DNA of 64,000 bases from Candidatus Woesearchaeota archaeon (GTDB lineage: Archaea > Nanobdellota > Nanobdellia > Woesearchaeales > UBA10216). A program made the position numbers and the translations under genes. This document shows, piece after piece, positions 1-64,000 of this stretch. The stretch is from NCBI GenBank assembly GCA_016192945.1, contig JACPTE010000021.1:3989-67988 (forward strand). Direction: 5' to 3'. How positions within the stretch are numbered: the stretch's first letter is position 1; each line of letters begins with the position of its first letter. The notes beneath the pieces were generated by a model. It saw only the letters and a program-made list of their open reading frames with translations, did not search any database and was not told where the DNA came from.

Positions 1-2754
1 TGAATTGGTTGAGTCATTCACAGATATATTCAGCCTGACAAAGCTTGAAGCATTAATAACAGCGCTGAAGCTGTTTATTATAGTATCATTCATGTTGCTG
101 GACAGGTTTAGCGCGAGTATATTAGGCAGCGCATTATCAATGATGATTGTCGTGTTTATGTAGCTGGCATTGTAGTTGCCTGCAGCGTCAGTCACGTTAA
201 CAGTGAAAAGCAGTGTGCCGTTGATAAATGCGCTGGTGCTTACATTCGCATACCAGTAATTAGTTCCAGGATTATTAGTCATCAATGATGCAGGGCCTGC
301 CGAGCCGTTAACCCACCAGTAGGAAACATTGGTGACGTTGGTGTCATCGCCCACTGTGTAGTTCAGGACAAATGTGCCTGAAACATTAGAGCCTGTATTG
401 GCTACAGTGTTGCTGGCATTAATCGTAGGCTTCCTTATATCAATAGTGACCTCCAGGGATGTGTTCGCTGAAGTGAAATTCGCCTGGTCTGTCACGTTGA
501 ACATGAACTCCACAATGTTGCCGTGCACAACAGAGAGGTCGTTATTCAGGTCAATAGAGCGGTTGCAGAAGAAATTCGGCGAAGTGCCTGAACAAGAGAG
601 GTTCCTAAATGCTGTCCATGAAGTTAATCCTGCACCCTTCAGCCTGTAGAAGAGCGTAGCATTGGTAAGCTCTGGAACGAAATTTGTCTCTGTCAGGTTG
701 ATGCTGAATACCTGGGCAGTCACAGCAGTCACATACGTCCTGTTGCTCGGATACGGGCTGAAAAGGCTCGGGTATGTGCCATCAGCAGAGATGTTCAATG
801 TAACATTAGTCAGGTTTGAGTTGCCAGCCCAGTCAGTCGCGTTAATGGTTATGTTCACCAGCTGCCCAACCTTGTATGTGTTTGCAGAGATGTTTGAGGC
901 GTTATACTGACCAGATGTGGATTCATTAGTGGCAACCGCCGAGACATTGCTCATGTAATCTGGAGCGCCCTGGCCAGAGCTGTTAATCCAGTACCACTGG
1001 ACACTCTTAATCCTGCTGCCTGAATCATTAACTGAAACATTAAGCGTGAACATACCACTTGGGCTACTAACATTAACCAGGACAGTAAGCATACTCTGGG
1101 GAGCCAGCACAACAAGTGCGGGGGCAATACTGTCAACCCTTATAGTGAAATTTGTCAGGTTTGAGTTGCCAGCCCAGTCTGATGCGTTGACAGTGATGTT
1201 TGTAAGGCCCTGTGCAAAAGTGGAGGTGTCAACAGTTGCGTTGAAATAGCCGTTATTGCCATTGGACGCAGCAGCAGTAGCAGCAGTACCATTGCTAAGA
1301 GCGTTATATGGACCATAGCCAGAGCTGTTAATCCAGTACCACTGGACACTCTTTATTCCTGAGGAGTTCGTAAAGTCATTCACAGAGACATTAAGCAGGA
1401 AACTGCCAGAGATGTTTGCAGAGCCAGTAGTGTTGCTGGCAGGGCTAATTATGCTCGTTATGGGTGCTGAGTTGTCAACAAACACTGTAACATTTATGTA
1501 GCTGAGGTTGACATTGCCTGCAGCGTCAGTCACATTAATAGTCAGGTTAAGCGTGCCGTTCACGAAATCGGTAGTTGAAACATTGGCATAGTAAAAGTTG
1601 GTTGTAGGAATGTTAGTCATCAAAGTGGCAGGGCCTTTGCCTGAAATATTATTCCACCAGTACGACACAGAGCCGATAGCATATTCGTCGCTTACTGTGT
1701 AGTTCAGGACAAATGTGCCGGAAACATTCTGGCCATTCCCCGGGCCGTTTGTAGCGTTAATCCAGGGATTTCTCTGGTCTATTGTGAAAGTCATTGCAGA
1801 GGCAGATGGCGTTCCACCGTTATCAGTGCCATTGGTTCCTGTAAGGTTGCTGTAGTCAGTTGAATTCCACATGAACTCAACAACCCAGCCGTGAGTGATT
1901 CCTCCCAAGATTGATGAAAGGGTGACATTTATGCTGCAATTCAAGTTAGGTGTGCCTGCTGGTGTGTTCAGTGCAGTAGATGACTCATTACCAAATGCAG
2001 CCGTTCCAAAGGTCTCTGGCTGCGCCGAGCTGTTCTTTCCAGTGCCGCCGACACCAATATTATTTGTACACAGGGTAATGTTTGACTTCCAGCTTGTTGT
2101 GCCAGACCTCCTGTACCATACGCTGACGTTCTTGCTCATAACCAGGTTGTGCTCTGTGACATTAGTTGAAAAGAAAAAATTGGCGATGTTGTTCGTGAAA
2201 GTGTTGTTGCCAGGCGAGACATTAAAGAGTTTAGGCTGGACAGCATCAATTCCGAAAGCCCTGAAAGAGGCATTAGAAGTGTTATAAGTTGAGCCAGTTT
2301 CTGACGCATTGACTGAGCAGTACCAGCCAATGGACTGGCCTATAGTGGTAAGGTTGTCCAGACCTGAGAGATTGAATATGACATTAGTGTTGTTGAAGAG
2401 TGTAGTGCCAGTACCAGTGGTATTTGCCAATGACTGGTTTACCCTCCATGTCCCTGTAATGTTTGTCCACAATGAAACATTAGTCATATTGTTGATTCCT
2501 ATGTTTACATCCTGAACCAGAATGTTGCATGCAAGATTTATAGAGCCGTTGGTTGTCCAGCCATAAACCGGGTAAGTGTGAGCTGTGCCGCCATTAGCCG
2601 CGAAAGCCAGGTAAACACCATAAACCATAATGCCAATGATAGTTGCGAGAAGCAGAATGTGCCATATATTCCTTATGCCGGCATTCCTGCTGAAACCAAG
2701 ATTATTGAAAACATTGAGAACATTCCTGCCACCCTTTTTATCAGCCAAAGACAT
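1..2754 (-). CDS. Large cell-surface (S-layer-like) glycoprotein, C-terminus cut by the window edge
   Basis: Not in the supplied ORF track because it has no in-window stop. The reverse strand has ATG at 2754-2752 (MSLADKKGGRNVLNVFNN...), then a hydrophobic signal-anchor IWHILLLATIIGIMVYGVYLAFAA. I hand-translated 2401-2754 without a stop. No ORF is listed in this frame, so it stays open to base 1 (918 codons). Repeated motifs NVTDAAGN, SDWAGNSNLTN and SVQWYWINSSG. N-x-S/T sequons are very dense. Confidence 0.7.
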   Translation of the reverse strand, partial: MSLADKKGGRNVLNVFNNLGFSRNAGIRNIWHILLLATIIGIMVYGVYLAFAANGGTAHTYPVYGWTTNGSINLACNILVQDVNIGINNMTNVSLWTNITGTWRVNQSLANTTGTGTTLFNNTNVIFNLSGLDNLTTIGQSIGWYCSVNASETGSTYNTSNASFRAFGIDAVQPKLFNVSPGNNTFTNNIANFFFSTNVTEHNLVMSKNVSVWYRRSGTTSWKSNITLCTNNIGVGGTGKNSSAQPETFGTAAFGNESSTALNTPAGTPNLNCSINVTLSSILGGITHGWVVEFMWNSTDYSNLTGTNGTDNGGTPSASAMTFTIDQRNPWINATNGPGNGQNVSGTFVLNYTVSDEYAIGSVSYWWNNISGKGPATLMTNIPTTNFYYANVSTTDFVNGTLNLTINVTDAAGNVNLSYINVTVFVDNSAPITSIISPASNTTGSANISGSFLLNVSVNDFTNSSGIKSVQWYWINSSGYGPYNALSNGTAATAAASNGNNGYFNATVDTSTFAQGLTNITVNASDWAGNSNLTNFTIRVDSIAPALVVLAPQSMLTVLVNVSSPSGMFTLNVSVNDSGSRIKSVQWYWINSSGQGAPDYMSNVSAVATNESTSGQYNASNISANTYKVGQLVNITINATDWAGNSNLTNVTLNISADGTYPSLFSPYPSNRTYVTAVTAQVFSINLTETNFVPELTNATLFYRLKGAGLTSWTAFRNLSCSGTSPNFFCNRSIDLNNDLSVVHGNIVEFMFNVTDQANFTSANTSLEVTIDIRKPTINASNTVANTGSNVSGTFVLNYTVGDDTNVTNVSYWWVNGSAGPASLMTNNPGTNYWYANVSTSAFINGTLLFTVNVTDAAGNYNASYINTTIIIDNALPNILALNLSSNMNDTIINSFSAVINASSFVRLNISVNDSTNS

Positions 2755-2853
2755 TATTGAGCCACCCCTTTTCTTAAATCAGGAATAAAAAATCACCCTT
2801 TCGGTTATAAACACCCATTTCTTAAATTTTGATAAGCCAATATTTAAACTTTT

Positions 2854-2907
2854 TGGTTTAAACGCATATTTCTGGTTTAAGTGCGTATTTCAGCATTGGA
2901 AATGCTG
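2854..2907. repeat. Tandem 19-nt direct repeat followed by a 7-bp inverted repeat in a divergent intergenic region
   Basis: TGGTTTAAACGCATATTTC (2854-2872) and TGGTTTAAGTGCGTATTTC (2873-2891) are 16/19 identical and head-to-tail. They are followed by CAGCATT-GGA-AATGCTG (2891-2907). Function unknown. Confidence 0.5.
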
Positions 2908-2967
2908 TTGCGCCTCCAATAACAAATTTTAAGTATAGGCAGGTTTTATTTAAATCTTTCTAATCAG

Positions 2968-3309
2968 ATGCTAAAGAACACCAGCAGGGAGACAACATTA
3001 AGCAGCCATCCTATACTTATACAAAGCATTCTCGGAAAGGCAAAGGGGCTGATGTTCTGCACGAGAGTAATAAACCCTCTGATATTTGTTTTCAGCCGTG
3101 AGCGGGCAATAAGCCTGCACATGATGTTCGTCTTATGTACAATTGATGTCATGCTCCTGGACAGCAATAAAAGGGTGGTTGAGCTGAAAAAGAGCCTCAG
3201 GCCATTCACACTATATAATAGCAGGAAGAGGGCAAGATACGTGATTGAGCTGGCTGAGGGGGAAATAGCGCGGAGCATGACAAGGACAGGGGATAAAATT
3301 TATTTTTAA
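2968..3309 (+). CDS. DUF192 (COG1430) family protein
   Basis: KGLMF...SLHMMFVLCTIDVMLLDSNKRVVEL...LRPF...ARYVIELAEGEIARSMTRTGDKIYF follows the DUF192 pattern RGLM / IHMxFMxxxIDvvFlD / yvLElpaG...vGD as I remember it. A TATA-like TTTTATTTAAAT lies at 2944-2955. Confidence 0.7.
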   Translation: MLKNTSRETTLSSHPILIQSILGKAKGLMFCTRVINPLIFVFSRERAISLHMMFVLCTIDVMLLDSNKRVVELKKSLRPFTLYNSRKRARYVIELAEGEIARSMTRTGDKIYF

Positions 3310-3411
3310 AGTCTTTCTAATGATTATACGAACTATTTCCGAAAAGAAAATATGGCAGAAATATTTATATAGACGACCTGGAGATAACATTACTCTCGGA
3401 AGAAGATTTAA

Positions 3412-3580
3412 GGGGACGTCGTATAAGGGATGAAAATCCGTACAACCTGGCATTATCGCTGGCTCCAGCGATGGAGCGATGAGCCTTGTGCGATGATTGA
3501 TTTATTGGCGATACCAGCTGATCGGAGTGCATGAAAGGTAGTTCTCCTTCATGTCCGAAATTCAAATCTCCGCGTCCCCA
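3412..3580 (+). tRNA. Candidate tRNA-Trp(CCA) interrupted by two or three introns
   Basis: Acceptor stem GGGGACG (3412-3418) / CGTCCCC (3573-3579), 7/7 bp, plus discriminator A3580, then CTTTTTTT. Anticodon arm GCTGG (3458-3462) / CCAGC (3514-3518), giving loop CU-CCA-G..A once 3469-3512 is removed (canonical 37/38 site). The T arm CGGAG (3523-3527) + TTCAAAT (3561-3567) + CTCCG (3568-3572) forms only once 3528-3560 is removed. D stem GTAT/GTAC (3421-3424 / 3440-3443). Unresolved: a 15-nt D loop and 13 extra nt (3445-3457). Confidence 0.55.
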
Positions 3581-3656
3581 CTTTTTTTCCATATACTTCC
3601 CAGAAAATAATAAAAGATTTAAAGAGGCTGCTTGTAAAGAATAGAAAAGAGGACGC

Positions 3657-4811
3657 ATGAAAACCAGATTTTTGGAGTCAATAGCAATTCTTGTCGGAGC
3701 AACCATTGGGGCTGGCATTCTTGGGATACCCTATGTTGTGTCAAAGGCAGGATTCTGGACCGGAATCCTCGTAATACTTGTCCTGGGGGCTGCAACCCTG
3801 CTCATAAACCTGTACATGGGAGAGATAGCCCTGAGAACCAGGGGAAACCACCAACTCGCAGGATATGCTGAAAAATACACAGGCAGGATTGGCAAAAACC
3901 TTGCAAGCTGCTTCATGATACTAGGGATTTATGGCGCGCTGACAGCTTACCTTATCGGTGTTGGAAACTCCGCCTCTGCAATCCTGGGGGGAAACACAAT
4001 CCAGTATTCCCTGATATTCTTCATAATAGTGGGGCTTGTAGTGTGGAGGGGCATAAAATCAATAGGCAAGGCAGAGCTTTTGATAACAGCAGCCCTGATA
4101 CTTGTAGTTATAGCGATTCCAGCATTCTCAGCAGGCAGAATGAGCCTGAATAATTTCAGCGGGTTTGACATATACCGGATAATGATACCATACGGGGTTG
4201 TCCTGTTCGCATTCATGGGAACGCCAGCAATACCTGCAATGAAAGAGGAGCTAAACAGCAACAGGAAGCTCCTCAGGAACGCAATAATAATAGGCACACT
4301 CATACCCCTGGTTGTTTACCTGCTATTCCCTGCGGCAGTCATAGGGCTTCTTGGGAACCTTGACAAGCTTGGCGATGGCGAGAGAATAGCAACAGTTGCG
4401 CTAAGCAGGCATATAAGGCCTGAAATAGGAATACTCGCCAATGCCTTTGCAGTGCTTGCAATGACGACTTCATTCATAGCGTTGAGCTTCGCCCTTGGAA
4501 AGACATTCCAGGAAGACTACAGGCTCAGCAGGAAAAAATCATTTGCGATTACATTTGCTGTGCCGATTTCAATATTCATGATAAACGCATTTGTAAGCGT
4601 CACCAACTTCATCAGCATACTTGCCATTGTAGGGGCTGTGACAGGGGGAATCACAGGAATCCTGATAGTTGCTATGCACTACAAGGCTATCAAATCAGGC
4701 GATAGAAAGCCTGAATATTCAATCCCAAACAACATGCTGATAATGGCAATCCTCATAATTATATTTGCCGCAGGGATACTGAACGAGTTGCTGGGAATAA
4801 TAATCCATTAA
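3657..4811 (+). CDS. Amino-acid permease (AAAP / Trp-Tyr permease-like, ~11 TM)
   Basis: N-terminus ...SIAILVGATIGAGILGIPYVVSKAGF..., typical of amino-acid/auxin and aromatic amino-acid permeases. Hydrophobic throughout. Confidence 0.75.
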   Translation: MKTRFLESIAILVGATIGAGILGIPYVVSKAGFWTGILVILVLGAATLLINLYMGEIALRTRGNHQLAGYAEKYTGRIGKNLASCFMILGIYGALTAYLIGVGNSASAILGGNTIQYSLIFFIIVGLVVWRGIKSIGKAELLITAALILVVIAIPAFSAGRMSLNNFSGFDIYRIMIPYGVVLFAFMGTPAIPAMKEELNSNRKLLRNAIIIGTLIPLVVYLLFPAAVIGLLGNLDKLGDGERIATVALSRHIRPEIGILANAFAVLAMTTSFIALSFALGKTFQEDYRLSRKKSFAITFAVPISIFMINAFVSVTNFISILAIVGAVTGGITGILIVAMHYKAIKSGDRKPEYSIPNNMLIMAILIIIFAAGILNELLGIIIH

Positions 4812-4830
4812 CCAGAAAAATCGTTATAGC

Positions 4831-6276
4831 CTATTCCTTCTTTTTCATCCTTTCGCTCAGCTCAAGAATGAATATTATCACTGCAAGGATTACAAATCCT
4901 GCCAGGAAATATGCATAATAATCAACAATGAACGACCTGGCCATTGAAAAAGCCCCTGATGCAGGCGAGCTGGAAAGATTTCCCGGAGAGGAGGTTATGC
5001 TCAGGTTTGAGGAAGACTTATTCAGGGAGAATAAGGAAAAAAAGCCTTTCAGGCTGCCTGAAATGTTCAGCCCAGGGCCTGATGGGCTGGCATTCTGGGA
5101 TGGAGCTGCTGGAGCGGCAGGAGGCGGAGCAACAACACCAGCATTGGCTGAATCATTCCTGTAAAGGAATGAGAAAAAATTCAAAGAATCATTGATAGAA
5201 TAATTATTCCTGGAATAGTTTGAGCTGCTCTGGTTTATACCGACAGCCACAGGGCCGAACACCATCATGAAGACTGCTGACACTGCTATCATTGCAGCAA
5301 GTATTAAGAGGATGATGCTGACTAAATTCCAATCCTCCCTGCCTTGTTCAGCCTCATCTTTCAAGGGGAATCTTTTCGCCCATCTGTATTGCCTACCTGA
5401 ATCAGCTGCTGATGGCCTTTTCCTGTCAATCAGCATGGAAGCCTCTTTCTTTGATGAAAGCCTGAATACCGCAACAACCACCAGAAGAATTGCCAGAACA
5501 GCCGGGAAATACAAAAGGGAATCTGAAAGGTATTTCACAGCACCTGAGCCAGAATCCCTCTTGAGCGCTGAAACATTCCCTGAACAGGAAGCGTTTATCA
5601 TCATTGCAAGGCGCACTTTTTCAGAAAACCTGCTTCGCTCCCCATTCACAATCAAGTCAAAAGAGCCGGGCTTTGCATCGCAGGCAGGTGTTGCAAACAC
5701 GCTGACAAGCCCTGTTTCCCCCGAAGCCAAATCCGCCTTTTCAGGAATGACATAAGCATAATCAGATGGCAGGCCGGCAACTGAGAAGGAAAAAGTGTCA
5801 GAATAGCTGCCTGTGTTGTTAATCACAAGCCCGTATGAAAGCGTGCTGCACCTGCAGCCGGAATTATTGGCAGCAGCAACATAAACATCCATGTTCCTGC
5901 AGCCTGAAACCCTCACAGACTGCTTCAGGACCTTTAGCTCGTTATAATTCGTCCTTATTTCAAGCGAAAGGGGATAAACGCCATCACTGCCGCAGGGTGC
6001 GCTTATAAACTCTGAGACAACAGACTCCTCCCCTGGCCCGAGAATGAAGCTTGAGGGATAAACAGAAATAAACCCTGATGCCTCACCACCTGGTGACAGG
6101 AAAAAAGCCCTTGAGGAATCCCCGTAGTTCCTGAAGAAAACCCTCTGCTCAGAAACGCTGCAGCCGCATACGCTGCTTACAGATTCGGAATACGCTGTGA
6201 AATCAGGCGCAGCGGATGCTATGCCTGCGAACAAAATTAGCAAAAACAACGCTGGAATAAAGCCTTTTCTCAACAT
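4831..6276 (-). CDS. Hypothetical secreted/membrane-anchored surface protein
   Basis: Track ORF is 4831..6348. I prefer ATG 6276 (MLRKGFIPALFLLILFAGIASA, signal-like), which has GGGGGTG about 8 nt upstream. Cys-containing extracellular domains, internal TM segments, and a Pro/Ala/Ser tail with N-x-S/T sites. No family recognised. Confidence 0.6.
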   Translation of the reverse strand: MLRKGFIPALFLLILFAGIASAAPDFTAYSESVSSVCGCSVSEQRVFFRNYGDSSRAFFLSPGGEASGFISVYPSSFILGPGEESVVSEFISAPCGSDGVYPLSLEIRTNYNELKVLKQSVRVSGCRNMDVYVAAANNSGCRCSTLSYGLVINNTGSYSDTFSFSVAGLPSDYAYVIPEKADLASGETGLVSVFATPACDAKPGSFDLIVNGERSRFSEKVRLAMMINASCSGNVSALKRDSGSGAVKYLSDSLLYFPAVLAILLVVVAVFRLSSKKEASMLIDRKRPSAADSGRQYRWAKRFPLKDEAEQGREDWNLVSIILLILAAMIAVSAVFMMVFGPVAVGINQSSSNYSRNNYSINDSLNFFSFLYRNDSANAGVVAPPPAAPAAPSQNASPSGPGLNISGSLKGFFSLFSLNKSSSNLSITSSPGNLSSSPASGAFSMARSFIVDYYAYFLAGFVILAVIIFILELSERMKKKE

Positions 6277-6351
6277 CAAAGCACACCCCCGGAAAACTGA
6301 ATTCCGGAAATCCTTATAGGAAACAAGTTGCCCAAAAAGAAAAAACAACAG

Positions 6352-7668
6352 CTAATAATATGTTTTCGGCTCCCCGCTGCTATCCTCTTCTTCATCTTTG
6401 CCTTTCATTCTGTTGACGATTACCAATAGTGCTACCAGCACAAGAAGCGCAACAAGAACAATAAGCCCAATCTCAAGGTAGCGCTTTACTCCCCCGCCAA
6501 TGCCAATTCCCTGCTGTTCTGAGGCTGTATTGCTGCTGCTGACAATGGCTTTCATATTGACCTGCTCCAATACGCGGCCAGACTGGTCTTTTATTGAAAC
6601 AGCAAACATCCTTTCGCCAACAGGGGCATCAGGGCCTGCTGACACATACAGCGAGACAGTCTTGATTTCGCCAGCACCTGTCACAACAACATTGCTTGGG
6701 CTGAACCTTGATGTTGCCCAGCTGTCAAGCCCGTCAACAGACAATGTGTATGTCTTTGAAGTTGAGCCTGCATTATTAATAGTTATCGGATAAACCCCGC
6801 CAATCCCGCCGGCGACCAAAGTCTGGGGCTCGCTGCTCACGATGACAAAAGCCTTCTCATCAACAGCCTTGGGGCATGTATCACTGCCAACAACATCCAC
6901 CAGCTTTGTTGAAGTCACCTTATCAAAGCCCTCATTATACTCAACTGTAACCCTCACATTATAACCAGCAGGCTTTGCACAGGCAGGAATTCTCAAGAAA
7001 AGCTGCTCTGAGGATGTGCTTTCCCCACCCTCAATCTTGTCAATGAAGTCAGATGACGAAACTCCCAAATCAGGGATGCCTGCCTTTATCTTGATGCCCT
7101 CCTCATCCTGCTGGCCCATGTTCTTGATCCTCACTACCAATGACAATGTCCTGCCAGCGATGACAGATTCCGGGCTTAATGCCACATCCTTTATAACCAA
7201 ATTATGCCTTGGAACATCCACCTTAAGCCTGTAATTCTGGACAAGCTCATCCCCGTTCCTGTCTGTAACCAGAATCCTCAAAAGATAATCATCCTCCTGT
7301 GCAAGCTCAGAAAGCCTTAACTTAAGTATCTTGACATAAGTAACACCATTCTCAACATCAAACAACGGTGTAACGTCTGAGATTGGGTTATCCCTGTTGA
7401 ACTCAAAGCCGCTTATGAAGGCGTGAATCTCAACATCAGAGCCGTTTGAAATTCCTGAAGCCCTTACCTTTACATTGAAATCCTGGCCTCTTACCATGTC
7501 AAGCCTGTTTGAATCAGAAGTAAAAACCTCATCGCCGTTTACCTCAACACTATCTATAACTACAGGCACTGCGTGGGCAGCAGCCGAAAAAATCACCATG
7601 AAAACAGCCATTAAGAACAAACCAGCCAAAGATTTTTTGTTCATATTACCCATACCCCCAAAAGTCAT
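6352..7668 (-). CDS. CARDB-like S-layer/surface protein with C-terminal TM anchor
   Basis: Signal-like KKSLAGLFLMAVFMVIFSAAAHA (probable true start ATG 7644). CARDB-like stretch NLVIKDVALSPESVIAGRTLSLVVRIKNMGQQDEEG. C-terminal LIVLVALLVLVALLVIV followed by an acidic tail. Confidence 0.6.
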   Translation of the reverse strand: MTFGGMGNMNKKSLAGLFLMAVFMVIFSAAAHAVPVVIDSVEVNGDEVFTSDSNRLDMVRGQDFNVKVRASGISNGSDVEIHAFISGFEFNRDNPISDVTPLFDVENGVTYVKILKLRLSELAQEDDYLLRILVTDRNGDELVQNYRLKVDVPRHNLVIKDVALSPESVIAGRTLSLVVRIKNMGQQDEEGIKIKAGIPDLGVSSSDFIDKIEGGESTSSEQLFLRIPACAKPAGYNVRVTVEYNEGFDKVTSTKLVDVVGSDTCPKAVDEKAFVIVSSEPQTLVAGGIGGVYPITINNAGSTSKTYTLSVDGLDSWATSRFSPSNVVVTGAGEIKTVSLYVSAGPDAPVGERMFAVSIKDQSGRVLEQVNMKAIVSSSNTASEQQGIGIGGGVKRYLEIGLIVLVALLVLVALLVIVNRMKGKDEEEDSSGEPKTYY

Positions 7669-7798
7669 TCAAAACTGTTGCGATAACGATTTGATTTCAA
7701 ACGGATTGAACGCGTCTTATATATAAACTTTTCGTTCTTTTAGCATACAATAGTAGTTACAATAAATCTTTACTTAGTAATAATTATTTTTCTGTAAT

Positions 7799-8494
7799 CT
7801 AACACCTGTCCTTAACAGTGAACTCCAGATATTTAGTCCGCCTTAACATGCCGTTCTTTGCAGTAACCGCCAAATCATAAATCCCCGGCTGTGTGTTTGG
7901 GGGAACCTCAAACAGAATTGCTGCTGTTTTTGACTCGCCAGCCTTCAAGCTGAACGGCCCTGCCTGCCTCTGGTAATCCAGCTCAAGCGAAACTGCGCTG
8001 ACAGTCAAGTCCTTCTGGGGATATACATCAAGGTTCTTCAGCGTTATGAAAGCAGTATCTTCCACACCAGGCATTATGCAGTCTGGAAGGGCAACCTGCT
8101 CAACCATCAAAGCCTGCCTCGGAATGACTATCCTTTCAGGCAATTTCACGTCAACAGTCCAGGACTGGGTGGATGCAAGAACCCCATCTGAGGCTGCCAG
8201 AGTGAATGAATTCAGCCCAAGCTGGTTCCTGTTTGGCTTCCAAGTGACAAAGCCTGTTGCAGGGTCTATGTCTGCTCCCTCAGGCTTTTCAGTCAATGAG
8301 AATGTAACTGCATCACCATCAGGGTCTATCGCGTGAGCAGCGTAGCCATACGTTGCTTTAAAGCTTGTCAGGTCAGGCTCAACAAGCTCTGTAGCGGGTG
8401 TTGATGTTATCCTTGGCGACCGGTCAGTATTACTGACAACAATGCTAATAGTCTCCGAATCAGACAACACACCATCACTCACAGCAAAAGACAC
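7799..8494 (-). CDS. C-terminal segment of the disrupted adhesin (cadherin/He_PIG-like Ig repeat + CARDB-like domain)
   Basis: Begins inside a repeat (..SFAVSDGVLSDSETISIVV..) that continues the upstream ORF in another frame. No signal peptide of its own. Contains AIDPDGDAVTFSL..ADIDPATGFVTWKP (Ig-like). Confidence 0.55.
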   Translation of the reverse strand: MSFAVSDGVLSDSETISIVVSNTDRSPRITSTPATELVEPDLTSFKATYGYAAHAIDPDGDAVTFSLTEKPEGADIDPATGFVTWKPNRNQLGLNSFTLAASDGVLASTQSWTVDVKLPERIVIPRQALMVEQVALPDCIMPGVEDTAFITLKNLDVYPQKDLTVSAVSLELDYQRQAGPFSLKAGESKTAAILFEVPPNTQPGIYDLAVTAKNGMLRRTKYLEFTVKDRC

Positions 8495-10770
8495 ACTATC
8501 GAAACAGAATCAAAAACAGCACCCCTCGGAAGATTAGCAGCAGAAAATACCATGATATCATTATCAGGGTCAGAACCACTCACAACAAAACTTAACAACA
8601 TACCCTCATCCACAACCCTATCACCAACAGGATTAAGAACCGGAGCACGATTAACATCACCAACAACAATGCTAATAGTCTCCGAATCAGACAACACACC
8701 ATCACTCACAGCAAAAGACACACTATAAGAACCAGACTGATCAAAACCAGGAGACCACGAAAAAGACCGCGTAGACCGGTCAAAAACAGCACCAACAGGC
8801 AAACCAGAAGCTGAAAAACTCAACACATCACCATCAACATCAGAACCACTCACAACAAACTCCAAACGCCCACCCTCAACCACAACCCTATCACCAACAG
8901 GGCTCAAAACAGGAGCATGATTAACTGGAGGGGATGATACTTGAACAGACAGAGCGTCGTTAGGGCCGCAATCAGCCCAACCAGAAGGCAAGCCAAAGGG
9001 ATTACCACTACACCTGTTTCCAAAAGAATCATAACCATTCACAACAACATAATATGTATCCGCATCCCGGGGAGTCCACGAAGCTGAAACACTCCCAGAA
9101 TTACCTGACAGGGCAGAGCTGCCAATATTGCACCATTCGCCAGTAACCCTCCCAGGACAACCATAAGGATAATTAACACCACTGGAAGTTGAAACCCAAA
9201 CCTCACCCTTATTAATGTTAAAGCCATTAACCTGAGCTGAATAATTTAATTGGCTGCCAACAACCCCTCTTGCAGGACCTGTGATAGAAGCTGTTGGGGC
9301 AGAACTTGCCACAGTAACAGCTACACGGTCGTTAGGGCCGCAATCAGCCCAGCCAGAAGGCAAACCAAAGGGATTACCACTACACTTCCTGCCGTCATTC
9401 TCATAAGCGTTTACAACAACATAATAAGAGCCAGGATTCTGCGGAGTCCACGAAGCTGAGAAGCTTCCGCTGCTGCCTGAAATAGGCACAGTAGCAATAT
9501 TACACCATTCGCCAGTAACCCTCCCAGGACAACCATAAGGATAATTAACACCACTGGAAGTTGAAACCCAAATCTCGCCGCTCTTCAATCCGCCAGACTG
9601 GCTTGAAGTGAACGAATAAGAATCCAGCGCCCCAAACCTGGGGTCTGACGGATTTGCTGATTCCCTCCCCAAATCAACAAAATTCCAGCCACTGCAGGAA
9701 GACCAGTCAACACCAAGATTGCCTGAAGCATCCATATTGCACTTGCGATACCAACTGCGCCTGCCATTAATATGAATCAAAGACTGGGCAAGATAAGACC
9801 TCCCATCACTGCCTGTAAATGTGTAAGATGACAAGCCGCCATACCTCGAATCAACAGGGTCAGCAGCCTCAGCAGAAACATCAACAAATCTCCAATCAGT
9901 GCAGGAGGGCCAGTCAACACCAATATTCTTAGTTGAATCCATAGCACAGGAGCGATACCAACCGCGCCTGCCATCAACATGAATCAAAGACTGGGCAAGA
10001 TAAGACCTCCCATCACTGCCTACATATTCATAAGCATCAAGGCTTGAGTATCGCGGGTCAGAGGGATTGGCAGACTCCCCAGCCAAGTCAACAAAATTCC
10101 AGCCAGAGCAGCTTCGCCAGTCAACGCCATTGTAACTTGACGTGCTCATGGCACACTTCCTATACCAGCTGCGCCTGCCATCAACATGAATAAGTGCCTG
10201 AATAAGGTAATTAGAGCTGCTTGCAACTGGAGCCCCGCTAACCTGGGCATTATAAGTAAGCGAATCACCAACCTTTCCGCTGCCAGGGCCGCTGACAGAA
10301 GCAACCAGAGGAACTGAAGGCGCTGGAGCAGGTGAAGGAGGAGGTGAAGGAGTGGGAGATGGAGCAGGAGGCGGGCTAGGGCCTGGAGATGGAGAAGGTG
10401 AAGGGCCGCACCATGCGCCGCAGGCAGAATCAAACTGCGTTCCAAGAACATCATAACTGCAATCAGCATTCTGACGAACATGCCTGCTCTCCAAACAGGA
10501 AAAACACTCATTATACTCTCTGGGAGTGCAAGACGGAGCTGGAGGGGAAGGGGCACACCCCGCGCTGCAGGCAGAATCAAACTGAGTGCCCAAAACATCA
10601 TAACTGCAATCAGCATTCTGACGAACATGCCTGCTCTCATGGCAGCTTCCAGTGCACTCATTATACTCACGGGGAGTGCACTCGTCTGCAGAAACAAAAG
10701 GAACTACAAAGAAGATTACCAAAACGGCTGCAATGAACGCCAACACCCAGGATTTATTTCCAATGTTCAT
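8479..10770 (-). CDS. Giant modular adhesin-like surface protein, N-terminal part (frame broken at ~8500)
   Basis: Start re-assigned to ATG 10770 (MNIGNKSWVLAFIAAVLVIFFVVPFVSA). Modules: 2 x Cys-rich (period 147 nt), a PS-rich linker, 3 x 69-aa HVDGRRSWYRxC repeats (period 207 nt), 2 x 124-aa repeats (period 372 nt), and cadherin/He_PIG-like Ig repeats (VSGSDVDGDVLSFSASGLP...). Confidence 0.7.
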   Translation of the reverse strand: MNIGNKSWVLAFIAAVLVIFFVVPFVSADECTPREYNECTGSCHESRHVRQNADCSYDVLGTQFDSACSAGCAPSPPAPSCTPREYNECFSCLESRHVRQNADCSYDVLGTQFDSACGAWCGPSPSPSPGPSPPPAPSPTPSPPPSPAPAPSVPLVASVSGPGSGKVGDSLTYNAQVSGAPVASSSNYLIQALIHVDGRRSWYRKCAMSTSSYNGVDWRSCSGWNFVDLAGESANPSDPRYSSLDAYEYVGSDGRSYLAQSLIHVDGRRGWYRSCAMDSTKNIGVDWPSCTDWRFVDVSAEAADPVDSRYGGLSSYTFTGSDGRSYLAQSLIHINGRRSWYRKCNMDASGNLGVDWSSCSGWNFVDLGRESANPSDPRFGALDSYSFTSSQSGGLKSGEIWVSTSSGVNYPYGCPGRVTGEWCNIATVPISGSSGSFSASWTPQNPGSYYVVVNAYENDGRKCSGNPFGLPSGWADCGPNDRVAVTVASSAPTASITGPARGVVGSQLNYSAQVNGFNINKGEVWVSTSSGVNYPYGCPGRVTGEWCNIGSSALSGNSGSVSASWTPRDADTYYVVVNGYDSFGNRCSGNPFGLPSGWADCGPNDALSVQVSSPPVNHAPVLSPVGDRVVVEGGRLEFVVSGSDVDGDVLSFSASGLPVGAVFDRSTRSFSWSPGFDQSGSYSVSFAVSDGVLSDSETISIVVGDVNRAPVLNPVGDRVVDEGMLLSFVVSGSDPDNDIMVFSAANLPRGAVFDSVSIVCLLL

Positions 10771-10804
10771 TTTATCCCCTGACAAATCCAAAGCTCTTAA
10801 ACTT

Positions 10805-12640
10805 TTAACGAAGAGGCATGAGCTTGTAATCGCCGTAACCCAGTCTCTGAGCCAAGCCAACAAAGGCAGGCTTTGCAAGCGGGACATTAACCTTTCCCAG
10901 CCTGCCTGCGTCGTCAGTCACAACAGCAGTGACCATGTAAACAACCTTATCCCCTATCTTAAGCGGATAAAGCACCAAGCCAGTCCTCCCATCACCCAAC
11001 AATTCGCCGTTGACGAGCCTGCCATCCAATGAATCCCTCAAAGACCTTGCAGACTGGGAGCTCCCTTCAATTGAAGATCCAGCAGGATAAATCTGCATGA
11101 GCGCTTCTCTTGAAGAAGCCTCTACAACAGGCAGCAGGTAATCAATAGACACCCTTCTCGCATCCGGGGAGAAATTCTGATATGGCGAAAAAGGGAGCCT
11201 GTTGGCATCAGCTGTCCATCCCCCGCCATGATTGACTGTGAAAACTGGAGCAATGCCCTGCACAGCAGGCGTTGGGACTGCTGTTGATGTAGAAGGTGGT
11301 GTAGGAGTGACATAAGCAGTTGCGGTGGCAGCTGGAGTCTGAGGCTGTGGAGTATAAGTAGATGTTGCAGTAAATGTAATAGTAGCTGAAGGAGTGTAAG
11401 TTGCAATAACAGTAACAGCAGAAGGCGTTACTGTTGAAACCGGAGTGTACGTGGAGGCAGCAGGAATTGTCTGTGATGCTGGAGGAGACTGGGCAGGAGA
11501 TGGCTTAGGGCCTGGAATAGCAGTGCTTGTTGCAGTTGATGTTGGGGGAACCCTGCTTGGAGTGGCAGTTCCTGTGGCTGTTGAATAAGCAGTTGCAGTA
11601 GATGTAGCAGTTGAAGTCCTTGTTGAAGTGCCAGTTATAACAGGAGGGGCAACAGGAGGGGCTGCAGCAGGGATTACAGCAGACGCTGATGGCGCAGGAG
11701 TAAATGTGATTACAGGCGTATTAGTGGGAGTGGGTGTTTCAGTAAGGGTTGGAGTAGGAGTTGATGTTGGAGTGTCGCCCCCAAGAGCAGGTGGAAGGGA
11801 TGGCCTTGCAGTGCAGTAATCCAGAGCCAAAACTGTTATTGCAACTGCTGCAAACCCAGCAGCCCCGGCAAACATAGCCTTCCTTGATGGAAACTGGATT
11901 TGCCCTTGAGGAGCCAGGTAATCAATAATTTTCCTGTAATCAGCCACAAACATCTTCCGCCATGTCTCTGCAATCCTGCTGGAATCGTTATCAGGCAAAA
12001 ACATTATCTTTTCAAGGGCAGACATATTTGTAACAGCATAATTCCTGAAAACAATCTGGCTTTCAGTGACATCCTGCAAAACCAATCCGCCTGAAAGCCC
12101 AACCCGCCTCAAGGCAGAGCCAAAAAAAGACGTATTCACTGCAACAGGCCCTGACCTGTCCAAACCAGCGAGAAATCCAAGCTCGTTCATCTGCATAAGA
12201 TACCTTCTGAAGTATCTTGAATTCAAAAGATTCTCTAACTCACCCCTTGAAACTTCATGAGGATGCCCAGAATTCAACTGGTCTGCAAAGTTCTGCCAGA
12301 ATTCGTGAATTGACTCAATCCTGTTTCTGCTCGGAAGCACATCCATCAAATCAGGATTGCTTACGACACCGTCCAGGGTAGTGTAGTTAAGTATGTCAAG
12401 GGAATAATCATCAGGAACCAACGTTAAATGGGCGTTTCCCCATTTAGCAGCTGTTATAGCGATGTTCTGGACCACATATTCCTGTCCTGCCACCACCAAC
12501 CTGGGGAGATTATCATCTGATTCAGGAATAATTGCCCAATCAGCCCTGTTTCCATCAGCCCTGTAAGGAGCCAGGTGCTTAAGCCAATCACTTAATGCAA
12601 CCTTCTGAGAATTATCCATAACAGCTTGTGCAGCAGGCAT
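10805..12640 (-). CDS. Bitopic ORFan: cytoplasmic N-domain, one TM, ~180-aa Thr/Pro/Ser/Ala linker, extracellular C-domain
   Basis: 611-aa ORF. TM segment AMFAGAAGFAAVAITVLAL. Low-complexity TPTSTPTPTLTETPTPTNTP...STATSTA... encoded around 11260-11790. No family recognised. Confidence 0.6.
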   Translation of the reverse strand: MPAAQAVMDNSQKVALSDWLKHLAPYRADGNRADWAIIPESDDNLPRLVVAGQEYVVQNIAITAAKWGNAHLTLVPDDYSLDILNYTTLDGVVSNPDLMDVLPSRNRIESIHEFWQNFADQLNSGHPHEVSRGELENLLNSRYFRRYLMQMNELGFLAGLDRSGPVAVNTSFFGSALRRVGLSGGLVLQDVTESQIVFRNYAVTNMSALEKIMFLPDNDSSRIAETWRKMFVADYRKIIDYLAPQGQIQFPSRKAMFAGAAGFAAVAITVLALDYCTARPSLPPALGGDTPTSTPTPTLTETPTPTNTPVITFTPAPSASAVIPAAAPPVAPPVITGTSTRTSTATSTATAYSTATGTATPSRVPPTSTATSTAIPGPKPSPAQSPPASQTIPAASTYTPVSTVTPSAVTVIATYTPSATITFTATSTYTPQPQTPAATATAYVTPTPPSTSTAVPTPAVQGIAPVFTVNHGGGWTADANRLPFSPYQNFSPDARRVSIDYLLPVVEASSREALMQIYPAGSSIEGSSQSARSLRDSLDGRLVNGELLGDGRTGLVLYPLKIGDKVVYMVTAVVTDDAGRLGKVNVPLAKPAFVGLAQRLGYGDYKLMPLR

Positions 12641-12772
12641 GGCTCCAGAAAAACAATCGGATTATTTAAAGTTTATTATTTTTACCATTTAAAAGTAGAT
12701 TCTGAATGACCCTATTAAGTTGAAGTACTTAAGCTGGGATATATGAAAGGGCGTTTTTCCAGCAGAGGTTCA

Positions 12773-13978
12773 TTAAAACCTGAATGGCATGCCTGGCGGA
12801 ATATCGCCCCTATATCCTATTTGAGAGTGCCTTTTTGCACCAATTTTCAGGAACCCTGGCAGCCTTTCCTGATGATAACGCCTGAAATAGGCAGCAGTGC
12901 AGGCCGGAAATGCAGAAATAACAGGAACCAGCTTGTCAGCCGCAGTCAAGCCAGCCATAACATGGTCCTTATAGGCACTTTCTATGAATGCAACAGCACC
13001 AGCGCCTAAAACAACAGTTGCAATGTAACCTGCTGGAGGAACAACCAGCTGCAGTGCAGTCGCCCCAGCAACCAATGCATCTATCGCAATTCCGCCAGCC
13101 AGCTTTGCTTTCCTTGACACTTCCCTTTCCAAATCAATCTCCCTGGCAGTCCTGATTCTCTTCCTCGGGTTTCCATTAGAAATATTCATTACGCCAAGCG
13201 AAGGAACAGCCAAGCCGATGTGCGGGAGATGCAGCAGGCTCTGCTGAGCAGCATGTTTTTCAAGCCCTGCATACAAAGGCCTGGCAACACCAACCTGGTG
13301 CCTCAACAGCTTATCAAGATATATGTTGCCAAATGAAGCCCCCTCCAATTCCATAATGCTCACATAACCCTTTCCATTTATTAAGTATTCTGTTCCCCTT
13401 CTTGATTTCCTGTGAGAAACATTCAGAGGGAACATGTCTGGGCTGCTTAAGCCTTCATTCTTGGCAATGGACAGGAATTTTTCAAGCGTGAATGAGTTAA
13501 CACATCTCAAAACAGAATCAACAGGATAAGGGGTTTCCATAGAATCAGACTCCCCTGAATTGGCAGGATTCAACATGCAAATAACCTGCTTAACTGAAAA
13601 ATAAAATAAATCAATCCTGGAGAATAATCCGTGTTTTTCAAGCCCTGAGAGAAGCTCAACGCCATCCCCCGGAACCTCCCTGGTTTCGCCTGTAAAGCTG
13701 TCAGACTCCCTGTTAAACCTTGCTTTTGCGAATTTTACCCTGGCAGAATAAAAACTTGAGTTGTCAACTTCCATAACAGCCCATCTTTCATTCCCAATTA
13801 CAGACACCTCACCAACAGTAACAGGGCAGGCATCAAGATGATAAAATGGGCTGTATGTCAGGCATTCAAATGTAAAAGCCCTGTCCAGTAGCGACTCCAA
13901 ATCCCTCCTTTTTATTTCAGGACGTGCCATTGCAAGAGGGAATCTGGAATCATATTTAAAATTTATCCAAGCAACCAC
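12773..13978 (-). CDS. ORFan with Gly/Ala-rich hydrophobic C-terminal region
   Basis: 401-aa ORF (GTG 13978; alternative ATG 13930). C-terminal GGIAIDALVAGATALQLVVPPAGYIATVVLGAGAVAFIESAY looks like membrane hairpins. No family recognised. Confidence 0.5.
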   Translation of the reverse strand: MVAWINFKYDSRFPLAMARPEIKRRDLESLLDRAFTFECLTYSPFYHLDACPVTVGEVSVIGNERWAVMEVDNSSFYSARVKFAKARFNRESDSFTGETREVPGDGVELLSGLEKHGLFSRIDLFYFSVKQVICMLNPANSGESDSMETPYPVDSVLRCVNSFTLEKFLSIAKNEGLSSPDMFPLNVSHRKSRRGTEYLINGKGYVSIMELEGASFGNIYLDKLLRHQVGVARPLYAGLEKHAAQQSLLHLPHIGLAVPSLGVMNISNGNPRKRIRTAREIDLEREVSRKAKLAGGIAIDALVAGATALQLVVPPAGYIATVVLGAGAVAFIESAYKDHVMAGLTAADKLVPVISAFPACTAAYFRRYHQERLPGFLKIGAKRHSQIGYRGDIPPGMPFRF

Positions 13979-14016
13979 TAATCAGTCAGAATATTATTCC
14001 TGACCCATCAACAAAA

Positions 14017-14025
14017 CTTTTAAAC
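14017..14025 (+). promoter_or_regulatory. TATA-like box for the 14046 gene
   Basis: CTTTTAAAC centred ~25 nt upstream of ATG 14046. Confidence 0.35.
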
Positions 14026-14045
14026 TCCTGAAGAATACTTAAACT

Positions 14046-15115
14046 ATGATAACAATAATAGGCGCAGGGGCTGCAGGAAACTATGCAGCATACCTGCTGG
14101 CGGAGAAGGGCTTTGAAGTGCAGGTGTTTGAGGCAAACAGCACAATCGGAACGCCAATTGCGTGCACCGGAATACTGACATCCTACTTTGACACCCTTGT
14201 TGAGCCGAAAAAGGAATTCATAGCCAACGAGATATCTTCATCAAGGATATACTCTCCAAACGGGGAGTTTGCCCAGATAAACTTCAGGCATCCCAACAGG
14301 ATTCTTCACAGGAACCTGCTGGACCAGCACGTGGCAAAAATGGCAGCCAATGAAGGCGCAGAATACCACCTTGAGCAGAAAAGCTAAAGATAAAAAACCT
14401 GAAAACAGAAGAGGAGTTTGAAACAGAAACCAAACTGCTGATAGGCGCAGACGGGCCTGCAAGCAGGGTTGCAAAGAACAACGGGCTTTACGGGAAAAGG
14501 ACACTTTACTCCGGGCTGCAGGCAACTGCAAAAATGGAGAATGACAACATAATAGACTTCTACCCGAGCGAGAAGGGCATAGCATGGGTAGTGCCAGAAT
14601 CAAAAGACAAGGTAAGGATAGGGATAGCAGGGCTGAAGGAGCCGCACACATACTTTGACAGATTCTGCACAACGATACTTGGAAACGATTACAAGGAAAA
14701 GCTTATTGCAAAGCAGGCAGGCCCCATACCATTATACAACCCCCACATAAAGACACAAATAAAAAATACATATATAATAGGAGATGCCGCAACAATGGTG
14801 AAAGCAACAACCCTCGGCGGGATAATGCAGAGCCACATCGCAGCGCAATGCCTCAGCACATCAATAACAGAAAGAAAAAATTATGAGCGGGCATGGAGAA
14901 AAAGGCTTGGAAAAGACCTGTGGATGCACTTAATGATGAGAAAGGCAATGGACAAGTTCAAGGCAGATGACTACAACAGGCTCATCAGGATGTTCAAAAA
15001 GGAGAAGAACAGGCGGATTCTTGAGGAGCATGACCGCGATTTCCCCACAAGGTTTGCAATGAAGCTGCTTTTCAATGAGCCAGGGCTGATGTATTTCTCC
15101 AAATTCCTTGTATAA
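14046..15115 (+). pseudogene. Geranylgeranyl-reductase-family flavoprotein split by a 1-nt frameshift
   Basis: Rossmann motif IIGAGAAGNYAAYLLAEKG at the N-terminus; ...KLLIGADGPASRVAKNNG... in the second half. The first frame stops at 14385-14387. The second frame is open from 14375 (the track lists only 14534..15115). Confidence 0.65.
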
Positions 15116-15138
15116 TATCCTCGCATAATGGGCTGTAA

Positions 15139-15951
15139 ATGAACATGAACTCAACAATGAAGCTCAACAACGGCGTTGAGATGCCGATTATAGGACTAGG
15201 CACATGGAAGATGCCTGATGGAAAGACAGCAGAGCAGGCAGTGCTTTGGGCGCTTGAGGCAGGATACAGGCACATTGACACTGCAGCGATTTACGGGAAC
15301 GAGGCCAGCGTTGGCCGTGCAATAAAGAAAAGCGGCATTCCAAGAAACGAGCTTTTTATCACAACAAAGCTATGGAATGAGAACCATGACGACCCGGAAA
15401 GGGCTTTTAATGACAGCCTTGGCAGGCTGGGCCTGGATTATGTTGACCTTTACCTCATCCATTTCCCGGTCCCTGAAAGGAATGAGTCCTGGAGGGTTCT
15501 GGAAAAGCTGCATATCCAAAAAAGATGCAGGGCAATTGGAGTCAGCAATTTCACAATAAGGCATCTTGAGCAGCTGCTGAAGACTGCGAAGGTTGCCCCT
15601 GCTGCCAACCAGGTGGAATTTCATCCGTATCTTTACCAGAAGGAACTGCTTGATTACTGCAAAGAGAAGGGAATTGCAGTGGAGGCGTATAGCCCCCTGA
15701 CTCACAAGGTTAAGCTTAACGACAAAAAGCTGGCCGGAGTAGCAGCCAGCTATGGCAAGTCCCCAGCCCAGATTCTCATAAGGTGGTGTGTTCAGAGGGG
15801 CATGGCGGTTTTGCCAAAATCAGTGCATAAGGAGCGCATTTCTGAGAATGCTGATGTTTTTGATTTTGAGATATCAGAAAAAGACATGGGGCTTCTTGAT
15901 GGCTTTAATGAGGGCTTGAGGACCTGTTGGGACCCTACTGATGCTCCCTGA
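15139..15951 (+). CDS. Aldo/keto reductase (2,5-diketo-D-gluconate reductase-like)
   Basis: MKLNNGVEMPIIGLGTWK, HIDTAAIYGNE, TTKLW and LIHFP give the AKR catalytic D/Y/K/H context. Confidence 0.85.
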   Translation: MNMNSTMKLNNGVEMPIIGLGTWKMPDGKTAEQAVLWALEAGYRHIDTAAIYGNEASVGRAIKKSGIPRNELFITTKLWNENHDDPERAFNDSLGRLGLDYVDLYLIHFPVPERNESWRVLEKLHIQKRCRAIGVSNFTIRHLEQLLKTAKVAPAANQVEFHPYLYQKELLDYCKEKGIAVEAYSPLTHKVKLNDKKLAGVAASYGKSPAQILIRWCVQRGMAVLPKSVHKERISENADVFDFEISEKDMGLLDGFNEGLRTCWDPTDAP

Positions 15952-16293
15952 TTACTTTCTCTTCTTTCCAGCCTCATCAATCGCTATCTTCCTTACAATG
16001 TCCTCAATCTTTTTCTGGTTCCTCATTGAGACCCTGTAAGTGTAGAACGACACAGCTATCAGGAACATGAAACCTGTTATGATGAGAAGGTCAAGCTTCC
16101 TTCCTATGTTAAGCGAGCTTACCACCGGGTTAAGTATTTCAGGGAATATTGACAGGAACATGAACACAGCAGACATTGCCGTCCAGAAAATCCACTCGTT
16201 TATTGTGAATTCCCTCCTTTTAAGGTTCAGGAATGAAAAGTAAATCAGCATGAACCCGAACAAGGCGCCAAATATCTGCAATACTTCAACCAT
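15952..16293 (-). CDS. DUF2304-like small membrane protein
   Basis: 113 aa, 3-4 TM helices plus a charged C-terminal helix, immediately downstream of a GT2 gene. This is the usual DUF2304 context. Confidence 0.5.
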   Translation of the reverse strand: MVEVLQIFGALFGFMLIYFSFLNLKRREFTINEWIFWTAMSAVFMFLSIFPEILNPVVSSLNIGRKLDLLIITGFMFLIAVSFYTYRVSMRNQKKIEDIVRKIAIDEAGKKRK

Positions 16294-16296
16294 TCT

Positions 16297-16974
16297 TTAC
16301 CTCGTGAATTTCCACCAGACCATTTTCATAACTATGGCAAGGCCATCAAGGGGTGTGGTGCCCTTGTACTTGTCCACGTAAATCGTCTCAACAGGAATCT
16401 GCCTGAACCTGAGCCTGTGCTTGCCCACGAGGGCTATCATCTCTGACTCCACACTGTAGTCATGGGCTGTCCACCTTATATCCTGGTATGCCTGCCTTGT
16501 GAAAGCCCTGTAACCGCATTGCGTGTCCCTGATGCTTATCCTGAAAAGCAGCTTGATTGCAGTTCCAAGCATCCAGTTGCCTACTTTCATAACCAGAGGC
16601 ATGCGGCTGTTCAGTTCCCTGTAACCGAAGACTATATCCGCACCATCCAATGCCCTTATGAAGCTGGGGATTTCATCAGGCTCGTGCTGGGCATCAGAAT
16701 CAAGCACGATTATCGCGTCAGCTCCCCTGCTTATTGCGTAATCGCAGCCTGTTTTCAATGCAGCCCCCTTGCCTATGTTTATGATATGCCTGAGAACAGC
16801 AACACCAGTCTTCATTGCCAGCGAATAAGTCCTGTCCCTGCTCCCGTCATCAACAACTATTATCCTTTCACAACTTATGTGGCTCAGGGCTTTTTCTATC
16901 ACGCCGGATATGTGCCTTTCCTCATTGTATGCCGGTATTACAGCAAAAATCCTCATTTTTCCCTGATTGCTCAT
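16297..16974 (-). CDS. GT2 glycosyltransferase (polyprenyl-phosphate sugar synthase-like)
   Basis: IFAVIPAYNEE...IIVVDDGSRDRT...IVLDSDAQH. Its ATG overlaps the aglB stop (ATGA at 16971-16974). Confidence 0.8.
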   Translation of the reverse strand: MSNQGKMRIFAVIPAYNEERHISGVIEKALSHISCERIIVVDDGSRDRTYSLAMKTGVAVLRHIINIGKGAALKTGCDYAISRGADAIIVLDSDAQHEPDEIPSFIRALDGADIVFGYRELNSRMPLVMKVGNWMLGTAIKLLFRISIRDTQCGYRAFTRQAYQDIRWTAHDYSVESEMIALVGKHRLRFRQIPVETIYVDKYKGTTPLDGLAIVMKMVWWKFTR

Positions 16975-19900
16975 TTTACCTTTTCTATCCTGACCTTAAA
17001 GTAAAGTGTCATGTTCCCCAAGGGATGAGCTGCCGGATTAGTGCCATAAGCCTTCTCAGGCGGAACTTTAATGACTGCCTCATCCCCCTTCTTCAGCCCA
17101 ATCATCTTCTCCTCAAGGCCTGGAATTATCGTCCTGTTTCCAACCCTGAATGTGAATGGGCTTGAATCCTGGTCAAACTTGGAGTCCTTCGTGACTTTCT
17201 TGCTTATCCAGTTGCTTATTGAGCTGTCAAAAACCCTGCCATCCTCCAGATAACCTATGTAGTTGAATGTAACCTCATCGCCAGAGCTGATGTTCCTGCT
17301 TAAAAGCTCACGCTTTATCAAAGGCTCCCCGCCATTCCAGTCAACCTTGTAAACATAAATGTCAGCTCCTGTAATGCTCCTCTGGTGTGTAAGCAGCCTG
17401 AAATGACGCAGGCTGTGCCCCTCCATCAGGAACATCCTTGTAAACATGCTTGCATTCAGCTCAGGGGCTGAAACTACCATCCTGTAATTATCACCCTCAG
17501 GTATCACCGTAGCTGTAAGGTCAAACCCTGAGAGTGTGTTCTCCTCAACAGTTTTCTCAGCCACATCAGTATCAGTAAGGTATGCGACCCCCTTCAGGTT
17601 CTTTGGGCCTCCAGGGGCATTCATAAGGTATACCTCATTGCTTGAAATGTTGATTTCCAGGTCTAATGGCTGCCTCTGGTCCCCATTCAGGTATATCCTG
17701 TCGCACTGTGCAACATCCCCCTTCCTCTGGCAGGATGGGAAGCCCATGAATCCGGGCCATGGCGAAACCCACGAATTCGCCTGCGAATCAGAGAATGACT
17801 GGATATCAAAATAAGTCTGCTCTGCCTTGTCTTTGGTGTAATTGAATTTTTGCTGCATCTCGGCAACAGCCTCATCCTGGCTCTTTGACCTCAGCTTCTG
17901 CCATATGTACGCCCGCTCAAAGTTCCAGCTTCCAAAATGAGCCCACACTCCAGCCTTGCCTATCATGTCCTCAGATGCTATCACAAATGCCTCTGGCGGA
18001 TTGCAGTGGGTGTAGTTAAGCACGCTTTCTGACTGCTCTGGACTCATGCCGTATTTTTTTGCAAGCACTTCCCCTGCATCAGCCCTGTCCTTTTCAAATA
18101 TGCTGTAAAGGACGGTTACTGACTTAAGGGTATCCCCCTTGTTTGTTTTCTGGACCTCATCAAAGGCATTATTCCCCCCGCAGTCAAGCATCCTCAGGAT
18201 TCCAACAGCCATATCCTCGTTGTCTGTCTCAAGCAGCTTCCCAACCCAATGAGCCTGGGGGCTGCCCTGCGTTGTGCCATCAAAAGTAACAGGCCTCTCT
18301 GCCAGCGCCTTGAAGTGATGCCCGAAATCCCACCATGACGTGATTATAGCTGTCTTGCCTGAATTGTCCCTTATTGAGGTTAATGCGTTAAACCACGCGT
18401 CGTTAATCATTGGGGAGTCCTGCCTGGCGATGCTCAATGAAACTCCCAGCACGTCTGTAGGGAAAATAAGTATCAGCAGCGAGATTAACAGGAGAGAAAT
18501 GCTTGTGACGGTCCTGTCTATCTTAAGCTCCCTTGACAGGATGTTATTAAGGTTCCTGTACAGGAAGCCAATCGCTATGCCAATCGCTATGCCAAAAGCA
18601 GGGGCAATCAGCATCATGAACCGCTGCCCCTTGATGCTTGCATAAATCGTGACAATATACCATAGTATGAGCAGCACTGAAAGCTTCATGTCTATCGGGT
18701 CAGACCTCAGAGCAGCATAAACACCCCTGACAATAACAGGAATGGACAGCAGGGCAATGAACGTGAGCTGGGAGAAGCTATCCCTCAACAGAATCAAAAC
18801 CAGCCACCAGAGCGCTGCAAGCGCAATGAACATAAGCTCGGTCGTGTCAACCTTCCTCTTGGTCATAGCAAGCATTATTCCCAAAAGGGAGAGGAAGAAA
18901 AGGAAGACGCCCCCCACATTGTCTATTATCATGTTTACGCTACCCTCATTAAGCTCGGCAACGGTTGTAAGGACATTAGGCCATAATGTCGGCTCAACAG
19001 GATTCTTTATCTTAGCAAAACCGAGGGCAGTAATCGGGGGCTGGAGATAATCAGCTCCAGAGATTAACACTACGAAAATCCCTGATGACAGCATGAATGC
19101 CAACCCAACAACAGCCAATGCCCTGACATCAGGCCTCAGCAGGAAGCCCCTCGGATTCGCCCTGAGCTCCCTGAAATGGGTCACAACCAGATATGCGCCG
19201 TATATTGCTGATGAGGCTATCAGGAAGTCAAAGATAAACCACCAGCCACCCCAAAATCTTGTGTAAAGCCCGACTGAAAGCCCTGCAAGGGCTGAAACCA
19301 GCAGCTGCCACCTTAGCTTCCTTGATTCAATAGCCGAAAGGAACAGGAAAGTCACAAGAATGGAAAAAAACACCACCCATGTGTCAGAGTCGCCGTGGCC
19401 ATACAGGCTTCTGGAAAGGAATGAGGCGTTCAAAGACATGAATGCCGCAGCAAAAAACCCGCCAACATCACCTGCGAGCCTCCTTGCAATCAGAAAAACC
19501 AGCACAGCTGAAATGGCTGAAACTATCACCGGGTAAATCATCTCAGCCTGCATCAGTGTAATCTCTGAGCTGAAAACCCTCAATAACCTGAAAAGGAGGG
19601 CTATTGAATAAGGATGGAATGTGTCTTCCGGCTCTACGAACCTGCCATCAGGGGCAAGCTGGAATGTATCATAGCTTTTCCCATCCCTAAGCACATCTCC
19701 AGGGTAGCCGTGGTCAAGTATGTTCCTTGCGTACCTGAGCCAGTAGTAAGGGTCTATGTCAGGCATGTAAAGGTTGCCCTTCTCGTCCTCAAAAAACGAC
19801 TTGTAATAGTCAGAGGTAATCTTTATCTGCTGACTTATGCTCATCTGCTGCCCAGCATACTGGCCTGTCTTGAACACATACACATCGCTGGAAATGGCCT

Positions 19901-20474
19901 TCCTGAACTCCTCATCCACAATCCCATTCTTGTTCTCATTAGGCAAGTTGGGATATTGCGAGTCCACAAGGTTTCCTAAATCGCCCCTGATAAGGTTATA
20001 GACTGACTCTGTTGCAGAATTGTCAGCATACACCATGTATGCTGGCAGCATCCTCACATAAACGCAAAGCCCTACAACAAATAAGATAGCCAGAACCGGA
20101 ATAATCAGGCCGCTCTTCTCGCGAAGAAATGCAACTGCCGCCCTCGCATCAATTGAGATGTCTTCCTCTTCCTTTTTTAACCCGGGCTCATGATGCTCTC
20201 CATGCTGCTTCCCAACATGAGACTTGGTAACTCCTGATTCCTTTTTCCTGAACAATCCTGAGAAATCAATGCTTATCTCATCATCATGCTCCTCTTGAGC
20301 AGAATCATGATGCTCCTTGTGCCCCTTATGCTCTTCATGCCTTTCAGCTGATTCACCAGGCTGACTCTTATGGGAAGATGCCTTCTTTCCGAATGGCCAA
20401 AGCTTCTTAAGGTCTATGCTTATCTCATCATCGCTATCGTGCTTTCCATCCTGCTCATCATCCATTTTCCCCAA
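16971..20474 (-). CDS. aglB: Oligosaccharyltransferase AglB/STT3 with His-rich N-terminal extension and C-terminal FKBP-type PPIase domain
   Basis: First-loop DIDPYYW, multi-TM core and the WWDFGH (WWDxG) motif. The last ~105 aa (~16974-17303) read GDEVTFNYIGYLEDGRVFDSS...FTFRVGNRTIIPGLEEKMIGLKKGDEAVIKVPPEKAYG, an FKBP signature. Confidence 0.85.
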   Translation of the reverse strand: MGKMDDEQDGKHDSDDEISIDLKKLWPFGKKASSHKSQPGESAERHEEHKGHKEHHDSAQEEHDDEISIDFSGLFRKKESGVTKSHVGKQHGEHHEPGLKKEEEDISIDARAAVAFLREKSGLIIPVLAILFVVGLCVYVRMLPAYMVYADNSATESVYNLIRGDLGNLVDSQYPNLPNENKNGIVDEEFRKAISSDVYVFKTGQYAGQQMSISQQIKITSDYYKSFFEDEKGNLYMPDIDPYYWLRYARNILDHGYPGDVLRDGKSYDTFQLAPDGRFVEPEDTFHPYSIALLFRLLRVFSSEITLMQAEMIYPVIVSAISAVLVFLIARRLAGDVGGFFAAAFMSLNASFLSRSLYGHGDSDTWVVFFSILVTFLFLSAIESRKLRWQLLVSALAGLSVGLYTRFWGGWWFIFDFLIASSAIYGAYLVVTHFRELRANPRGFLLRPDVRALAVVGLAFMLSSGIFVVLISGADYLQPPITALGFAKIKNPVEPTLWPNVLTTVAELNEGSVNMIIDNVGGVFLFFLSLLGIMLAMTKRKVDTTELMFIALAALWWLVLILLRDSFSQLTFIALLSIPVIVRGVYAALRSDPIDMKLSVLLILWYIVTIYASIKGQRFMMLIAPAFGIAIGIAIGFLYRNLNNILSRELKIDRTVTSISLLLISLLILIFPTDVLGVSLSIARQDSPMINDAWFNALTSIRDNSGKTAIITSWWDFGHHFKALAERPVTFDGTTQGSPQAHWVGKLLETDNEDMAVGILRMLDCGGNNAFDEVQKTNKGDTLKSVTVLYSIFEKDRADAGEVLAKKYGMSPEQSESVLNYTHCNPPEAFVIASEDMIGKAGVWAHFGSWNFERAYIWQKLRSKSQDEAVAEMQQKFNYTKDKAEQTYFDIQSFSDSQANSWVSPWPGFMGFPSCQRKGDVAQCDRIYLNGDQRQPLDLEINISSNEVYLMNAPGGPKNLKGVAYLTDTDVAEKTVEENTLSGFDLTATVIPEGDNYRMVVSAPELNASMFTRMFLMEGHSLRHFRLLTHQRSITGADIYVYKVDWNGGEPLIKRELLSRNISSGDEVTFNYIGYLEDGRVFDSSISNWISKKVTKDSKFDQDSSPFTFRVGNRTIIPGLEEKMIGLKKGDEAVIKVPPEKAYGTNPAAHPLGNMTLYFKVRIEKVK

Positions 20475-20585
20475 CCCTGCCTCTGCAAAAAACCATCCAT
20501 TTATAAAACTTGTGCATGAGCTTCGGAAAGATTTATGGAAAGAAGTCCTCTATAATAAACAGTCTTCTTTTTCTCTTTTCTCTTT

Positions 20586-20710
20586 CATGGCGGGGTACGC
20601 TCCCACCCCCGGCAGACTAACGGCTGCTCGGGTTATTCAAAAGAAATCCGACACCCCATGTCAAAGACCGGGGGATTGCTCGCTCCCTTCTGTCGCTCGG
20701 TCGGATTTCT
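20586..20710 (+). ncRNA. GC-rich structured intergenic element, strand and function uncertain
   Basis: Perfect 11-bp inverted repeat AGAAATCCGAC (20642-20652) / GTCGGATTTCT (20700-20710). Inner CCCC/GGGG and CCGGCAG/CTGCTCGG pairings. The flanks are A/T-rich. No cloverleaf could be drawn. Confidence 0.2.
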
Positions 20711-20751
20711 AAGAATAAAAATATTCCCGATGAATGTACATAGAAGATTTA

Positions 20752-20772
20752 CCACCAGTTAGAAACTGGTGG
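20752..20772. terminator. Perfect 9-bp hairpin followed by a T-tract
   Basis: CCACCAGTT-AGA-AACTGGTGG followed on the plus strand by AATATTTTTATTT. It lies ~30 nt past the end of the minus-strand wHTH remnant. Confidence 0.35.
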
Positions 20773-20804
20773 AATATTTTTATTTAACTTTTCTACTAAA
20801 CTGC

Positions 20805-21117
20805 TTATGCTAGAACTCCTACTTTCTTTCCCTTTTCTTCTTCTACGTGATCCAATTTTTCTAGAAGCAAATTGTCATACAGTTCAATCAACTGTTTAAC
20901 AGCAATGTTCTCTTTATTAATTTTGTAAAGGGTAGCTCTTCCAATCTTTCTTGTCTTTACAACGATTCCTAATTCTAAAATTTTAGGAACCAATGTATTT
21001 AAAGTTCCCCAACTTACTGGCTCAGGTGAAAGTCTCCTGAAGGGGCTCGTCTATAACAGTGTCACCTAGTTACTGCACAATATAGATTGCATCTTTTATG
21101 GCGATATATCGGTTCAA
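20805..21117 (-). pseudogene. Degraded winged-helix transcription regulator
   Basis: The 3' part (track ORF 20805..20993, TTG start) encodes ...WGTLNTLVPKILELGIVVKTRKIGRATLYKIN (recognition helix + wing). The expected N-terminal helices (NRYIAIKDAIYIVQ*LGDTVIDEPLQETF) lie upstream, interrupted by TAA and in another frame. Confidence 0.35.
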
Positions 21118-21163
21118 ATTGCTAACAGGTATGCTAACATTTTCACCGGAGCCTATAAATTGA

Positions 21164-22063
21164 CTATTTCTTCATGAACAGGAAGATTGTTGCAGCCCCA
21201 AGGTAGTTCATCATCAGCAGTATTATGTGCGCGCTTATGGTTATTTCAGCAGGGACGCCCTTAAGCCCGTAGAGAACGACTGCTGCTCCCTCTTTGATTC
21301 CAAGCCCGGACATTGTTATGGGTATTAGCGATAGGAGCATGGTTGTTGCGCTTATTGTCACTATCACAACCATGCTTACAGGCTTTCCGAAGGAAAGGAA
21401 TGCAAGGTAAGTGACAACTGCTGTAAGCCCCCACTTAAGGAATGTTATTGCTGTGTTTGCAATCACTGCCTTTTTCTCTTCAAAAACAAGGTATCTTGTT
21501 GTTTTTGAGAATCCTGCAAAGATTTCCCTGTGCTTCCCAAGTATGCTCTTGATGATGCCTGTTCCGAATGGGGTAAGAATGAATACGGCAGCTGTAATAA
21601 TCGCTGTAATTGTCACTCCAGTCAGGAGGATTGCCTGCTGTATTGGCAGGAATATGAAGAATCCTATGAATGCGAGGCAGCAGAGCGTTATGGTTGTTGT
21701 CAGCTTGTCCAGTACTGAGACTGCTGTTGCCTGTCCTATGCTCATGTGCTCTTTTGCAAGGTACACGAATGAGAATTCCCCCACTTTTCCTGGTATTACC
21801 ATCCCGAATGCCCATGCCCGGATGTAGTATCTCCACATTTCTCCCATTTTTATCCTGACTTTCAGGGCATCTGTCAGGATTTTCAGGTTGTATGCTCCTA
21901 TGAAAAGCCCGAGTATGAAAAGTATTATTATTGCGGGCAGGTAAATAAGGTTCATTGTTGTTATTGTGGCAGCTATCTCCTTTATGCCGACTTTGTAGAG
22001 GAGCAGTACCATTATGGCCAGCCCTAAGGCAATCTTTGCAATGCTGGATAGTTTGATGCTCAT
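21164..22063 (-). CDS. UPF0104 / LPG-synthase-TM (flippase-like) membrane protein
   Basis: 8 TM helices with the conserved ...AFGMVIPGKVGEFSFVYL... (P-x-K/R-x-GE) motif. Confidence 0.65.
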   Translation of the reverse strand: MSIKLSSIAKIALGLAIMVLLLYKVGIKEIAATITTMNLIYLPAIIILFILGLFIGAYNLKILTDALKVRIKMGEMWRYYIRAWAFGMVIPGKVGEFSFVYLAKEHMSIGQATAVSVLDKLTTTITLCCLAFIGFFIFLPIQQAILLTGVTITAIITAAVFILTPFGTGIIKSILGKHREIFAGFSKTTRYLVFEEKKAVIANTAITFLKWGLTAVVTYLAFLSFGKPVSMVVIVTISATTMLLSLIPITMSGLGIKEGAAVVLYGLKGVPAEITISAHIILLMMNYLGAATIFLFMKK

Positions 22064-22524
22064 TTGCGTATGTTGGCAACTTCTCCCCTGTTGGCTCTTT
22101 GCAGCTCTTTGGTTGGTATCCTTATTAGGGAGTTTGGCGTTCCCCCGCTTGTGTAAACTTTTTCTTTTTCCATTACTTTGTAGTCTATGAGGAACATGGC
22201 AGGATAGCCGAATGATGGGACGCCTCCAACAGGGTATCCTGTCTTTTGGAGTATCTCATCTGGTGTTGCTGTCCTGGGCCTCTCAATATTGAGGAGTTTC
22301 CCGATTTTTGTTGTGCTTGCCCTGTCCATTGCCTTTACCAGTGCAACTATTATTTCTCCATTGGCTCCTGCAAGGCATATGTTTTTGATGAAGTCCTCAA
22401 TGTCAGCCTTTGCAGTAATGGCAGCCTCTTCTGCTGAGTGGCACGATTCCCTGAAAGCCATGTATTCCCCACGGATGCTGTGCTTCTGCATGTATTCCTT
22501 GAGCTTCTTCTCGTATTCGTTCAT
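22060..22524 (-). CDS. YbaK/ProX-type aminoacyl-tRNA deacylase (trans-editing domain)
   Basis: 154 aa with ...FIKNICLAG...IIVALV...GYPVGGVPSFGY...VYTSGGTPNSLIRI, the YbaK/EbsC pattern. Confidence 0.65.
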   Translation of the reverse strand: MNEYEKKLKEYMQKHSIRGEYMAFRESCHSAEEAAITAKADIEDFIKNICLAGANGEIIVALVKAMDRASTTKIGKLLNIERPRTATPDEILQKTGYPVGGVPSFGYPAMFLIDYKVMEKEKVYTSGGTPNSLIRIPTKELQRANRGEVANIRK

Positions 22525-23399
22525 CTTCTCTGCATGTCAGCCAGAAATCCGAATAGTATTATTTGTATCCCTGTGGTTATGAATATCCCTGATAGTATGA
22601 CCCTTGGTATGCCCCCCACCTCACCTGTTGTCAGGAATGAGTATGTCACGAATGCCCCCAGTATTGAGCCGATTGCCAGTATCATGCCTCCAAAAAGCCC
22701 GAAGAACTTGAGCGGCTCATAATCGCGATAAATCCTGAGCAGGGTTATCCATGACTTCATTGCATAGTCAAGCGGGTTTCTTAGGAGCCTGCTTTTCCCT
22801 GACTTTCTCTTAAGGAAGTCCACAGGGACTTCTGTTATCCTGAGCCTTGCCCTTGAAGCCCTTAGTATCTGCTCCTGGGTGTATGTATAGCTGGATATTA
22901 TGGGCAGCTGGGCAACCTCCCTTGTGAAAGCCCTCAGGCCTGTCTGGGAGTCGGTTATCTTTTGCCTTGTTATCTGTGATATTACGCTTGAGAATGCCTT
23001 GTTCCCGAACCTGTTCAGCGCAGGCATGTATTGTATTTTTCCTGCAAACCTTGAGCCGAGCACCAGGTCGTTTCCCTCCCTGACTTTCTGGATAAGCCTT
23101 GGGATGTCTTCTGCATTGTATTGCCCGTCTGAGTCTGTGTGGACTATTATTCCTGCCTTGTGCTCAATTGCTTTTTGCATCTCTGTCTTGAATGCCTCTG
23201 CAAGGCCGTAATTCTTCGGGTGCGAGTAAACTACAGCCCCCTCTTTTTTGGCCTCCTGTGCAGTGTTGTCTGTTGAGCCGTCATTTACTGCGATTATTTC
23301 GTAAATGTATTTCTTATCAAGAACCCTTTTTATCTCGCGTATTACGCTGCCTATTGTTTTCTCCTCATTATATGCCGGTATGGTAACTACTACCTTCAT
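22521..23399 (-). CDS. GtrB-like GT2 polyprenyl-phosphate hexosyltransferase (two C-terminal TM helices)
   Basis: VVTIPAYNEE...IIAVNDGSTDNT...HTDSDGQY, plus C-terminal TM helices FFGLFGGMILAIGSILGAFV and VILSGIFITTGIQIILFGFL. Confidence 0.8.
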   Translation of the reverse strand: MKVVVTIPAYNEEKTIGSVIREIKRVLDKKYIYEIIAVNDGSTDNTAQEAKKEGAVVYSHPKNYGLAEAFKTEMQKAIEHKAGIIVHTDSDGQYNAEDIPRLIQKVREGNDLVLGSRFAGKIQYMPALNRFGNKAFSSVISQITRQKITDSQTGLRAFTREVAQLPIISSYTYTQEQILRASRARLRITEVPVDFLKRKSGKSRLLRNPLDYAMKSWITLLRIYRDYEPLKFFGLFGGMILAIGSILGAFVTYSFLTTGEVGGIPRVILSGIFITTGIQIILFGFLADMQRR

Positions 23400-23421
23400 C
23401 CTCTCTTAAAACGGCAATATA

Positions 23422-23429
23422 TTTATATA
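23422..23429. promoter_or_regulatory. Single TATA-like box in a 50-nt divergent gap
   Basis: TTTATATA is centred ~24.5 nt from ATG 23450 (+) and ~26 nt from ATG 23399 (-). Confidence 0.4.
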
Positions 23430-23449
23430 TGTTTCCATAACCCTTGCGC

Positions 23450-25291
23450 ATGGGTTTTGCCTCTGTTTTGCTGTTTTTCATGTACACTTATGGATTGGGC
23501 TTCTCTCTGTCAAGGTTTGTTAGGAATTCTGATAATTTCCTTGAGAGGAATATCATGCGTTTTGGGTTTGGCCTTGCAGGGCTTGTTGTTCTTGGAGTAA
23601 TACTGAACTTTCTTAAGCTGCCTGTTGACTGGGGCATTTTCCTTTTCATCAGCCTGGTTCCTGCCCTGTTTATTGCAGGGCTTGACTACCTTTCAAGCAA
23701 GCCCAGGGTTGGGTTTGAGTTCAGGGTGAGGAAGTCGGACATCTGGGCATTGCTGGCTTTGGGCGTGTTCGTTTTTGCATTGGTTATGTATTCGGGAGGA
23801 GCCTTGAAGTATCCATACCTTGAGGATGAGGACCCGTGGGGGCATGCTGTGGGGGCTAAATATGTAGCGGTTGAGAAGAAGGCGTATGACACTGCTGTTT
23901 ATAACTTCGCATATATGGACCCTTATCCTCCTGGCTATGATATCCTGATGGGCGTGCTTCACCAGACAGAGCCCTCGCTTCAGTTTGTGCTGAAATTCTT
24001 CAATGGGCTTATTATTGCCCTTGGCATCTTGTGGTTTTATTTTGTTGCAAAGCATCTTGCAGGCCCTGGAAAAGCTGCATTTTCTGCCTTTGTGCTTGCG
24101 ATGATTCCTTCTTATTTTACGCATTTCATCTGGGCACATTCGCTTGTAATCGCCCTTTTTTTCCCGGCGATGTATGCCTTCTGGATGATTAAGGAGGACA
24201 GGCGCTGGATTGTTCCTTCAGCCTTTTGCGTGGCTGCCATTTTGCTTTCCCAGCCAGACCAGCCTATCAAGCTCGCTGTCATGATTTTCGTGTTTATTGC
24301 AGTCAGGGCATGGCATGATAGGAGGTTTCCTGTCTGCGAGATTTCAGCAGGAATGCTTGGTGTTGCAATCTCCCTTTTGTGGTGGGCTTCCAGGGCTGTT
24401 GCAATGTTTGGGTATGCAAACACGATTGCCGGCGGCTCTGCCTTTGGAGCGGCTGGCGGCTCTGCCTCAAGGCCTTATTCTTTTGCTGACTTTGTATTTC
24501 CGAATGCGATTCCTGGAAATTCCCTGATTAATGTTCCTCCTGGTTTCGGCCCTGTTGTTTCCATTCTCCTTGTTTTGGGCCTTGTTGCTGTTGCCTTGAG
24601 CTATAAGCGCATTTTGAGGAATGAGAAGCCTTGGCTTGCTCTTGTTTTCATCTGGTTCCTGTTCGCTTTTATTTTCACGAATTCAGCAACTTTAGGACTG
24701 CCTTTCGGGCTTAACCCTTTCAGGTTCTGGCTGCTTCTTGCGATTCCTGTTGCTGTTCTTGCAGCAGAGGGCGCTTGGTTTGCCGCCTCTTTCATAAGGC
24801 TTCCCGAGCCTGTGAAGATGGGCATCGTAATTGTCCTTGCAGTGCTGGTTTTCAGCACGTCTGGTCTGTACAAGTGGGGCATTAACAACTCTACAGGCTG
24901 GTATGGCGGTCCTCTTGCTGTTGAGGGCTCGCTGCCTGGCTATCTGTGGCTCAAGACACTTCCTCCAAATGCAAGGGTTTTGTCTTTCGGTGACGCCTCA
25001 TTCATAATTGGTCTGGATGCCTATAGCTGTGCATGGTGCCCTGAGGATGTCAGCTTCAGGAAGGGCGCTTATTCCCGCTCTCCGGATGAGATTCATTCAT
25101 TCATGAAGAGGCAGGGCTACGAGTTCCTTCTCCTTAGCTCCATTGAGCTGGGGGATAATTCTGACGGCTCTCAATACCGCTTCTATAACCAGACAGTCCT
25201 GAAGAAGGAGATTGAGCTTGGCAACTCGTCATTGTTCTCCACTGCAAATATTTATGAGAATGGGGCTGTTGCTGTTTTCAGGGCTAACTAG
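23450..25291 (+). CDS. GT-C fold membrane glycosyltransferase (PMT/ArnT/STT3-like)
   Basis: Multi-TM protein with an acidic first-loop motif YLEDEDPWGH and a ~130-aa C-terminal soluble domain. ATG 23450 preferred over the track TTG 23444. Confidence 0.55.
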   Translation: MGFASVLLFFMYTYGLGFSLSRFVRNSDNFLERNIMRFGFGLAGLVVLGVILNFLKLPVDWGIFLFISLVPALFIAGLDYLSSKPRVGFEFRVRKSDIWALLALGVFVFALVMYSGGALKYPYLEDEDPWGHAVGAKYVAVEKKAYDTAVYNFAYMDPYPPGYDILMGVLHQTEPSLQFVLKFFNGLIIALGILWFYFVAKHLAGPGKAAFSAFVLAMIPSYFTHFIWAHSLVIALFFPAMYAFWMIKEDRRWIVPSAFCVAAILLSQPDQPIKLAVMIFVFIAVRAWHDRRFPVCEISAGMLGVAISLLWWASRAVAMFGYANTIAGGSAFGAAGGSASRPYSFADFVFPNAIPGNSLINVPPGFGPVVSILLVLGLVAVALSYKRILRNEKPWLALVFIWFLFAFIFTNSATLGLPFGLNPFRFWLLLAIPVAVLAAEGAWFAASFIRLPEPVKMGIVIVLAVLVFSTSGLYKWGINNSTGWYGGPLAVEGSLPGYLWLKTLPPNARVLSFGDASFIIGLDAYSCAWCPEDVSFRKGAYSRSPDEIHSFMKRQGYEFLLLSSIELGDNSDGSQYRFYNQTVLKKEIELGNSSLFSTANIYENGAVAVFRAN

Positions 25292-25341
25292 CTATATTGG
25301 ATTGCATAACATATTTAAATAAACCTGTTTACAGCCGTTTC

Positions 25342-26466
25342 ATGATTCCCCTGTTCAAGCCTTCAATGGGAGAGGACGAGGTCAACGCAGTCAGGGAGGT
25401 CATTGAGTCTGGCTGGATAGGGCTCGGCCCAAAGACTGAGGAGTTTGAGAGGCTGTTCGCAGAATATGTTGGCTCAAAATACGCTGTCGGCACTAATTCT
25501 GCCACTGCTGCGTTGCATCTTGCAGTCAAGGTTCTGGGCCTTCCAAGAGGAAGCGATATCCTGACAAGCCCCATGACTTTCATCTCAACTGCGATGGCCG
25601 CAAGTTACAATGATTTAAACCCTGTATTTGTTGACATTGAGCCTGACACGCTGAACATGGATGCCAATGACCTTAAGCAGAAGATTACCAAAAAAACCAG
25701 GGCTGTTTTGCCTGTTCATTTCGGGGGCCATCCGTGCGATATGGATGCCATCAGGGATTTTGCCAGCGACAACAATCTGGTTGTGCTTGATGATTGCGCC
25801 CATGCTACCGGCTCGCAGTATAAGGGCAGGATGGTTGGGACTCTTGCTGCCATGAGCTGCTTTTCATTTCACGCTGTGAAGAACCTTGCAACAGCAGATG
25901 GCGGGATGATTACCACTGCTAATAAGGATTATTATGAGCACGTAAAAAGGCTGAGGTGGGTGGGCATAGACAAGTCAACTTATGCCAGGGCTAAGAGCTC
26001 TGCCTACAAGTGGGATTATGATGTTGTTGAGCTTGGCTACAAGTACCATCCCAATGATATACTCTCGGCAATCGGGATTGTCCAGCTCAGGAAGATTGAG
26101 AAGACCAATGCCCGTAGAAGGGAGATTTTCAGGATGTATAATGAGGCTTTCAGCAGTATTGGCTGGATGGAAACTCCTGTTCACAGGGAGGGGATTGTAA
26201 GCGCATGCCACAATTATGTTGCCAAGGTCCCTGACAGGGAGGCGCTTATAGCGCACCTTAACAATAGCGGGATTTCAGGTGGAGTTCATTACAAGCCTGC
26301 TTATCTTCATCCGATTTACAGGGATGTAAGGGCTGATTGCCCTGTTACAGATTCTGTCTGGAAGAGGCTTATTACGCTGCCTGTGTTTCCTGACCTTGCT
26401 GATGAGCAGGTCAGCCTGATTATCAAGGCAGTCAGGGGTTTCTCTCCAAAAGGTAGAACTTCCTGA
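25342..26466 (+). CDS. DegT/DnrJ/EryC1/StrS-family PLP sugar aminotransferase
   Basis: MIPLFKPSMGEDEVNAV..., and SFHAVKNLATADGGMI (PLP lysine context). The track start 25297 is a TTG; ATG 25342 fits the family N-terminus. Confidence 0.8.
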   Translation: MIPLFKPSMGEDEVNAVREVIESGWIGLGPKTEEFERLFAEYVGSKYAVGTNSATAALHLAVKVLGLPRGSDILTSPMTFISTAMAASYNDLNPVFVDIEPDTLNMDANDLKQKITKKTRAVLPVHFGGHPCDMDAIRDFASDNNLVVLDDCAHATGSQYKGRMVGTLAAMSCFSFHAVKNLATADGGMITTANKDYYEHVKRLRWVGIDKSTYARAKSSAYKWDYDVVELGYKYHPNDILSAIGIVQLRKIEKTNARRREIFRMYNEAFSSIGWMETPVHREGIVSACHNYVAKVPDREALIAHLNNSGISGGVHYKPAYLHPIYRDVRADCPVTDSVWKRLITLPVFPDLADEQVSLIIKAVRGFSPKGRTS

Positions 26467-27181
26467 TTCCCCACTTGTGGAGCTTGTACATTATTATCCT
26501 CCAGAAAAGTGTCATGCCGTATTTTATGCTCTTTTTGAGGCTTATTGTTGAGGATTCCTTCTCATAGCGTGTTATTATTGGTATCTCAGCCATCCTGAAC
26601 CTGAAGTATCTGCACTGTATTATCGCCTCTTCGTCAAAAGTGAACCCGTTTGAGTTTTTCTGGTAGGGTATTGTTTCAAGGGCTTTCCTGCTGTATGCTA
26701 TCAGCCCTGTTGCAGCGTCAGTGAGTTTGGTTCCGAGCATTATGTTGAAATAGGCTGTCAGCATCCGGTTTCCAATCCTCTTGTACAGGGGCATGCCTCC
26801 CTTTTTTGCAGAGCCCTTGGCCATCATCCTTGAGCCGTATGCCACATCTGCCTTTCCATCCAGTATTGGCTTTATGAGCGCGGGTATTGCCTTTGGGTCG
26901 AACTGGTAGTCAGGATGCAGCAGCACCACAACATCAGCCCCCCTTTTCAGGGCCTCTGTGTAGCATGTTTTCTGGTTGCCTCCGTAGCCCTTGTTCCTTT
27001 CGTGCCGTATTACAGTCAGCCCCAGTTTTTTTGCAACCTTTACAGTTGCATCCCTGCTCACATCGTCAACAAGGATTGCTTCATCAATGCAGCCCTTTGG
27101 TATGTCTTTGTATGTCTTCTCAAGAGTCTTTTCTGCATTGTATGCAGGCATTACAACAGTTATTTTCTTTCCCCCTTTCAT
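26432..27181 (-). CDS. GT2 glycosyltransferase (ArnC/DPM-like)
   Basis: ITVVMPAYNAEKTLE...ILVDDVSRDAT...LLHPDYQF. Its 3' end overlaps the convergent 25342 gene by 35 nt. Confidence 0.8.
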   Translation of the reverse strand: MKGGKKITVVMPAYNAEKTLEKTYKDIPKGCIDEAILVDDVSRDATVKVAKKLGLTVIRHERNKGYGGNQKTCYTEALKRGADVVVLLHPDYQFDPKAIPALIKPILDGKADVAYGSRMMAKGSAKKGGMPLYKRIGNRMLTAYFNIMLGTKLTDAATGLIAYSRKALETIPYQKNSNGFTFDEEAIIQCRYFRFRMAEIPIITRYEKESSTISLKKSIKYGMTLFWRIIMYKLHKWGIRKFYLLERNP

Positions 27182-27209
27182 CAGATATCCACCCTTGCCC
27201 GGATAATTT

Positions 27210-27294
27210 CGTAAATTGCGCTAATTTTGTTGGCGTATCATTACGCAATTTACGAGATTAGAATTGCGCAATCAATAGTCTAATCTGCGCAATT
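27210..27294. promoter_or_regulatory. Array of four ATTGCG(C)-type operator-like sites between divergent GT2 and GT-C genes
   Basis: CGTAAATTGCG (27210-27220) and its exact reverse complement CGCAATTTACG (27244-27254). Perfect 10-bp palindrome ATTGCGCAAT (27263-27272). Half-site TGCGCAATT (27286-27294). Confidence 0.5.
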
Positions 27295-27383
27295 CTCTAT
27301 ATAAATTTTGCTAAACATCATATTCAGCCTATCATAAATTTTTTATACATGCTGCGACCCTTGCCTGGCAGGTTGATTTTTCA

Positions 27384-28991
27384 ATGGTTAAGCTGATGGG
27401 AGAGTTGGGGTGGCTGGCTTTTCTGGCTGTCGTGTTCATTGCTGCTGTGCTGGTAGTGAATCCTGTTGGCGATTTTTCCCTGAATGACGATTTCAATTAC
27501 GCCTTCAGCGCAAGGACCCTTGCAGAAACAGGGAGGATTGCCTTTCCATATCTTCCCTCTCCGACCATGATTTTCCAGGTCTTTTTTGGGGCGTTCTTCA
27601 TGAAGGTGCTGGGGCTCTCGTACACTGCCTTGAGGGTTTCCACCCTGCTCATGGCATTTTTGGCTGTGGCTTCATCCTTTTTTATCATGCGGGAGCTGGG
27701 GTTTGGCTCTGGGAAGAGCTTTCTTGCCGCCCTCCTGCTGTTGTTCAATCCCCTTTTTTTCAGCCTCAGCTTTTCATTCATGACTGATGTTCATTTTGTG
27801 GCGCTGATGCTGCTTTCAGCGCTTTTTTACATAATTGGCTTCAAGGGAAACAGGCTCTTTTGGCTTTTTCTCGGCTCTGTTTTTTCAGTTTTCGCATTTC
27901 TTGTAAGGCAGAATGGGGTGTTGATTCCTGTTGCTGCCTTGGCATATTTATTGGTCAGGGACAGGAGGCTTGATTTCAGGAGAGCGCTTGTAGTTTTTGC
28001 CTTTCCGCTGGCATTGATGGCTGCTTATATGTACTGGTACGTTTTCCTAGAGGGAACTACGCAGGCATTTTCAGGGATGGTTTCCCAGACCCTTAGCCTT
28101 GGCTGGCTTCCTTACATTCCATTCAGGCTTTTTGCGTTTTTCGAATATATCGGCATTTTCCTTTTTCCATTGTCTGTTTCCCTGTTTGCAGGCAGGGCTT
28201 TCAGGAGAGGCAATGTAGTTTTTGCCTCTGCTTTCATGGTTTTGGGGCTTGCAGGATACTTTGCTCTCCTGTACCTGTTCCACCTGGGGTTTCCTCAGCT
28301 GCCTAACTACATTAATCAGCATGGGCTCGGCCCCAGCTATCTCCAGGGCCTGAAGAGCCCTGATTTGTCTTCTGCATTGCCCATTATAGGGCTCTTCGGG
28401 ATAGTCTCTGCATCATTCCTTGCGGCTGCTCTCATATCAGCGAGGGGCAGCATTCTGTCCGGCTTCTCTTCAATCAGGTGGCTCGTTTTCATTCTGGGCC
28501 TGCTGCTTTTTGGTTTTCTTTTTGTATTGGAGTCTTATTTTGACAGGTATCTTCTCCCGGTTCTTCTTCCTGCCATTGCCGTTGCTTTTTACGCATCCAG
28601 CAGGTTTAGGGTTAATGAGTCGCTGCTGGCATTGTGCATAGTTCTCCTTGCAGTGTTTTCGGTTGCAGCAACACATGACTACTTGTCCTGGAACAGGGCC
28701 AAGATGGATGCGATAGGCTATCTTCACCAGCAGGGGGTTGGGAACATCAACATTGATGGGGGTTATGAGTTTGACTGCCAGAATTTCTGCCTGCAGCCCC
28801 AGCCAGCCAGGGCAAATTCCACAAGGGATTACGATCCTGTCTGGGTGAAGCACTCAGCTTATGTGATTGACACCAGGTATGTTGTTGCCTTCAGCCCTGT
28901 GCCTAATTATGTTCAGGTTAGGAAGTTTGGCTACTTTTCTTTGCTGACTATGCGGGATGAAGGCATTTATGCCTTGAGGAGGAGCGAATAG
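27384..28991 (+). CDS. GT-C fold membrane glycosyltransferase (GT39/GT83, ArnT/PMT_2-like)
   Basis: First-loop NDDFNYAFSARTLAETG resembles the DExRYA-type loop of ArnT-like enzymes. ~12 TM helices and a C-terminal soluble domain. Confidence 0.6.
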   Translation: MVKLMGELGWLAFLAVVFIAAVLVVNPVGDFSLNDDFNYAFSARTLAETGRIAFPYLPSPTMIFQVFFGAFFMKVLGLSYTALRVSTLLMAFLAVASSFFIMRELGFGSGKSFLAALLLLFNPLFFSLSFSFMTDVHFVALMLLSALFYIIGFKGNRLFWLFLGSVFSVFAFLVRQNGVLIPVAALAYLLVRDRRLDFRRALVVFAFPLALMAAYMYWYVFLEGTTQAFSGMVSQTLSLGWLPYIPFRLFAFFEYIGIFLFPLSVSLFAGRAFRRGNVVFASAFMVLGLAGYFALLYLFHLGFPQLPNYINQHGLGPSYLQGLKSPDLSSALPIIGLFGIVSASFLAAALISARGSILSGFSSIRWLVFILGLLLFGFLFVLESYFDRYLLPVLLPAIAVAFYASSRFRVNESLLALCIVLLAVFSVAATHDYLSWNRAKMDAIGYLHQQGVGNINIDGGYEFDCQNFCLQPQPARANSTRDYDPVWVKHSAYVIDTRYVVAFSPVPNYVQVRKFGYFSLLTMRDEGIYALRRSE

Positions 28992-29005
28992 GCTGGTGAT
29001 TTCTG

Positions 29006-29968
29006 GTGGAGCGCGTTAAATGCAGCCTGTGCGGCCTTGACAATGCGAAGCTTCTCTTCAGGGGGAGGGATGCTGCTTTTGAGGATACTGAGTTCTTCAA
29101 TCTGGTTCAGTGCAGGAATTGCGGCCTTGCATACGTGAATCCCCGCCCCTCGCCTAAGGAGATTGGGAAGTATTATCCTGATGTTTACTACTCTAAATTT
29201 GTCCCTGACAGGAAAGGGAGCTTTGTTAAGTCTGTTCGCAGAATTATTCTTGAAACATATTTTGGTTATGGAAAGGCTGGCCTTTTCAGGAAAATGGCCT
29301 TTTTCCCTTTCTATATTTTCCGCTCCCTTTTCCTCAGCAAGGGCTTTACAGTTCCCTGTGTGAAGAAAGGGAGGTTTTTGGATGTTGGTTTTGGAGGCGG
29401 CTCCCTTCTTTATGAGTATAAGGCTTTGGGGTGGGATGTTTACGGCACCGAGGTATCTGATCGCATGATAAGGAACGCTGCAGGGATTGGGGCAAGGCTT
29501 TTCAAGGGTGAGCTCAGGGATGCAAAGTTTGATGGCGATTTTTTTGATGCTGTGTACATGAGCCATGTTCTTGAGCACGTGCATGAGCCTTATTCTGTAA
29601 TGGTTGAGATTAGGAGGATTTTGAGGCCTGGAGGCTCTGCCTTTGTAGTCCTTCCCAATTTCGGCAGCCTTGAATCCAGGCTGCTAAGGGATAAGTGGTT
29701 TGTAGGGCTGCAGATACCGAGGCATCTTTACCATTTCAGCCCTTCTGCGCTAAAAAAGCTCTGCCTCAAGGCTGGCTTCAGGAGGGTTGACTTTGTTTTC
29801 ATGCCTGACCAGACCACCCTTTTGGGCAGCCTTCAGCACCTGTGGCTGATTAGGAAACTCAGGATTAATCTTTTCAGCAGGTTTTTCCTTGTTTTTTTCC
29901 TTCCACTCACTTTCCTGCTTAGCGTTTTCCACCAGTCAGGAATATTTGCGGTTTATTTGAGGAAATAA
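29006..29968 (+). CDS. Class I SAM-dependent methyltransferase with N-terminal Cys4 zinc ribbon
   Basis: CSLCG...CRNCG, then LDVGFGGGSLL (motif I) and ...MSHVLEHV.... GTG start. Confidence 0.7.
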   Translation: MERVKCSLCGLDNAKLLFRGRDAAFEDTEFFNLVQCRNCGLAYVNPRPSPKEIGKYYPDVYYSKFVPDRKGSFVKSVRRIILETYFGYGKAGLFRKMAFFPFYIFRSLFLSKGFTVPCVKKGRFLDVGFGGGSLLYEYKALGWDVYGTEVSDRMIRNAAGIGARLFKGELRDAKFDGDFFDAVYMSHVLEHVHEPYSVMVEIRRILRPGGSAFVVLPNFGSLESRLLRDKWFVGLQIPRHLYHFSPSALKKLCLKAGFRRVDFVFMPDQTTLLGSLQHLWLIRKLRINLFSRFFLVFFLPLTFLLSVFHQSGIFAVYLRK

Positions 29969-30016
29969 AGCCTTTTTTCCATAAAAATTATAAACAATGC
30001 GCATCCCATTTTTTCC

Positions 30017-30235
30017 ATGGAGGCCAAGTCAACAATAGAGATTCCGAAGGGGCTTGCTGAGCGCCTTAAGAAGAGGAGCGTTGAGGCTGGCTTTGATTCT
30101 GTGAACAGCTATGCTGCCTTTGTGCTTGAGCAGGTTCTTGGCAGCGTTCAGAAGTCCGGCTCCAGGGAGATGGCATCTGGCAGCGCTGAAGAGGAGCTTG
30201 TAAGGAAAAGGCTGCGAAGCCTCGGTTACGACTAA
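30017..30235 (+). CDS. Ribbon-helix-helix (CopG-like) protein with conserved RLRSLGY tail, paralogue 1
   Basis: STIEIPKGLAERLKKRSVEAGFDSVNSYAAFVLEQVL has the beta-alpha-alpha RHH layout. C-terminus KRLRSLGYD. Confidence 0.6.
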   Translation: MEAKSTIEIPKGLAERLKKRSVEAGFDSVNSYAAFVLEQVLGSVQKSGSREMASGSAEEELVRKRLRSLGYD

Positions 30236-30384
30236 GCTGTTTGTCAGGCCTTTATTGAAGAAACTGCTTCTCTGCTTTCCTGCTCCTTGTTGTAAGATTA
30301 TACATTTTAAAACCAAAAACTTTAAATATGACATAATTTTACGATAAATTCTAATTAAGGTTTATTAAAACCTGGGGTGGCAAA

Positions 30385-30603
30385 ATGCCTGGCAAAACAA
30401 CAACAGTTTCAATACCAAAGCCGTTATTTGACAAGATAAAAAGACTCTGCGAGGGGACTGGGTTCAACTCTGTAAGCAGCTATGTTACTTACGTGATGAG
30501 GCAGGTCTTGTCAGATACAGGCCCTGAGAAGAAAGACAATCCCCTGTCGCCTGATGAAGAGGAAAAAATCAAGAGGCGTCTGCGCAGTTTGGGGTATCTC
30601 TGA
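30385..30603 (+). CDS. Ribbon-helix-helix (CopG-like) protein with conserved RLRSLGY tail, paralogue 2
   Basis: TTVSIPKPLFDKIKRLCEGTGFNSVSSYVTYVMRQVL. C-terminus RRLRSLGYL. GGGGTGG lies upstream of the ATG. The stop overlaps the next ATG (TGATG). Confidence 0.6.
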   Translation: MPGKTTTVSIPKPLFDKIKRLCEGTGFNSVSSYVTYVMRQVLSDTGPEKKDNPLSPDEEEKIKRRLRSLGYL

Positions 30604-32030
30604 TGGCCAGATTCTTTGTGCTTGGGCTTGATGGAGTTCCCCCTGAGCTTCTGTTTGAGAAATGGAGCTCAGAGCTTCCGAACATACGCGGCCTTATGGA
30701 AAGGGGGGCGTATGCTGGCCTGGACTCAACAATTCCCCCTGCCTCAATAATAGCGTGGTCCAGCTTCGCCTCTGGCAGGGATGCCAGCGAGCTTGGGATT
30801 TACAGCTATACCCGCAGGAATCCTGAAACAGGCAGGACAGAGCTTGTAAATTCAACTGATGTCAGGGCTGACTTGATTTGGGATATACTCTCAAAAAAGG
30901 GAATGAGGAGCATAGTGCTTTTTGTTCCCCTTACTTTTCCTGCCAAAAAGATAAATGGGATAATGGTCACTGATTTCCTTACGCCTGGGATTGATTCAAA
31001 CTGCTGCTATCCGGCTGAGCTGAAGGAGTACATAAAAACCCTGGGCAACATGGAGCTGTTCTTTGATGTTGCAGGCTTTACAGAGTATAAGGGGCTTGAG
31101 CCTGGTTTATTGCTGCAGAACGCCTACAAGATGACTGAAATGCACGTGAGCCTGATTAAGCATCTTCTTCAGACAGAGAAGTATGATTTTTTCATGGCTG
31201 TGCTTCTCGGCACAGACAGGGTGCAGCACATGCTTTGGAAGTACTTTGACAAGCAGCACAGGCACTATGAGGACAGTAAGCTGTCAGGGGAATTGCTTGA
31301 TTTTTACAGGTTTATTGACAGGAAGGTTGGCGAGATTCTGGCGCTTCTGGACTCGGATACCACAGTGATAATGGCATCTGACCACGGCATGAAGGGCACT
31401 GAGGGCAAAATCAATCTTAATGACTGGCTTGTTGACAACGGCTACCTTGTCCTGAAGGATTCATCCAGGAGGGAAGTGGAGGAGAACAGGAAAAAGGGCA
31501 GGCAGACAAAGCTGGTGTTTGAGGGGATAGACTTTTCAATGACAAGGGCTTACAGCATAGGCGCATACCATGCGAGGATATTCATAAACAGCAGGGCGCG
31601 CTCACCAGAAGGCATTCTTGATGAGAGGCAGAGGCTTGAGCTTATCGGGGAGCTCAAGTCAAGGCTCAGCAGGCTAAGGAGTGATACGGGCAGGGCATTG
31701 GACACTAAGTTTTTCCTGGCTAAAGACATCTATAAGAGCGCTTCCAGCAGGGAGTGCCCTGACATGATTGTTTATTTTGACAACCTTGTATGGAGCTCAA
31801 ATCCTGACTTGGGAAACAGCTCTTTATACTCGTGGAAGACTGCGGTAGGTGCAGACTGTGCAGGCCATGCCCCGAAGGGCTTTTTCATAATCTCAGGCAG
31901 AGGCATTAAGCCTGCGGGCAGGATTGGCGATGTGGATATCCACAGCATAACGCCGACCATTCTCTCAATGATGGGCATAAATGTTCCTGGGCTTGAAGGG
32001 AAGCGGATAAAGATTGTGGAGGCTGATTGA
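30603..32030 (+). CDS. Alkaline-phosphatase-superfamily enzyme (type I phosphodiesterase / nucleotide pyrophosphatase-like)
   Basis: FFVLGLDGVPPELL (metal-ligand Asp), ...IPPASIIAWSSFASG... (nucleophile region), ...IMASDHGM.... Confidence 0.65.
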   Translation: MARFFVLGLDGVPPELLFEKWSSELPNIRGLMERGAYAGLDSTIPPASIIAWSSFASGRDASELGIYSYTRRNPETGRTELVNSTDVRADLIWDILSKKGMRSIVLFVPLTFPAKKINGIMVTDFLTPGIDSNCCYPAELKEYIKTLGNMELFFDVAGFTEYKGLEPGLLLQNAYKMTEMHVSLIKHLLQTEKYDFFMAVLLGTDRVQHMLWKYFDKQHRHYEDSKLSGELLDFYRFIDRKVGEILALLDSDTTVIMASDHGMKGTEGKINLNDWLVDNGYLVLKDSSRREVEENRKKGRQTKLVFEGIDFSMTRAYSIGAYHARIFINSRARSPEGILDERQRLELIGELKSRLSRLRSDTGRALDTKFFLAKDIYKSASSRECPDMIVYFDNLVWSSNPDLGNSSLYSWKTAVGADCAGHAPKGFFIISGRGIKPAGRIGDVDIHSITPTILSMMGINVPGLEGKRIKIVEAD

Positions 32031-33107
32031 ATGACACATTTTTATGAGTCAGTTGTTATAAAGACTTCAGACGGCATGACTTTCAAGAGCTATGCCAATG
32101 AGCACCCTGATGGGTTTATCATAGCAAAGCCAAAGTATATTCCTGTTGACAAGGTCAGGTCTTCACAGATGCAGTTGAGGAAGCTGGACGGGCAGGATGT
32201 GAACAGGTTCAATTACTGGGTTGACCAGGCAGAGCTTGTCCGCTACATTGACGGGTTCAGGATGGCGTATCCTGAATACTTTTATGTTTCGCCACATCAC
32301 GGGACGTGGTTTTTCTGCGTTCCAAGGGCGAGGGTTGTTGACCCTGTTGACCCGAGGCTTGGCGTAAGGAGGCTTTTGGCATTGCCTGAAAGCTCGCTGG
32401 ATGAGTATCAGAAGCTGACTGTTTCAATGATTAAGTTCATTGAGAAGAGCGGCATAGGGGTAAACAGCATAGGAATAACCAACTCAACGCTTTTGGGGAA
32501 TTACACCCACGGGAAGTCAGACATTGACATAATGATTTTCGGGACGCAGAATTACTGGACTGTTAACAAGTTCCTGAAGGCGCGCAAGCACCCGTTAATA
32601 AGGGCAAAGACACTGAAGGAGTGGCAGGACTATTTCAAGACTTACAATGCAGGCCTTAACTTCTCTGAGGAGGACTTCATATGGCATGTGCAGAGGAAGT
32701 TGAGCGATGGCTATATAGGTGACACTGTGTTCTCCCTTTTCGGGGTTGAGGAGCCTGGGGAAATCAAGGTTGGTTGGGAGGATGAGACTGCAACGAGGCT
32801 TGACTTGGTGACTGTTGAGGGCAGGGTTGTTGACGATTTCCACAGCGTTGTCAGGCCTGGATATTACATTATTGAGGGAAGGGTAATTGATGACCCTGGT
32901 AAAAGCAGCATAAAGGTAACAAAGGTCCTGACTTTTGCCCGCGACTTTATGCTCCAGGCTTTCAAGGGCGAGACTCTGGTGGCCAGGGGGGTTCTGGAGA
33001 GGGTTGTCAACAACAAGACCGGAGAGTCCCATTACAGGGTTAGTGTAGGGTATTTTGACAGCTATGTTGAGAGGATGGGCCAGGAGTTCATCAAGGTGAA
33101 GCATTAA
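32031..33107 (+). CDS. Pol-beta-superfamily nucleotidyltransferase (COG1665-like) with C-terminal beta-barrel-like domain
   Basis: GITNSTLLGNYTHGKSDIDIMIFG matches the G[ST]x(9-12)[DE]x[DE] NTase motif. The start abuts the previous stop (TGAATG). Confidence 0.55.
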   Translation: MTHFYESVVIKTSDGMTFKSYANEHPDGFIIAKPKYIPVDKVRSSQMQLRKLDGQDVNRFNYWVDQAELVRYIDGFRMAYPEYFYVSPHHGTWFFCVPRARVVDPVDPRLGVRRLLALPESSLDEYQKLTVSMIKFIEKSGIGVNSIGITNSTLLGNYTHGKSDIDIMIFGTQNYWTVNKFLKARKHPLIRAKTLKEWQDYFKTYNAGLNFSEEDFIWHVQRKLSDGYIGDTVFSLFGVEEPGEIKVGWEDETATRLDLVTVEGRVVDDFHSVVRPGYYIIEGRVIDDPGKSSIKVTKVLTFARDFMLQAFKGETLVARGVLERVVNNKTGESHYRVSVGYFDSYVERMGQEFIKVKH

Positions 33108-33108
33108 A

Positions 33109-34452
33109 ATGGCTCTTAAAAACAGCAAGGAGGGGAATTTTGAAGCGTGGTACCGCGAGCTTTTGTCAGCCTCAGGGATGGTTGATTATTCCCCTGTGCA
33201 GGGATGCATTGTCTATCGCCCGCTGTGCTATTCAATATGGGAGCTGATTAAGCAGTTCATTGGCTCAAGGCTCAGGGAGGCTGGTTACCAGGACTGCTAT
33301 TTTCCCATGTTCATCCCATTCTCGCTGATGAAGAAGGTGGATGAGCACTTCAGGGTATTCTCAAGGGAGTCTGTTATAGCTGGTGAGGCTGCAGCAGTTC
33401 CACTCAATGACAGGCTTATCATAAGGCCTACTTCAGAGATAATAATGTACGAGGTTTTCAGGGGCTGGATAAAGTCAGGGAAGGACCTTCCATTGCTTGT
33501 TAACCAGTTCTGCTCTGTTGTGAGGTGGGAAACTTACAAGAAAAACATGCCTTTGATAAGGGATAATGAGTTCATGTGGCAGGAGAGCCACTCAGTTCAT
33601 CTTACAGAAAAGGAGACAGACCTGTTTGTGAGGATGGTTTTTGATATTTACAGGGAGCTGTTTGAGGACTATCTGGCAATCCCTGTATTTGAGGGCTTTA
33701 AGCCTGAGCACAGGAAGTTTGCAGGGGCGCTTTACACGCTTGCATTTGAGGGCTTGATGCCTGACATCAAGTCTGTTCAGCTCGCAACCTCCCACAGCCT
33801 TGGCAGGAACTTCAGCGAGCCGATGGATTTAAGGCTGGATGGCAAGGCATTGTGGCAGGCCTCAAATGGGGTTACGACAAGGGTGATAGGCTCTCTTGTA
33901 ATGGTCCATAGCGATAATAAGGGGCTTGTTCTGCCGCCAAAAATAGCCCCTGTCCAGTGCGCAGTCATAGGCAGCTGCCTGGATATTCCTGGAGTAAGGA
34001 TTTACAATGATGAGAGAAAGCTTGGCAATAAGGAAAAGGTAAGTGAGCACACGCTGAAGGGGGTTCCAGTAATTATAGTTGCCTCAGGGAATTCAGCGGT
34101 TGTTTACAGGCGGGACAGGGCAGAGCCTTATTCCATTAAAGCCAGCGAATTGGGTGGCGCTGTTCCTAAGCTGCTTGCTGAAATCCAGGATGGCTTGCTT
34201 CGGAAATCAAGGGAGTTCAGGGAATCGCATTATTTTAGGACAGACGCCTGGGATGAGTTCAGGGATGTTCTGGTAAGCAAGAGGGGTTTTGCAGAGTCAG
34301 GGTGGTGCGGCGATGTGGACTGCGCTAAGAGGATAAAAGACCAGACAAAGGGCTCACTGAGGCTCATTAACCCTGTTGGCTCAGGCTCAGCCAGGTGTAT
34401 TGGCTGCAGCAATAAGGCAAGGTTTACAGGCATTTTTGCAGAGGCGTATTAA
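33109..34452 (+). CDS. proS: Prolyl-tRNA synthetase, archaeal/eukaryote-like type
   Basis: FEAWYRELL...VQGCIVYRP, RPTSE, VRWET...EFMWQESHSVH (motif 2 region), GVTTRVIGSLVMVHSDNKGLVLPPKIAP (motif 3), a C-terminal Cys-rich domain and the terminal ...FAEAY. Confidence 0.85.
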   Translation: MALKNSKEGNFEAWYRELLSASGMVDYSPVQGCIVYRPLCYSIWELIKQFIGSRLREAGYQDCYFPMFIPFSLMKKVDEHFRVFSRESVIAGEAAAVPLNDRLIIRPTSEIIMYEVFRGWIKSGKDLPLLVNQFCSVVRWETYKKNMPLIRDNEFMWQESHSVHLTEKETDLFVRMVFDIYRELFEDYLAIPVFEGFKPEHRKFAGALYTLAFEGLMPDIKSVQLATSHSLGRNFSEPMDLRLDGKALWQASNGVTTRVIGSLVMVHSDNKGLVLPPKIAPVQCAVIGSCLDIPGVRIYNDERKLGNKEKVSEHTLKGVPVIIVASGNSAVVYRRDRAEPYSIKASELGGAVPKLLAEIQDGLLRKSREFRESHYFRTDAWDEFRDVLVSKRGFAESGWCGDVDCAKRIKDQTKGSLRLINPVGSGSARCIGCSNKARFTGIFAEAY

Positions 34453-34453
34453 G

Positions 34454-35320
34454 ATGGCTGGAGGCATAGACTTGCATATGCACTCGTTCTATTCTGATGG
34501 TGAGCACAGTCCTGAATATCTTGCAGCGCAGGCAAAGAATGCTGGTCTTCGTGTAATTTCCCTGACTGACCATGATACTGTAAAGGGGCTTTCAGGGATA
34601 AATGGAATTGAGCTTGTCACAGGTATTGAAATCAGCTGCGATGAGCGTGACAATGGCTTTGATGACATCCACATTCTCGGGTATTTCATTGACACTGCAA
34701 GCAGGAGGCTGTCCAGCTTCTTGGAGCGGGTTGAGCATGAAAGGACAGGGCAGAAGAGGGAAATGATAAGGAAGCTACAGCAGTTTGGGGTGAAAATATC
34801 CTTTGAAGAGGTAAGGAGGATTGCAAAGGGCGAGATAGGCAGGCCTCATATAGCAAAAGTAGCCCTCATGAACAATCCGGACAAGTTCAATGCAATTGAG
34901 GACGTTTTCAGGGAATATATCGGAGTTGGGAAGAAAGCCTACTGCACAAGGAATGCCCAGCTTACACTGGCTGACACGATTGAGCTTGTTCATTCTGCTG
35001 GCGGCCTCGCCTTCATAGCCCATCCTGGCGTCTACATAAAGAAAGATTCGCTCAAGCTGATAAGCATGTTCAGGGATTTGGGCGGGGATGGGATAGAGAC
35101 GATTTACCCTTACAGCAAGGTGCTTGCAGGGAGCGTAGTGAATGGCATTCAGGAGAAAAAAATCATCAGCTCGTTCAGGAGGCTTGCCAGGTCAGGCAGG
35201 CTCCTTGAGTCAGGCGGCAATGACTTCCATGGCAGCATCCGCCCCACCAAGATAGGCGGCTTGCCTGTTCCGTATTCCTTTATTGAGGCCATGAGGATAA
35301 GGCTCGGGCTGGGGATATGA
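34454..35320 (+). CDS. PHP-domain phosphoesterase (TrpH/YciV-like)
   Basis: MAGGIDLHMHSFYSDGEHSP...ISLTDHDT...AHPG. ATG 34454 lies 1 nt after the proS stop. The track start 34376 lies inside proS. Confidence 0.8.
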   Translation: MAGGIDLHMHSFYSDGEHSPEYLAAQAKNAGLRVISLTDHDTVKGLSGINGIELVTGIEISCDERDNGFDDIHILGYFIDTASRRLSSFLERVEHERTGQKREMIRKLQQFGVKISFEEVRRIAKGEIGRPHIAKVALMNNPDKFNAIEDVFREYIGVGKKAYCTRNAQLTLADTIELVHSAGGLAFIAHPGVYIKKDSLKLISMFRDLGGDGIETIYPYSKVLAGSVVNGIQEKKIISSFRRLARSGRLLESGGNDFHGSIRPTKIGGLPVPYSFIEAMRIRLGLGI

Positions 35321-35367
35321 CATGGCAAATTCAATATGTGTGAGGAATTCTGAGCATGCTATGGTTT

Positions 35368-35607
35368 TTACGCTGGTAATATCCTAAACCCATCATTCTC
35401 AACTTTTATCAGGACACTTTCTCCTTTCTCTAAATTTAAAGCGTGTTCCAAATCTTTTGGCAGTCTTAAAATTAAGTTGCTTCTAATCTTACCTAGCTTT
35501 GCTTTTAATACTGCTTTCTTCAGCTTATTTAAGAGTAATACTTTCTGTGCCTGTTCAGGATCATAATAAATTTCACCCATTCCTTTGACACATTTATTAC
35601 ATTTCAT
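35368..35607 (-). CDS. AbrB/SpoVT-like small DNA-binding protein (antitoxin-like)
   Basis: MKCNKC... then LILRLPKDLEHALNLEKGESVLIKVENDGFRILP (swapped-hairpin AbrB pattern). Start re-assigned to ATG 35607. Confidence 0.5.
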   Translation of the reverse strand: MKCNKCVKGMGEIYYDPEQAQKVLLLNKLKKAVLKAKLGKIRSNLILRLPKDLEHALNLEKGESVLIKVENDGFRILPA

Positions 35608-35609
35608 TT

Positions 35610-35882
35610 TTATTTCCTCCTTGTGAATTTCCCAAAATGGATTAACACCCAACAATCTTCTTTTAGGATTTCATGGTAATCCTGTACAATTATAGCATTA
35701 TAAATTTTCTTTCCTTTAGCAAGCCACTTTTCTATCGTGCCTTGTTTTCTTTTTCTTGGGGCATCATATCCTTCTTCCAGGATCTCAACAACATCGTAAA
35801 TGGTCTTACCTTCCTGCATCAGTTCTCTCATAGCTGAATCACTTATCGCAATTCTAAAACCCTCATATTTATCATTGAACAT
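35610..35882 (-). CDS. Small DUF4258-like protein (toxin-like partner)
   Basis: 90 aa. The layout ISDSAMRELMQEGKTIYDVVEILEEG...IYNAIIV...WVLIHFGKF resembles DUF4258, but the usual His is Ser/Asp here. It ends 2 nt before the AbrB-like gene. Confidence 0.3.
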   Translation of the reverse strand: MFNDKYEGFRIAISDSAMRELMQEGKTIYDVVEILEEGYDAPRKRKQGTIEKWLAKGKKIYNAIIVQDYHEILKEDCWVLIHFGKFTRRK

Positions 35883-35981
35883 ACTTATCTGACATATGTT
35901 AGATGTGTATGTTTATAAAACTTTCTGAAACACCCGCTAAATAGATGACACTAACCTTGCATCTCAGATAATTTATCAATT

Positions 35982-35992
35982 AATTTATATAC
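35982..35992 (+). promoter_or_regulatory. TATA-like box for the 36014 gene
   Basis: AATTTATATAC centred ~27 nt upstream of ATG 36014. Confidence 0.4.
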
Positions 35993-36013
35993 TTCTTTTT
36001 TGCCACCCATCTC

Positions 36014-36808
36014 ATGGTTAGGATATCTGCATGCCTTGTCATTTACAACGAGGAAAGGGTAATTGCAAGGTGCCTTGACAGCCTGAAGGGCGCTGTTGAT
36101 GAGATTATAATAGTCCATGATGGGCCCTGCACTGACAGGACGCTTGACATAGCCCGCAAGTACACCAAGAAGATTTTCATAAGGCCCAGGGTTGGGGAGG
36201 CTGAGCCTCACAGGCCGTTTGCTTTCTCAAAGGGAAATGGTGATTGGCTGTTGCAGGTTGATGCGGATGAGTATTTCTCAGAAGACTTAAGGAAGGGCAT
36301 CAGGGCATTGACAAGGGATAAGGATGCCAATGCTTTCGCCTTTGCAACAGAGGTTTTTGTCGGCGGGAGGCTTCTGAAGCGTGTCGGATTGGGGAAGGGC
36401 TATCACCTCTGCTTTTTCAGGAAGGGGAAATTCCATTATAAGGGCTATTTCCATGAGATTCCTAGGGTTGATGGTAAAATAAAGTATGTTGACCTTACGC
36501 TTCATCACAGGCCTCTTTACGATAACTATAGCTTTTTCACTTTCAGGAGGAAGTGGCTGAAGTGGGCCAGGAGGCAGGCGGCATTCACTATTGAGAAGGG
36601 CAATGCCCGCTTCCCATCGTTTTTTTATCTTCTTAAGGCGCCTTTGTGGTTAATTTTATATATCGCTTTTTTTTCCATAAGGGAGAGGGGGTTTTTGAAC
36701 GGCTTTGCAGGGCTTAAAATCTCTGTTTTGCAGGGGCTTTACGCCTTTTTTGTCAACCTGTACATATTTTCAATGAAGCTTTTCAAGAAGACAGCGCCCC
36801 GGGACTGA
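36014..36808 (+). CDS. GT2 glycosyltransferase with C-terminal TM helices
   Basis: ISACLVIYNEERVIARCLDSL...IIIVHDGPCTDRT...LQVDADEY. Confidence 0.75.
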   Translation: MVRISACLVIYNEERVIARCLDSLKGAVDEIIIVHDGPCTDRTLDIARKYTKKIFIRPRVGEAEPHRPFAFSKGNGDWLLQVDADEYFSEDLRKGIRALTRDKDANAFAFATEVFVGGRLLKRVGLGKGYHLCFFRKGKFHYKGYFHEIPRVDGKIKYVDLTLHHRPLYDNYSFFTFRRKWLKWARRQAAFTIEKGNARFPSFFYLLKAPLWLILYIAFFSIRERGFLNGFAGLKISVLQGLYAFFVNLYIFSMKLFKKTAPRD

Positions 36809-36810
36809 AT

Positions 36811-37902
36811 ATGAAAAACCCGAAGGTTTCAGTTATCATCCTGAATTACAGGAAGCCTGATTACACCCTGAAGTGCATAAGCTCTGTCAGGAAAAGCTCT
36901 TTCAGGGATTATGAGCTTATTGTTGTTGATAACGGCTCTGCAGATAAGTCTGTAGAGCTTTTTAGCAAGGTAAAAGGCATTGTTCTGGTAAAGAACAAGG
37001 AAAACCTTGGCTTTGCTGGCGGCAACAATGCTGGTGTCGAACATGCAAAAGGCAGGTATATTTGCCTTCTCAATAACGACTGCGTCGTTGATAAGGATTG
37101 GCTCTCTGAGCTTGTTAAAGCTATTGAAACTAATAAAGGTGTAGCTGTTGCTTTTCCAAAAATTTTCGGGATTCGCAATGATGGCTCTTATTTTTTTGAT
37201 GAGAAATATGGAACAAAATGTTACAGTACAATTAATCTTCTTCATTATCCCTTCATGGTGGAAAGTCAGGTAGCAGACAAGGTGTCTGTTCGCCACATGG
37301 CAGGCAATGGTTTTTCTATTTTTGATCGCAAGATAATCCCAATTCCTTTTGATCCTGATTATTTTGCTTATGCAGAAGACATGTATCTTGGCCTGCTTTC
37401 AAACTACAAGGGCTATAAAGTCATAAATGTTCCATCTTCAAAGGTCTATCATCAAGGCAGTGTGACTTCAAAGTCCATGAAAAGAGGGGATTTTTTCTTT
37501 GTTCTTGCAGAGCGAAACAAGCTATTGAATGTGTTCTCTTTTTACAGCGGCTGGACTTTGATCAGGCTAATTCCGGTTCTTTTGTTGTTCTGCATTTTCA
37601 CAAACATAGCGTGTACTAACCGAATTATTTCCAGGTTCAAGGCATATCTCTGGATGATCTCTAATTTTGGGCTGGTTCTCAGGAAGCGCAAGGCAGTCCA
37701 AAAACAAAAGGTCGTCTCTGATACCGAAATAATTAAATATCTCACCTGCAGGCTTTACGATGAAAGTACGGCTCCTGTATTTTTCAAGCTTTTTATTCAG
37801 GCGCTAAACAGTTTTGTTTTTGCTTACTGTGCAATTGTTTCATTGCGCACAATGGAGTTTCACAAGAAAAGAATCAGGGATGGAATTTTGGAAGTGGTTT
37901 GA
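36811..37902 (+). CDS. GT2 glycosyltransferase (rhamnosyltransferase-like) with C-terminal TM helices
   Basis: VSVIILNYRKPDYTLKCISS...LIVVDNGSADKS...GFAGGNNAG...LLNNDCVV. Confidence 0.8.
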   Translation: MKNPKVSVIILNYRKPDYTLKCISSVRKSSFRDYELIVVDNGSADKSVELFSKVKGIVLVKNKENLGFAGGNNAGVEHAKGRYICLLNNDCVVDKDWLSELVKAIETNKGVAVAFPKIFGIRNDGSYFFDEKYGTKCYSTINLLHYPFMVESQVADKVSVRHMAGNGFSIFDRKIIPIPFDPDYFAYAEDMYLGLLSNYKGYKVINVPSSKVYHQGSVTSKSMKRGDFFFVLAERNKLLNVFSFYSGWTLIRLIPVLLLFCIFTNIACTNRIISRFKAYLWMISNFGLVLRKRKAVQKQKVVSDTEIIKYLTCRLYDESTAPVFFKLFIQALNSFVFAYCAIVSLRTMEFHKKRIRDGILEVV

Positions 37903-38621
37903 TGGCTGGTAGAAGTTTGGCTGATTTTGCAAATGAGCATTTTCATACTGTTGTGTCCTTTGATGACAAGCTTGCCTACAGCTCCAAGATTTATGCAACA
38001 AAGTCAATGCGCTTTTTAAAAGCCTATGGCCAGGGAAAAAACTACAAGCTGCTTGATGTTGGCTGTGGTGATGGCTCTTTCTCAGCAAGGCTCAAGCCGC
38101 TTTATGATGCTTATGGCATAGAGCTTAATCCTGTTGCTTACAAAAAGGCAAGGGCTTTTGGAATAAAGGCTGTCAGGCATGACCTTGCAAAAAAGTTCCC
38201 TTTCCAGGACAATTATTTTGATGTTGTTTACAGTGCAGAAGTTATAGAGCACATATACGACACTGACTTTTACTTAAGCGAGATTTATAGGGTATTAAAG
38301 CCGGGTGGGATTTTTCTTGTAACCACTCCCAATATAGCAAGCCTCACTGACAGGTTTCGTTTGCTGCTTGGGAAGCGCCCAAGCCCGATTGAGTACAGGC
38401 TTGGCATGGACACCAATGGACATATCCGCGGCTACACGTTTGCTGACCTTGCCTCGCAGCTCAGGAACCATGGCTTTGTTGTGGTGAAGCAGACAACCTC
38501 CAATTTCCCGTGCCCTGTTTTCTGGGGTATTCCGAAATTTGTAAAGGTAGCTGCAATGAAGCTGGGAGATTTCTTCCCCACTCTTGGAGGCCATATAATA
38601 ATTATTTCCAGGAAAAAATGA
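37902..38621 (+). CDS. Class I SAM-dependent methyltransferase
   Basis: LLDVGCGDGSF (motif I), ...FDVVYSAEVIEHI..., LKPGGIFLVTTPN. The ATG overlaps the upstream stop (TGATG). Confidence 0.75.
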   Translation: MAGRSLADFANEHFHTVVSFDDKLAYSSKIYATKSMRFLKAYGQGKNYKLLDVGCGDGSFSARLKPLYDAYGIELNPVAYKKARAFGIKAVRHDLAKKFPFQDNYFDVVYSAEVIEHIYDTDFYLSEIYRVLKPGGIFLVTTPNIASLTDRFRLLLGKRPSPIEYRLGMDTNGHIRGYTFADLASQLRNHGFVVVKQTTSNFPCPVFWGIPKFVKVAAMKLGDFFPTLGGHIIIISRKK

Positions 38622-39709
38622 AGTTCGTTGAGATTGTGCCTGAGTACCCGATGCGGCTTGGTATGAATGAGAAGGAAGACTATTTTTATTGGCCTGCTAA
38701 GTTAATGATGGATAAGGGTTACAAAGTAGAGTTTTTCACTTTGAAGAAAAAAAATAAGCCGTCTAAGGAAGTCTTCAATAACATAACTGTAAGGCGTTTC
38801 TCCAGCCCCCTAAGCCTTTTGGTTCATTTGTTTTTCCAGCGCGGTGTAAAGTTGATACACGCGCACCTTAGGCCTTTCACTCCCTCTTTGTTTGCCGCTC
38901 TGCTTTTTAATAAACGCAGAATAATAACTCCGCATTCCTATATTCTGGGTTCAAGCAGGCTAATAGCTGAGCTTTCTATCTTTCTTTTCAAAAGGTTCGA
39001 TAAAATAATTGCATTGACACCTTACGAAAAGGGAATCTATCTAAAAAAGGGCATTCCATCTGATAAGGTTTTTTTGTTACCTCATCCAGTTGATTACGAA
39101 TTTTACTCTAAAAAGATATCTGGTAAAGAAACAGTCAGAAAGAAATGGAAAATAAATAAGAATACTTTCGTAGTAATTTCAGTGGCCAATATAAGAAAGT
39201 TCAAGAGAATGGAGACACTCCTAAATGCTTTTAAGATTTTTAATGCCGAGGTGATTAATTCAAAATTAATAATTGTTGGTGAGGATCAGCTGTATAAAGA
39301 GAGGGCACCATCTTTGAACGATATGATTGAACAATTCGGGGTTAAAAATGTTATCCTTACAGGCTTCCAGAGTCATAACTCTGTCAGATCCATTTTAAAT
39401 ATTTCTGATGTTTTCGTAAATACTTCTGATAATGAGACTCAGTGCCTTGCTGTTTATGAAGCGGCTTGTGTTCCTGTTCCACTCTGCCTGTCTGAAATCG
39501 GCTCTTTCACGGGGATTTTTAGAGACTCTGCCTTATATCATAAGTATTACGATTTTGAAAAATTAGCCGCTAACCTCAGCTCTTATTATAACGATACGAA
39601 ACTTAGAAAGAAAAACTCTCAGTCGGCTAAAAAACTTATGCGTCTTTGGAATTTCTCCGCGATTAAGAAAAAAATGGAAAAATTGTATGACGAGGTCATG
39701 GCTTTATGA
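38618..39709 (+). CDS. GT4 (GT-B fold, group 1) glycosyltransferase
   Basis: Start re-assigned to ATG 38618 (MKFVEIVPEY...). The C-terminal half ...FVNTSDNETQCLAVYEAACVPVPL... has the E-x7-E-like context. Confidence 0.65.
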   Translation: MKFVEIVPEYPMRLGMNEKEDYFYWPAKLMMDKGYKVEFFTLKKKNKPSKEVFNNITVRRFSSPLSLLVHLFFQRGVKLIHAHLRPFTPSLFAALLFNKRRIITPHSYILGSSRLIAELSIFLFKRFDKIIALTPYEKGIYLKKGIPSDKVFLLPHPVDYEFYSKKISGKETVRKKWKINKNTFVVISVANIRKFKRMETLLNAFKIFNAEVINSKLIIVGEDQLYKERAPSLNDMIEQFGVKNVILTGFQSHNSVRSILNISDVFVNTSDNETQCLAVYEAACVPVPLCLSEIGSFTGIFRDSALYHKYYDFEKLAANLSSYYNDTKLRKKNSQSAKKLMRLWNFSAIKKKMEKLYDEVMAL

Positions 39710-40232
39710 CTTTCATCTCAACGTATATTGTGTCTACAATTTCTCCGAGCATGTAGCTTAGCGGTCTTAAAAGTTTTCCTTTGAACGGCACGAATTTTCC
39801 CCAGAAACCAGGATTTAGTTTAAGTTTGACTATCTTGAATTTTGCTTTTTTTGTGAATTTTTTGACAAAGAGGCTTTTGTTCCCTAAATTGTTGCTTGAA
39901 TTAACTGAAAAAAAATCGAATGTTTCGGGTGAAAAGAATCTCTTGGTTGTTGGGTCAGTATGTGGAAGGTGCTGATTGTAGTGTGGCACAATGATTTTTA
40001 TAACAGCACCGTTTTTGCTTATCCTGTACAGCTCTTCCATCACCTCTGAAAGATTTTTTATGAGCGTAAGGATGTTGAATGCGATTACTTCTTCGAATTG
40101 GTCTTCATTGAATGGATAGGGGGTTTTTTCCAGGTCGTGTACTACGTCAACCCCTTCATTTTTTATGAAGTCTAGGTTGACATATCCTTCTCTTATGTCT
40201 GTTCCGCACCCCATGTTCAGTTTGGTTTTCAT
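39696..40232 (-). CDS. Class I SAM-dependent methyltransferase
   Basis: MKTKLNMGCGTDIREGYVNLD (motif I), ...FEEVIAFNILTLI.... ATG 40232 preferred over TTG 40250. Confidence 0.7.
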   Translation of the reverse strand: MKTKLNMGCGTDIREGYVNLDFIKNEGVDVVHDLEKTPYPFNEDQFEEVIAFNILTLIKNLSEVMEELYRISKNGAVIKIIVPHYNQHLPHTDPTTKRFFSPETFDFFSVNSSNNLGNKSLFVKKFTKKAKFKIVKLKLNPGFWGKFVPFKGKLLRPLSYMLGEIVDTIYVEMKVIKP

Positions 40233-40336
40233 AGTCTCACCAGTTTTCAATACTGTTATATAAATCTTTATATTTTGTTAAAAATTGGCAGAACCGAAAA
40301 GTATATAATCTGTGCCAAATCTTTTATAAAAGATAG

Positions 40337-40708
40337 GTGATAAGTATCATAAGTAAAAAACAATTAGGCAACCATAAGGATGAAAGAGGAATGCTGCTTT
40401 GGATTAGTCAAAAGCTTCTTAATTTTGATTTCAAATATATATCTATTGGAAGTATCAAGCCAGGACATAAAAGGGGAGGGCATTATCATAAAGAAACATA
40501 TGAACAATTCATGTGCATAGCTGGGAGAATAAAGTTTGTCAGGGATGACGAATCAATAGTTTTGGAAGCGGGAGATATTGTTGAGATTCCTTTGGGAGCA
40601 GTTCATGTTTTTATTAATGAAGGAAAAGAAACTGCTTATTTTTTAGAGATGAAAAGCATTGAATTTGATGAACAGGACAATTATCTTCGCTTAAAAGATA
40701 AACAGTGA
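40337..40708 (+). CDS. Cupin-fold sugar isomerase/epimerase-like protein (WxcM/FdtA-like)
   Basis: HKDERGML...KPGHKRGGHYHKETYEQFMCIAGRIKF...GDIVEIPLGAVHVFINEG (cupin His cluster). Confidence 0.5.
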   Translation: MISIISKKQLGNHKDERGMLLWISQKLLNFDFKYISIGSIKPGHKRGGHYHKETYEQFMCIAGRIKFVRDDESIVLEAGDIVEIPLGAVHVFINEGKETAYFLEMKSIEFDEQDNYLRLKDKQ

Positions 40709-40714
40709 GGAATT

Positions 40715-41824
40715 ATGATTCCAGTTTGCGAACCAACCCTGCAAGGAAACGAAAAAAAATATGTCGATAAATGTGTTGAAACTAATTGGATTTCTTCAAG
40801 CGGAACTTTTATAGAAGAATTTGAAAAAAGGTTCAGTAAATTTTGTGGTGTCAAATACGGGGTTAGCTGCTCAAACGGAACTGTAGCCCTGCATTTGGCA
40901 CTGGCAAGCATCGGGATAGGGAAAGGAGATGAAGTGATAGTTCCGACATTCTCAATAATCGCAGTTTCAAACGCTGTTCTGTACACAGGAGCAATTCCGG
41001 TTTTTGTAGATTCGGAAATGAAAACCTGGAACATGAATCCGGACATGATTGAAGAGAAAATAACTGAAAAGACCAAAGCCATAATTTCCATGCACACTTA
41101 TGGCTGCCCTGTTGACATGGACAGAATAAGAAAAATAGCAGACAAGCATAACCTTAAGATAGTTGAAGATGCTGCAGAAGCGCATGGAGCGACTTACAAG
41201 GACAGAATGGCTGGCAGCCTGGGGGATGTAGCTTGTTTCAGCTTTTATGCTAACAAAATAATAACCACTGGCGAAGGGGGCATGGTTGTGACCAATGATG
41301 AGAAAATTGCAGACAAAGCCAGACTTTTAAGAAACCATGCCTTTACCAAACCCAGATTTGTGCATTACGAAGTTGGGTTTAATTATAGGATGACAAATAT
41401 CCAGGCTGCCATAGGAGTTGCCCAAATGGAAAGGGCAGGCGAGCTTCTGAAAGGAAGGAGGTCAAACGCCCCAAGGTATGAAAACGAACTAAAAGGAGTA
41501 GATGGAATAACCCTGCCTCCAGAATGCCCATATGGAACAAATGTTTACTGGATGTACGGAATCCTGATAGACAAGGATAAGTTTGGAATGGGTAAGGACG
41601 AAGTGATGAAGGAACTTGAGCAACAGGGAATCGAAACCAGGTCATTCTTCTTTCCAATGCACTTGCAGCCTGTTTACAAAAAAAATCAGGCCATTAACTG
41701 TGGTGGAGAATATCCTGTCTCTGAAAAATTATACGCCCAAGGCTTATACTTGCCTTCTTCAAGCCATTTAACCAATGAACAAATAAAGAAGATTGGCATT
41801 GCATTAAAATCGCTGAAAAAATGA
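40715..41824 (+). CDS. DegT-family aminotransferase, perosamine-synthase (Per/RfbE)-like subgroup
   Basis: MIPVCEPTLQGNEKKYVDKCVETNWISSSG...SNGTVALHLAL...GDEVIVPTFS...FVDSE..TWNM..., SFYANKIITTGEGGMV. Confidence 0.75.
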   Translation: MIPVCEPTLQGNEKKYVDKCVETNWISSSGTFIEEFEKRFSKFCGVKYGVSCSNGTVALHLALASIGIGKGDEVIVPTFSIIAVSNAVLYTGAIPVFVDSEMKTWNMNPDMIEEKITEKTKAIISMHTYGCPVDMDRIRKIADKHNLKIVEDAAEAHGATYKDRMAGSLGDVACFSFYANKIITTGEGGMVVTNDEKIADKARLLRNHAFTKPRFVHYEVGFNYRMTNIQAAIGVAQMERAGELLKGRRSNAPRYENELKGVDGITLPPECPYGTNVYWMYGILIDKDKFGMGKDEVMKELEQQGIETRSFFFPMHLQPVYKKNQAINCGGEYPVSEKLYAQGLYLPSSSHLTNEQIKKIGIALKSLKK

Positions 41825-42948
41825 GAATAGGAATCATAACAGATGAAACAGACACACAATTAGTAGGGTTTGGCATTTATACACTTGAACTGACAAAAAA
41901 CATACTTCTGATAGATAAAAAAAACGAATACTACCTAATCCATCGCAGGAAAGAAGACCATGAAATTTACAAAATGGGCGCTAAGGAAATAATCGTTCCT
42001 TATAACCCAAGGTTTCCTTTTTCAACAATAAGAAATTTCATAACGCTTCCGCTGAAACTGAGAAAATACAATCTAGATGTAGTCCATCACATGACAGGCA
42101 CAGGGCCTTTTGTTTTCAAGCAGCTGTTAAAGGGCAAGAGCGTTGAAATAATTCACGAAATAGAACCAATACTTTATCCCCAGAACTTCGAACTCTCTGT
42201 GAAGCTGGTTTTCAGGTTTCTTCTGCCAAGAATAGTCAAGAACGTTGATTACATATTAACTGCGTGCAATAGTGCAAAGATGGACATAAGCAGGCATTTC
42301 AAGGTTCCGCTCAATAAAATAGGCGTGGTTTATCCCGGGACAAATTCTCTTTTTAAGCCGATGGACAAAAGAGCTTGTAAAGAGAAAATTAGAAGAAAGT
42401 TCGGAATAAAGGAGGATTACATACTTTTTGTAAGCACGCTGGAGGCAAAGAAGAACATTCCAACATTATTGAAGGCATATAAGAAGCTTAAGGATGGCGG
42501 CTGTAAACATAAGCTGGTGCTTGTAGGCAGGAAGGGTTATGGCTATGAGAAGATTGAGTCGGTAATGAAGAGGCTTAAGCTCGAAAAAGATGTAATAATG
42601 ACTGGGTATGTTCCATTCAGTGACTTGCCAATTTTCTATAATGCTGCTGCCGTATTTGTTTTTCCTCCCTATGAGGCGTTGTGTATGCCAGTCATTGATG
42701 CGATGAAATGCGGATGTCCAATAATAGTTTCAAACGGAGGAGGGGGTCCAGAGGCTTTTGGGAGTGCGGGAATAATAGTGGAGGTTTCTGACAGCGAGGG
42801 CTATGCAAAGGCGATTAAAGAAGTTCTTGAAAATAAAAAACTGGCAGGCTCTATGCGAAGAAAGAGTTTAAAGCGGGCAAAAGATTTCAGCTGGAAGAAA
42901 AGCGCAAAGAAGGTAATAGATGTTTATGAAAGACTAAACAGAGGATAA
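41821..42948 (+). CDS. GT4 (group 1) glycosyltransferase
   Basis: ...LFVSTLEAKKNIPTLLKAY...LVLVGRKGYG...FVFPPYEALCMPVIDAMKCGCPIIVSN (E-x7-E context). Confidence 0.75.
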   Translation: MRIGIITDETDTQLVGFGIYTLELTKNILLIDKKNEYYLIHRRKEDHEIYKMGAKEIIVPYNPRFPFSTIRNFITLPLKLRKYNLDVVHHMTGTGPFVFKQLLKGKSVEIIHEIEPILYPQNFELSVKLVFRFLLPRIVKNVDYILTACNSAKMDISRHFKVPLNKIGVVYPGTNSLFKPMDKRACKEKIRRKFGIKEDYILFVSTLEAKKNIPTLLKAYKKLKDGGCKHKLVLVGRKGYGYEKIESVMKRLKLEKDVIMTGYVPFSDLPIFYNAAAVFVFPPYEALCMPVIDAMKCGCPIIVSNGGGGPEAFGSAGIIVEVSDSEGYAKAIKEVLENKKLAGSMRRKSLKRAKDFSWKKSAKKVIDVYERLNRG

Positions 42949-42949
42949 A

Positions 42950-44422
42950 TTACGCTTTTATCCCTGATATGGCGTTTGCTATCCTGCTTTTCTCCCTTTT
43001 TGTGTTGAAGTGGCTCTTTAGCGTTTCCAGCCGTTCTTCCATTTCCTGCAATGCCTTTTTTTCCGTCTCCGCTATGTTGTTGAGCTCTTTCGGGTCTGTT
43101 TCCAGGTCGTAAAGCTCCTTGTCTGCTCCATGTATGATTCTGCATCTTCTGCACGTGCCTTTTCCGCTTACTGATTTTATTATTTTGTATCTCTCCCCCC
43201 GCAGGGTTGCCTTTTCCTCGTTGTATGTCTCTTCTGCGTAGATGTAGTCCCTTAGCTTTTCGGTATTTCCGTTGGTTATCTGTATTAGGCTTTTTCCATC
43301 CATGTCTTTTGGCGCGCATGCGCTTAACCCTGCCAGCTCTAGCAGCGTTGGCATCAGGTCTGTGTGCTGCACAAGCTGGCTGAACCTTCCCTGCCTGACA
43401 GCTTTCGGGTAGTATATGATGAGAGGTACGTGTATGCTCGGCTCGTAAAGAGCGTGATCGTCAAACAGTATTTCATGCTCAACAAGGCTTTCGCCATGGT
43501 CTGCTGTTATAACGATTATCGTATTGTCGCTTATGCCTTCTGCTTCCAGTTTGCTGGTTATCTGCCTTATAATTCTGTCGACGTAGTTTATTGCACCGTC
43601 GTATTTTGCAATTACTGTTGCCATGTCTTCCCTCTGGTCCAGTATGCCTTCGTAGAACTCCTTTACAGTTTCCCTGTTAACATTTTTCAGGAAATCGCCG
43701 TATTTTTTCCCATTGTGCTCATCCTTTAGGAATTTTTTGTATATCCCGTTTGGGGCGTTGAATGATACGTGGGTGTCCCAGTAGTGGAGCAGCATGAAGA
43801 ATGGCGCGCCTTTGTTCTGTTCTATTAGTTCTATAGCTTTTCTTGTTATTTGCTTGCCATCAAGGCTTACCCTTACCTTGTCTGTGAGCCTTTTCGGGAG
43901 CATGTGCCTGAATGCGAATGTTGCAATCTGTCCCAGCAGGGGTATTCCTTTTATTATTCCTACAATGCTCCTTTTCACTTCAAGGTCGCTGGTGGTTATG
44001 CCGTGGTAATAGTCAAACCCTCTTTTGTGCCATCTGCTGAGCCAGTCCATTCCAAATGTCATGTAGCTGTTCTCCTTGAGGATTTCCTGGAGCAGCTTTG
44101 TGCCTGTCTTTGTGAAGCCCTCAATCTCCTCTTCAGTGACCTGGTTTCCATGGTGCAGGATGCCGTGCGTTCTTGGGTGCTTTCCTGAGAGTATTGTCGT
44201 TACTGATGGCTCTGTTGCGTTCATGCATGAGAAGGCGTTCTCAAATATGATGCCTTTTTTTGCCAGCTCATCTATATGGGGGCTTGTTTTAAGCCCATAC
44301 CCGTAGCAGCTCAGGTGGTCTGCCCTGAGGGCGTCTATTATGAATATTATGATGTTCGGGCGGGCATGTTTGTTTGCTGCCTTTGCCTTTTCTGCTTTTG
44401 CATTATCTCCCATTCCTGCCAT
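42950..44422 (-). CDS. Sulfatase-fold (alkaline-phosphatase superfamily) enzyme with Thr at the nucleophile position
   Basis: NIIIFIIDALRADHL (metal site). NATEPSVTTILSGKHPRTHG aligns to the sulfatase C/S-x-P-S-R-xxxx-TG motif but reads T-E-P-S-V. ...ITADHGE.... ATG 44422 preferred; the track start 44491 would overlap the upstream gene. Confidence 0.65.
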   Translation of the reverse strand: MAGMGDNAKAEKAKAANKHARPNIIIFIIDALRADHLSCYGYGLKTSPHIDELAKKGIIFENAFSCMNATEPSVTTILSGKHPRTHGILHHGNQVTEEEIEGFTKTGTKLLQEILKENSYMTFGMDWLSRWHKRGFDYYHGITTSDLEVKRSIVGIIKGIPLLGQIATFAFRHMLPKRLTDKVRVSLDGKQITRKAIELIEQNKGAPFFMLLHYWDTHVSFNAPNGIYKKFLKDEHNGKKYGDFLKNVNRETVKEFYEGILDQREDMATVIAKYDGAINYVDRIIRQITSKLEAEGISDNTIIVITADHGESLVEHEILFDDHALYEPSIHVPLIIYYPKAVRQGRFSQLVQHTDLMPTLLELAGLSACAPKDMDGKSLIQITNGNTEKLRDYIYAEETYNEEKATLRGERYKIIKSVSGKGTCRRCRIIHGADKELYDLETDPKELNNIAETEKKALQEMEERLETLKSHFNTKREKSRIANAISGIKA

Positions 44423-44469
44423 GAGGCTGCTTACCCTGTTTCTCTTATAAATGTTTTTGTATCTGCAAA

Positions 44470-45522
44470 TTAAGCTGCATGATTCAAACACATTTTTGTA
44501 AGTTTCCTGTATACTTCAATGTGTCTTGCAGCAACTCTATCCCAGTTTGCTTCTTCCCTGTACCCAGCAATTCCTTTTTGATATTTTTCGTATTCGCTGC
44601 TTGTCTTTTTTATAGCTGCAGCCAGAGATTCTTTTGACTTGGGCTCTGCTACTTCTCCGCATTTGAATTGTTCAACTATCTCATATACTCCCCCAGTCCT
44701 TGTAGCGACTATTGGAAGTCCATAGGATATTGCATCGTGCAGGACAGCGCTTTGGTATGGAGCCTTTATGTATGGCAGCACAAGCATGTCACAGTTTGTG
44801 AACAGCTCTTTTTTTCTCTGTTCGCTTATCCACCCAGTCTCCATTTTAATTTTTGCCTTGGACTTCCCTACCAATTCAATTAGTTTTTTGTAGTATTCTT
44901 TGTCTACTGCACTGCCTGCGATTGTTAATTCATATTCTGGCAGTTCTTGCATTGCTTCTATCAGGTATTCTGCTCCTTTGTTGGGGCTTATGATGCCAAA
45001 GAGCAATAGTGAATTGTTTTTTCTTTTGTGCATATCATGCAGGGTTACTCCCATGTATGCAACTTCTGCATTTTTTTTATATTTCTCAAGGATGAACTTT
45101 CTATGCCCTTCTGTGTGTACAATTATCTTGTTTGCTTTCTTTATGATAATCTCCTCTATTTTTTTGATGATTTTTTCGCGCAAGTCTTCTGAATTGTAAT
45201 GCACTTCGTGCAGTGTCACCGCTGTTGGAACTTTTTGGCTCAGCGCAATCACGAAGTTCATATTAAGGCTTGAGATTCCATAATAGCTTCTTGCTGCTAT
45301 GTATTGGAAATGCACCAAGCCTAGTTTTTCAGTTTCAACTATTTTTGCAATGTGTCCTTTTAGCCGTATTGATTTGAGGTTGATTTTATAGTCTGCCTTG
45401 CTTTCAGTTCCTCCAATTGTTATGCATTCGGTTCCTTGCCTTCGAATGGCCGACACAAGATTGTCGCTGTAGATTGAGATGCCATCCTGTTCCCCGAACC
45501 TGCTTACAATCCCGATTTTCAT
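44470..45522 (-). CDS. GT4 (group 1) glycosyltransferase
   Basis: MKIGIVSRFGEQDGISIYS..., ...LLLFGIISPNKG..., ...MLVLPYIKAPYQSAVLHDAISYGLPIVAT. Confidence 0.7.
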   Translation of the reverse strand: MKIGIVSRFGEQDGISIYSDNLVSAIRRQGTECITIGGTESKADYKINLKSIRLKGHIAKIVETEKLGLVHFQYIAARSYYGISSLNMNFVIALSQKVPTAVTLHEVHYNSEDLREKIIKKIEEIIIKKANKIIVHTEGHRKFILEKYKKNAEVAYMGVTLHDMHKRKNNSLLLFGIISPNKGAEYLIEAMQELPEYELTIAGSAVDKEYYKKLIELVGKSKAKIKMETGWISEQRKKELFTNCDMLVLPYIKAPYQSAVLHDAISYGLPIVATRTGGVYEIVEQFKCGEVAEPKSKESLAAAIKKTSSEYEKYQKGIAGYREEANWDRVAARHIEVYRKLTKMCLNHAA

Positions 45523-46262
45523 TGTTTGAGTTTGGCTGCCATGAATAGGTTGTCCCCCATTCCAAATAATTCTATTGTTTTGAATACCGCATTTTTCAGC
45601 GCACTTATTATTGGGTTGATTGCTCCATGGTCCAGGCTTTTGACTTCTGCTGATATAACTTTGAATCCAATTTCCTCAAGCATTGCTTTCAGCGTTTCAG
45701 GAGTGAATTGCCATACGTGCCCATCCATCTGGAGCCCGTACCATTTGCCTTTCAGGACTTTTGGTAGAAGCCCTCCAAAATTAGGCACGGACACTATAAG
45801 CACTCCGTCACTCTTTAGCTTTTTTCTTGCATGCTCAAGGAACGGCTGTGGGTTGACTACGTGCTCAAGTATGTGTATTGCAGCTATCACATCATATTCC
45901 CTGTCACGCATTTCTGCATTGAGAAAGTCTGTGCTGTAAACTTTGAGCTTTCTCTTGCTTATCGCATAGTTTGCGGTTGTCTTGTCAACTTCAACGCCTT
46001 CGCATTCAAACCCGATTTTTTTGCAGGCTATCATGAAGTGGCCTGCTCCACACCCCACGTCAAGGATTTTCCCGCTTTTTTTGAATTTCTTTACAAAGCT
46101 GATGCTCAGCTTGTCCATTTCTGAAATCCTGTCCTCATCAACAGTGTCTGAAAACTTGAATTCGCTGTAGATTTTTGCCACCTGGTGCATGTCTGATGTG
46201 GCGTCGTCTTCAAATGGCAGGGGATATGTCCTTGCAAGCCTGCATTTTGTGCATTCAAGCAC
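45519..46262 (-). CDS. Class I SAM-dependent methyltransferase with zinc ribbon; the true 5' end may lie upstream of 46262
   Basis: ILDVGCGAGHF (motif I), ...DVIAAIHILEHV.... The frame stays open upstream to 46362 and encodes the first half of a Cys4 ribbon (TKCFCGNEEY...) with no ATG/GTG/TTG. Confidence 0.65.
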   Translation of the reverse strand: MLECTKCRLARTYPLPFEDDATSDMHQVAKIYSEFKFSDTVDEDRISEMDKLSISFVKKFKKSGKILDVGCGAGHFMIACKKIGFECEGVEVDKTTANYAISKRKLKVYSTDFLNAEMRDREYDVIAAIHILEHVVNPQPFLEHARKKLKSDGVLIVSVPNFGGLLPKVLKGKWYGLQMDGHVWQFTPETLKAMLEEIGFKVISAEVKSLDHGAINPIISALKNAVFKTIELFGMGDNLFMAAKLKQ

Positions 46263-46365
46263 TTTTCCAGGGAACTTCTTCTTTTTCAGGTCATGATAGA
46301 ATTCTGTCTCTAACAGGACCTTGTATTCTTCGTTCCCGCAGAAGCATTTTGTGAATTTCGTGGTA

Positions 46366-47859
46366 TCACCTTCTCATGATGTTCCTGATTTCGTCAATCT
46401 TGAGGCCGCCTATCGCGTACAGGATTCCCAGGTAAATGGCCATGCTCACTCCGCTTATGACTGCCAGCTCAATTATCGGGCTTCCTGAGCTTACGAGGCT
46501 TTTTATGTAAAGTGCAGGCAAAAGCATTATTGCCCCTGCTATTGCTGGCTTTGCAAGAATTGAAAAGTTCAGTGTGAACCCTTTTTTTGCAGAAAAGTAT
46601 ATGAGCATCAGGAAGACTATTAGCTCGGTTATTACAAGGGAGGCTGCTGTTCCTGCAGGGCCGAATTTCGGGATTAGGGCTATGTTCAGAACGATGTTTG
46701 CTATCAGCCCTGTTCCTGTTGCCATCATGAACAGCTTTTGGTATCCGATTGAGTTCAGTAGGTATCCGCAAAGGTAGCTTACAAAGATTATTACTTCAGC
46801 CCAGATTATTATCTGGAGTATGAAGGCTGAGCCTGAAAATTCAGGGCCGTACAGCAGCAGAATCACTTTGTCAGCAAGGATGGTTGTGAGGATTCCGATT
46901 GGTATGGCAGTTATGAACAGGTATTTGAATGCTATATTGAAGATGCCTTTCAGCTCTTCCTTTAAGGCTGAAAGCCTTGACATTGTTGGGAACGCAGCCA
47001 CGACTACAGATGCAGGAACAAAATAGAGAGCGTCAAGAAGATTGTGCGCTGCATTGTACTGCCCGACTACAGAATAGTTGGTGAAGAATGAAAGGAGTAT
47101 TGTGTCCAGCCTGTTGTATGATGTTATGAATATTGTTGTTATGAGGAATGGTGCGCCTTCTGCAAAAAGCCTTTTCCACACATTGATGTCGAATGCTATT
47201 TTCAGCGGGAAGAATTTTTTCAGGGTTATTATGAACAGGTATGAGAATGTCATCGTGTAGGAGAAAGCAAATGCCAGCATTAGCGCTATTACTTTCCCTC
47301 CAAGCAGCAGGGCAATTATTCCGAATGTTGTTGTTATTATTCTTTCCAAGACAATTGATATTGAGCTGTATTCAAGCTGCTCATTTGCAGTGAACAGGGT
47401 TGTGAATGCTCCTGACAAGTCAAGCAAAAAGCTGGCGAATGCAATTATCCACACAGCAACAAGTGCTTCGTGAGTCTTTGTTACAAAGAATGACAGGATA
47501 AGCGCTATTAGAAGGCTTGTAAGCCCAAGGGTTATCTTTATGGTGAAAAAATTGTAAAATGTTTTTTTTGCCTGCTCCAGCTTTGGATTGTGTTTTTCAT
47601 TCTTGTTCTTTGCCTTGGCCAGCCGTATTTCTTCCTTGCTTTTTGCCAGCTCCCTCACAACAAGCTGCCCTATTCCAAAGTCTCCAAGAAGTCCTGCAAG
47701 GCCAATAAAAGCAAATGCGAAAGAGTAAACCCCCATTCCCTCTTGCCCGAGCTGGCGGGCTATGACAGTAATCAGCAGTATTGACAGCGCTCTCCCTATC
47801 AATCCTGCCACGAACAGGGCGGTTGTGTTTTTTGCTATGGTCTTTGCAGAATCAGCCAT
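46366..47859 (-). CDS. MOP-superfamily polysaccharide/oligosaccharide flippase (Wzx-like)
   Basis: 497 aa, ~14 TM helices, N-terminus ...KNTTALFVAGLIGRALSILLITVIARQLGQEGMGVYSFAFAF..., typical of Wzx/RfbX-type flippases. Confidence 0.75.
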   Translation of the reverse strand: MADSAKTIAKNTTALFVAGLIGRALSILLITVIARQLGQEGMGVYSFAFAFIGLAGLLGDFGIGQLVVRELAKSKEEIRLAKAKNKNEKHNPKLEQAKKTFYNFFTIKITLGLTSLLIALILSFFVTKTHEALVAVWIIAFASFLLDLSGAFTTLFTANEQLEYSSISIVLERIITTTFGIIALLLGGKVIALMLAFAFSYTMTFSYLFIITLKKFFPLKIAFDINVWKRLFAEGAPFLITTIFITSYNRLDTILLSFFTNYSVVGQYNAAHNLLDALYFVPASVVVAAFPTMSRLSALKEELKGIFNIAFKYLFITAIPIGILTTILADKVILLLYGPEFSGSAFILQIIIWAEVIIFVSYLCGYLLNSIGYQKLFMMATGTGLIANIVLNIALIPKFGPAGTAASLVITELIVFLMLIYFSAKKGFTLNFSILAKPAIAGAIMLLPALYIKSLVSSGSPIIELAVISGVSMAIYLGILYAIGGLKIDEIRNIMRR

Positions 47860-47915
47860 CTGTCTGGTGTTCAGAATAATACTTTATAAACATTTTGAAA
47901 TCATAGCACAACCTA

Positions 47916-47923
47916 TTTATAAT
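47916..47923 (+). promoter_or_regulatory. TATA-like box for the 47944 gene
   Basis: TTTATAAT centred ~24.5 nt upstream of ATG 47944. Confidence 0.4.
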
Positions 47924-47943
47924 TGTTTTTTTTAATAGGAATA

Positions 47944-48720
47944 ATGCCAGAGTACGTATATAAGTCAGGCAGGGTATCATTTTCTTCAGGCAGGCTTAAG
48001 CGCTTTCCTGCAACCATGCAGGTTTCTGTTATAATCCCCACTTATAATGAGGAGTCCAACATAGAGCGCCTTGTAAAATCTCTCTCATCCGCCTTGAGGG
48101 GATTTGATTATGAGATTGTGGTGGTTGATGACGCCTCAAGGGACAGGACTCCTGAAATAATAGACAGGCTTTCATTATCCGGCAGGGTTTCAGCCCTTCA
48201 CAGGGAGGGGGTTAAGGGTATTTTCTCTGCATTGATTGATGGGGTAAGGGTTGCCAGGGGCAATTATATCGTAATAATGGATGCTGATTTTTCGCATCCC
48301 CCTGAGTATGTTCCTGTTCTGGTCAGGGAAGCTGTTAAAAGCGGCTGTGACATTGTTGCTGGCTCAAGGTTCCTGAGGGGCTCTGTTTTCATTGCCCCTT
48401 TTGCCCGGAGGGTTTTTCCAACTCTTCTTAATGCCCTGTGCAGGTTTATCCTTGGGATTAAGGTTACTGATGTCTTCACTGGCTTTCATGCGATGAAAAA
48501 GGAAAGGTTCCTTCAGATAAGGTTCAGGTATCCGAGCGAGTGGGGGGAGTTTGACATGGAACTCCTGTTCAAGGCACAGGGGATGGGTTTCAGCATGAAG
48601 GATGTGCCTTTTAGTTACAGGTACAGGGAGAGGGGTGTTTCCAAGTCATCTGGAATGAAGATAGTGCGGTATGCTTTTGTCTATTTGAGGCGGGCTATTC
48701 AGCTCAGGGTTTTCGGATAG
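47944..48720 (+). CDS. GT2 dolichyl/polyprenyl-phosphate mannose(hexose) synthase-like
   Basis: VSVIIPTYNEESNIERLV...IVVVDDASRDRTPEI...IMDADFSHPP. Start either ATG 47944 (fits the TATA spacing) or ATG 48016. Confidence 0.8.
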   Translation: MPEYVYKSGRVSFSSGRLKRFPATMQVSVIIPTYNEESNIERLVKSLSSALRGFDYEIVVVDDASRDRTPEIIDRLSLSGRVSALHREGVKGIFSALIDGVRVARGNYIVIMDADFSHPPEYVPVLVREAVKSGCDIVAGSRFLRGSVFIAPFARRVFPTLLNALCRFILGIKVTDVFTGFHAMKKERFLQIRFRYPSEWGEFDMELLFKAQGMGFSMKDVPFSYRYRERGVSKSSGMKIVRYAFVYLRRAIQLRVFG

Positions 48721-48755
48721 AAAAGATTAATAACTAAGATTTCTGGAGTGGGCTT

Positions 48756-50180
48756 ATGCTTATGGTTAAAAGGGCTCAGGTTTCGCTTTTTATTGTGATT
48801 GGCCTTCTGGTGTTGCTGCTTGGGGGCTTGCTTGTTGCTTTGCAAAGGAATAATCTTTCTGAAAAGGCAGGGCTTGACCAGTTGGCTCTTCGCCAGGGCA
48901 GCCTGATGGTTGAGAATTATGTTGATTCCTGCCTTGAAGCCAGCCTCCTGAAGGCAGAGGCGCTGGGTTTAAAGGCAGAGCTCAGGCAGGCTCAGGAAAA
49001 GCTGATTGATGCCGAGCTCAGTAAGTGCACTGACTTTTCATCGTTGAATGATAAGGGCATAAGTGTTTCCCGCGGTGATGTAAAGACTGATGTATACTTA
49101 TCAGGCAGCGCATTTGGAGCTTATGCAAGATACCCAATCACCCTTTCAATGGAGGGACAGAAGGTTGGTGTTGAGGATTTCACATCTGAATTGAGACTGG
49201 AGACCCTGATTCCCCTTGACCAGGATGAAAATGGGCTGAAGGCTGAGAAGAATGTTGTCAGCAGCGATAAGAGGGTTGAGCTTAGGATTCCGGAAGGGGT
49301 GCTCATAACCAAAGGCGGCAGATTGCTGGACAAGATAAGTATAAAGTCCCTTGATAAGCCTGAAATCAGCTCTCCCTCTGAAGCTGTCGTAGGCAACCTC
49401 ATCTATGGCGGCTATCCTGATGAGGCTGAATTTGATGGTGATGTGGAGCTTACCATTCATTATGATGGCGATAATCTGGCTTTGTCAGAAAGCGGCTTGT
49501 TTGTAGCATACTATGATAAGGAGTCTGGGCTGTGGAAATACCTTTATAGCATGCCTGATTTGAAGAACAACAGGATTACCGCGAAAATAAGGCATTTCTC
49601 TGAGTTTGCTGTGGTGCATCTTCTGGTGGGAGAGGGGTTTTCCCAGTCTGGAAGCATTTATTCAAATACGCGGGTTGCCATCCCCGGCTCAGGGTTTGTT
49701 GATGTTTCAGATGCAGCGGAATGCTATCCTTATCCAATTCAGGCATTCCCTGTTTTGGGTGATTCATGGTTTTACAACGACTGGAGGGAGGACAGGTCTC
49801 AGGGTAAGGGCGCTCATGAGGGAACAGACATCTTAACCCCTTCAGAGGGAAGCCCTGTAGTTGCTGTTGTCCCCGGCTCTGTCAGGAGGCGCTATTGTGA
49901 TTCCCTCGGCGGGAATGCCCTGGAGCTTCTCGGAGATAGCGGAGCTGTTTATTATTATGCACATCTCAGTTCATACGGTCAGTTTTCAGAGGGGCAGCGG
50001 GTGAGGGCTGGCGATATTCTCGGGTATTCAGGCACTACAATCGGCTGCAGCTGCTCAGGGCTGTTGTGCGGCATTTCAGGGCAGACTGTGCCTCATCTTC
50101 ATTTCGGGATTTACGTGAACTGGAAGGCGCAGAATCCTTACTGCGCTCTGAGAGGCTTTAAGAAAGGCAGCGTGAAATAG
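48756..50180 (+). CDS. Membrane-anchored M23 (LytM/lysostaphin-type) metallopeptidase
   Basis: N-terminal anchor VSLFIVIGLLVLLLGGLLVAL. C-terminal GAHEGTDI (HxxxD), ...YYYAHLSSY..., PHLHFGIY (HxH). GGAGTG lies upstream of the ATG. Confidence 0.75.
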   Translation: MLMVKRAQVSLFIVIGLLVLLLGGLLVALQRNNLSEKAGLDQLALRQGSLMVENYVDSCLEASLLKAEALGLKAELRQAQEKLIDAELSKCTDFSSLNDKGISVSRGDVKTDVYLSGSAFGAYARYPITLSMEGQKVGVEDFTSELRLETLIPLDQDENGLKAEKNVVSSDKRVELRIPEGVLITKGGRLLDKISIKSLDKPEISSPSEAVVGNLIYGGYPDEAEFDGDVELTIHYDGDNLALSESGLFVAYYDKESGLWKYLYSMPDLKNNRITAKIRHFSEFAVVHLLVGEGFSQSGSIYSNTRVAIPGSGFVDVSDAAECYPYPIQAFPVLGDSWFYNDWREDRSQGKGAHEGTDILTPSEGSPVVAVVPGSVRRRYCDSLGGNALELLGDSGAVYYYAHLSSYGQFSEGQRVRAGDILGYSGTTIGCSCSGLLCGISGQTVPHLHFGIYVNWKAQNPYCALRGFKKGSVK

Positions 50181-50185
50181 CCTGC

Positions 50186-50701
50186 TCATCGCCTGTGAGG
50201 CTTTGCCATTCCTGTAAGCCTGAGAACTTCTGGCGTGTCTTCTGCTGCAAATGCTGATATGTGGACTGTTTCAGCCGGGTATGCTTGTTTCCAGCCTTTT
50301 CCTGCCAGCGCATCATCACTGAGTAGCATTGCAAGCTCTCCTGAGCCTGGTTGTGGCATCTCGTCTTGGTTATAAGGCCTGTTTATGGCCTGGTATTTGT
50401 CTATTAGCTGCAGGGTTTGCAGGTCTGAAAGCGTGAATCCTGAGGGGTTGGGAGTGAACATGAGCGTTAATATCCCGTCATATGCGGTTACTTTTTCCAT
50501 TACAACACGCGGCCCGTCTTGTCCGTTTCTGTATATCTGGCAGAGCCTTATGGCTGAGTATAAGTCTGGTGTTTTCCTTAAATTAAGCCCTATTCCCTCA
50601 AGCTCTGATGCGCTCAGCCCCTTATTTGGGAATATGTACTTGTCAGTCCTTTCATCCGCTTCAAGCACTACAACCCTGTATTCCAGATTTTGACCTTGCA
50701 T
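50186..50701 (-). CDS. Hypothetical cytoplasmic protein (ORFan)
   Basis: 171-aa ORF with a TATA-like TTTTATAAAC (50725-50734) centred ~28 nt upstream of ATG 50701. No motif recognised. Confidence 0.45.
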   Translation of the reverse strand: MQGQNLEYRVVVLEADERTDKYIFPNKGLSASELEGIGLNLRKTPDLYSAIRLCQIYRNGQDGPRVVMEKVTAYDGILTLMFTPNPSGFTLSDLQTLQLIDKYQAINRPYNQDEMPQPGSGELAMLLSDDALAGKGWKQAYPAETVHISAFAAEDTPEVLRLTGMAKPHRR

Positions 50702-50803
50702 AGTATTCTTCGGGTAAGCTCTGCTTTTATAAACCTTTCTATGGTGACCACTGAAAAGTGACTATTCTTTGCTGTAGATTCTGGCCGGTTCGCTTTCCAA
50801 AAA

Positions 50804-50813
50804 CTTTTTAAAC
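50804..50813 (+). promoter_or_regulatory. TATA-like box for the 50835 gene
   Basis: CTTTTTAAAC centred ~26.5 nt upstream of ATG 50835. Confidence 0.4.
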
Positions 50814-50834
50814 AATTTAGCCATGCCTGCTGCC

Positions 50835-51929
50835 ATGGCGGATTTCATTCCGGTTTATGAGCCTGTTCTTGGCGGGAATGAGAAGAAATATGTCTTGGAT
50901 TGCCTGGAAACAGGCTGGATTTCTTCCCTGGGCAAGTATGTTCCTGAGTTTGAGCAGGAGTTCAGCTCTTTTTGCAGCAGGAAGTTTGGGGTTTCTGTTG
51001 CCAACGGGACTGTTGCGCTTCAGCTTGCCTTGATGGCACTGGATATCAGGGAGGGTGATGAGGTGATAGTTCCTGATTTGACTTTTGTTGCGACTGCAAA
51101 TGCTGTGAGCTACACAGGCGCCAAGCCGGTGTTTGTTGATTCTGAGCCTGATACGTGGAACATGGACCCCTCAAGGATTGAGGAAAAGATAACAAAAAAG
51201 ACCAAAGCAATCATTCCAGTAAGCCTTTTTGGGCACCCCTGCGATATGGACCCTATCCTTGAAATAGCAAAGGACCACGAGCTGTTTGTGATTGAGGACG
51301 CTGCAGAGGCTCATGGCTCCGAGTATAAGGGAAGGAAGTCAGGCAGCTTCGGGGATGTGAGCTGCTTCTCATTTTACGGCAACAAGATAATAACAACAGG
51401 AGAGGGCGGGATGTGCGTTACTGACAATGAGAAGCTGGCGAATGAAATGCGCTTCCTTAAGGACCACGGCATGAGCAGCGAGAAGCGCTACTGGCACTCA
51501 AAGGTCGGCTTCAATTTCAGGATGACCAATATCCAGGCAGCCATAGGTGTTGCCCAGCTTGAGCAGATTGGCAAGTTTATAGAATCAAAGAGGAAGATTG
51601 CCAGGCAGTACAACTCGCTGCTGAAGGATGTCAAGGGAATCTCTCTGCCCCCTGAGATGCCCTGGGCAAAGAGTGTTTACTGGATGTATTCCATCCTTGT
51701 TGGCGATGATTATGGCATGTCAAGGGATGAGCTTGCAGCCAGGCTCAAGGCAGCCAAAATTGACTCAAGGCCATTCTTCTATCCGATGCACCAGCTCCCG
51801 ATGTACAAGTCAGAGAGGCAGTTCCCTGTCGCTGAGAGGCTTTCAGCCCAGGGGCTTAACCTTCCCTCCTCTCCAATGCTTTCAAAGGAGGACATTGAAA
51901 GGATTTGCAGGGTTATTGCTGAAAAGTGA
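50835..51929 (+). CDS. DegT-family aminotransferase, perosamine-synthase-like, paralogue of 40715..41824
   Basis: MADFIPVYEPVLGGNEKKYVLDCLETGWISSLG...ANGTVALQLAL...GDEVIVPDLT...FVDSEPDTWNM, SFYGNKIITTGEGGMC. ATG 50835 preferred over 50823 on TATA spacing and the homologue N-terminus. Confidence 0.8.
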   Translation: MADFIPVYEPVLGGNEKKYVLDCLETGWISSLGKYVPEFEQEFSSFCSRKFGVSVANGTVALQLALMALDIREGDEVIVPDLTFVATANAVSYTGAKPVFVDSEPDTWNMDPSRIEEKITKKTKAIIPVSLFGHPCDMDPILEIAKDHELFVIEDAAEAHGSEYKGRKSGSFGDVSCFSFYGNKIITTGEGGMCVTDNEKLANEMRFLKDHGMSSEKRYWHSKVGFNFRMTNIQAAIGVAQLEQIGKFIESKRKIARQYNSLLKDVKGISLPPEMPWAKSVYWMYSILVGDDYGMSRDELAARLKAAKIDSRPFFYPMHQLPMYKSERQFPVAERLSAQGLNLPSSPMLSKEDIERICRVIAEK

Positions 51930-51940
51930 TTTCTGCAAAC

Positions 51941-51950
51941 TTTTATATAT
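51941..51950 (+). promoter_or_regulatory. TATA-like box for the 51973 gene
   Basis: TTTTATATAT centred ~27.5 nt upstream of ATG 51973. Confidence 0.4.
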
Positions 51951-51972
51951 CTTGAATTGTTGATTGAATCCA

Positions 51973-52836
51973 ATGTGGCCTGAAATTAGAGTGGGGGATT
52001 TAAAGAAGCTCAATCAGAAAGTATTGCTTGCCGAGTTGTTTCTGATTATAGCCGGAGTCTGGGCTGTGACTTATTTTCCACAGCTTGACAAGCAGCTTTT
52101 TCCATTGAGCAATGGGCCTGGGCCTTTGACTTTTTTGACTGTTGGGCTGCTTTTCACTCTGGTAACCGTTATTATTCTCTATTTATTTTACAGGTCAAAT
52201 AAGCTCTCTCTTTTCTTTTTTATTTCCACAGTTCTGTATAGCGCGTTAATAATCGGAGTGAGATTCATTCTTTCGCCCTTGGGAGTTTATGAATACAACA
52301 AGGTGTCTTCATTCAGCTGTAACTTCGGTGGTTTAGATACTTGGCTGCTTTCTTCAGGATTGGTGTTCATCCTTTACTTTTCTGTTTTCCTTGTATTTTA
52401 CCTGTATTATAGAAGAAAGTCAGGAGAATTATCTGGAGGCAATGTTGAACAGGGCTTTTTTAAGAGGCATTCTACCATGAGCCTGTTGCTGGTTGTAGGG
52501 CTTCTTGTCCTGATGGGGGCTGTTGTGTTCTTTCCGATAATACTGCTTCCATTTTTGTTTATAGTCTTGTTGGGTGGTGTGATGGAGTATATGCTCGTAG
52601 TGATGTCGGTTTCAACCGGGCTGTTTATCTCTTTGTCTTTGCTTGGCGCTATTCTTTTCCTGAGGGCGGCTTATAAGGATGCGGCAAATCAGGCAGCTAT
52701 TATTAAGGATGCTGGCATTTTGACAGGGTTTTTCTGGATTGGGGCCTCTCTGTTGGCTATTTATTCTGGGCTGTGGGTTTTGTATATGCTGACTATTGTA
52801 TCTCTTTGGCCCCTTAAGACATTCTGTGGAAAATGA
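51973..52836 (+). CDS. Polytopic membrane protein of unknown function (first gene of the UbiA/GGPPS operon)
   Basis: ~8 hydrophobic helices. The stop overlaps the UbiA ATG (ATGA). The track start 51964 is a TTG. No family recognised. Confidence 0.5.
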   Translation: MWPEIRVGDLKKLNQKVLLAELFLIIAGVWAVTYFPQLDKQLFPLSNGPGPLTFLTVGLLFTLVTVIILYLFYRSNKLSLFFFISTVLYSALIIGVRFILSPLGVYEYNKVSSFSCNFGGLDTWLLSSGLVFILYFSVFLVFYLYYRRKSGELSGGNVEQGFFKRHSTMSLLLVVGLLVLMGAVVFFPIILLPFLFIVLLGGVMEYMLVVMSVSTGLFISLSLLGAILFLRAAYKDAANQAAIIKDAGILTGFFWIGASLLAIYSGLWVLYMLTIVSLWPLKTFCGK

Positions 52837-53813
52837 TTAAGCACTTGAGGCTTTATTTTGTAATGCTCCGTTACCGTGTTGCATTGATGCTCCTGATATT
52901 CATGTTTATTGGGGTGGCTATGCATAATAATTTTTCAACTTTCAGTTATAAGTACTTGTTGGCATCTTTGTCCCTGTTATCAGGGTATGTTGCTGCCACT
53001 ACTGTCAATGATGTTGCAGACAGGAGAATTGACAAGATAAATCATCCAGGCAATAAGGGAAGGCCTCTTGTAACTGGTGAGGCTTCATCAAAGGAGCTGT
53101 ATGAGCTTAATGTGGCTGCTGCTTTGCTCTCCCTTCTATTGGCCTTTTTGGTGAATGTGACTGCCCTCCTGGTTGCTGTAGGCTCATTAGTAATATGCTA
53201 CATTTATTCCATGAGCCCTTTCAAGTTATCACACAGGACTCATTGGGCTCATTTAATCCTTACAATAGCTTATGTGGCTGTTCCTTATGGTATGGGGGTC
53301 GTAGCATCAGGCTCGTCGTTTGGATTGTCCGATGCCCTGATGGTTGCCCCTTTGATGCTCTTGTTCTTTGGCAGGATATTGATGAAGGATTTCAGGGATA
53401 GGGCAGGGGATTCCAAGTATCATAAGCCAACTTTTTTGCTGGTGTATGGAAAAAATGCCACTTGTATTATTGGGACTCTGTTTGTCATTATTGGAAACAT
53501 TCTTCTTTTCTTTGCTTTAAGGCAGGAAAATTTTTGGGTTCTGCTGTTTCTTCAGGCTTATTTTCTTTCAATCTATCTTATGGGTTTCAGGTTGTGGAGG
53601 GCTGAAAGCTACAATTTGGAGCAGGAATCAATTGGTATTGGGGCGAAGATGGGCAATGGGCTGTTATTATCCCTGCTTGCATTGCTTATGTTGAGGAACC
53701 AGCCTGTGAGTAGCTTGATTTTAGTTGAAGGGCTTATCGCAATTGGTTTCCTTGCCAGCTTCATTCTCCTGTTAAGGAATCCTGAATATGCTGCCGGGGG
53801 CTATAAGGGTTGA
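52833..53813 (+). CDS. UbiA-family prenyltransferase (DGGGP-synthase-like)
   Basis: TVNDVADRRIDKINHPGNKGRPLVTGE (NDxxDxxxD) and KDFRDRAGDSKY (second Asp-rich motif). ~8 TM helices. Confidence 0.75.
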   Translation: MIKHLRLYFVMLRYRVALMLLIFMFIGVAMHNNFSTFSYKYLLASLSLLSGYVAATTVNDVADRRIDKINHPGNKGRPLVTGEASSKELYELNVAAALLSLLLAFLVNVTALLVAVGSLVICYIYSMSPFKLSHRTHWAHLILTIAYVAVPYGMGVVASGSSFGLSDALMVAPLMLLFFGRILMKDFRDRAGDSKYHKPTFLLVYGKNATCIIGTLFVIIGNILLFFALRQENFWVLLFLQAYFLSIYLMGFRLWRAESYNLEQESIGIGAKMGNGLLLSLLALLMLRNQPVSSLILVEGLIAIGFLASFILLLRNPEYAAGGYKG

Positions 53814-54850
53814 AAGGGTATTTCAACAAGGTTGTGCCGTTGATTGAGGCTGAGATAAACAGGTTTCTGCCTGTTGACGCTTCAGATTCTTGGGTCAGGT
53901 ATATTGCTGGCGGTTATGGGCTTGATAAATCCATTGTGAGTCGGGCTTTCAGCGAGCCTTTTCATGAGCTGTTTGGGAGGGGCGGCAAGAGGTTGAGGCC
54001 TGTTCTGGCTTGCCTTACGCATGACGCACTTGATGGCAGTTGCCCTGTTATTTACAGGCTTGCAGCAATCCCTGAGCTGATGCATACCGGCTCGCTGATA
54101 ATAGATGACATAGAGGACAGGTCATCATTAAGGCGAGGGAAGAGGGCTATCCATGAGATGTATGGTACAGCACTGTCAATAAACCACGGCAATTTCCTGT
54201 ATTTTTATCCCATGCTTGCAATCAGGGATTGCGGGCTGGCTGTTCAGGTTAGGGAAAAGTTGTATGAGGTGGTTGCTGAGGAGTCTGTAAGGCTTCACGT
54301 TGGGCAGGGTGCTGACATTTATTGGAGCGGGAACAGGTCTTATGATGTTTCTGTTGGGGATTACCTGCAGATGTGCGCATTGAAGTCAGGCTCAATGGTT
54401 TCGCTCTCCATGAAGATAGGCGCTATAGCTGCAGACGCGCAGGATGATGTTCTGGTTAAATTGGGTAGTATTGCGGGCTCCCTGGGTGTTGCCTTCCAGG
54501 TGAGGGATGATGTCCTTAACCTGAGTTCTTCCAGGGGTTTGGGCAAGGATTTCGGAGAGGACATCACTGAGGGAAAGTTGACGTATCCTGTAATACACGC
54601 CCTTTCAAGCGCCAGCGCCTCTGGCAGGGCGAGCCTGTTAAAAATCCTTGCAGCAGGAACAAAGGACGCCAGCAGGATAAGGGATGCGGTTTCCATAATG
54701 GAGGATTGCGGCGCCTTTGCTGCTGCTGACAGGCTCTCAAGGGGCCTGATAAGGGATGCTAAGTCTGTTGCAGGCGAGGTTTTTCACGACTCTGAATTCA
54801 GGGGCGTGCTTATGCAGGTTCTTGATTATTCTGTTGAAAGGGAAAATTAG
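53810..54850 (+). CDS. Polyprenyl (geranylgeranyl) diphosphate synthase
   Basis: LIIDDIEDRSSLRRG (first DDxxD) and FQVRDDVLN (second Asp-rich motif, DDxxN here). TTG start overlapping the UbiA stop. Confidence 0.8.
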   Translation: MKGYFNKVVPLIEAEINRFLPVDASDSWVRYIAGGYGLDKSIVSRAFSEPFHELFGRGGKRLRPVLACLTHDALDGSCPVIYRLAAIPELMHTGSLIIDDIEDRSSLRRGKRAIHEMYGTALSINHGNFLYFYPMLAIRDCGLAVQVREKLYEVVAEESVRLHVGQGADIYWSGNRSYDVSVGDYLQMCALKSGSMVSLSMKIGAIAADAQDDVLVKLGSIAGSLGVAFQVRDDVLNLSSSRGLGKDFGEDITEGKLTYPVIHALSSASASGRASLLKILAAGTKDASRIRDAVSIMEDCGAFAAADRLSRGLIRDAKSVAGEVFHDSEFRGVLMQVLDYSVEREN

Positions 54851-54870
54851 GTTTACGAAGTATGGCTGTT

Positions 54871-56481
54871 TTACCTTCCCCCTCCGCCCCCGCCGCCAAA
54901 TCCCCCACCCCCTCCTCCGCCAAATCCGCCTCCACTGCCGCTTGAGGATGGCATGTAGATTGCAGCGGCTGCAGCCATGTTAACCCCTGAAATGGTTTCG
55001 TATTGTTCTGGGTTGATTATCTTGAGCTCTTTCATGGATTTCAGGAGGTTTCCTGCAGCTCCCAAGGCAGTTGCATACGCAATCCACTGCCTCCATTGGC
55101 GATAGTCTTCCTTGAGGTAGCGCTGTATTTGCGCATAATCAGTCAGCATCTGCTTGAATGACAGCCATTCCAGATATTCGCGGTGCTGCCCTGGCTTGAA
55201 TCTTGAAAAAACAGACGGCGGTATCAATAAATTTGCCAGGAACATGACGAATGAATTAACAACAATCAGGACTATGAAAAAAGAAACCGAAAATATGTTG
55301 CCTATTATGCCTACTATAACCCATATGATAAAAACAGTGGAAAAAACCAGTGTGCTTCCAAAGCCTTCATAATTGTCCTTGTAGATTTTTTTGACATCGC
55401 TGCTTCCCATAAACGTTCCCATTTCTCCATAATGCCTTGTCGGGTCAAACTCATACGCTGAATAGGTTTTTGTTTCCTCCCTCTTTTCCTTCATCAGGAC
55501 ATGGAGCAGCTTATCCTCAGTGGCTGTTGGCGTTTCCTTCGGGTTCTTCTGGACAGTTACAATAAGCTTCTTCTTGAACAGGGATTTTTCAACTTCAACA
55601 GTTGCTATTCCCTTGATGTACAATGAGAGGATTATTGAGCCTAGTCCTTCATTTGAAAGCCTTGGCTTTCCGTTAACTATTATATCAGCCTCCCAGGGCT
55701 CTCTTTTTTGGTTGGGCACTGTGTGCAGGTAGTGTGGCACAACGTCTTCAGGGTCCCTGCCCCATATGAAATAAGCGATTAATGGAAAAAGCATGAATAG
55801 GACAGGAATTATGAAAATAAGGTACGATCCGCCTTTAATGTCCCCGCTTCTCGTATCAATTGACACCCGCGTATTTGCCAAAATCAGGAATCTTGAAGAG
55901 CTTTTTTCTGTTCCCCTGGCTTCAAGGCTTATTATTGGCGGATGATTGTTAGAGAACAGGGAATGCTGGTAATTGTTGAGTATGACAGTGTCCGTGGATA
56001 CAATGTATGTCACGTTAAATTCTTCAGTGGTTCCTGCAAATCCGCCTGAATAGCAGCCTACTTCATTGGATTTAATTCTTCTTTCAATATCCAAGTCGTC
56101 TAAATACAGCTTTTCTTTCGTGTCAGGCTCACGCAGCCCTTCGAGTCCGTTAATGTAGGGTTTGGAGTGGGCGCATTGGACAGATTGTATCCTTATTTGA
56201 CAGACAGACAGGCATATCGGCTCATAAAAGCTTCTATAAAGAACCCGAAAGCTATCAAAAACTGAAACTGTCTGTACAAACTGCTCTGTTACTTTCAGCC
56301 CGTCAGGCGCTTTCACATAGCTTGTGGATATGCTTTCATATCTTGAGCCGCCAATCAGTCCAAAAGCCATTCCAAAGGCAATGGCATTGACAGTGATAAG
56401 AAGCCCCACGACAAAAAAAACAGCAGCTTTTTCGTGCTCTCCAAACCAGTCCCGAAGGCCCATGCGTGTAAAATGATGCAA
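54871..56481 (-). CDS. DUF2207-family membrane protein
   Basis: N-terminal TM helix, extracellular domain, 3 TM helices and a Gly-rich tail SGSGGGFGGGGGGGFGGGGGGGR. This is the usual LemA-neighbour family. Confidence 0.65.
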   Translation of the reverse strand: MHHFTRMGLRDWFGEHEKAAVFFVVGLLITVNAIAFGMAFGLIGGSRYESISTSYVKAPDGLKVTEQFVQTVSVFDSFRVLYRSFYEPICLSVCQIRIQSVQCAHSKPYINGLEGLREPDTKEKLYLDDLDIERRIKSNEVGCYSGGFAGTTEEFNVTYIVSTDTVILNNYQHSLFSNNHPPIISLEARGTEKSSSRFLILANTRVSIDTRSGDIKGGSYLIFIIPVLFMLFPLIAYFIWGRDPEDVVPHYLHTVPNQKREPWEADIIVNGKPRLSNEGLGSIILSLYIKGIATVEVEKSLFKKKLIVTVQKNPKETPTATEDKLLHVLMKEKREETKTYSAYEFDPTRHYGEMGTFMGSSDVKKIYKDNYEGFGSTLVFSTVFIIWVIVGIIGNIFSVSFFIVLIVVNSFVMFLANLLIPPSVFSRFKPGQHREYLEWLSFKQMLTDYAQIQRYLKEDYRQWRQWIAYATALGAAGNLLKSMKELKIINPEQYETISGVNMAAAAAIYMPSSSGSGGGFGGGGGGGFGGGGGGGR

Positions 56482-56483
56482 AT

Positions 56484-56493
56484 GTTTAAATAC
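56484..56493 (+). promoter_or_regulatory. TATA-like box for lemA-like gene
   Basis: GTTTAAATAC centred ~26.5 nt upstream of ATG 56515. Confidence 0.4.
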
Positions 56494-56514
56494 TTATTGA
56501 AAAAAAGGGGTTGC

Positions 56515-57078
56515 ATGGTAATAGGCCTGATTTTGGCTGGAGTTGGAGTTGTTCTTGTAGGCGTTTATGCCATGGCTACATATAACAGGTTCATTAACCT
56601 GCGTAATGGCATTGAAAGCTCATTTAACCAGATAAATGTCGCTCTTAAGAAGCGCCTTGACCTGATTGGGGAGGTTGTGGATTCTACCAAGGGGATAATG
56701 AAGTTTGAGAAGGGCACGCTTACAGAGATAACAAAGCTGAGGGGACAGGCAGCTGGCAATTTAACCCCTGAGCTTGCAGCAAAGCTTTCCAATGCGACAG
56801 GCAGGATAGCCGGTGCCATATCAGTCCAGGTTGAGGCTTATCCCAAGCTTTCAAGCAATGAGAATGTAAAGCAGCTAGTTGACTCTCTTCAGGAGGTTGA
56901 GCAGCAGATAGCCCAGCTCCGCTACACATATAACAACACAGTGCAGGAGTTCAACACCAGCAGGGAGATGTTTCCAAGCAGCATTATTGCAGGCATGTTC
57001 GGGTTTTCTAAGAATTCATATCTGCAGATGAAAGAGCCGCAGGAATCGCTTGAGAAAAGGCCTGATACCAGCATATAG
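56515..57078 (+). CDS. LemA family protein
   Basis: MVIGLILAGVGVVLVGVYAMATYNRFINLRNGIESSFNQINVALKKRLDLI... is the LemA N-terminal TM + YNxL pattern. The track start 56434 overlaps the divergent gene. Confidence 0.8.
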   Translation: MVIGLILAGVGVVLVGVYAMATYNRFINLRNGIESSFNQINVALKKRLDLIGEVVDSTKGIMKFEKGTLTEITKLRGQAAGNLTPELAAKLSNATGRIAGAISVQVEAYPKLSSNENVKQLVDSLQEVEQQIAQLRYTYNNTVQEFNTSREMFPSSIIAGMFGFSKNSYLQMKEPQESLEKRPDTSI

Positions 57079-57097
57079 TGGCTGTGAATATGGAACA

Positions 57098-57107
57098 TTT
57101 TATAAAT
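57098..57107 (+). promoter_or_regulatory. TATA-like box for the 57129 gene
   Basis: TTTTATAAAT centred ~26.5 nt upstream of ATG 57129. Confidence 0.4.
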
Positions 57108-57128
57108 CTCCGCAATTCTTCCTGACGT

Positions 57129-58742
57129 ATGGGGAATAGGGACTTTATTTTTCCTGTTGTTTTGTTTTTGGTGGCCTTTTTTGTTTGGACGCTGCCTATT
57201 CAGGTTAGCCATCTCCCTTTTGGAGAGGGCGACGCTGCCTGGCATTTCGGGATTGGCGATTTCATTGCCTCGCATGACCGCTCTATTGCCTTGCTTCCCT
57301 CTTACATAGGCTACTGGTATTACCTTTTCAATCCGGTTCTGGGGCCTAATGCGCTTGAGTATCCGCCTTCAAACCACGTGAACTACGCATTTATGGAGCT
57401 TTTCACAGGAGACAGGTTTGTCTCTGTCTACATTTACAAGGCAGTCACTTCATTCCTCGGGGTTTTTGCAGTTTATTTCCTGGTTTCAAGGCTGTATGGC
57501 GCATGGCCTGGCTTCCTTGCTGGCTTTGGCATGGCTTTTTCATCAAGGGAAATGCTTACTTATCTGTGGGGCCAGCAGCCTACGCTTCTCAGCATCTCGC
57601 TTGTTCCTGTGGCGCTTTACGCTTTCTATTCTTATCTTGTTTCTGCATTTGAGGGCAGGGCAAAGAACATTTATCTTTACATGGCATCGTTTTTGCTCAT
57701 ATCCCAGTATCTGCTTCACATACAGGGTGTTATAGTGTCATTGACGCTGATGGGGGTTTTTGCATTGCTTATGCTGGTGAGGCACAGGAGGTTCCCTGTA
57801 ATTGCGCTGAGCCCTGTCCACATTGCTGTTTGCGCTGCCCTGATGGCTGTTGTTGCCGTGCAGTTCTTCAGCATCTATTTCGGCACTCAGCTTGATGTTG
57901 GAACTTCAGGGGGCAGCCCTGGAAGGCTTTTCAGCTGGGGCATTGACCCTAAGCTTCAGGAGGGCTCTTATCCTGAATTTTATTTTTCATTCGCCCATAA
58001 TTACGGAAGCATTGGCATTGCATTGCCTCGTATAGGTGATGTGCTGCCCCTCATGCCCTTCATACTTCTTGGAATTACCTTCGCGGTTCTAAGAAGGAAG
58101 AGCCAGGATTTGCTTCTTTTAAGCTGGCTGATTGGAGTTTACATAACCCTTCATCTTGATGTGTTCCTTGGCACAAGCATCCCGAGGGTTGCCAGGATGC
58201 TTGTTGTTGAGTCTCAGCTGTTTTTTGCATTGGCAGCTGTCGGGGCTTTCTACCTGCCCAGCATCATTAAGCTGAATCTTGACAGGCAGCTTATGAAGCT
58301 TGGCATGTCTGTTTTGCTTATCGCTGCAATAGCCCTGACTATTGGTGTGGGCAGCTATGGCTTTATGAAGGGCTCATACTCTGAGCTGATGCGCATCTCC
58401 CCGGCGGAGATAGAGGCCTCTGGCTGGATGGCAGCTAATCTTCCTGATGATTCGGTTATCTACAATCTCGGAACTATTTCGTATCCTAAGATGAGGTTTA
58501 TGCACGTGCTTTCTCAGCGCTACATGAACAACAAGCCTGAGGGGTTTGCCCTTGCCAATTCCAACATAACCCTCATACCTACGCATTATGTTTTTGATTA
58601 TTCTGATTTGGCAAGGTTCAGCTCTGACCCGAAGGCGTCCAGGATGATTTCGGAATTGGAAGGCATGGAGAAGAATTTCAGCGGCACGAGGATTTATGAC
58701 AGGAACAATATAAGGATTTACAGGGTGGGTAGGAATGCTTAA
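57129..58742 (+). CDS. GT-C-like polytopic membrane glycosyltransferase candidate (PMT-like first loop)
   Basis: First loop GEGDAAWHFGIGDF resembles the PMT D-E..HFG loop. ~12 TM helices and a C-terminal soluble domain. Confidence 0.45.
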   Translation: MGNRDFIFPVVLFLVAFFVWTLPIQVSHLPFGEGDAAWHFGIGDFIASHDRSIALLPSYIGYWYYLFNPVLGPNALEYPPSNHVNYAFMELFTGDRFVSVYIYKAVTSFLGVFAVYFLVSRLYGAWPGFLAGFGMAFSSREMLTYLWGQQPTLLSISLVPVALYAFYSYLVSAFEGRAKNIYLYMASFLLISQYLLHIQGVIVSLTLMGVFALLMLVRHRRFPVIALSPVHIAVCAALMAVVAVQFFSIYFGTQLDVGTSGGSPGRLFSWGIDPKLQEGSYPEFYFSFAHNYGSIGIALPRIGDVLPLMPFILLGITFAVLRRKSQDLLLLSWLIGVYITLHLDVFLGTSIPRVARMLVVESQLFFALAAVGAFYLPSIIKLNLDRQLMKLGMSVLLIAAIALTIGVGSYGFMKGSYSELMRISPAEIEASGWMAANLPDDSVIYNLGTISYPKMRFMHVLSQRYMNNKPEGFALANSNITLIPTHYVFDYSDLARFSSDPKASRMISELEGMEKNFSGTRIYDRNNIRIYRVGRNA

Positions 58743-59064
58743 AAGCGAGTATCTTTACGCCTGCATTTCCGTATTCGCTGCCCTTATGCTGGCCTTTTTG
58801 CTTTTCAGCACAACAGGAGTCCTGGCTTTGGCTGCAATTGCCCTTTTGTTTTTTGTCCCTGCCTTTGCCATTGTTTCCAATTTTGAGCTCGGCCTGGATG
58901 AAAAGCTGGTTTTCTCATTTTTCATAGGGATAGGGGTTTTCCCCCTGCTTGCATGGTATGTCAACAAGATTGTTCCCTCGCTCAGGGTGTCTGCTGTGGC
59001 TGTGGCTGCCCTGGCTGTTGCTGCAGGATTTTTGCTTTGGCTCGGGAGGAGGCGCACGAAGTGA
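58735..59064 (+). CDS. Small 4-TM membrane protein
   Basis: 109 aa, entirely hydrophobic helices. Its ATG overlaps the end of the upstream gene, and its stop overlaps the next GTG. Confidence 0.45.
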   Translation: MLKSEYLYACISVFAALMLAFLLFSTTGVLALAAIALLFFVPAFAIVSNFELGLDEKLVFSFFIGIGVFPLLAWYVNKIVPSLRVSAVAVAALAVAAGFLLWLGRRRTK

Positions 59065-60017
59065 AAAAAGGCATACTGCTGTATCTGGTCGGGTTTGCTG
59101 TTTTTTTCTACCTGCTTACAAGGATAAACATTGGAGAGACTGTAAGGATAATCATTGATTCCAACAAGCTGTTCATCCTGCTGGCAGCCATTCTGGTCCT
59201 TGTTATTCCATTCCTGGAGGCCTTGAGGTGGAGATTCATAATGAGACAGCTTGATTTTGATTACAGCTTCAGGGATGTTTTTTCCATGCTCGCCTCCTCG
59301 CTTTACATAGGGTTTGTAACTCCTGCAAGGCTTGGGGAGTTTGCTAGGGTTTCTTTTTTCAGGGGCAGGAGCCTCGGGGCTTCTTTCTTCAGCGTTTTTA
59401 TGGACCGGTTTTCAGACCTGATTTTCATTGCCGGAGTGGGATACATAGGCATGTTCTTTTTTGTGAGCGCCCTTGGCCAGCAGATTTTCTGGGTTTCTGT
59501 TGCAATCATCGGGAGCTTCCTTTTTGCTGCCATTGCAGTCCTGAGGAGGGATTTCGTGAGGCTGTTCCTCAGTTTTGTCTTTCACAGGATTATCCCTGAG
59601 AAGTTCAAGCCAGAATTGAAGACGATTTTCTATGATTTTTACAGGAGCTTCTTTCGCCTGCTGAACTTCAGGTCTGTGCTGGTGATTCTGGCGCTGACTA
59701 TCCTCTCATGGCTGCTTTATTATGCTGCTGTTTACCTGCTTGCCCTGGCGATAGGGATAAACATCTCTTTCATTCACATGGCCACTGTTGTAAGCGTTGC
59801 CAGCTTCTTGTCAATTCTTCCAATAAGCATCTCTGGGATTGGGACCAGGGATGCGGCGTTTGTGTTCTTTTTTGGGCTTCTCAGCCTGAAAAGCGAGTTT
59901 GCAATAGCACTCTCAACATTAGTCCTTATCCTTATGGTGCTTGTTGCTGTTTGCTGCTTCCCGTTTTACTTAATGAAGCCTGTCAATTTCCTTTTCTTCC
60001 AGGAGAAGGATAGATGA
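59061..60017 (+). CDS. UPF0104 / LPG-synthase-TM (flippase-like) membrane protein, second copy
   Basis: ...LEALRWRFIM...YIGFVTPARLGEFARVSFF... (P-x-R-x-GE motif). GTG 59061 preferred; the track start 58953 lies inside the previous ORF. Confidence 0.6.
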   Translation: MKKGILLYLVGFAVFFYLLTRINIGETVRIIIDSNKLFILLAAILVLVIPFLEALRWRFIMRQLDFDYSFRDVFSMLASSLYIGFVTPARLGEFARVSFFRGRSLGASFFSVFMDRFSDLIFIAGVGYIGMFFFVSALGQQIFWVSVAIIGSFLFAAIAVLRRDFVRLFLSFVFHRIIPEKFKPELKTIFYDFYRSFFRLLNFRSVLVILALTILSWLLYYAAVYLLALAIGINISFIHMATVVSVASFLSILPISISGIGTRDAAFVFFFGLLSLKSEFAIALSTLVLILMVLVAVCCFPFYLMKPVNFLFFQEKDR

Positions 60018-60026
60018 GGGATTAGT

Positions 60027-60073
60027 GATAAAAATGTATACTTTTATCCGTGATTTATGGATAAAAATGTATA
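60027..60073. repeat. Two copies of a 14-nt direct repeat plus an 8-bp inverted repeat at the border of the A/T-rich island
   Basis: GATAAAAATGTATA at 60027-60040 and 60060-60073. TTTTATCC / GGATAAAA lies between them. Confidence 0.5.
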
Positions 60074-60188
60074 TTTGGGTTGGCAGCTTCAAGAAGGTTG
60101 ATGAGTCAATAAGTTGTTCTTTTTTACACGAATAATCTTATGTGACATCTATGTAAAAAATTAGTCTCCTAATTCAGCAATATCACTT

Positions 60189-60680
60189 TTAGAATTTCCA
60201 CCTTTCTGCCCTGAATAATTCTACAATATCTATGGCTTCAATTGATTTCTGGGAACAGACATAGGGGATTTTTACTTGAGTTCCTCTTAGTTTTTCTTCT
60301 GTGACCACTATTCTTTTGATGGTAAGTATCGTCTTTTGTGGTCTTGAAGATAGTTCTATTGCCAAAGCTATGACCCAAGGATCTGCATCATATTTTCTTT
60401 CTGTATCAATTAAAGAAGGATAATCTTTAAGGATTTCCTGCACAAGTTCAATCTGCCTTAGTGTGGGTGCTTTAAACATCTTTTTTTGTGTTTTTGCCCA
60501 TTTGCTTAGCATATCGTCATTCTGATTTATCTCATTATGGACTTCTCTTGGAGCGATTAGGCGGTTATTATCTACAAGAAACTTCAATTTGTCCCAAATA
60601 CTTGGAAATACATCGATTGGGTTATTCCTGTTCAACTTCACTAAGGAGGAAGTATCTATGATGTACATATTATCCGTCAT
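60189..60680 (-). CDS. DUF4411 (PIN-like nuclease fold) protein
   Basis: MYIIDTSSLVKL...NRLIAPREVHNEI...DADPWVIALA matches my recollection of DUF4411. The ATG overlaps the upstream stop (ATGA). Confidence 0.6.
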   Translation of the reverse strand: MTDNMYIIDTSSLVKLNRNNPIDVFPSIWDKLKFLVDNNRLIAPREVHNEINQNDDMLSKWAKTQKKMFKAPTLRQIELVQEILKDYPSLIDTERKYDADPWVIALAIELSSRPQKTILTIKRIVVTEEKLRGTQVKIPYVCSQKSIEAIDIVELFRAERWKF

Positions 60681-61837
60681 TTTTTTGCCTTGGAGAGTAC
60701 CTTGTCAAAGCTCTTTGACTTTATGGACAGGTAGTTTAATGCATCAGTATACGTGATATAATCTCTGTCGTAATTATTGGCCACTAGAGAAACGAATTTA
60801 TTACCAATTTCAGAAAGGCATTTAACTTCAGAACGTATTCCTCCACCAGTTCCTTCTTCAGGTTCTTTTTTTGGTTTGATTTCTTCCTTCTTGAACCTTG
60901 CCAAAATTGCATCATAATCGGCTTTTTCAATATATCCTAATTTGAGCATGTTTAATAGAAGCATAGCCTTGCTTACTTTAAACCTATTAGAGAGTGTTTT
61001 AAGCATTTCCTTTGAAGTTAAATTGGCTTTATTTGTTTCAAACGTGTTTTTTGCCACTTCTTTTGGCAGCAGGTACGTTGATGCGAATTCGTTACACCAT
61101 TGCTCAACATTGTCATTGTAGGAGTGTGTTGCATCTGGGAGATCTATGACTGATTCTCCAAGCAAGATATGTGCAAATTCGTGCATTAATGAGAAAACTC
61201 TTGCTTCAATATTGTCTTTGGTATTAACAACTACCACTGATGGAGATTCATCCACAAAGGCAAATCCTCTGGCATCTTCCACAGGCATTGAGAATTGGAA
61301 CAAGAAAATATTCATATCTTCAAGAATGTCTCTTAAATAGTTGAATAGTTCATAAGATGTTTTGAATCTTCTTTGTTTATCTTCAGTTAAATTGAATTTT
61401 TCTCTAAATTTAAGGGCAGTTTTTTCGGGATCATCAGAGATACTTGCTCTTTCAAGTTTTGATTTTGTTTCATATTCAATATTCTTTGATAGTTCCTTGC
61501 TTAATTCCTGCAATCGTCTTGCCTTTCTCATGACAAGAATGGTCTTTTTATCGAACTTGTTAGTTTCATTGGGAAGCATCCTGTAGTCTTTCGGCTTAGG
61601 CTTTTCTGTCAGAGGTTTTGACAATAAAAATGATGCAACTGGCCTTTTGAATATGACTGAAAGCTCTTCCAGCTGCCTAAAAGAGGGTTTCTTCTCGCCA
61701 GACTCCATCTTTTCAATATTCTGAGAACTAGTCTTGAGCCTTTTGGCTATTTCTTCCCTCGTCCATCCCGAACTCTCAATAAGCCATTTCAGGACAGACA
61801 GCTCAACATCCACAGCAATTGGTTTTGTTCTTGCCAT
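60677..61837 (-). CDS. Fused XRE-type HTH + ImmA/IrrE (COG2856, DUF955) zinc metallopeptidase
   Basis: N-terminal ...GWTREEIAKRLKTSSQNIEKMESGEKKPSFRQLEELS (HTH). Central SLMHEFAHILLGE (HExxH). Confidence 0.7.
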   Translation of the reverse strand: MARTKPIAVDVELSVLKWLIESSGWTREEIAKRLKTSSQNIEKMESGEKKPSFRQLEELSVIFKRPVASFLLSKPLTEKPKPKDYRMLPNETNKFDKKTILVMRKARRLQELSKELSKNIEYETKSKLERASISDDPEKTALKFREKFNLTEDKQRRFKTSYELFNYLRDILEDMNIFLFQFSMPVEDARGFAFVDESPSVVVVNTKDNIEARVFSLMHEFAHILLGESVIDLPDATHSYNDNVEQWCNEFASTYLLPKEVAKNTFETNKANLTSKEMLKTLSNRFKVSKAMLLLNMLKLGYIEKADYDAILARFKKEEIKPKKEPEEGTGGGIRSEVKCLSEIGNKFVSLVANNYDRDYITYTDALNYLSIKSKSFDKVLSKAKK

Positions 61838-61914
61838 TTTATTTCAATCTCTATTTTTTCTTTATTTCAAGCTTTCCTCAAAAATTTGCTTTTCTTGGTT
61901 CATGGAAGATTTAT

Positions 61915-62232
61915 TCAAGTTTTCGCTAAAATTATTTTCACAATTACGTCTATACCTTTTTCAACTCCTTTTTCAATCAATTTCCTTATCAGTATCTTCA
62001 AAATGCTTTCATCATTATTTGAAATTGCGACTTTAATTTCCTCTAAATCTTCTCTTATTCTTTCGTTTTCTGGTTTTATTATTTCCTCATTTATTGATTT
62101 TATTATCTCTTTTTTGAAGTTATCAACCGCAATCCCAACAATTCTGCCATGTTCAATCTTTAAATCAGAAGTATCTGATATAATTTTTCCAAATTGATCT
62201 GTCATTACTTTTTTATTAAATTCAATAGTCAT
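61915..62232 (-). CDS. Small Ile/Lys/Glu-rich ORFan, translationally coupled to the methyltransferase
   Basis: 105 aa. The ATG overlaps the methyltransferase stop (62229-62232). Predicted helical. No motif recognised. Confidence 0.4.
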   Translation of the reverse strand: MTIEFNKKVMTDQFGKIISDTSDLKIEHGRIVGIAVDNFKKEIIKSINEEIIKPENERIREDLEEIKVAISNNDESILKILIRKLIEKGVEKGIDVIVKIILAKT

Positions 62233-64000
62233 TTCAACGAATCCTCAATAATCTTCTTTTCCTCTTCAGTTATTCCGTATAGTTTATAGACTTCTTTGTC
62301 TATCTCGTTATCTAATTTTTGGATTTCTTTTTCAATACGGACTTTTTCATCGGTTTGTTTATCCTTAATTTCAATTAATCTCCTATTTAATTCTATCAAT
62401 GTTTTTGCATTATTAGATATTGTTTTATTGTAGCAACTAATAATTGGTAATCTCCTCAATTCTTTTCCACTTACATGATTAGTGTTACTAAATACTTTAA
62501 AGTAGAGATTGATTAATTTTGAGTTTAATATTCCTAAATGATAAAAAATATCTGTATTTTCTTTTAATGAATATAAGTAGTTACATGTATGTCCACAATT
62601 TGCCCCTTTCTCAAGAATAGTTGCTTTTATTCTTCTTTTTTGAGCCATGTTTGAGACTTCTTGTAGCACAATTCTATTCTCGTCGGAATCATCTCTTTTA
62701 AGAGAAGTATATACCACAAAACTTTCTTTGCTTTCTTGTTTATCAATTTGGTATCTCTGCAAATCATTTCCTCGAATTAAAGGTCTCGTTTTATCTTCGG
62801 ATTTATTCCGAAGATATTTTTTATAGACTGTTAAATTTACTTCTCCTTGGTTTATTGTAAAGAAGTTCTCAAAACTATCCTTTCCTTTATCCTTTATCTT
62901 TGACACTAATTTAACCAAATCATCTTTTGTTATTATTGAAAGATTATCTAATTCAAAGAATGTTTTTTGTTTAATTCTACCTGTGACAAAAGAATCAAAA
63001 TCTGATTTTTTTGTAACATCATCCATTAATATAACCGTGTTATTCATTACATTCTTAGAGTTTGTATCCTTTTTTAGAATTATAACGGTGGTTGCTTGTG
63101 TTACTCCTTCAAATACTTTTAAAGACTCTGGAAGTACCAAAATTTTAATTATTTTGGTCTCTTTTAAGATTTTTTCTCTCAGAGCATGTGAATTATTGTC
63201 GGATAACCATGTATTAGGTACTATAAATCCTAATACCCCTTCGTTTCTTAATAGGCTCATCCCTTTTTCAATAAAGAGACGATATGAATTCATTTTGCCT
63301 CTATTTGTACTATATTTATTCAAAAGAAAATCTTTTACTTCTTCTAAATCAGCACCATAAGGCGGATTCCCAATAACAACATCAAACCCACCATTAGCCA
63401 TTATATCTTTAAATTGTTCTTCCCATTTGAAAGCCCTATCTCCTGCAATAGCAGAATCATCAATCAATGAATTTCCAACCTTAATATTTTCCTGTAATGT
63501 TGGCAATCTATGTTTTTTCTCTGTAGTTTTTAATAATAAATTTAACTGGGCTATTTCAACAGCTTTAGAGTCTAAATCAACTCCAAAGATATTTTCTTTT
63601 AAGATTTCAACTTTTCTTCCATAGTTTGCAGAAGCTCCAGTTAAGTCAAGCTTTGTCTGATCTACTTCGCCATTTTTCTTTTTGTCAAGAGTAACAAGGT
63701 AATCAAAAGCTTTCATTAAGAAAGAGCCTGAGCCGCAAGCAGGGTCTAAAATCTTGATGGTTTTCAAATCGAATGTTTTGTCTTTGGCTAATTCGCCAAC
63801 TGTATTTTTAACAATGTAATCCACTACATAAGTAGGAGTGTAATATATTCCCTGCTCTTTTCTGTGTGCTTTTCCTTCGGCGAGTTTGGCCCTTTTATCT
63901 GTTTTCTTTAGAATATGCCCTAAATACTGCTCGTATATGTTACCTAAAACATCAGCGTCAATTGCAGAAAAATCATAATGCACAACATTATCACTTGTAT
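62229..64000 (-). CDS. Eco57I/TaqI-family N6-adenine DNA methyltransferase (type IIG or type II R-M component), 5' end outside the window
   Basis: ...DVLGNIYEQYL..., ILDPACGSGSFL (motif I), VIGNPPYG (motif IV), TaqI-like C-terminal region (LGILNSKLINLYFK), C-terminal ...LYGITEEEKKIIE. The frame remains open to base 64000 (..TSDNVVHYDF..). Confidence 0.75.
   Translation of the reverse strand, partial: TSDNVVHYDFSAIDADVLGNIYEQYLGHILKKTDKRAKLAEGKAHRKEQGIYYTPTYVVDYIVKNTVGELAKDKTFDLKTIKILDPACGSGSFLMKAFDYLVTLDKKKNGEVDQTKLDLTGASANYGRKVEILKENIFGVDLDSKAVEIAQLNLLLKTTEKKHRLPTLQENIKVGNSLIDDSAIAGDRAFKWEEQFKDIMANGGFDVVIGNPPYGADLEEVKDFLLNKYSTNRGKMNSYRLFIEKGMSLLRNEGVLGFIVPNTWLSDNNSHALREKILKETKIIKILVLPESLKVFEGVTQATTVIILKKDTNSKNVMNNTVILMDDVTKKSDFDSFVTGRIKQKTFFELDNLSIITKDDLVKLVSKIKDKGKDSFENFFTINQGEVNLTVYKKYLRNKSEDKTRPLIRGNDLQRYQIDKQESKESFVVYTSLKRDDSDENRIVLQEVSNMAQKRRIKATILEKGANCGHTCNYLYSLKENTDIFYHLGILNSKLINLYFKVFSNTNHVSGKELRRLPIISCYNKTISNNAKTLIELNRRLIEIKDKQTDEKVRIEKEIQKLDNEIDKEVYKLYGITEEEKKIIEDSLK

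Follow-up and report, generated by a model that had tools for sequence, protein, structure and literature searches.

A predicted tRNA-Trp(CCA) gene interrupted by three bulge-helix-bulge-type introns in a Woesearchaeota-like DPANN archaeon

Positions 3412-3580 on the forward strand of the window (the whole 64-kb stretch of DNA that was analysed) are best read as a working tRNA-Trp(CCA) gene with three protein-spliced introns of the bulge-helix-bulge (BHB) type, carried by a Woesearchaeota-like DPANN host, a reading to which we assign a probability of about 0.87. The 169-nt coding region is made up of four exons, totalling 73 nt, and three introns, totalling 96 nt. The preliminary description of this DNA had proposed a tRNA-Trp(CCA) broken by introns and overlooked by standard finders, and this proposal is borne out by ARAGORN on the spliced form and by orthologues on other contigs. 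Interrupted multi-intron tRNA genes are already known; the predicted tRNA-Trp example described here and its relatives are new. The gene and its candidate signals are laid out as follows.

3364-3371, forward strand: candidate archaeal TATA box, TTTATATA, about 48 nt upstream of G1
3412-3580, forward strand: predicted pre-tRNA-Trp(CCA) coding region, from sequence, ARAGORN on the spliced form, folding and covariation
3412-3426, forward strand: exon 1, with the acceptor 5' strand, U8, C9, the D-stem 5' strand GUAU, A14 and A15
3427-3445, forward strand: intron 1, 19 nt, position 15/16 in the D loop, relaxed BHB without outer helix
3446-3468, forward strand: exon 2, with the D loop CCUGGCA, the D-stem 3' strand UUAU, C26, the anticodon-stem 5' strand GCUGG, and C32 U33 C34 C35 A36 G37
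3469-3512, forward strand: intron 2, 44 nt, canonical position 37/38, relaxed BHB; an intron is found here in all four orthologues
3513-3527, forward strand: exon 3, with A38, the anticodon-stem 3' strand CCAGC, the variable loop UGAU and the T-stem 5' strand CGGAG
3528-3560, forward strand: intron 3, 33 nt, position 53/54 in the T arm, strict hBHBh' (a BHB with both flanking helices)
3561-3580, forward strand: exon 4, with the T loop UUCAAAU, the T-stem 3' strand CUCCG, the acceptor 3' strand CGUCCCC and A73
3582-3588, forward strand: run of seven T, oligo-T terminator candidate, also present in the orthologous contig L009

Removal of 3427-3445, 3469-3512 and 3528-3560, with predicted splice junctions at A3426-C3446, G3468-A3513 and G3527-U3561, leaves a product that ARAGORN calls as a 73-nt tRNA-Trp(CCA) at default settings, and the spliced sequences of contigs L009 and L008 receive the same 73-nt call. 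The product forms a class I cloverleaf whose four stems have the usual lengths, and its conserved tertiary positions U8, A14, A15:U48, G18G19, A21, U33, G53, U54U55C56, A58 and C61 are all in place. Several elements of this cloverleaf had been noted in the preliminary description and are present as claimed: the 7-bp acceptor stem GGGGACG (3412-3418)/CGTCCCC (3573-3579), the discriminator A (A3580), the T-tract formed by the seven T at 3582-3588, the anticodon stem GCTGG (3458-3462)/CCAGC (3514-3518) with loop CUCCAGA, which forms once 3469-3512 is removed, and the T arm CGGAG (3523-3527) - TTCAAAT - CTCCG (3568-3572), which closes once 3528-3560 is removed. The anticodon C34 C35 A36 lies at 3465-3467, and the product carries A73 together with G1-C72 (G3412-C3579), both of which are tRNA-Trp identity elements. 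The mature D arm after splicing reads GUAU-AACCUGGCA-UUAU, and its stem is weak, the four pairs being a G.U wobble, U-A, A-U and a U.U mismatch.

The candidate TATA box at 3364-3371 would be the promoter of the tRNA-Trp gene, and its position implies a predicted 5' leader of approximately 15-18 nt for removal by RNase P; a TTTAWATA-type box is also present upstream of the orthologues in L009, L008 and L015. The T run at 3582-3588 is likely to be an archaeal oligo-T terminator. The CCA end is not encoded in the gene. Folding of the 169-nt stretch beats all of 200 dinucleotide shuffles (200/200, z = -3.0).

Standard tools pass over this locus. ARAGORN at default settings found no tRNA in the 64-kb window, its intron options found none in a 301-nt excerpt (3350-3650), and a relaxed threshold applied to the same excerpt gave a spurious call only. 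A search of the unspliced locus with Rfam returned no family at the gathering score and no tRNA at E <= 10 within 3300-3700, the only matches being weak and C/D-snoRNA-like, over GCGAUGAUUGA; failure of the unspliced locus to reach the Rfam RF00005 threshold is expected, because it contains 96 nt of introns. A T-loop motif scan for other hidden tRNAs in the window found no match. The locus provides a worked example of a hidden disrupted tRNA gene, in which an essential single-codon tRNA is missed by both ARAGORN and Rfam, from a lineage in which such genes had been predicted yet little documented. A missing tRNA-Trp in such genomes would be no evidence for host dependence or recoding before BHB-aware searches.

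An exact search of a metagenome collection with exon 2 matched two contigs, and this 23-mer is identical in the window, L008 and L009. A fourth orthologue, on contig L015, was reached through homologues of the upstream DUF192 gene, and its tRNA-Trp is found directly by ARAGORN -i. The predicted tRNA-Trp genes are orthologous across the window, L008, L009 and L015. The tRNA gene adjoins the DUF192 gene in L008, L009 and L015 and a permease gene in L009 and L015; the order DUF192 - tRNA - permease occurs in the window and in L015 and is rearranged in L009, while L008 has DUF192 followed by the tRNA, without the permease. Neighbouring proteins are only about 30-60% identical among these loci. Exon 1 shows no change in L009 and a single change, C9A, in L008. 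The introns of the four genes compare as follows.

Window: 19 nt at 15/16; 44 nt at 37/38; 33 nt at 53/54
L009: D-loop intron present, with loop UUUAA, not GAAA; intron at 37/38 about 20% different; intron at 53/54 about 20% different, with paired hairpin changes
L008: D-loop intron present, with a new loop and first base; 46 nt at 37/38; 21 nt at 59/60
L015: D-loop intron absent; 48 nt at 37/38; T-arm intron absent

In the alignment of the spliced sequences, 95% of cells pair and 7 of the 21 pairs change on both sides among three distinct sequences, the double changes comprising two acceptor-stem, two anticodon-stem and three T-stem pairs. These pairing and covariation values were reached by 2 of 500 shuffles, and slid controls gave 38-52% paired cells and 0-1 double changes. 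Occurrence of the same gene neighbourhood in three other contigs, with compensatory changes in the stems, is the strongest argument against chance. As is typical of BHB introns, the interruptions differ among orthologues either in presence or absence (L015) or in position (59/60 in L008), and variation is concentrated in hairpin loops and intron spacers, as the three-intron model expects. The four orthologues appear to capture the gain, loss or movement of tRNA introns within one gene neighbourhood. Among more distant Woesearchaeota (L010-L014, L016, L018-L021), a motif scan, ARAGORN and reading of the flanks found no tRNA-Trp adjoining the DUF192 gene, and the L017 contig ends 14 nt after this gene. 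A search of species-representative genomes with the 3' 20-mer found no tRNA-Trp orthologue, its matches being one unrelated tRNA-Met and the tRNA-Phe of a Nanoarchaeota MAG (L006).

The canonical archaeal BHB consists of two 3-nt bulges on opposite strands with a 4-bp helix between them, and is cut after the second base of each bulge (PMC4090602). This geometry was used as a test of the intron borders, and the cuts implied by the cloverleaf follow the second base of a 3-nt bulge at 6/6 junctions. The T-arm intron has the strict form, with the outer helix UGA (3519-3521)/UCA (3562-3564), a 4-bp central helix UCGG (3522-3525)/CCGA (3555-3558), the bulges AG-U (3526-3528) and AA-U (3559-3561), in which the hyphen marks the cut, and an inner hairpin at 3529-3554. 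Both its central helix and its hairpin are recovered by the MFE fold and by the centroid fold, and paired changes (A-U to G-C) preserve pairing of the hairpin in L009. The inner hairpin CATGAAAGG/CCTTCATG had been recognised from the outset and is present in this intron. The pairing of TCGGA with TCCGA, also proposed earlier, stands, but not in its five-pair register, as the canonical helix is 4 bp long and lies one base off; the fifth pair, A3526-T3554, is lost in L009 and L004, where T3554 is replaced by A. The intron at 59/60 in L008 is a perfect hBHBh', with the T stem as outer helix, UUCA/UGAA as central helix and UAAGA-GAAA-UCUUA as inner hairpin.

The other two introns have relaxed motifs. 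In the intron at 37/38, the anticodon stem forms the outer helix, the bulges are AG-C and AU-A, and the central helix CUCC (3463-3466)/GGCG (3507-3510) has 3/4 pairs with a conserved U.C mismatch; its inner helix is weak and poorly conserved. The D-loop intron has both bulges, AA-G (3425-3427) and AA-C (3444-3446), and a 4-bp central helix, GUAU (3421-3424)/GUAC (3440-3443), with the inner hairpin GGAU-GAAA-AUCC (3428-3439) and no outer helix. Its hairpin loop and first intron base vary (loop GAAA in the window, UUUAA in L009 and GAUUA in L008), and the helices are retained. The same spliced product results if 3425-3443 or 3426-3444 is removed in place of 3427-3445, and of 594 deletions tried by brute force across the D region ARAGORN accepted 193 as Trp. 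Because ARAGORN tolerates odd D arms, the borders of this intron rest on BHB geometry and on comparison, not on ARAGORN.

Of the three interruptions in the preliminary description, those at 37/38 and 53/54 hold, and the D region is indeed interrupted, but at 3427-3445 and not by the third mini-intron that had been tentatively placed at 3445-3457. In that earlier layout, GTAT (3421-3424)/GTAC (3440-3443) formed the D stem, enclosing a 15-nt D loop, and the 13-nt mini-intron lay between the D and anticodon stems. Although GTAT does pair with GTAC and the resulting D loop contains GG, we regard this arrangement as scarcely credible. Its two- or three-removal splices give no tRNA call at the ARAGORN default and a 'Cys(aca)' artefact at a relaxed threshold, and no BHB frames 3445-3457, where CGUA against AUUA fails. 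These 13 nt are the D loop and the D-stem 3' strand of the present model, supply the D loop CCUGGCA with G18, G19 and A21, and show no change across the window, L009 and L008, in which the true introns do vary. The D loop of the earlier layout, in contrast, differs in length and sequence among orthologues, and the entire 19-nt block is missing in L015. The predicted model of three introns, with the first at 3427-3445, is the sole fit to the ARAGORN, covariation and intron-variation results together.

It is also improbable that the locus is a decaying or silent pseudogene copy with accumulated insertions, the working tRNA-Trp being encoded elsewhere. The failure of standard tools to find a tRNA at the locus and the weakness of the D stem favour such decay, but its exons are 73/73 identical to those of L009 despite an identity of only about 60% in the flanking proteins, the stems of L008 and L015 differ through compensatory pairs only, and both the TATA box and the T run have been retained. 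Each insertion, moreover, sits in a BHB-type frame with its cuts in register, which random insertions would not do. Very improbable is retention of the D-loop and T-arm insertions as unspliced expansion hairpins in an unusual tRNA or tRNA-like RNA, for which near-invariance of the D-loop insertion in the three close orthologues and its lack of an outer helix could be cited. If retained, the hairpins would come between T stem and T loop (53/54) and would disrupt the D loop at A15/C16, abolishing the contacts of G18/G19 with the T loop; both insertions are absent from L015, and the T-arm insertion of L008 lies at another site, in a perfect hBHBh' frame.

For a working gene with three spliced introns, transcription would start from the TATA box at 3364-3371 and end at the T run, and RNase P and RNase Z would trim the ends of the precursor. 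EndA would cut six sites, each after the second base of a 3-nt bulge, acting on the strict motif in the T arm and on relaxed motifs at the other two introns, and an RtcB-type ligase would join the exons, with CCA then added. A conformer in which all three BHB motifs are formed has an energy of -42 to -47.5 kcal/mol, 13-18 kcal/mol above the MFE of -60.4 kcal/mol, indicating that splicing is likely to be stepwise or protein-assisted, as shown for Cyanidioschyzon merolae (PMC3728597). A scan of 41 ORFs of the window, each 180 aa or longer, found no gene for EndA, fibrillarin, Nop5 or L7Ae. A short alpha4-type EndA, estimated at about 170-180 aa, could fall below this cut-off.

The intron at 37/38 contains two further elements that are present in all four orthologues.

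3472-3476, forward strand: antisense element UGGAG, complementary to C32-A36 (CUCCA)
3479-3498, forward strand: K-turn, box D'/C'-like, with a single template that fits four orthologues

The K-turn is assembled from AUGA (3479-3482), a GC/GC stem with a 5-nt loop (3483-3491), the bulge GAU (3492-3494), GA (3495-3496) and UU (3497-3498), which at the sequence level gives the Watson-Crick stem GC/GC, the 3-nt bulge, the tandem G.A/A.G pairs and the U.U or A-U pair of K-turn geometry. The template shared by the four orthologues starts with 3 nt, UGGAG, 2 variable nt and UGA preceded by A or C, continues with GC, a loop of 4-9 nt, GC, R-A-U, GA and UU or AG, and ends with a variable spacer, the 3' strand of the central BHB helix and AU. 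UGGAG is invariant in the four orthologues, with variable flanks, and its spacing to box D' is fixed at 2 nt although both bases vary. The D'1-C'6 pair covaries, being A-U in the three close orthologues and C-G in L015. C34 is paired with G3474, five bases upstream of D', in a register that is exact in all four orthologues and through a duplex of only 5-6 bp, and the UGGAG-CUCCA hairpin appears in the MFE fold. The D-type box lies 5' of the C-type box, with the loop separating the two, which is the strand order of the internal D'/C' motif in archaeal box C/D sRNAs. No terminal boxes C and D were found at the ends of the intron, the CUGA at 3518-3521 being exon sequence that is not conserved in L015, and neither a second K-turn nor a guide for position 39 was found within it. 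The intron is not classed as a full box C/D sRNA, a class defined by two K-turns, because only the predicted internal D'/C'-type K-turn (3479-3498) was found.

A tRNA-Trp intron that nests a box C/D RNA is known from Euryarchaeota, and in Haloferax volcanii it selects C34 and U39 for 2'-O-methylation (PMC4090602). The present intron shares with it the tRNA, the intron position, the K-turn, the antisense to the anticodon loop and C34 as predicted target. The euryarchaeal intron is a guide for both C34 and U39, and tRNA-Trp introns have a median length of 65 nt (PMC4090602), whereas the DPANN tRNA-Trp introns described here are 44-48 nt long, each with just one K-turn and one antisense element of 5 nt, and position 39 is a C with no guide. 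Intron 2 resembles a reduced form of the euryarchaeal guide. In several archaea tRNA-Trp carries Cm34, a modification believed to guard against the misreading of UGA (PMC7668247).

The odds that UGGAG and the K-turn guide Cm34 methylation are about even. If they do, the K-turn and the antisense element would place fibrillarin on C34, possibly as part of L7Ae-Nop5-fibrillarin. The chance that they are not a guide falls only a little short of one half; they could be an L7Ae-binding or folding element that aids or times BHB formation, or the relic of a full box C/D intron. The single K-turn, the lack of boxes C and D at the intron ends and of a guide for position 39, and the shortness of the predicted 5-6-bp duplex agree with a non-guide role. 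Usual box C/D guide duplexes are about 10-12 bp long. Against such a role, the fixed 2-nt spacing holds C34 at the exact fifth position in four orthologues, and tRNA-Trp introns are known guides for Cm34 (PMC4090602).

A guide function would also constrain the order of events on the precursor. The UGGAG-CUCCA hairpin and the central BHB helix are mutually exclusive, so that the precursor must refold between methylation and splicing if both are used; a similar refolding has reportedly been proposed for Haloferax. It is a tentative and rather unlikely combination that the 44-nt intron acts in cis as a half-mer (single-K-turn) Cm34 guide before BHB refolding and that the lineage is actively gaining and shifting tRNA introns at an unusually high rate, the T-arm intron being at 53/54, at 59/60 or missing among orthologues. 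If true, this intron would be the smallest natural box C/D-type guide known to us. In DPANN, the intron-borne Cm34 guide described for Euryarchaeota may survive in a reduced version.

Glycosylation genes are numerous in the window, which also encodes a ProRS of archaeal type and an oligosaccharyltransferase of the AglB/STT3 type. The named relatives closest to this ProRS belong to Candidatus Woesearchaeota and Nanoarchaeota (43-46% identity) and those closest to the DUF192 protein to Candidatus Woesearchaeota (40-44% identity), and the closest ProRS match overall is just 50% identical. The host is suggested to belong to a poorly sampled DPANN lineage of the Woesearchaeota/Nanoarchaeota type, and these relatives speak against the pointer to Thermoproteales in the preliminary description. 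Increased disruption of tRNA genes has been reported in several DPANN lineages, together with extra-loop EndA variants, in a survey of four DPANN genomes that included one Woesearchaeota and one Pacearchaeota (Kaneta et al., PMC5829648), and the incomplete tRNA sets with which DPANN genomes are frequently described probably conceal disrupted genes (PMC5829648).

The multi-intron tRNA genes of Thermoproteales/Crenarchaeota (Sugahara et al. 2007, 2008; PMC4033280) likewise have short BHB introns at canonical and non-canonical positions, and, like the locus at 3412-3580, contain up to three introns, mix strict and relaxed motifs and are missed by ordinary finders (PMC4033280); the host in the present case is, in contrast, a Woesearchaeota-like DPANN archaeon. 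Closer in lineage are ARMAN-1/2, which have an epsilon2 EndA (PMC3239211), and the Pacearchaeota and Woesearchaeota (PMC5829648), which belong to the same superphylum as the predicted tRNA-Trp host and in which non-canonical and multiple introns of disrupted tRNA genes are tied to EndA variants of broad specificity (PMC3239211, PMC5829648). The tRNA-Trp gene, its orthologues and their differing intron positions are absent from this cited literature on DPANN tRNA disruption. The tRNA-Ile(UAU) of Cyanidioschyzon merolae (PMC3728597) similarly has three BHB introns, in the D region, at 37/38 and in the T region. It is, however, a eukaryotic nuclear gene whose splicing through ordered intermediates was verified by RT-PCR (PMC3728597), whereas the tRNA-Trp described here is known from sequence.

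In contig L004 the flanks and the D-loop intron are of the window type, and introns 2 and 3 are of the L009 type. Exchange of introns between lineages was set aside as an explanation for this contig, which may be a chimeric join. Over 36 nt (3434-3469) and 34 nt (3555-3588) the two allele types are identical, which would permit such a join if the assembly used k = 31, as is assumed for Logan contigs. Contigs L002, L003 and L005 all start exactly at 3555. A diversity-generating retroelement was also considered as the source of the intron differences and rejected, since the changes show no specificity for adenine and those in the hairpin compensate one another.

The tRNA-Phe of the Nanoarchaeota MAG (L006; JAHJRB010000059.1) matched by the 3' 20-mer is itself interrupted. 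No BHB was found for the 29-nt interruption in its anticodon loop. As a whole this tRNA-Phe reads as needing five removals, which exceeds the maximum of three introns per tRNA gene given in a 2014 review (PMC4033280).

The tRNA-Phe gene of a Nanoarchaeota MAG (contig L006, JAHJRB010000059.1) gave a perfect 74-nt product in ARAGORN, at default settings, only once five pieces had been taken out:

L006 1485-1681, + strand: tRNA-Phe(GAA) gene, 197 nt
removed at 4/5: 30 nt, central helix formed by two leader bases and G1G2
removed at 18/19: 21 nt, central helix AGCC/GGCU
removed at 31/32 or 32/33: 29 nt
removed at 37/38: 12 nt
removed at 53/54: 31 nt, central helix CCGG/CCGG

Both interruptions of the anticodon loop leave between them a micro-exon of 5-6 nt, and a search of the 29-nt piece for a bulge-helix-bulge motif found none. 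The known maximum per tRNA gene is three introns, according to a 2014 review (PMC4033280).

The orthologue of the window's tRNA-Trp gene in L015, a contig from ENA, lies in the same neighbourhood as in the window, in the order DUF192 gene, tRNA gene, permease gene:

L015 1372-1490, + strand: tRNA-Trp orthologue, ENA ERZ27247960 k141_4929968
L015 from 1529: permease gene, beside the tRNA-Trp orthologue
window 3657-4811, + strand: permease gene, matching the Aa_trans and Trp_Tyr_perm families

The anticodon of this orthologue, read from one short contig only, is CAA and not CCA, and the intron retains the antisense element UGGAG, a match to CUCCA, which results in an A35×G mismatch with the CAA anticodon. 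The CAA triplet may stem from an error in sequencing or assembly, represent a population variant or reflect a genuine change of anticodon in a Trp-type body.

Common to the window and L015 is the position of the tRNA-Trp gene 40-76 nt upstream of the permease gene, and the two genes are also adjacent in L009, another contig with an orthologue. This proximity may be coincidence; no regulatory element for the tRNA-Trp/permease pair was found. Comparison of L009 6828-7083 with window 3335-3588 revealed that the tRNA cassette of about 250 bp, comprising promoter, gene and T run, is inverted in L009 relative to the conserved flanking genes (DUF192, permease and downstream genes), with extra spacer flanking it on either side.

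The metagenome contig L004 (Logan SRR12113390) is 98.9% identical to window 3415-5125 across 1.7 kb, and 15 of the 17 mismatches fall in the introns at 37/38 and in the T arm. Both of these introns match the L009 alleles exactly, whereas L004 has the window type of D-loop intron and of flanks. Such a mosaic reflects either intron exchange via exon homology or a chimeric assembly joined where the sequences share stretches of 34-36 nt. The contigs L002, L003 and L005 all start exactly at window 3555. The Logan contigs L001 (at 1-18) and L004 (at 1-12) each open with an adapter-like stretch (..ATGTGTATAAGAGACAG), presumably Nextera transposase adapter, fused to genomic sequence; in contigs of this kind the outermost bases are non-genomic.

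Elsewhere in the window, a long series of glycosyltransferase, aminotransferase and methyltransferase genes encloses the following gene:

window 16971-20474, - strand: 1167-aa protein with an STT3/AglB oligosaccharyltransferase domain and a C-terminal FKBP-type peptidyl-prolyl isomerase domain

The G+C content is 32% in the last 4 kb of the window (60001-64000), compared with 41-49% in the rest.

What the first reader, a model, noticed from the sequence alone, without database searches (positions are those of the whole stretch)
16971..20474. AglB oligosaccharyltransferase fused to an FKBP-type prolyl isomerase, with a His-rich repeat N-terminus
One 1167-aa ORF combines three parts. (a) A ~120-aa cytoplasmic extension rich in His (HEEHKGHKEHH.., QHGEHHEPG), with three D/E-D/E-(E/D)-ISID repeats (~20118-20432). 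(b) A canonical STT3/AglB core (DIDPYYW loop, WWDFGH). (c) A C-terminal FKBP domain (~16974-17303). The AglB C-terminal domain is extracytoplasmic, so the PPIase would sit outside the cell, next to the glycosylation site. That would physically couple N-glycosylation to folding of exported proteins. I do not recall this fusion being described.
Basis: partly seen in the sequence, partly recalled or inferred. Interest (0 to 1): 0.7.

Follow-up and report, generated by a model that had tools for sequence, protein, structure and literature searches.

The report
Archaeal glycosylation enzyme with built-in foldase
A DPANN (Woesearchaeota-type) archaeon encodes its N-glycosylating enzyme AglB as one protein with a prolyl-isomerase (FKBP) domain on its outward-facing end, and sister species carry an unrelated prolyl isomerase (parvulin) at the same spot, which suggests that sugar attachment and protein folding are physically coupled at the cell surface.

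Summary
ORF 16971-20474 (-) is uninterrupted. It combines a disordered, His-rich N-terminal extension with three (D/E)3-ISID repeats, a complete STT3/AglB oligosaccharyltransferase with every catalytic motif tested, and a C-terminal FKBP domain (Pfam 6e-19). It is not an assembly artefact: FKBP-fused orthologues at 34-60% identity occur in 28 of the best 80 species-representative genomes, all Woesearchaeota/Nanoarchaeia. No membrane helix separates the external WWDFG domain from the FKBP. The FKBP carries a conserved N-x-T sequon, and a stand-alone relative has a lipoprotein signal peptide, so the domain is almost certainly outside the cell. FKBP12 pocket residues Y26, F36, D37, I56, Y82 and F99 are invariant in 14 diverse fused domains.

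The main new result is that five diverged clusters of the same syntenic gene (reductase-AglB-GT2-DUF2304) carry a parvulin PPIase at the same C-terminal position. Two unrelated prolyl-isomerase folds recruited to one site point to selection for prolyl-isomerase or foldase function near the glycosylation site.

Catalysis is not proven: human FKBP11 sits beside OST-A as a non-catalytic adaptor. I found no paper describing the fusion, although NCBI names some members "FKBP-type PPIase". Verdict: a new variant of a known kind, of moderately high interest.

The parts
16971..20474 (-). Whole aglB-FKBP ORF (1167 aa from TTG 20474). The likely true start is ATG 20465 (1164 aa). The stop codon is 16971-16973.
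20115..20474 (-). Cytoplasmic N-terminal extension (residues 1-120). It is predicted disordered, has 12 His (my own count on the translation), and is rich in acidic and basic residues.
   Evidence: sequence; pLDDT about 30 for residues 1-106; no sequons, 20 K+R
20412..20429 (-). Repeat 1, DDEISID(L).
   Evidence: clade-wide motif
20265..20282 (-). Repeat 2, DDEISID(F).
20148..20165 (-). Repeat 3, EEDISID(A), just before TM1.
18423..20111 (-). Multi-span GT-C membrane domain of AglB/STT3 (residues about 122-684), including a long first external loop.
19740..19766 (-). MPDIDPYYW (residues 237-245): the first DxD catalytic motif, with D239 and D241 invariant.
19383..19400 (-). GHGDSD (residues 359-364): the second acidic motif, with D362 and D364 invariant.
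18954..18965 (-). TVAE (residues 504-507): the TIXE-type motif of the external loop, with E507 invariant.
18318..18335 (-). WWDFGH (residues 714-719): the signature motif of STT3/AglB/PglB.
17337..18422 (-). External C-terminal domain of AglB (residues 685-1046): a helical core plus a beta-rich unit, with four invariant Cys (765, 824, 915, 924), ending in the conserved YVYKVDW.
17295..17336 (-). Linker of about 14 residues (1047-1060) between the AglB core and the FKBP.
16974..17294 (-). FKBP-type PPIase domain (residues 1061-1167). It has an archaeal-type bulge insertion, a short flap with no IF insert, and a conserved N-x-T sequon (N1154).
16297..16974 (-). Downstream GT2 gene, similar to polyprenyl-phosphate glycosyltransferases of the AglJ/PpgS type. 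Its ATG overlaps the aglB stop (ATGA).
   Evidence: synteny
15952..16293 (-). DUF2304 small membrane protein, the conserved third gene of the aglB-GT2-DUF2304 unit.
   Evidence: synteny

Best explanation
The gene encodes the N-oligosaccharyltransferase (AglB) of a Woesearchaeota-type DPANN archaeon, with an FKBP-type prolyl isomerase domain tethered by a linker of about 14 residues to the end of its external C-terminal domain.

Proposed mechanism: AglB transfers the lipid-linked glycan to Asn in N-x-S/T sequons of still-unfolded polypeptides as they emerge on the outer face of the membrane. The tethered FKBP binds Xaa-Pro segments of the same chains. It then either catalyses the slow cis/trans step, so that folding follows glycosylation at once, or holds the chain open long enough for the sequons to be used. 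Fusion guarantees one-to-one stoichiometry and co-localisation in an organism with a tiny genome and no ATP-driven chaperones outside the cell.

Shown: the architecture, its conservation, intact OST motifs, an intact FKBP pocket, the lack of any membrane span before the FKBP, and replacement of the FKBP by parvulin in orthologues.

Inferred: the external location (strongly supported), catalytic activity, and action on AglB substrates.
For: - The architecture is real and conserved. 33 of the 120 best database hits, counting the window's own protein, carry STT3 plus FKBP_C. 28 of the best 80 GTDB species-representative loci match through residues 1159-1167 at 34-60% identity. About 27 of the top 150 50%-identity representative clusters are 1000-1220 aa with a C-terminal FKBP.
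- The OST is intact. The invariant residues are D239, D241, D362, D364, E507 and W714/W715/D716. Foldseek matches PglB at 1.5e-18, and also AglB and STT3A/B. The model has pLDDT 87.7 and pTM 0.81.
- The FKBP is intact. Pfam gives 6e-19. It matches FKBP13 with target-normalised TM-score (TMt) 0.77-0.79. FKBP12 pocket residues Y26, F36, D37, I56, Y82 and F99 are invariant in 14 fused domains from all subgroups, and W59 is L, F or M.
- It is outside the cell. No hydrophobic segment follows about residue 677, and 7 of 8 sequons lie in the C-terminal part with none in the N-terminal 121 residues. An N-x-T sequon is conserved in 13 of 14 FKBP domains. The external domain has four invariant Cys. The stand-alone relative P0147 has a lipoprotein signal peptide. 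Unfused orthologues have sequon-rich tails at this position.
- Selection for PPIase function. Five diverged clusters (44-48% identity to P0075) carry a C-terminal parvulin instead. FKBP-fused, parvulin-fused and unfused genes all share the slot reductase-AglB-GT2-DUF2304.
- Precedent that folding factors attached to OST matter: MagT1/TUSC3 (PMC4137057) and FKBP11 at the OST-A translocon (PMC12804085).
Against: - There is no biochemical evidence. PPIase activity and glycosylation activity are both untested, and the organisms are uncultured.
- In the only solved OST-plus-FKBP assembly (human FKBP11, PDB 9n9j), the FKBP pocket is buried by CCDC134 and the authors argue against a prolyl-isomerase role.
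- The R42 equivalent is lost in a 17-residue bulge insertion and W59 is replaced, so kinetics could differ from FKBP12.
- The IF chaperone insert typical of archaeal FKBPs is absent (the FKBP anatomy is from my own knowledge of MtFKBP17).
- Many orthologues lack any PPIase module, so it is dispensable.
- I could not inspect the model coordinates, so proximity of the FKBP pocket to the OST peptide site is unverified.
Confidence: 0.6

Rival explanations
1. The FKBP (or parvulin) domain is a non-catalytic binding module outside the cell. It would use its pocket to dock a partner protein or a proline-containing segment of particular substrates such as S-layer protein or pilins. It would recruit or regulate them at the OST rather than accelerate folding, as FKBP11 does at the human translocon.
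For: In PDB 9n9j, FKBP11 sits by STT3A with its ligand site buried by CCDC134 and acts as an adaptor. A conserved pocket is equally required for binding. The clade-specific bulge insertion, with a conserved Trp and a sequon, could be a dedicated interaction surface.
Against: Replacement by a parvulin, an unrelated fold that shares only prolyl-isomerase or proline-binding chemistry, at the same position in positional orthologues is hard to explain by a specific FKBP-partner interface. No candidate partner gene co-occurs in the conserved neighbourhood.
Confidence: 0.22
2. The PPIase acts in cis on AglB itself. It would isomerise a conserved proline in AglB's own mobile external loop or C-terminal domain, either to help the enzyme fold or to gate its catalytic cycle.
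For: AglB has many invariant prolines in external segments: P178, P275, P499, P688, and the nearly invariant P238, P242, P826, P827, P905, P907. The high pTM of 0.81 suggests the FKBP is packed in a defined way against the rest of the protein.
Against: The same prolines are invariant in the many orthologues that have no PPIase module, so AglB does not need one. A permanently tethered catalyst for a single folding event is uneconomical.
Confidence: 0.08
3. Artefact: two adjacent genes (aglB and an FKBP gene) were joined by a sequencing or assembly error in this contig, or the FKBP is in fact cytoplasmic because the topology differs from canonical AglB.
For: Only that reads for this contig could not be inspected, and that another gene in the window (14046-15115) does show a frameshift.
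Against: The frame is continuous. The same fusion occurs in 28 independent species-level genomes and dozens of metagenome contigs at 34-60% identity. The last conserved core motif, YVYKVDW, runs directly into the FKBP in all of them. No TM segment lies between WWDFG and the FKBP.
Confidence: 0.02

Closest known systems
Archaeal AglB (for example Archaeoglobus fulgidus AglB-L, PDB 3WAK/7E9S), bacterial PglB (3RCE/6GXC) and eukaryotic STT3
   Same: Same GT-C fold, WWDxG motif, two acidic DxD-type motifs and TIXE-type loop motif. A single-subunit OST with an external C-terminal domain. It sits in a glycosylation gene cluster.
   Different: It has an extra C-terminal PPIase domain. It has a very long first external loop (about 170 residues). 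It has a disordered N-terminal extension of about 120 residues carrying repeated acidic ISIDF motifs. It scores only 87 bits against the archaeosortase-associated archaeo_STT3 subfamily model (cut-off 450), so it belongs to a different AglB subfamily.
Human FKBP11 bound to the OST-A secretory translocon (PDB 9n9j; PMC12804085)
   Same: A membrane-anchored FKBP on the non-cytosolic side, positioned beside the STT3 catalytic subunit where nascent chains emerge. My model matches both chains of that entry.
   Different: The association is non-covalent, ribosome-dependent and substoichiometric. The pocket is buried by CCDC134, and the authors propose an adaptor role, not a catalytic one. The archaeal case is a covalent one-to-one fusion with no CCDC134 equivalent identified.
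OST oxidoreductase subunits Ost3/Ost6 and MagT1/TUSC3 (PMC4137057)
   Same: A folding catalyst physically attached to the OST, which acts on the substrate so that sequons remain accessible (abstract).
   Different: The chemistry is thiol-disulfide exchange on a thioredoxin fold, and these are separate subunits of the eukaryotic complex. Here the chemistry is prolyl isomerisation, fused in a single chain.
Membrane-tethered extracytoplasmic PPIases of bacteria: PrsA and PpiC lipoproteins (parvulin), and the membrane-anchored cyclophilin PpiA of Lactococcus (PMC2678132, PMC12524980, PMC3307742, listed)
   Same: A PPIase anchored on the outer face of the cytoplasmic membrane to assist folding of exported proteins. 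The stand-alone relative P0147 has just such a lipoprotein anchor.
   Different: The anchor here is the oligosaccharyltransferase itself, which links the foldase to one specific modification step.
Archaeal cytosolic FKBPs (MtFKBP17, PDB 1IX5; MjFKBP26, 3PR9)
   Same: The best archaeal sequence match (E=2.7e-12). It shares the bulge insertion after the FDSS motif and the IPG(F/L)EE motif.
   Different: Those proteins are cytosolic and carry an IF chaperone insert in the flap. Here the flap is short (AYGTNPAAHPLGN), the domain carries N-glycosylation sequons, and it lies after an external domain.

Membership tests
STT3/AglB/PglB oligosaccharyltransferase (GT-C, GT66) | Match to the STT3 membrane-domain profile above the curated threshold. 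| tested here: met
   PF02516 at 118 bits against a cut-off of 24.5, residues 213-657.
STT3/AglB/PglB oligosaccharyltransferase (GT-C, GT66) | WWDxG motif at the start of the external C-terminal domain. | tested here: met
   WWDFGH at residues 714-719. W714, W715, D716 and G718 are invariant in 70 homologues.
STT3/AglB/PglB oligosaccharyltransferase (GT-C, GT66) | Acidic metal- and acceptor-binding residues in external loops (first and second DxD-type motifs) and the TIXE/SVSE-type loop motif. | tested here: met
   D239xD241, D362xD364 and T504-V-A-E507 are all invariant. Assignment of these motifs to the canonical ones rests on position and on established knowledge of PglB and AglB.
STT3/AglB/PglB oligosaccharyltransferase (GT-C, GT66) | DK/MI-type Ser/Thr-binding pocket motif in the C-terminal domain. 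| tested here: inconclusive
   An invariant S834-x-D836-M-I-G-K840-x-G-V843-W844 lies at a plausible position, but I did not establish which motif variant it corresponds to.
STT3/AglB/PglB oligosaccharyltransferase (GT-C, GT66) | The overall fold of solved OSTs. | tested here: met
   Foldseek matches PglB 6gxc at E=1.5e-18 (target-normalised TM-score, TMt, 0.61), AglB 3wak and 7e9s at about 1e-12, and STT3A/B. The model has pLDDT 87.7.
STT3/AglB/PglB oligosaccharyltransferase (GT-C, GT66) | Transfer of a lipid-linked glycan to Asn of N-x-S/T. | not testable with these tools
   This needs an enzyme assay or glycoproteomics.
NCBIfam TIGR04154 archaeo_STT3 (archaeosortase A-associated AglB subfamily) | Score above the subfamily cut-off. 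| tested here: not met
   87 bits against a cut-off of 450. The protein is not a member of that subfamily, only of the wider STT3 family.
FKBP-type peptidyl-prolyl isomerase | Match to the FKBP_C profile above the curated threshold. | tested here: met
   PF00254 at 68.6 bits against a cut-off of 21.1, residues 1061-1163. PDB FKBP hits reach E=1.3e-20 with the domain alone.
FKBP-type peptidyl-prolyl isomerase | FKBP fold (a five-stranded sheet wrapped round a short helix). | tested here: met
   Foldseek matches FKBP13 4nnr with target-normalised TM-score (TMt) 0.77-0.79, and FKBP12 and FKBP25 with TMt 0.71-0.76. Domain pLDDT is above 90.
FKBP-type peptidyl-prolyl isomerase | Conserved hydrophobic or catalytic pocket residues (FKBP12 Y26, F36, D37, F46, V55, I56, W59, Y82, F99). 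| tested here: met
   Y26, F36, D37, I56, Y82 and F99 are invariant in 14 fused domains. F46 is F or L, V55 is V or I, and W59 is L, F or M. R42 is lost in the bulge insertion. The FKBP12 sequence was verified. The residue list is from established knowledge.
FKBP-type peptidyl-prolyl isomerase | Measurable cis/trans isomerase activity, inhibited by FK506. | not testable with these tools
   This needs a recombinant-domain assay.
Archaeal SlyD/MtFKBP17-type FKBP with IF chaperone insert | An insert-in-flap domain of about 45-60 residues after the AYG motif. | tested here: not met
   The flap is short in all 14 fused domains. The alignment to 1ix5 stops at AYG.

The most novel reading that the evidence does not exclude
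Woesearchaeota-type AglB may be a self-contained glycosylate-and-fold station.

- Its disordered cytoplasmic N-terminus, with repeated acidic ISIDF and basic motifs, would dock the ribosome or the Sec translocon.
- Its core would glycosylate the emerging chain.
- Its C-terminal PPIase module (FKBP or parvulin, interchangeable) would control proline isomerisation around the sequons.

This would be a one-polypeptide archaeal counterpart of the eukaryotic translocon-OST-foldase assembly. In unfused orthologues the C-terminal sequon-rich tail would act as a tethered pseudo-substrate or be auto-glycosylated.
Probability: 0.15. Interest if true: 0.85.

Novelty: new variant of a known kind. Interest (0 to 1): 0.62.

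Why it matters
N-glycosylation needs an unfolded sequon, and folding competes with it. How cells coordinate the two is known only in eukaryotes, where they use accessory OST subunits and translocon partners. Archaeal AglB is regarded as a stand-alone enzyme.

A widespread archaeal lineage has hard-wired a prolyl isomerase onto the OST, and has done so with two unrelated isomerase folds. This is natural genetic evidence that proline isomerisation is a relevant partner step of N-glycosylation at a cell surface.

It offers a minimal, single-chain system in which to test glycosylation-folding coupling in vitro. It is a possible tool for glyco-engineering, as an OST with a built-in foldase. It also bears on the surface biology of DPANN archaea, whose lifestyle depends on surface proteins.

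Tried and rejected
- The Python sandbox was lost. The planned neighbour-joining tree of the core domain (to count gains, losses and swaps of the C-terminal module) and family-wide sequon statistics could not be computed. The patchy distribution is inferred only from identity ranks.
- A word-index homology search with the FKBP domain alone returned one fragment. The exhaustive representative search replaced it.
- The window's own contig is not on record for context look-up.
- The contig of the stand-alone lipoprotein FKBP P0147 is only 3 kb and gives no taxon.
- Nine literature searches, word-searches within two reviews and one DOI look-up found no description of an AglB/STT3-PPIase fusion. The main AglB phylogeny paper (Mol Phylogenet Evol 2020) is not held, so prior mention there cannot be excluded.
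- The repeat motif was sought elsewhere in the window as a possible shared signal, and none was found.
- Pfam found nothing for the 62-aa ORF upstream or for the 615-aa membrane protein.
- Rejected: an assembly or frameshift artefact; a cytoplasmic FKBP; membership of the archaeosortase-associated AglB subfamily; an IF-type chaperone FKBP.

Full report

The ORF 16971..20474 on the minus strand (1167 aa from a TTG) is exactly as described. The DNA across the junction between the AglB core and the FKBP reads through without a stop or frame change. The true start is more likely the ATG at 20465 (1164 aa). That is the form held in the protein database (P0001). Homologues begin at the equivalent Met. 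A TATA-like TTTATAAA lies about 35 nt upstream.

Pfam assigns STT3 to residues 213-657 (E=1e-33) and FKBP_C to 1061-1163 (E=6e-19, 68.6 bits against a curated cut-off of 21.1). PDB sequence searches hit both STT3 and FKBP chains. The three acidic ISID repeats are at DNA 20412-20429, 20265-20282 and 20148-20165, and are the only good matches to that motif in the window. The first 121 residues contain 12 histidines, my own count on the translation.

**2. It is not an artefact.**

Of the 120 best database relatives, 33 (counting the window's own protein) carry STT3 plus FKBP_C, at identities down to 37%. In the GTDB species-representative genomes, at least 595 relatives exist. Of the best 80 loci, 28 match continuously through residues 1159-1167 at 34-60% identity.

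By their record titles, these are Woesearchaeota/Nanoarchaeia MAGs labelled as groundwater, Yap, ARS, JZ and other sample series. Woesearchaeota belong to the kingdom Nanobdellati (DPANN). An exhaustive HMMER scan of 1.84 billion representatives with the FKBP domain alone found about 27 clusters, among the top 150, that are 1000-1220 aa with a single FKBP at the extreme C-terminus. It also found many N-terminally truncated fragments of the same architecture.

In all of them the last conserved core motif (…YVYKVDW-G) runs directly into the FKBP after about 15-20 residues.

**3. The oligosaccharyltransferase is intact.**

In a 70-sequence alignment the invariant residues include D239 and D241 (MPDIDPYYW), D362 and D364 (GHGDSD), E507 (TVAELNE) and W714-W715-D716-F-G718. 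By position, and from what is established for PglB and AglB, these correspond to the two acidic motifs, the TIXE loop motif and the WWDxG motif. An invariant S834-x-D-M-I-G-K840 may be the DK/MI pocket motif, but I did not resolve that.

An AlphaFold2 model built on this alignment has mean pLDDT 87.7 and pTM 0.81. Foldseek matches it to PglB (E=1.5e-18), A. fulgidus AglB and STT3A/B. The protein scores far below the cut-off of the archaeosortase-associated AglB subfamily (87 against 450 bits), so it belongs to a different AglB lineage.

The neighbourhood is a glycosylation locus:
- a GT2 resembling polyprenyl-phosphate glycosyltransferases, whose ATG overlaps the aglB stop (ATGA);
- a DUF2304 membrane protein;
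- a flippase-like protein;
- a second AglJ-like GT2.

**4. The FKBP looks functional and lies outside the cell.**

Aligned with human FKBP12 (sequence verified), 14 fused FKBP domains from all subgroups keep Y26, F36, D37, I56, Y82 and F99 invariant. F46 is F or L, V55 is V or I, and W59 is L, F or M. To my knowledge Phe at position 59 occurs in FKBP12.6, and a W59L FKBP12 mutant appears among the structural matches (2dg9). R42 is lost in a clade-specific bulge insertion of about 17 residues.

The domain most resembles archaeal MtFKBP17 in its first half, bulge included. It lacks the insert-in-flap chaperone domain.

Evidence on location:
- There is no hydrophobic segment after about residue 677, so the FKBP is on the same side as the WWDFG domain (helices).
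- The fold superposes on PglB and AglB, whose C-terminal domain is periplasmic or external (plus established knowledge).
- Seven of the protein's eight sequons lie in the C-terminal part and none in the N-terminal 121 residues.
- An N-x-T sequon before the last strand is present in 13 of 14 FKBP domains, and an N-[IV]-T in the bulge in 9 of 14.
- The external domain has four invariant cysteines.
- A stand-alone FKBP of the same subtype (P0147) starts with a lipoprotein-type signal peptide, MIKKILLVALCVLIVGC.
- Unfused orthologues carry, in place of the FKBP, a tail of 16-57 residues dense in N-x-S/T.

**5. The strongest functional clue is a second PPIase family at the same site.**

P0075 carries a C-terminal parvulin (Rotamase_3, E=4.5e-30) right after the same core motif. 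A search centred on it found four more parvulin-fused clusters (P0267, P0283, P0298, P0315) at 44-48% identity, on contigs up to 152 kb. All of them have the parvulin at the C-terminus.

The P0075 parvulin keeps the HIL…SEDSS…GDLGWF…FGYHIIK pattern, as I recall it for active Par10 and PrsA-type parvulins (sequence; the motif knowledge is mine).

Synteny shows these are the same gene. FAD-dependent reductase, AglB, GT2 and DUF2304 appear in that order around an FKBP-fused gene at 56% identity, one at 39%, an unfused one and a parvulin-fused one. Relative to either query, the fused and unfused forms are interleaved in similarity rank. The module has therefore been gained, lost or swapped several times. 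The exact number of events is unresolved because the tree could not be computed.

The shared bulge, Trp and sequon features of all the FKBP modules suggest a single FKBP origin. One orthologue carries a DUF4352 domain instead.

**6. Mechanism.**

I propose that the OST core glycosylates unfolded exported chains. The tethered PPIase acts on Xaa-Pro bonds of the same chains, either accelerating the rate-limiting folding step right after glycosylation or keeping the segment accessible.

The closest conceptual precedents are these:
- The thioredoxin-like OST subunits MagT1/TUSC3, which are needed for cysteine-proximal sequons (PMC4137057, seen).
- The human translocon structure 9n9j, which my model hit on two chains, STT3A and FKBP11.

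The second precedent is also the main caveat. There FKBP11's pocket is buried by CCDC134, and the authors argue for an adaptor role, not an isomerase role (PMC12804085). The adaptor reading is therefore the principal rival (about 0.2). The parvulin swap argues against a fold-specific docking role. A cis-acting role on AglB itself is unlikely, because orthologues without the module keep the same invariant prolines.

**7. Novelty.**

Nine full-text searches and word-searches within two reviews found no mention of an AglB/STT3-PPIase fusion. These included a 2024 review of archaeal N-glycosylation and a 2021 survey of archaeal PPIases. The 2020 AglB phylogeny paper is not held.

[quoted passage not shown] The sequences are therefore known, but as far as I can tell the architecture and its implication have not been described. 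I rate it a new variant of a known kind, with interest about 0.6. It is a clear, widespread and testable natural fusion, backed by convergent evidence, but it lacks biochemical proof and comes from uncultured organisms.

**8. The N-terminal extension.**

The repeat is not peculiar to this protein. The family consensus is M…DDEISIDFxKIKxFFKKKK, followed by one to three further copies before TM1. It is present in FKBP-fused, parvulin-fused and unfused members alike. His/Glu/Lys-rich spacers recur in several of them.

The region is predicted disordered (pLDDT about 30). It has no sequons and lies before TM1, so it is cytoplasmic by the canonical topology. It looks like a set of short linear docking motifs. 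Its partner is unknown. Ribosome or translocon docking is a speculative possibility, prompted by the ribosome-binding basic helix of FKBP11.

Noticed in passing
window 20115-20474 (-); homologues P0002-P0120: The N-terminal acidic ISIDF motif followed by a basic or aromatic stretch ([DE][DE]E-I-S-I-D-F-x-K-I-K-x-F-F-K-K) is a clade-wide repeated motif with 2-4 copies. It occurs in fused and unfused AglBs alike, in a region predicted disordered, and His/Glu/Lys-rich spacers recur. A precomputed Pfam family, PF27869.1, is listed for many homologues but is absent from the local Pfam copy. The function is unknown.
   Followed up: partly
homologues listed (for example P0025, P0029, P0031, P0038, P0052, P0070): Unfused orthologues end in low-complexity tails of 16-57 residues dense in N-x-S/T. 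By eye, roughly half or more end with N-x-S/T as the very last three residues (…NSS, …NNS, …NIS). This could mean auto-glycosylation or a tethered pseudo-substrate. I did not compute statistics because the sandbox was lost.
   Followed up: partly
P0075/L001, P0267, P0283, P0298, P0315/L086: Orthologous AglBs carry a C-terminal parvulin-type PPIase instead of the FKBP, in the same syntenic slot. A further orthologue (P0086) carries a C-terminal DUF4352 domain.
   Followed up: yes
window 14046-15115 (+): A geranylgeranyl-reductase-like FAD protein is split by a frameshift near 14370-14387. The frame A ORF ends …AEYHLEQKS*, and the protein continues in another frame as …KLKIKNLK…LIGADGPASRV…. In related genomes this gene is intact (360-370 aa) and lies directly upstream of aglB. 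This is either a pseudogene or a sequencing error.
   Followed up: partly
window 16971-16974: The aglB stop and the start of the downstream GT2 gene overlap as ATGA, which suggests translational coupling. The aglB-GT2-DUF2304 order is conserved in distant relatives.
   Followed up: yes
window 23444-25291 (+): A 615-aa multi-span membrane protein has no Pfam hit and only a faint match (E=0.004) to the membrane region of archaeo_STT3. It may be an uncharacterised GT-C-type glycosyltransferase, divergently transcribed from the glycosylation cluster.
   Followed up: partly
window 22060-22524 (-): A YbaK-type aminoacyl-tRNA editing domain gene sits between a flippase-like gene and an AglJ-like GT2 gene, overlapping both. 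This is an odd member of a glycosylation cluster.
   Followed up: no
window 20805-20993 (-): A 62-aa ORF lies in the 690-bp gap upstream of aglB. Its sequence (…RATLYKINKENIAVKQL…) looks helix-turn-helix-like to me, but it has no Pfam hit. It may be a small regulator or may not be a gene.
   Followed up: partly
P0147 / L082 2526-2978: A 150-aa stand-alone FKBP of the same subtype (bulge with Trp) has a lipoprotein-type signal peptide. It could be the free-living form of the module fused to AglB.
   Followed up: partly
loci L005-L007, L011, L013 and others: Many TPA 'binchicken' MAGs carrying this Woesearchaeota-type AglB are titled 'uncultured Methanosarcinales archaeon'. These taxonomic labels look wrong.
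   Followed up: no
L083 20008-22365: A 785-aa GT4 glycosyltransferase in a related Woesearchaeota locus carries a LAGLIDADG_3 hit, so it may be an intein-containing glycosyltransferase.
   Followed up: no
window 60001-64000: G+C drops from about 0.46 to 0.30-0.35 in the last 4 kb of the window. This may be a foreign or otherwise atypical segment.
   Followed up: no
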